Below are positions 1-13,879 of a DNA stretch of 13,879 nucleotides, piece by piece. Each line of letters opens with the position of its first letter. Within the stretch, counting starts at the first letter, position 1. The notes below the pieces were generated by a model. The model worked only from the letters and a program-made list of their open reading frames with translations, made no database searches and was not told the origin of the DNA. The stretch covers positions 1 through 13,879 of the forward strand of contig JBLDXI010000139.1 in assembly GCA_047495785.1 (NCBI GenBank), in the 5' to 3' direction. This stretch comes from Lepidodermella squamata. Its lineage: Eukaryota > Animalia > Gastrotricha. Both the position numbers and the translations under genes were made by a program.

Positions 1-1035
1 TGCCGTCCAGGCCGCTATCCTGTCCGGTGACAAGGCTGAGGAGATCCAGGACCTGCTGCTTCTCGACGTTGCTCCTCTCACCCTCGGTATCGAAACTGCT
101 GGCGGTGTCATGACTGCACACATCTCGTGAGAGTCCACCATTCCGACCAAGCAGTCGCAAACCTTCACTACCTATTCGGACAACCAAACTGCTGTCTTGA
201 TTCAGGTAAATATTGATTAGAGATAACTAGCTTTTCGCTTGCCTTAATGATGAAGGATCCTTCCGGAGTCTTTGTGACGAGTACATTTTAAGGATCTAGA
301 CTGCCTTCCTTGAACTGATATTTTCAATATTTTCTCTTGTATTGAGTATTTTATTGGATTTGAGATTAATGTTACGCTTTTCTTTGTATTCAGGTCTACG
401 AAGGTGAGCGTGCCATGACCAAGGACAACAACCTGCTGGGCAAGTTCGAGCTGACCAGCATCCCGCCCGCCCCTCGTGGTGTTCCTCAGATCGACGTCAC
501 CTTCGATATTGATGCCAACGGTATCATGAACGTGTCGGCCGTCGAAAAGAGCACTGGTCGCGAGAACAAGATCACCATCACCAACGACAAGGGCCGTCTG
601 TCAAAGGACGACATCGAGCGCATGGTGAAGGATGCTGACAAGTACCGCGCTGAAGACGACAAGCAGAAGGAGCGCATTCAGTCGAAGAACGCTCTCGAGT
701 CGTACGTCTTCGCCATGAAGCAGTCGGTTGAAGACGAGAAGCTGAAGGACAAGATCAGCGACTCTGACCGTCAGACGATCCAGGACAAGTGCAAGGAAAT
801 GCTGGACTGGCTCGACAAGAACCAGCTGGCCGAGAAGGAAGAGTTCGACCACAAGCAGAAGGAACTCGAGGGCGTCTGCAATCCGATCATCATGAAGGCC
901 TACCAAGCCGGTGGTGGTGCTCCTGGTGGCATGCCTGGCGGTATGCCCGGTGGTATGCCTGGCGCCGGTGGTGCTCCCGGAGCTGGTGGTGCGAGCAGCG
1001 GCCGCGGTGGCCCGACCATTGAGGAAGTCGATTAA
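1..1035 (+). pseudogene. hsp70: Partial Hsp70/Hsc70 copy (end of exon 2 1-205, intron 206-393, exon 3 394-1035) with in-frame TGA at 128-130
   Basis: Matches the minus-strand gene except 118-134, where [10 protein letters not shown] becomes TAHIS*ESTI. Donor CAG|GTAAAT at 205/206, acceptor TTCAG|GTC at 393/394. The stop could be a sequencing or assembly error. Confidence 0.7.
247..318 (+). ncRNA. Candidate intronic box C/D snoRNA (left-arm copy)
   Basis: Box C ATGATGA 247-253, D'-like CGGA 264-267, C'-like GTGACGA 274-280, box D CTGA 315-318. Guide CTGCCTTCCTTG 301-312 is complementary to conserved 18S CAAGGAAGGCAG. Internal stem GATCCTT/AAGGATC (256-262/290-296). Confidence 0.72.
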
Positions 1036-1295
1036 ATCGCTAATGAATGAACAATCAAATGCATCTCGAATTTCTATAAGAATTTATGTGTCGAACTGAA
1101 AATCAATGTCATCACATGTTTAGTTCGTCCTTTTGTCGGCATAGTAAAACAGGAAAGACATTGCCCTCAGTCATGTTTTATTCAAAAAATACTTATAATG
1201 TTATGTTTTTGTAAGCGAGGCTATCCGGAAAATAGCCGAAAAATCTAGTACATTCAGTATCGGTGTGATGTCGAATTGTGATGCTAAGCATAGAA

Positions 1296-1301
1296 AATAA
1301 A
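1296..1301 (+). promoter_or_regulatory. Possible polyadenylation signal of hsp70 (second AATAAA at 1387-1392; mirrors 5695-5700 and 5604-5609 on minus strand)
   Basis: AATAAA about 260 nt after the stop codon. Confidence 0.4.
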
Positions 1302-1610
1302 GCAACATCAGAATTATATTATGGTCTTGAATTATATATGTCACTGCACGTTTGAGTTGAGAGTAAGTGCAAATACAATCAACATCAATAAAACATCAGA
1401 CTAAGCTCATCAGAATGTGTTTTTTGCGTGTCTTGAAAACCTTACGAGTTTTTTTACCAGGTTCTATGACTAGGTGCTTACTTCCACATGGTCAGATCAA
1501 GGAAACGTATATTACAAGGGTATGACAATTAAACGCGCCTGGTTTATATAAACATTCGCTGAATCATAGCGGTCTCATAGATAGATGAATCGATTAAAAT
1601 ATGTGCATAG

Positions 1611-3335
1611 TAGCCGCTTTTACACTACAAGCACATATGTATTTCTGACTGTTCATAGTAATGAAGTCCACACAGTACCGTCAGATGGGGCGACTTTGGA
1701 CAGTGGGGTGACATTGCCACGGAAAAATGGGGCGACTTTCGCATAGCCATATCTCAGAGGTATCAAGATAAAGACCCCTTGAGTGGGATACCGTTGGAAA
1801 GCCCGAGAAAAGACCAACTGGAATGTCTTGAACATACTTCAGCCTTTAACAATACCTGGTAATTAAACACAGGTAAAGTTGAGCGACAAAATACACTTTT
1901 CGGCAGAATATAGATGACTCTAAAGTCGACCAGGTGTGCTCAAAATGAAAAGACCTTGTCATTTTCGAGCAGCCCCCGACACAAGCTATCCAGCGGTACC
2001 CAACTTGTGAGGTATCCACCTTTCCACCTGCGGTTTGAGTTAGGGCAAAGTCACCCCATCTGCATCTAAACCGTACTCAGGGTCACTTTGCCACCCTTCC
2101 ACGTCATTTATCAAGGTACATACGGCCCAAAAGGTTCCACGACGTATATAATTAAATTCTCCATCATCAGGGCTTTCCATTGACATCCTACTTGACATGT
2201 ATCATGTCTGAGAAAATGACGTCGTGTGTAATCTAAACTCGATCGCAAAAACCTATGGCAATGTCACCCCCATGGCCAAAGTCGCCCCATCTGACGGTAG
2301 TATTAGGTGTTGCGCAATCGCCGCAAGCGATGAAAATGCCAAGTTAAATTTTAATTTTTTGGAAATCAGAGTTCCAATTTGAAGGTCACTGAAATTTTGG
2401 AGGTACATTGAGGTATTGAAGGTATATTGAAGTAAGTATATTGATGGTAATATTTATTAAGATAATGGCGATGAGAGATTTCTGTCATTTTTGTCAATAA
2501 TATAATTAAGTTGGCCACAGCGGTAAATTTGGACCCAGAAATTATAAAAATCCCTATAATATATCAAAAATATATATCAGCTAGTGATCATGGCTCCTCT
2601 TATCGCTTCTTGAGATTAGACTCGGCATTTTAAATAAATTTCTAGCATTAATTGGCAGCTAAGCCAAAAAAGATTTCCTGCTCGACAAAAAATATTTCGA
2701 TTGAAATTTTTTTCTTATTTGATTACAATTTTGGCTTCGACTTCTTTGATAAGAATGCTCAGTTGAATTTATTATTTTTGGGTCTGAGGTTCCAAGCTGA
2801 AGAAATTAAGGTGGATAATCCGCGGAGAAAATCGATTATTTCCGGCCGAACAAGCCCTTTATTAAGCTTCTAATTATTGTTTTAAAATTTGAGAGCCACA
2901 GCAATATTTTCGTGTCTACCTCACCGCCTAATTTGAAAAATTTCTTTGTTATTTATCTCATTTTGGATGCATCCAGATTGTATGCCCTGTTTATGGAAAA
3001 TTTGATTACAGGCCTCAAAAACAGTAATTTAAGTCAATTTTTTGTATCAACGGTAGGTATTTTCATTTTTCTTTCAAAATAACTGCAATTATTGGCAAGT
3101 TATTTTCCCGAGGGATGGAGAAGCAATCAAAAGGCATAGTGACCAATTTTCCCGAATTTTTGCATCATTCTCAATAATTATAAAAAATATTTGATACCTT
3201 CAAAACCCGTAAAACCTTGAAAGATAAAAAGCGAGAAAACTCGAGTTTGAGTATTGCGCAATCAATTATTTGTCTTAATTAATGACGCACATATTAATTA
3301 CACTTCATACTTACGCTCTCGTGTAAAAGCGGCTA
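1611..3335. mobile_element. Putative non-autonomous DNA transposon bounded by 15-bp inverted repeats TAGCCGCTTTTACAC/GTGTAAAAGCGGCTA
   Basis: IR at 1611-1625 and 3321-3335. Flanking direct repeat TAGTA (1608-1612, 3334-3338) overlaps the IR ends. No coding capacity. Confidence 0.5.
1678..2297. mobile_element. 620-bp MITE, Tc1/mariner superfamily-like (probably pogo-type)
   Basis: 22-bp perfect TIR CCGTCAGATGGGGCGACTTTGG, extending imperfectly to about 42 bp through GGGGTGACATTGCCA. TA duplication at 1676-1677 and 2298-2299. Internal repeats of GGGGYGACWTT; no transposase. Confidence 0.88.
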
Positions 3336-3445
3336 GTACCTACCAAAGTAAAACTTTGTTCCTAGTAACAAGGGAAGTATCGAACCAGCTCTAGAGGTCC
3401 AGACAAGAAGACCAAAAATCCCTCTCGAGGATCTACTCCGTACGC

Positions 3446-3465
3446 TGCAGAATCATGATTCTGCA
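3446..3465. repeat. Perfect 20-bp palindrome TGCAGAATCATGATTCTGCA in the spacer
   Basis: Self reverse-complementary with no loop. Confidence 0.9.
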
Positions 3466-3670
3466 AATCGGGCTAAATGATGATGAAAAATTCTCTGAAA
3501 ATGAAAGGACAGAAGCTTCAACTAAGTTTGACAAGAAAGAGCGACTTCAGCCCCACAAAAATCAAAGAGACCGGGTAAAGACCTCGCGAGTAGGGTAGAG
3601 ATAGAAGCCTGCATTAAGGGCTATTCGAAAATGTGACATAATGTCCCATAATTAATGCTAGCAAAGAAAA

Positions 3671-5385
3671 TACACGAGAGCGTAAGTATGAAGTGTAATT
3701 AATATGTGCGTCATTAATTAAGACAAATAATTGATTGCGTAATACTCAAACTCGAGTTTTCTCGCTTTTTATCTTTCAAGGTTTTACGGGTTTTGAAGGT
3801 ATCAAATATTTTTTATAATTATTGAGAATGATGCAAAAATTCGGGAAAATTGGTCACTATGCCTTTTGATTGCTTCTCCATCCCTCGGGAAAATAACTTG
3901 CCAATAATTGCAGTTATTTTGAAAGAAAAATGAAAATACCTACCGTTGATACAAAAAATTGACTTAAATTACTGTTTTTGAGGCCTGTAATCAAATTTTC
4001 CATAAACAGGGCATACAATCTGGATGCATCCAAAATGAGATAAATAACAAAGAAATTTTTCAAATTAGGCGGTGAGGTAGACACGAAAATATTGCTGTGG
4101 CTCTCAAATTTTAAAACAATAATTAGAAGCTTAATAAAGGGCTTGTTCGGCCGGAAATAATCGATTTTCTCCGCGGATTATCCACCTTAATTTCTTCAGC
4201 TTGGAACCTCAGACCCAAAAATAATAAATTCAACTGAGCATTCTTATCAAAGAAGTCGAAGCCAAAATTGTAATCAAATAAGAAAAAAATTTCAATCGAA
4301 ATATTTTTTGTCGAGCAGGAAATCTTTTTTGGCTTAGCTGCCAATTAATGCTAGAAATTTATTTAAAATGCCGAGTCTAATCTCAAGAAGCGATAAGAGG
4401 AGCCATGATCACTAGCTGATATATATTTTTGATATATTATAGGGATTTTTATAATTTCTGGGTCCAAATTTACCGCTGTGGCCAACTTAATTATATTATT
4501 GACAAAAATGACAGAAATCTCTCATCGCCATTATCTTAATAAATATTACCATCAATATACTTACTTCAATATACCTTCAATACCTCAATGTACCTCCAAA
4601 ATTTCAGTGACCTTCAAATTGGAACTCTGATTTCCAAAAAATTAAAATTTAACTTGGCATTTTCATCGCTTGCGGCGATTGCGCAACACCTAATACTACC
4701 GTCAGATGGGGCGACTTTGGCCATGGGGGTGACATTGCCATAGGTTTTTGCGATCGAGTTTAGATTACACACGACGTCATTTTCTCAGACATGATACATG
4801 TCAAGTAGGATGTCAATGGAAAGCCCTGATGATGGAGAATTTAATTATATACGTCGTGGAACCTTTTGGGCCGTATGTACCTTGATAAATGACGTGGAAG
4901 GGTGGCAAAGTGACCCTGAGTACGGTTTAGATGCAGATGGGGTGACTTTGCCCTAACTCAAACCGCAGGTGGAAAGGTGGATACCTCACAAGTTGGGTAC
5001 CGCTGGATAGCTTGTGTCGGGGGCTGCTCGAAAATGACAAGGTCTTTTCATTTTGAGCACACCTGGTCGACTTTAGAGTCATCTATATTCTGCCGAAAAG
5101 TGTATTTTGTCGCTCAACTTTACCTGTGTTTAATTACCAGGTATTGTTAAAGGCTGAAGTATGTTCAAGACATTCCAGTTGGTCTTTTCTCGGGCTTTCC
5201 AACGGTATCCCACTCAAGGGGTCTTTATCTTGATACCTCTGAGATATGGCTATGCGAAAGTCGCCCCATTTTTCCGTGGCAATGTCACCCCACTGTCCAA
5301 AGTCGCCCCATCTGACGGTACTGTGTGGACTTCATTACTATGAACAGTCAGAAATACATATGTGCTTGTAGTGTAAAAGCGGCTA
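3671..5385. mobile_element. Mirror copy of the putative TIR element, lacking the last 10 nt of its inner IR
   Basis: Outer IR GTGTAAAAGCGGCTA at 5371-5385; the inner end is cut at the palindrome junction and only TACAC remains. Confidence 0.45.
4699..5318. mobile_element. Mirror copy of the 620-bp MITE
   Basis: TA|CCGTCAGATGGGG at 4697-4711 and CCCCATCTGACGG|TA ending at 5320. Confidence 0.88.
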
Positions 5386-5960
5386 CTATGCACATATTTT
5401 AATCGATTCATCTATCTATGAGACCGCTATGATTCAGCGAATGTTTATATAAACCAGGCGCGTTTAATTGTCATACCCTTGTAATATACGTTTCCTTGAT
5501 CTGACCATGTGGAAGTAAGCACCTAGTCATAGAACCTGGTAAAAAAACTCGTAAGGTTTTCAAGACACGCAAAAAACACATTCTGATGAGCTTAGTCTGA
5601 TGTTTTATTGATGTTGATTGTATTTGCACTTACTCTCAACTCAAACGTGCAGTGACATATATAATTCAAGACCATAATATAATTCTGATGTTGCTTTATT
5701 TTCTATGCTTAGCATCACAATTCGACATCACACCGATACTGAATGTACTAGATTTTTCGGCTATTTTCCGGATAGCCTCGCTTACAAAAACATAACATTA
5801 TAAGTATTTTTTGAATAAAACATGACTGAGGGCAATGTCTTTCCTGTTTTACTATGCCGACAAAAGGACGAACTAAACATGTGATGACATTGATTTTCAG
5901 TTCGACACATAAATTCTTATAGAAATTCGAGATGCATTTGATTGTTCATTCATTAGCGAT

Positions 5961-8171
5961 TTAATCGACTTCCTCAATGGTCGGGCCACCGCGGCCGCTG
6001 CTCGCACCACCAGCTCCGGGAGCACCACCGGCGCCAGGCATACCACCGGGCATACCGCCAGGCATGCCACCAGGAGCACCACCACCGGCTTGGTAGGCCT
6101 TCATGATGATCGGATTGCAGACGCCCTCGAGTTCCTTCTGCTTGTGGTCGAACTCTTCCTTCTCGGCCAGCTGGTTCTTGTCGAGCCAGTCCAGCATTTC
6201 CTTGCACTTGTCCTGGATCGTCTGACGGTCAGAGTCGCTGATCTTGTCCTTCAGCTTCTCGTCTTCAACCGACTGCTTCATGGCGAAGACGTACGACTCG
6301 AGAGCGTTCTTCGACTGAATGCGCTCCTTCTGCTTGTCGTCTTCAGCGCGGTACTTGTCAGCATCCTTCACCATGCGCTCGATGTCGTCCTTTGACAGAC
6401 GGCCCTTGTCGTTGGTGATGGTGATCTTGTTCTCGCGACCAGTGCTCTTTTCGACGGCCGACACGTTCATGATACCGTTGGCATCAATATCGAAGGTGAC
6501 GTCGATCTGAGGAACACCACGAGGGGCGGGCGGGATGCTGGTCAGCTCGAACTTGCCCAGCAGGTTGTTGTCCTTGGTCATGGCACGCTCACCTTCGTAG
6601 ACCTGAATACAAAGAAAAGCGTAACATTAATCTCAAATCCAATAAAATACTCAATACAAGAGAAAATATTGAAAATATCAGTTCAAGGAAGGCAGTCTAG
6701 ATCCTTAAAATGTACTCGTCACAAAGACTCCGGAAGGATCCTTCATCATTAAGGCAAGCGAAAAGCTAGTTATCTCTAATCAATATTTACCTGAATCAAG
6801 ACAGCAGTTTGGTTGTCCGAATAGGTAGTGAAGGTTTGCGACTGCTTGGTCGGAATGGTGGTGTTGCGCTTGATGATAGCAGTCATGACACCGCCAGCAG
6901 TTTCGATACCGAGGGTGAGAGGAGCAACGTCGAGAAGCAGCAGGTCCTGGATCTCCTCAGCCTTGTCACCGGACAGGATAGCGGCCTGGACGGCAGCACC
7001 GTAGGCGACGGCTTCGTCGGGGTTGATCGACTTGTTGAGCTCCTTGCCGTTGAAGAAGTCTTGCAGCAGCTTCTGGACCTTCGGGATACGAGTAGAACCA
7101 CCGACCAACACAACTTCGTGAATTTGGGCCTTGTCCATCTTAGCATCACGCAGTGACTTTTCGACGGGCTCGAGGGTGCCGCGGAACAAGTCAGCGTTCA
7201 GCTCTTCGAAACGAGCACGGGTGATGTTCGAGTAGAAATCAATGCCGTCATACAGCGAATCGATTTCAACAGAGGCCTGGGTGCTGGACGAGAGGGAACG
7301 CTTCGCACGCTCGCAAGCGGTACGCAGACGACGGAGGGCACGCTTGTTCTCCGAGATGTCCTTCTTGTTCTTGCGCTTGAATTCTTCGACGAAGTAGTTG
7401 ACCATGCGGTTATCGAAATCTTCACCACCCAAGTGAGTATCACCAGCAGTAGACTTGACTTCGAAGATACCGTCTTCGATGGTCAGGATGGAGACATCGA
7501 AGGTACCACCTCCCAAGTCGAAGATGAGAACGTTGCGCTCACCACCAACCTTCTTGTCAAGACCGTAGGCAATGGCGGCGGCAGTCGGTTCGTTGATGAT
7601 GCGGAGGACATTCATGCCAGAGATGGTGCCGGCATCCTTGGTAGCTTGACGCTGCGAGTCGTTGAAATACGCAGGGACAGTAACGACAGCGTTAGTGACT
7701 TTCTTGCCCAAGTAGGCTTCAGCGATCTCCTTCATCTTCGTGAGGACCATGGCAGAGATTTCTTCGGGGAAGAACGTCTTGGTCTCACCCTTGTACAACA
7801 CCTGGATTTTCGGCTTGCCACTGTCGGCAACAACCTTGAACGGCCAGTGCTTCATGTCGCTCTGGACCACGGGGTCATCAAAACGACGGCCGATGAGACG
7901 CTTCGCGTCGAAGACGGTGTTTTCAGGGTTCATGGCGACCTGGTTCTTCGCGGCATCACCGATCAACCTCTCGGTGTCGGTGAAGGCTACGTAGGACGGC
8001 GTAGTCCTGTTACCCTGGTCGTTGGCGATGATTTCAACTGTAAAAATGCGTAATTAGGTCAAAATCCAAGTAAATTATTTGGGATAACATACCCTTTCCG
8101 TGTTGAAAGACACCGACGCAGGAGTAAGTAGTACCCAAATCAATACCAATCGCGGGAGCTTTAGCAGCCAT
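5961..8171 (-). CDS. hsp70: Cytosolic Hsp70/Hsc70 chaperone, 655 aa; exons 8171-8093, 8037-6791, 6602-5961
   Basis: Starts [26 protein letters not shown]|[19 protein letters not shown]. Contains signatures [14 protein letters not shown] and [18 protein letters not shown] repeats and C-terminal [12 protein letters not shown] introns 8092-8038 (55 bp) and 6790-6603 (188 bp) restore the frame (79+1247+642=1968 nt). Introns and GGMP repeats suggest the cognate (HSPA8-like) type. Confidence 0.97.
6678..6749 (-). ncRNA. Candidate intronic box C/D snoRNA in hsp70 intron 2 (intact host copy)
   Basis: Mirror of 247-318, in sense orientation to the host gene; box D lies 75 nt upstream of the 3' splice site. 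Confidence 0.72.
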
Positions 8172-8288
8172 ATTTGTTAGTCGAAATGTTCAACAGATAG
8201 AATAAAATATAACTAACAAGTCCTCAAATGCACTCGCTGTATTTCTGTCGCGTCGAAGAGTGAAGAGACTAGAAGGATACCTACGCAA

Positions 8289-8295
8289 ATATATA
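8289..8295 (-). promoter_or_regulatory. hsp70 TATA box (TATATAT)
   Basis: About 120 nt upstream of the ATG. A pyrimidine-rich initiator-like TCTCTTCACTCTTC lies about 30 nt downstream (8255-8268, minus). Confidence 0.6.
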
Positions 8296-8314
8296 CGGCG
8301 TTGCCGGCACACGC

Positions 8315-8338
8315 TCAGGATCAGGATCAGGATCAGGA
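8315..8338 (-). repeat. (TCCTGA)4 microsatellite tail of the LINE
   Basis: TCAGGA x4 on the plus strand, at the expected LINE 3' terminus. Confidence 0.85.
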
Positions 8339-8751
8339 ATTACGATTTCTCCTCGCCCTGACGGACTCAAGCTTTCGCCATAAGGCGGAGCTTGTGAGAA
8401 AATCGCGAGCTTACGCTCTAGGAAAGTTTGAACTGGTTTACTAACTACTTGATTGAAATCCCTACCCCTGGTACTCCAGTTATTGCTGACTGTTTCTCCA
8501 GGGCCCAGGCATTAGTGCCCAGGTGGCTTTTCCACTCACTCAGCGAAGCCTACAAACGCCGTCGTAGCAAGAAAGCTACCAAAAGACTAGTTGGAGAATT
8601 ATTTACAAGAGTAGAGATAATTTACAAGAGGTAAATCCACGGAGCTAAAATATAGATAATTTAATGACGGAGCTATAAAAGAAAATAAAGTATATTACAT
8701 TTGGTTGAGTATAGGCTTTGAAAAATATAAATAGAAATTTGGAAAACTCAT

Positions 8752-9714
8752 TTAGTTTGGCACGTAGTTGTAGACGAAGGCGGCTTTGGAGTACGGATTG
8801 AACGCGACCTGCGGCTGCAGAGAGGCGTTGAGTTCCTTCTTCTTTCGCTCGCTCTTCACCTTGATGATGGCGTCGTGTTTGGCCTGTTCGCGTAGGAATT
8901 CGAGCGTGGCTTGCCGGCACGCCTTTGTGGAAGCGGACAGCCTGATCTTCGCTGGCAGCTGGTTCCACCACTGGATGGCCTTGGTTGGGAACGAGCGCTG
9001 GCCTGTGGCGAGCTTGCACGATGGTTTGACGTACTTCCCGGTGGCGGCGCCTCGAGTGTTGTGGTCATGCTGTTGGTTCATCGGCTTGACTAGCGACGAG
9101 AGTGCCTCGGGGGTCTCAGGATCCCTGCTGCACTTCCACATGGTTGTAGCCAGGTGGACCAGTCGTTTGCCTTGCAGATTCACCCATCGCAATCGCACGA
9201 GAACTTCATCGGCGGGCACGTCAGGACTGACGTCGAGAACGGCACGAACGGCTTTGTTTTGCGCGTGTTGAAGTCGATCCAGCTGGGTCTTGCAGCCCTG
9301 ATCGATGACGGCGTCGCAGTAGTTGAACTTCGACCCGATGATGCCGTCGTACATCATTGTTCGAGTCTTCAGGTCGGTGTGCCGAGCCGCTTTACGTAGT
9401 GCGTAGGTACCACTTCTTGCGGCTTTGATCAGATGATCGACGTGCTTTTCCATGGTGAGCTTTGAGTCCAGATAGACTCCCAGGATCTTCACGTGGTCAA
9501 GTGGCGGCAGATCGACTTCACCGAATCGAATTTCTGGAGCAGAAGCCTGTTGGTTAGACAAAAACATATAATTAGATTTGTCCCGATTCACTTTAAGACA
9601 GTTGGCGTGTAACCAATCGCCGATACTGCGAAGGTCCGCCTCTAGCTTCGCCTTGACTTCTTCAGGCGTCTTCCCACGGGCCACGATCGTTGTGTCGTCG
9701 GCGAACAGCGATGC
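8752..9714 (-). pseudogene. C-terminal part of LINE ORF2 reverse transcriptase (no native start; endonuclease and RT N-terminus missing)
   Basis: 310-aa ORF 8752..9684 extended upstream to the FADD motif; in-frame TAG at 9735-9733 in flanking DNA. Confidence 0.88.
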
Positions 9715-9729
9715 GATGCTGTTTTTGCA

Positions 9730-9744
9730 TTTCTAGAACCTTCC
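9730..9744. promoter_or_regulatory. Heat-shock element (three perfect alternating nGAAn units)
   Basis: tTTCtaGAAccTTCc matches the HSF consensus and lies immediately beyond the LINE 5' end. Confidence 0.75.
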
Positions 9745-9745
9745 A

Positions 9746-9759
9746 TCACGTGACTCAGC
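9746..9759. promoter_or_regulatory. Overlapping E-box (TCACGTGA) and AP-1/ARE-like site (TGACTCAGC)
   Basis: CACGTG 9747-9752 and TGACTCA 9751-9757, directly adjacent to the HSE. Confidence 0.5.
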
Positions 9760-10148
9760 GACGCGTGCTAACAACGCCATTATCGTTAATAATCAAAATA
9801 CATTAACTCTTTATTTTAGCAACTTTTTAGGACCTTGAAATTATTTGCTGTCAAATACTACGCCGCGAATTTTGAAATCGCTCTCACACGTGCGGAGATT
9901 AGAAGTAATTTTATTTTACACCCCGTTTTGGCGGTGATAAGGTATTCCGGGGTAGCCCCATTGTATAGTATAGTGATTACATTGCCAGATTCACCTGATT
10001 ACAATTGCCAGAAATACCGCTGCTTCCAATTTTTTGGGCACTTCAGCAAGATGCTGCCAATCAGGTTTTTCAACCGAGGAACGGAAGGATTGGTTGAATT
10101 ATGGTTGAATAATTTTAATGTTAATCATTATTAGAATTATTAGAAAAA

Positions 10149-10544
10149 ATGAACATTGATATCAGCAGGTTTTTGGACGATGTTTGGCTGCCCAATCAGG
10201 ACATGAAAATTCCTACTGCAAAACCAATCGATAACCTCAGTCAAAAGCGCCAGCTTCAAGCAGCCTGCTTATTTTGTCTAGCCCAAAACATGGCAGATAT
10301 TGACGGTTATCAGTTCGAATCAGATGCGAAGAGTAGCCAATTATGGCAAGCCTGTGCGTCATTCCCAGAAGATTTGCTATCACTAATAGCTTATTACGAA
10401 ATGACCTATGCAGTATTGGCAGGTGAAAACAACGTTGATGTCCTTCAGCTAATCGAAAAAATTGCCCGACTGGGTCAGAAAATTGCCGATCCGAATATTT
10501 CCGACTCTGATCTTTCCGACGCGATTAGTTGTTGGATGAAATAA
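10149..10544 (+). CDS. Hypothetical protein (131 aa; may be the last exon of a spliced gene)
   Basis: ATG-initiated ORF with protein-like helical composition in AT-rich context. Possible acceptors ATTATTAG end at 10134 and 10143. No family recognised. Confidence 0.5.
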   Translation: MNIDISRFLDDVWLPNQDMKIPTAKPIDNLSQKRQLQAACLFCLAQNMADIDGYQFESDAKSSQLWQACASFPEDLLSLIAYYEMTYAVLAGENNVDVLQLIEKIARLGQKIADPNISDSDLSDAISCWMK

Positions 10545-10613
10545 TCATTTGTTATCGATTAATGTATGTTCAACTGATGTGCATTATTGCTTGTTTAGAG
10601 TATTGTTACTTAA

Positions 10614-12883
<2,270 letters not shown>

Positions 12884-13879
12884 GTAAATTCCCAAGCTTG
12901 ATTTCCAACCTGATTTTTGCTAAGTTTTCTCCCAAAATTCGATTTCTATTATTTTCGACGCAAGAAACCAATCGAATTGTAATTGGGTTCTGATTGAGAT
13001 GTCGCGATTTTTCTTTTGAAATATGGTCGAGCTTGTCCTGGCGTTTGAAAATCTTTGAATATAGATATTCGAAAATTTCACTGACTGTCAGTTTTATTTT
13101 CAGAATGTAGTTCGTTTATAGAACAGCGTGTTCTAAAACTTGGGCGATTTTTTTTAAATTCAACTATTTTCTAAATTGAACCCACCGAGAGAAAATTCCA
13201 ACGTTTATCCGCGGCAGAAACTGAAAATTTACCGGAGAAAACCTGGAAAACCCCGATGGTAACTGGTTCGTTAATTTTTGGTATTTTACCCGGTTGGACT
13301 AAAAATATCTCCGGATGTTGCTAATCCCATTGAGAAATCCCATACTTTATTCTCGTGATTTTTTTTTAATTTTCTACCTCGAGAAACTTCTAACCTCGAG
13401 CCCAATTCAATTTTATTAGCTAAAATAAATCCGCAAAAACAAAACCGAGCCACAAATTTGGCGCAAAGAAACGAAAAACATGTGAATCATGTCTGATTAT
13501 TGGAGCCAGCAGAACTTTGAACTTGAAATATGCAATTGAGTCTAAATTCAATTGAATAAATAAATATGCATCATACGACACCATACTTAAGCCACAGTCA
13601 AATCTAGCTGCAAAAACAAAATAAATCGACGTACAATTAAGCATGTTTTTAAAAGAAGCGCATAGTCTCTAGTTTTTCGATAATTCATAAATCGAATTAG
13701 ATAACACGTTTAGTTCCATACTCTAGTGGAAAAGCCCTTATATAATAGCCTCTATGATATCATGTAAATATTAACAAAGAAAAGAGGTAGAAAAAGGAAA
13801 AGCAGTAATTTAGAACAGTTAGAATCACGCGTAGAAAATATCGTTTGAGATTATCGTCACCTTGCTGATCGGCACGAAG

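What the first reader, a model, noticed from the sequence alone, without database searches (positions are those of the whole stretch)
6678..6749. Candidate unannotated box C/D snoRNA in hsp70 intron 2 with an unusual predicted 18S target
Seen (left-copy coordinates): box C ATGATGA 247, D'/C'-like CGGA and GTGACGA enclosed by a 7-bp stem, guide CTGCCTTCCTTG, then AA and box D CTGA. Known: vertebrate hsc70 (HSPA8) introns host U14/SNORD14. U14 domain B and SNORD83A/snR52 pair with this same 18S segment (ACAUCCAAGGAAGGCAG). Inference: the D+5 rule points to the second A of CAAGG, 3 nt 3' of the U14 Cm site and 3 nt 5' of the snR52/SNORD83A Am site. U14 domain A (CATTCGCAG) is absent, so this may be a shifted or new guide in a conserved host gene.
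Basis: partly seen in the sequence, partly recalled or inferred. Interest (0 to 1): 0.8.

Follow-up and report, generated by a model that had tools for sequence, protein, structure and literature searches.

The report
U14-derived snoRNA candidate in hsc70 intron
The second intron of an animal hsc70 gene holds a 72-base box C/D small nucleolar RNA candidate in the same intron position where a snail carries a normal U14; it has lost the U14 processing element and is predicted to methylate 18S rRNA three bases from the U14 site, but nothing yet shows that the RNA is made.

Summary
On the minus strand at 6678-6749 there is box C AUGAUGA, a D'-like CGGA, a C'-like GUGACGA, the 12-nt guide CUGCCUUCCUUG, a spacer AA and box D CUGA. 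The element lies in sense inside the 188-nt GT-AG intron 2 (6603-6790) of an hsc70 gene, 75 nt upstream of the 3' splice site.

The boxes alone occur at chance level. The full pattern never appeared in 200 shuffles.

It is not a U14 by profile. Rfam gives no SNORD14 match at E up to 10, and a U14 model I built scores it 10 bits. Domain A is absent.

Comparative data nevertheless point to descent from U14:
- The snail Biomphalaria has a canonical U14 (74 bits) in the intron at the same codon position (VLIQ|VYEGER).
- The closest syntenic relative, L016, lacks this intron but carries a canonical U14 in another hsc70 intron with the same layout.

I read it as a U14-derived box C/D guide whose D+5 target is the second A of CCAAGG. 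That site is not listed as methylated in the Arabidopsis table I read.

A decaying U14 relic remains a serious rival.

The scan also noted a similar candidate in another HSC70 intron of this genome (s1-421588).

The parts
6678..6749 (-). 72-nt box C/D snoRNA candidate (U14-derived, no domain A)
   Evidence: Sequence read; the full pattern had 0 matches in 200 shuffles; no Rfam family; custom U14 model 10 bits, E 0.67.
6743..6749 (-). box C AUGAUGA
6729..6732 (-). D'-like CGGA (degenerate, unproven)
   Evidence: motif reading only
6716..6722 (-). C'-like GUGACGA (one mismatch to UGAUGA)
   Evidence: GUGACG also occurs in the U14 of L016
6684..6695 (-). D guide CUGCCUUCCUUG, antisense to 18S CAAGGAAGGCAG; the fifth base upstream of box D (U at 6686) would pair with the second A of CCAAGG
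   Evidence: Nine of the 12 nt are shared with domain B of the canonical U14s. The remaining CAG of 18S is from general knowledge of this conserved segment.
6678..6681 (-). box D CUGA, preceded by the spacer AA (6682-6683)
6603..6790 (-). hsc70 intron 2, 188 nt, GT-AG, phase 0 between VLIQ and VYEGERAM; 41 nt before box C and 75 nt after box D
   Evidence: The same intron position is seen in Biomphalaria L026, Xenopus L029, L018 and L031.
6791..8037 (-). hsc70 exon 2 (codons about 27-441)
   Evidence: 96% identical to P0001 and P0002, about 90% to mollusc hsc70
8093..8171 (-). hsc70 exon 1 ([26 protein letters not shown]), followed by the 55-nt intron 1 (8038-8092)
247..318 (+). mirror copy of the candidate in the left arm of the perfect inverted repeat; not independent

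Best explanation
This is a U14-derived intronic box C/D snoRNA gene. It sits in an ancient hsc70 intron position (between VLIQ and VYEGER) that hosts a canonical U14 in a snail.

In this lineage the copy kept perfect boxes C and D and a 12-nt guide next to box D. It lost domain A, the element of U14 that acts in 18S processing. The 3' end of domain B is 3 nt shorter (GAUGU became AA).

Inferred mechanism:
1. The intron is spliced out.
2. Core box C/D proteins (Snu13, Nop56, Nop58, fibrillarin) assemble on the C/D motif. This would be helped by its position 75 nt upstream of the 3' splice site.
3. Exonucleases trim the debranched intron to a roughly 72-nt RNA.
4. The guide pairs with 18S CAAGGAAGGCAG, and fibrillarin methylates the ribose of the base opposite the fifth guide base upstream of box D. 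That base is the second A of CCAAGG, 3 nt 3' of the U14 site (human A465, yeast A417 and Arabidopsis A421 by offset).

Shown here: the motifs, the intron, the host gene, the positional match to a canonical U14, and the failure of the U14 membership tests.
Inferred only: expression, RNP assembly and methylation.
For: Motifs:
- Boxes C and D are perfect, and a 12-nt guide ends 2 nt before box D. The full pattern never appeared in 200 shuffles.

Position in the intron:
- The element is in sense orientation in a GT-AG intron of hsc70, with 41 nt before it and 75 nt after it.
- True U14s in relatives have the same layout. In L016 the figures are 45 and 78 nt. The two Biomphalaria copies have about 74 and 86 nt downstream.
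- Box C/D snoRNAs normally sit at a conserved distance from the 3' splice site, about 50 nt upstream of the branch point (PMC8162545).

Descent from U14:
- Biomphalaria has a canonical U14 (74.2 bits, above the Rfam gathering score) in the intron at exactly this codon position.
- Mercenaria has three U14 copies in its hsc70 gene, and the syntenic relative L016 has one.
- Three U14 copies lie in the hsc70 introns of human, mouse and rat (PMC7277114).

Uneven conservation:
- Against canonical U14s the domain A region is scrambled, while 23 nt of boxes plus guide are intact.
- Three extra pairs (CUG with CAG), absent from the L016 and mollusc U14s, offset the loss of GAUGU.

Intron retention:
- The gene has only two introns. 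The other, intron 1, is 55 nt.
- This gene lacks five intron positions seen in the comparison genes (after F68, K137, A373 and G510, and at DKNQ).

Precedent:
- The two U14 domains work independently, and fly U14 lacks domain B (PMC6315972).
Against:
- No relative with this variant was found. L016 lacks the intron altogether. L018/L019 and L031/L032 have the same intron without any snoRNA, so the intron can persist without one.
- No Rfam family matches. The best is Afu_294 at 14.5 bits, E 0.62.
- The terminal stem is only 2 bp.
- The predicted folds are no better than shuffles, and one of them pairs the guide with the internal AAGGAU.
- Beyond the boxes and the guide, similarity to U14 is weak (z 1.8-2.9).
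- The predicted A is absent from the Arabidopsis Nm table (PMC8053127). Searching for 'A465' in the human RiboMeth-seq paper found nothing (PMC5027482).
- The species' own 18S was not available.
Confidence: 0.5

Rival explanations
1. It is a decaying U14 pseudogene. An old intronic U14 copy lost domain A and part of domain B after another copy took over (for example one like the canonical U14 in the DKNQ|LAEK intron of L016). The remaining boxes and guide have simply not mutated yet. Any RNA made from it would have no role.
For: - Domain A is gone and domain B is truncated.
- No conservation of this form was found anywhere.
- The terminal stem is only 2 bp.
- The same intron persists without a snoRNA in other animals.
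- The predicted target is not in the Arabidopsis Nm table I read.
Against: - 23 nt of boxes plus guide are perfect, while the domain A stretch is about half changed. Neutral decay should hit both.
- The guide gained or kept three 5' pairs (CUG), so a 12-bp duplex survives the 3-nt shortening.
- The spacing to the splice sites is kept as in true U14s.
Confidence: 0.3
2. It is a functional box C/D snoRNA with a different job. It might be an orphan or chaperone-type RNA that pairs with the U14 region of 18S without methylating the +3 A. It might use its 5' element (GAUCCUUCCG, antisense to the 18S 3'-terminal CGGAAGGAUC). Or it might derive from a SNORD83/snR52-type guide through a 3-nt insertion rather than from U14.
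For: - D'-like and C'-like motifs are present.
- There is a 10-nt match to the 18S 3' end. The 18S sequence is from memory, and I estimate the chance at about 6%.
- On sequence alone the guide is as close to a SNORD83-type guide plus GAA as to U14 domain B minus 3 nt (my arithmetic).
Against: - The 5' element is self-complementary with 6700-6706, so it may be structural.
- The host intron position matches that of a U14, not of SNORD83.
- No Rfam family supports another identity.
Confidence: 0.15
3. It is a chance assembly of motifs in an AT-rich intron, unrelated to snoRNAs.
For: Box C and box D at this spacing occur at chance level in the window, and the fold z-scores are not significant.
Against: - The full pattern with the 12-nt guide had 0 matches in 200 shuffles.
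- The guide hits the very 18S segment that U14 targets, in the known U14 host gene, at an intron position that holds a U14 in Biomphalaria.
Confidence: 0.03

Closest known systems
U14 / SNORD14 (Rfam RF00016), intron-encoded in hsc70 (HSPA8)
   Same: - Same host gene, and in sense orientation in an intron.
- The intron position matches that of a canonical Biomphalaria U14.
- Boxes C and D are present.
- The D-side guide pairs with the same 18S segment: CCUUCCUUG is shared with domain B.
- The distances to the splice sites are similar.
   Different: - No domain A.
- Domain B lacks GAUGU, so the D+5 target moves 3 nt (from C to A).
- At 72 nt it is shorter than the 88-96 nt of the U14s compared.
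- No SNORD14 match at E up to 10, and 10 bits with a U14 model built from six invertebrate U14s.
Drosophila U14, which lacks domain B (as described in PMC6315972)
   Same: It shows that the two U14 functions can be separated in evolution, each U14-type RNA keeping only one antisense element.
   Different: The fly RNA keeps domain A and loses the methylation guide. Here it is the reverse, and the retained guide is also shifted.
SNORD83A / snR52 (guide for 18S Am468 in human, A420 in yeast)
   Same: It pairs with the overlapping 18S segment AAGGAAGGCAG. Human A468 is assigned to SNORD83A (PMC5027482).
   Different: - The predicted target here is 3 nt further 5'.
- The host differs: from memory, SNORD83 lies in RPL3.
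- No Rfam hit to that family.

Membership tests
box C/D snoRNA (2'-O-methylation guide) | Box C (RUGAUGA) near the 5' end and box D (CUGA) near the 3' end | tested here: met
   AUGAUGA at 6743-6749 and CUGA at 6678-6681, 72 nt end to end. The boxes alone are at chance level.
box C/D snoRNA (2'-O-methylation guide) | A 5',3'-terminal stem (or an external stem) that brings C and D together | tested here: inconclusive
   Only 2 bp next to the boxes. An 8-nt complement (AAUAUUGA with UCAAUAUU) exists in the intron flanks. The folds are no better than shuffles. The true U14 of L016 also lacks a good terminal stem.
box C/D snoRNA (2'-O-methylation guide) | At least 10 nt antisense to rRNA, ending 1-3 nt upstream of box D | tested here: met
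   12 nt, CUGCCUUCCUUG, ending 2 nt before box D. Nine of them are shared with domain B of six canonical U14s. The species' own 18S was not available.
box C/D snoRNA (2'-O-methylation guide) | Sense orientation in a spliced host intron, at the usual distance from the 3' splice site | tested here: met
   GT-AG intron 6603-6790 with 75 nt downstream of box D. The U14s compared have 74-86 nt downstream. Rule cited from PMC8162545.
box C/D snoRNA (2'-O-methylation guide) | Accumulates as a discrete small RNA bound by fibrillarin, Nop56, Nop58 and Snu13 | not testable with these tools
box C/D snoRNA (2'-O-methylation guide) | The target nucleotide is 2'-O-methylated | not testable with these tools
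   No RiboMeth-seq data for this species. The equivalent A is absent from the Arabidopsis table.
U14 / SNORD14 (RF00016) | Domain A: about 13 nt antisense to 18S (AUUCGCrGUUUCC) in the 5' half | tested here: not met
   Absent. The aligned stretch reads CCUUCCGGAGUCUUU.
U14 / SNORD14 (RF00016) | Domain B CCUUCCUUGGAUGU directly before box D, placing the U14 C at D+5 | tested here: not met
   GAUGU is replaced by AA, so D+5 falls on the A 3 nt downstream.
U14 / SNORD14 (RF00016) | Covariance-model score | tested here: not met
   No SNORD14 hit at gathering score or at E up to 10. The custom model R1 gives 10.1 bits, E 0.67, against 68 bits for L016.
U14 / SNORD14 (RF00016) | Encoded in an hsc70 intron | tested here: met
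   Intron 2 of hsc70, at the same codon position as the Biomphalaria U14. Vertebrate precedent in PMC7277114.
SNORD83 / snR52 | The guide places the first A of GGAAGG (human A468) at the fifth position | tested here: not met
   By arithmetic the fifth position pairs 3 nt further 5'. No Rfam hit.

The most novel reading that the evidence does not exclude
In this animal lineage the two jobs of U14 have been split between paralogous intronic copies in hsc70. A canonical copy stays in one intron, as seen in the syntenic relative L016. The copy in the VLIQ|VYEGER intron has become a pure methylation guide. A 3-nt shortening next to box D slid its target to a new 18S site, the second A of CCAAGG, which is absent from the Arabidopsis Nm table I read and which I know of no report of in yeast or human. 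That would be a natural, datable example of a new rRNA methylation site arising by guide sliding.
Probability: 0.35. Interest if true: 0.5.

Novelty: new member of a known kind. Interest (0 to 1): 0.35.

Why it matters
If the RNA is real, it shows how a multifunctional snoRNA can be taken apart. U14 both chaperones 18S processing and guides one methylation. Here one copy would have kept only the guide, and a small deletion would have moved its target.

It would add a lineage-specific 2'-O-methyl site to a universally conserved 18S segment that already carries two known sites.

The side result also has value. The calls here found canonical U14 in hsc70 introns of two molluscs and of an unnamed relative of this species. 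The hsc70-U14 association, known from human, mouse and rat, is therefore much older than mammals.

If the element is a relic, it is an ordinary decaying snoRNA copy.

Tried and rejected
1. Rfam, whole window at gathering score and at E up to 10 around the candidate. No family. The MIR396, sR17, sR47 and Afu_294 matches are weak and not significant.

2. Pattern scan of metagenome contigs for box C, the guide, NN and CUGA. The 15 hits are all GC-rich and look like bacterial coding sequence; 10 are copies of one conserved stretch. None is a homologue.

3. Read laying on 6500-6900.

4. Protein searches exon by exon:
- Exon 2 gave L016 and L017.
- Part of exon 3 gave loci with the same intron but no snoRNA (L018/L019, L031/L032) and loci with a nearby but different intron (L020-L025).
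- The neighbouring POLQ-like helicase gene gave nothing above 49% identity.

5. A custom U14 covariance model. It recovers the U14 of L016 (one of the six sequences it was built from) but not the candidate. It finds no canonical U14 in the parts of the window searched, and none in L018, L020-L022 or L028-L032.

6. A viral-contig scan for an 18S reference: nothing found.

7. A Xenopus hsc70-like paralogue (L029). It has the intron positions but no U14.

8. Global alignment of the candidate to U14s with shuffled controls. Only weak signal beyond the boxes and guide (z 1.8-2.9).

9. Rejected as evidence, because the minimum-energy folds prefer other pairings and are no better than shuffles.

Full report
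**What is there**

Read on the minus strand, window 6749 to 6678 is a 72-nt element:
- box C AUGAUGA (6743-6749)
- 20 nt that include a D'-like CGGA (6729-6732)
- a C'-like GUGACGA (6716-6722)
- 20 nt
- the guide CUGCCUUCCUUG (6684-6695)
- the spacer AA
- box D CUGA (6678-6681)

The 'left copy' at 247-318 is the mirror image in a 100% identical 3325-nt inverted repeat that runs to the start of the window. It is not a second, independent copy.

**The host gene**

The minus strand carries an hsc70 gene:
- exon 1: 8171-8093
- intron 1: 8092-8038 (55 nt)
- exon 2: 8037-6791
- intron 2: 6790-6603 (188 nt, GT-AG, phase 0, between ...VLIQ and VYEGERAM...)
- exon 3: 6602-5961, ending PTIEEVD

Exon 2 is 96% identical to two unnamed proteins, from a metagenome and a metatranscriptome, and about 90% identical to mollusc and vertebrate hsc70. 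The candidate lies in sense in intron 2. There are 41 nt before box C and 75 nt after box D.

I searched the exons separately and never joined them.

**Is it more than chance?**

Box C and box D at this spacing are expected 1.27 times in a window of this composition, so the boxes alone mean nothing. With the 12-nt guide added, the pattern had no match in 200 shuffles.

The guide is antisense to exactly the 18S segment that U14 domain B pairs with. It sits in the gene that is the classical U14 host: three U14 copies lie in the hsc70 introns of human, mouse and rat (PMC7277114). Chance is not a credible explanation. Descent from a snoRNA is.

**Is it a U14? No, by every test I could run**
- Rfam finds nothing at gathering score, and no SNORD14 match at E up to 10 in 401 nt or 111 nt around it.
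- I built a covariance model from six invertebrate U14s that I found. It scores the candidate 10.1 bits (E 0.67), using only the box C end. The same model scores the U14 of L016, one of its six training sequences, at 68 bits.
- Domain A (AUUCGCrGUUUCC) is absent. The aligned stretch reads CCUUCCGGAGUCUUU.
- Domain B lacks its last five bases.

**Comparative evidence for descent from U14**

1. The closest relative locus, L016, is an ENA metagenome contig. It is syntenic: its hsc70 is 96% identical in protein and 81% in DNA, and it lies head to head with a POLQ-like helicase gene, as in the window. The helicase is 71% identical.
   - L016 has no intron at VLIQ|VYEG.
   - It has a 211-nt intron at DKNQ|LAEK, which holds a canonical U14 with domain A (AUUCGCGGUUUCC) and domain B (CCUUCCUUGGAUGU then CUGA). 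Rfam SNORD14 scores it 39 bits, E 1e-6.
   - That U14 has 45 nt upstream and 78 nt downstream in its intron.
2. The Biomphalaria hsc70 gene (L026) has two canonical U14s, at 74 and 66 bits. One lies in the intron at exactly VLIQ|VYEGER, the position of window intron 2.
3. Mercenaria hsc70 (L027) has three U14s in the intron at NDKG|RLSK.

The hsc70-U14 association is therefore old in animals, and the candidate occupies a U14-hosting intron position.

The Xenopus paralogue L029 shows that both the VLIQ and the RNQ|MAEK intron positions are shared with vertebrates.

The spacing of the candidate within its intron (41/72/75 nt) mirrors that of the true U14s. It also fits the rule that intronic box C/D snoRNAs sit at a fixed distance from the 3' splice site (PMC8162545).

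**Predicted function**

Count upstream from box D: A1, A2, G3, U4, U5. G3 pairs with the second C of CCAAGG, and U5 with the second A.

In the canonical U14s the fifth base is the G that pairs with the first C. The predicted target is therefore 3 nt 3' of the U14 site and 3 nt 5' of the SNORD83A/snR52 site. By offset this is human A465, where A468 is assigned to SNORD83A (PMC5027482), and Arabidopsis A421.

The Arabidopsis 18S table lists C418 (U14) but no A421 (PMC8053127). Searching for 'A465' in the human paper found nothing.

The duplex is 12 bp. Three of these pairs (CUG with CAG) are absent from the L016 and mollusc U14s. They make up for the lost GAUGU.

**Functional guide or relic?**

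For function:
- Boxes and guide (23 nt) are perfect, while the domain A stretch is about half changed.
- The intron architecture is kept.
- The gene has lost every other intron position seen in the comparison genes (after F68, K137, A373 and G510, and at DKNQ). It keeps only this intron and the 55-nt intron 1.
- U14 domains are known to be separable, and fly U14 lacks domain B (PMC6315972).

Against function:
- There are no RNA data.
- No relative with this variant was found in any search.
- The same intron exists without a snoRNA in L018/L019 (77 nt) and L031/L032 (about 325 nt).
- The terminal stem is only 2 bp.
- The folds are no better than shuffles, and one of them pairs the guide with the internal AAGGAU.
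- The species' own 18S was not available.

My weights are: functional U14-derived methylation guide 0.5, decaying U14 copy 0.3, functional with another role or origin 0.15, chance 0.03.

**Earlier notes of the scan**

One note (s1-421588) reports another box C/D candidate in an HSC70 intron elsewhere in this genome, also aimed at the U14 region and not a canonical U14. I could not see its sequence. It is a lead for the decisive comparison, not support. The palindrome note (s1-407865) agrees.

**Limits and rules observed**
- Searches of exon 3 used 5964-6545 only.
- I met no contig that I took for human.
- The organism is coded in the run table. The closest named hsc70 proteins are molluscan, at 90%.
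- The 18S sequence beyond the nine bases implied by U14 domain B, the site numbers by offset (human A465, yeast A417) and the SNORD83 host gene come from my own knowledge.

**Verdict**

This is a real, non-random feature of a known kind: an intronic box C/D snoRNA candidate derived from U14. The mildly unusual twist is the loss of domain A and the 3-nt target shift. Expression and function are untested.

Noticed in passing
window 1-3325 and 3671-6995: A perfect (100%) 3325-nt inverted repeat with a 345-nt centre, reaching the first base of the window. It duplicates the 3' part of hsc70 tail to tail. It looks like a fold-back assembly artefact or a very recent duplication.
   Followed up: partly
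window 10868-12993 (+): A POLQ-like helicase gene (DEAD, Helicase_C, HTH_61) lies head to head with hsc70. The same gene pair occurs in the relative L016 (helicase 71% identical), so the two loci are syntenic.
   Followed up: partly
window 8752-9684 (-): A 310-aa ORF between hsc70 and the helicase gene has no Pfam hit at E 0.001. Another note of the scan reads 8289-9759 as a LINE insertion in the hsc70 promoter.
   Followed up: no
window 8315-8339 (-): A short CCTGAT microsatellite (four units) about 150 nt upstream of the hsc70 start codon.
   Followed up: no
L028:3657-3876: The amphioxus hsc70 (HSPA8) gene carries an H/ACA snoRNA, SNORA73 (123.5 bits), in the intron after ...AMTKDN, and no U14.
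   Followed up: no
L026:1072-1168 and 2526-2626; L027:5898-5987, 6763-6854, 11111-11199: Canonical U14 copies in hsc70 introns of the snail Biomphalaria (two) and the clam Mercenaria (three, all in one large intron). The hsc70-U14 link is therefore not limited to vertebrates.
   Followed up: yes
window 6731-6740 (-): GAUCCUUCCG in the 5' half of the candidate is antisense to the 18S 3'-terminal CGGAAGGAUC (18S sequence from memory). I estimate the chance of such a 10-mer match against about 6 kb of rRNA at roughly 6%. The stretch also pairs within the RNA.
   Followed up: partly
L030:3440-3520: An hsc70-like locus without the VLIQ intron appears to change reading frame right after VLIQ (...GTTTTTGAAGGGTGAACGTGG...). 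The contig has low coverage (2.44x in its name), so this could be a pseudogene or a sequencing error.
   Followed up: no

Follow-up and report, generated by a model that had tools for sequence, protein, structure and literature searches.

A polymorphic LINE insertion parts the heat-shock element from the TATA box of a cognate hsc70 gene

The window, as the whole 13,879-nt stretch of DNA analysed here is called, carries a gene of the cytosolic Hsp70 family on its reverse strand (Table 1). The HSP70 domain, an EEVD end followed by a stop codon (5961-5975) and relatives named as cognates are all present. The closest named relatives, at 88-90% identity, are mollusc, insect and vertebrate proteins named 'heat shock cognate' (Hsc70-4, HSPA8). 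These relatives and the Pfam domain were obtained with single-exon queries. The gene is accordingly a cognate-type, intron-containing hsc70 and not a classic intronless inducible hsp70. An earlier note on this DNA, which had named it hsp70, was right about the family but not about the type. No known Rfam family was found at the gathering threshold anywhere in the window, including intron 2 of hsc70.

Table 1. Coordinates and strands of the features at the hsc70 locus (window positions, except in the last row).
Feature	Position	Strand	Remarks
hsc70 (HSPA8/Hsc70-4-type) gene	5961..8171	-	ATG 8171; 656 codons; 2 introns
hsc70 exon 3	5961-6602	-	protein end ...PTIEEVD, then stop
hsc70 intron 2	6603-6790	-	splice sites by reading the sequence
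hsc70 exon 2	6791-8037	-	Pfam HSP70, E 1.6e-184
hsc70 intron 1	8038-8092	-	joint 8037->8093 present in RNA-like run X2; GT..AG on gene strand
hsc70 exon 1	8093-8171	-	splice sites by reading the sequence
5′ UTR, ~90 nt	8172..8261	-	putative start A 8261 in Inr-like TCACTCT
TATA box	8289-8295	-	ATATATA on + strand, TATATAT on gene strand; -34..-28 from putative start
Original promoter remnant, TATA to insertion point, 20 nt	8296..8315	-	contains CCGGCA, common to the ortholog
5′-truncated non-LTR retrotransposon (LINE), 1,414 bp	8316..9729	-	co-oriented with hsc70
LINE tail, (CCTGAT)3CCTG	8316-8337	-	sequence reading
LINE 3′ UTR	8338-8751	-	sequence reading
LINE ORF2, C-terminal part	8752-9720	-	323-codon open frame; translation
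HSE GAAGGTTCTAGAA	9731..9743	-	three perfect alternating nGAAn units; TTCTAGAACCTTC as read in the window
TCACGTGA, E-box/CLEAR-like CACGTG box	9746-9753	.	sequence reading; overlaps TGACTCAGC
TGACTCAGC, AP-1/ARE-like site	9751-9759	.	sequence reading
131-aa ORF, no Pfam family	10149..10544	+	shares the intergenic region; X2 depth 14-60
POLQ-like helicase gene, front part	10620..12993	+	Helicase_C, HTH_61 and POLQ_helical domains
Ortholog TATAA	L001 5666-5670		counterpart of the window TATA box

The 3′ part of the gene lies within a palindrome. Positions 1-3325 of the window are the reverse complement of 3671-6995, giving arms of 3,325 nt around a 345-nt centre with 11 differences, and two hsc70 3′ parts are thereby set tail to tail. 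Ten of the 11 differences fall within 118-134, where the left arm reads ...MTAHIS*ES..., with a stop codon, as against ...MTAIIKRNT.... Since position 1 already falls within the left arm, the palindrome may extend further to the left. It may be genuine and young, or else an assembly artefact of the fold-back kind, and hsc70 may be duplicated in it, which would buffer any effect of the insertion. Each arm also holds a unit of ~620 nt (1676-2299 and 4697-5320), bounded by 44-nt inverted repeats (TACCGTCAGATGGGGCGACTTTGG...), which looks like a MITE or fold-back transposon.

The TATA box stands where the earlier note had placed it, and the start of the transcript lies just downstream. Public run X2 was taken as RNA on the basis of the intron 1 joint, a near-zero depth across much of the spacer and a contig depth of ~43,000-48,000 on the hsc70 exons, which is a poor measure of expression from a run with no conditions given. 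The X2 contigs that pass through the hsc70 5′ UTR stop near 8262, ~27 nt downstream of the TATA box. Two high-depth X2 contigs match the window through exon 1 and the adjoining 12 nt of 5′ UTR, and from 8183 they continue into unrelated sequence. A 5′-UTR intron or a trans-spliced leader at this loose end was rejected, as there is no AG acceptor at 8183. Other copies or alleles are therefore likelier than splicing, and the loose ends suggest that much of the mRNA comes from further copies or alleles of hsc70 whose 5′ UTRs differ.

Upstream of the core promoter, the HSE is the only perfect three-unit element in the window, where ~0.34 would be expected per orientation, and ~0.03 in the 563-bp LINE-free spacer. 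The earlier note had reported a perfect element at 9730-9744; the element stands, with its limits sharpened to 9731-9743. A scan at one mismatch or fewer from the ATG to the next gene (8172 to 10149) found no other HSE, in keeping with the claim that none lies near the TATA box. In the window allele the HSE is situated 1 nt beyond the 5′ end of the LINE, at -1482 to -1470 from the putative start. It is not the HSE alone that has been moved away, as the CACGTG box and the AP-1/ARE-like site have gone with it. The two sites are putative targets of E-box/CLEAR and AP-1/ARE factors.

The intervening element is recognised as a LINE by its coding sequence and by its copies. Its open frame begins at SIASLFADDTTIV and includes the catalytic motif of reverse transcriptase (SLFADDTTI; FADD). 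A Pfam search of the fragment alone gave no match, owing to its position past most of the RVT_1 model, and a full HMMER search with the frame returned 19,356 relatives. The best long relative, P0122 (1,056 aa), is 42% identical over its residues 765-1038 and carries Exo_endo_phos and RVT_1 (Pfam), the layout of an APE-type non-LTR ORF2. The catalytic motif and the ORF2 homology of an APE-type LINE are both present in the window element, and the family has numerous copies that share their 3′ end and differ in their 5′ ends.

Word depth in run X1 is ~1,000-23,000 across 8316-9729 against ~50-170 in the flanks, a ratio of 10-200, and some X1 pieces are identical to the window LINE over 160 and 229 nt. 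Among the contigs aligned to the window, other copies part from it exactly at 8315, and copies in X2 and X4 continue beyond 9731 ('GAACTGGCAATTCG...'). The high depth, the identical pieces and the copies that continue past 9731 indicate a young, high-copy family, of which the window copy is a 5′-truncated member with a complete 3′ end. The truncated copy lacks a 5′ promoter region of its own. The tandem-repeat tail and the C-terminal '...SFP..AI..WN.LP' may point to CR1/L2/Jockey-like clades. Other copies of the element in runs X1 and X4 carry internal deletions of 72-112 nt at 8384-8459, 8513-8603 and 9073-9186. These affect both the 3′ UTR and the ORF, and the family thus has several subvariants.

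The site is found without the LINE in public data. A 255-nt contig of public run X1 (2024), at a depth of 67, covers 8113-8315 and then directly 9730-9781. It skips 1,414 nt and has no additional letters at the joint, which sets the insertion at 8316-9729, with neither a target-site duplication nor a deletion. An empty-site allele had been proposed in the earlier note as 8314 joined to about 9718; such an allele exists, with its joint at 8315|9730. The same note had set the limits of the LINE at 8315 and ~9717. The tail and the 5′ end are indeed present, but at 8316 and 9729, limits that rest on two independent lines of contig evidence: the empty-site joint and the points at which other copies diverge.

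The gene-strand sequence of the empty site is GCTGAGTCACGTGATG-GAAGGTTCTAGAA-A|AGCGTGTGCCGGCAACGCCG-TATATAT. No target-site duplication was found, as no letters at the empty joint fit both sides. The only overlaps at the LINE junctions are AA (2-nt microhomology) at the 5′ junction and one ambiguous A at the tail. LINE insertions without a target-site duplication are unusual but documented, so its absence does not exclude the element from the LINEs. In the empty allele the HSE occupies -68 to -56, 21 nt from the TATA box (~31 nt from centre to centre), and the removal of the LINE does place the two elements side by side as had been predicted. In the filled allele the sequence next to the 20-nt promoter remnant is the LINE 3′ UTR, which contains no HSE and now forms the proximal promoter, again as the earlier note had it.

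At 8229 (T>A) and 8258 (G>T) the letters of the empty allele are not those of the window. With these two linked differences the filled and empty forms are distinct haplotypes and not the product of a mis-join. The insertion in the proximal promoter segregates, being filled in the window and empty in X1; an uninterrupted site in another public data set makes the insertion allele polymorphic. No contig bridging a filled junction is listed in the public runs, where de Bruijn contigs break at high-copy repeats, and the filled allele thus rests on the assembly itself. In X2 the letters at 8229 and 8258 are of the empty type only, with the former 33 nt from the end of one contig and the latter 4 nt from the ends of 12 contigs. 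Such contigs cannot show that expression of the filled allele is absent.

An orthologous locus was found in two independent metagenome assemblies, on contigs L001 and L083, the second obtained by a cluster look-up. Their promoters are identical, and they therefore represent one species and not independent lineages. The ortholog protein is 96% identical to that of the window, with heavily diverged synonymous sites. Its locus has the same divergent POLQ-like neighbour and no LINE. The promoter reads TCACGTGAC...GATC-GAAGTTTCTAGAA, followed by 32 nt with CCGGCA and then TATAA, with the ATG 86 nt past TATAA. The HSE is conserved as GAAGTTTCTAGAA on both contigs and TCACGTGAC, just upstream of it, conserves the CACGTG box. 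At least three alternating nGAAn units stand close upstream of the TATA box in the X1 allele (21 nt) and in the ortholog (32 nt), and this adjacent arrangement is the ancestral layout. Neither outcome that would have refuted the earlier note arose: the HSE adjoins the TATA box in the empty and the orthologous site alike, and the RNA contigs give no start beyond 9760. Small shares of the sequence words of the window also occur in metagenomes from aquatic and biofilm sources. A metagenome scan with the C-terminal exon gave only distant relatives (at most 77% identity), mostly on transcript-like contigs of ~2 kb, and no further orthologous promoter.

The reading preferred here, with a probability of about 0.75, is that a young, 5′-truncated LINE is polymorphic in the hsc70 promoter and has displaced the upstream module, from which we infer weaker HSF-driven transcription. 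A copy of a high-copy APE-type LINE retrotransposed into the promoter core between -55 and -54, landing between the single conserved HSE, 1 nt away, and the TATA box, 20 nt away. It was joined without duplication or loss of target sequence, and with 2 nt of microhomology at the 5′ junction. The TATA box, Inr and 5′ UTR are left intact, while the HSE, the CACGTG box and the AP-1/ARE-like site are moved 1,414 bp off, with a LINE 3′ UTR devoid of HSEs in their place. The structure, its polymorphism, the ancestral layout and the start of the transcript are thus established, and the weaker transcription is the inferred part. By analogy with promoter insertions in Drosophila hsp70, both basal and stress-induced HSF-dependent transcription of the filled copy would be weaker. 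Altered heat inducibility of the filled allele is plausible on the same analogy. In a cognate hsc70, as opposed to the classic inducible type, an effect on basal expression and one on induction are equally likely. Further induction is possible in cognate genes that carry HSEs (PMC2614971), so the basal and the induced output of the filled gene may both change.

Several other explanations bear on parts of this account. An assembly artefact, in which the LINE was misplaced in the promoter and only the empty site exists, is very improbable. Only the empty junction occurs in the public contigs, and the window also holds the suspicious 3.3-kb near-perfect palindrome. Against this, the insert has a complete 3′ tail and a 5′ truncation with microhomology, it separates neighbouring bases of the empty site without any loss, and its flank differs from the empty allele at the two 5′-UTR positions, as a separate haplotype would. 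The silence of the contigs is to be expected, as de Bruijn assembly does not carry a contig across a repeat with so many copies. The position of the LINE relative to the transcript leads to a further alternative, that it lies within a 5′-UTR intron or that hsc70 starts upstream of 9760. Introns in the 5′ UTR do occur in some hsc70 genes. This possibility is largely refuted by the RNA contigs, which run from exon 1 through the 5′ UTR to an end below the TATA box and Inr; by the lack among the X2 contigs of any joint into the UTR from beyond 9730; and by the loose end at 8183, with no AG acceptor. It is also improbable, if slightly less so than an artefact, that the HSE acts mainly for the neighbour on the divergent side, be it the 131-aa ORF or the POLQ-like gene, and that hsc70 does not depend on it. 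The spacer is shared and bidirectional, and in the ortholog the HSE is ~190 nt from the first coding exon of the neighbour. However, in both species the HSE has the classic place 21-32 nt upstream of the hsc70 TATA box, and in the window it is ~400 nt from the 131-aa ORF. HSEs are moreover usual upstream of hsc70 genes, such as that of Anopheles gambiae hsc70B (PMC2614971).

The alternative with the most weight accepts the insertion as real and assigns it little or no effect, either because HSF and the other factors act over 1.4 kb or because a second hsc70 copy, the palindrome partner or another paralog, supplies the chaperone; it is possible but unlikely. The allele would then be neutral in effect. 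In some promoters HSF can work at long range. The window starts in a near-identical inverted hsc70 copy, and at position 8015 in X1 another letter has a depth of ~177 as against ~46 for the window letter, which suggests several gene copies. Most high-depth X2 contigs depart from the window 5′ UTR at 8183, as would be the case if other copies or alleles carried much of the expression. On the other side, the left palindrome copy has a stop codon in its visible part, and the spacing between HSE and TATA box has been kept within 21-32 nt in two species with diverged synonymous sites, which argues that spacing matters. Insertions of similar size in Drosophila also reduce expression (PMC1592238). 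Beyond the preferred reading of a weakened, polymorphic promoter, it is conceivable, though doubtful, that the filled allele represents a naturally occurring regulatory hypomorph of a principal constitutive hsc70 copy, kept either through buffering by its palindromic twin or through a habitat that favours lower chaperone output.

The insertion of a transposable element into a heat-shock promoter is an already published type of event, and the window provides a further example with no new mechanism. In D. melanogaster, natural insertions in proximal Hsp70 promoters include P elements and, at Hsp70Ba, a Jockey LINE (Walser, Chen & Feder 2006, PMC1592238; Haney & Feder 2009, PMC2793543). Such insertions typically lower expression (PMC1592238), and the open, nucleosome-free state of the promoter has been proposed as the reason for their landing there (PMC1592238; PMC2793543). 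The window resembles these cases in having a segregating element in the proximal promoter near the TATA box, parting the HSE from the core promoter. It differs in that the fly gene is intronless with multiple HSEs, whereas the window gene is an intron-containing hsc70 with a single one. Also unlike the Drosophila cases, the element is a 5′-truncated LINE that ends in (CCTGAT)n and lacks a target-site duplication.

The hsc70B gene of An. gambiae is a constitutive member of the Hsp70 family with a functional HSE and is further inducible (PMC2614971). The window gene likewise carries an HSE and may be constitutively expressed and further inducible, but its promoter is split, while that of hsc70B is intact with no disruption by a transposable element described. 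As for the element, it shares with 5′-truncated APE-type LINEs (CR1/L2/Jockey-like) the reverse transcriptase motif, the C-terminal region of ORF2, and a constant 3′ end with a variable 5′ end. A high copy number, a short tandem-repeat tail and 5′-junction microhomology are further points of likeness. It departs from typical APE-type insertions in the missing target-site duplication, and its nearest long relative is only 42% identical.

The disruption of heat-shock promoters by transposable elements, so far documented mainly in Drosophila, thus extends to an aquatic invertebrate far removed from it, and to a cognate gene. The landing site fits, as one case, the proposal that open, polymerase-loaded heat-shock promoters draw insertions (PMC1592238). 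It is conceivable, though again doubtful, that LINEs in this genome insert time and again where highly expressed genes start, in open regions loaded with polymerase. If true, this would extend the Drosophila idea of heat-shock promoters as targets of transposable elements to retrotransposons and to a distant animal. The locus is also a clean natural experiment, in which a 1.4-kb insertion distinguishes two alleles of a conserved HSE-TATA module. The 5′-UTR SNPs at 8229 and 8258 tag the alleles, so that allele-specific expression, at rest and under heat, could be read from the RNA-seq of a heterozygote.

The remaining observations concern the spacer and its divergent side. The POLQ-like gene is the conserved divergent neighbour of hsc70 in the window and on L001 and L083, and a protein atlas yielded only helicase clusters of a generic kind. 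A look-up of the exact 131-aa protein retrieved no contig, and no counterpart of this ORF was called at the orthologous locus, which has a considerably shorter spacer. The spacer contains a second conserved block, GATTTCAAAATTCGCGGCG at 9860-9885 in the window and ATATTTCAAAATTGCGCGGG at 5483-5510 on L001, which may act in the promoter of the divergent POLQ-side gene. Run X1 also shows clusters of differences at 9782-9828 and 10203-10253 (9 in 47 nt), each at about half depth, and these point to two strongly diverged haplotypes.
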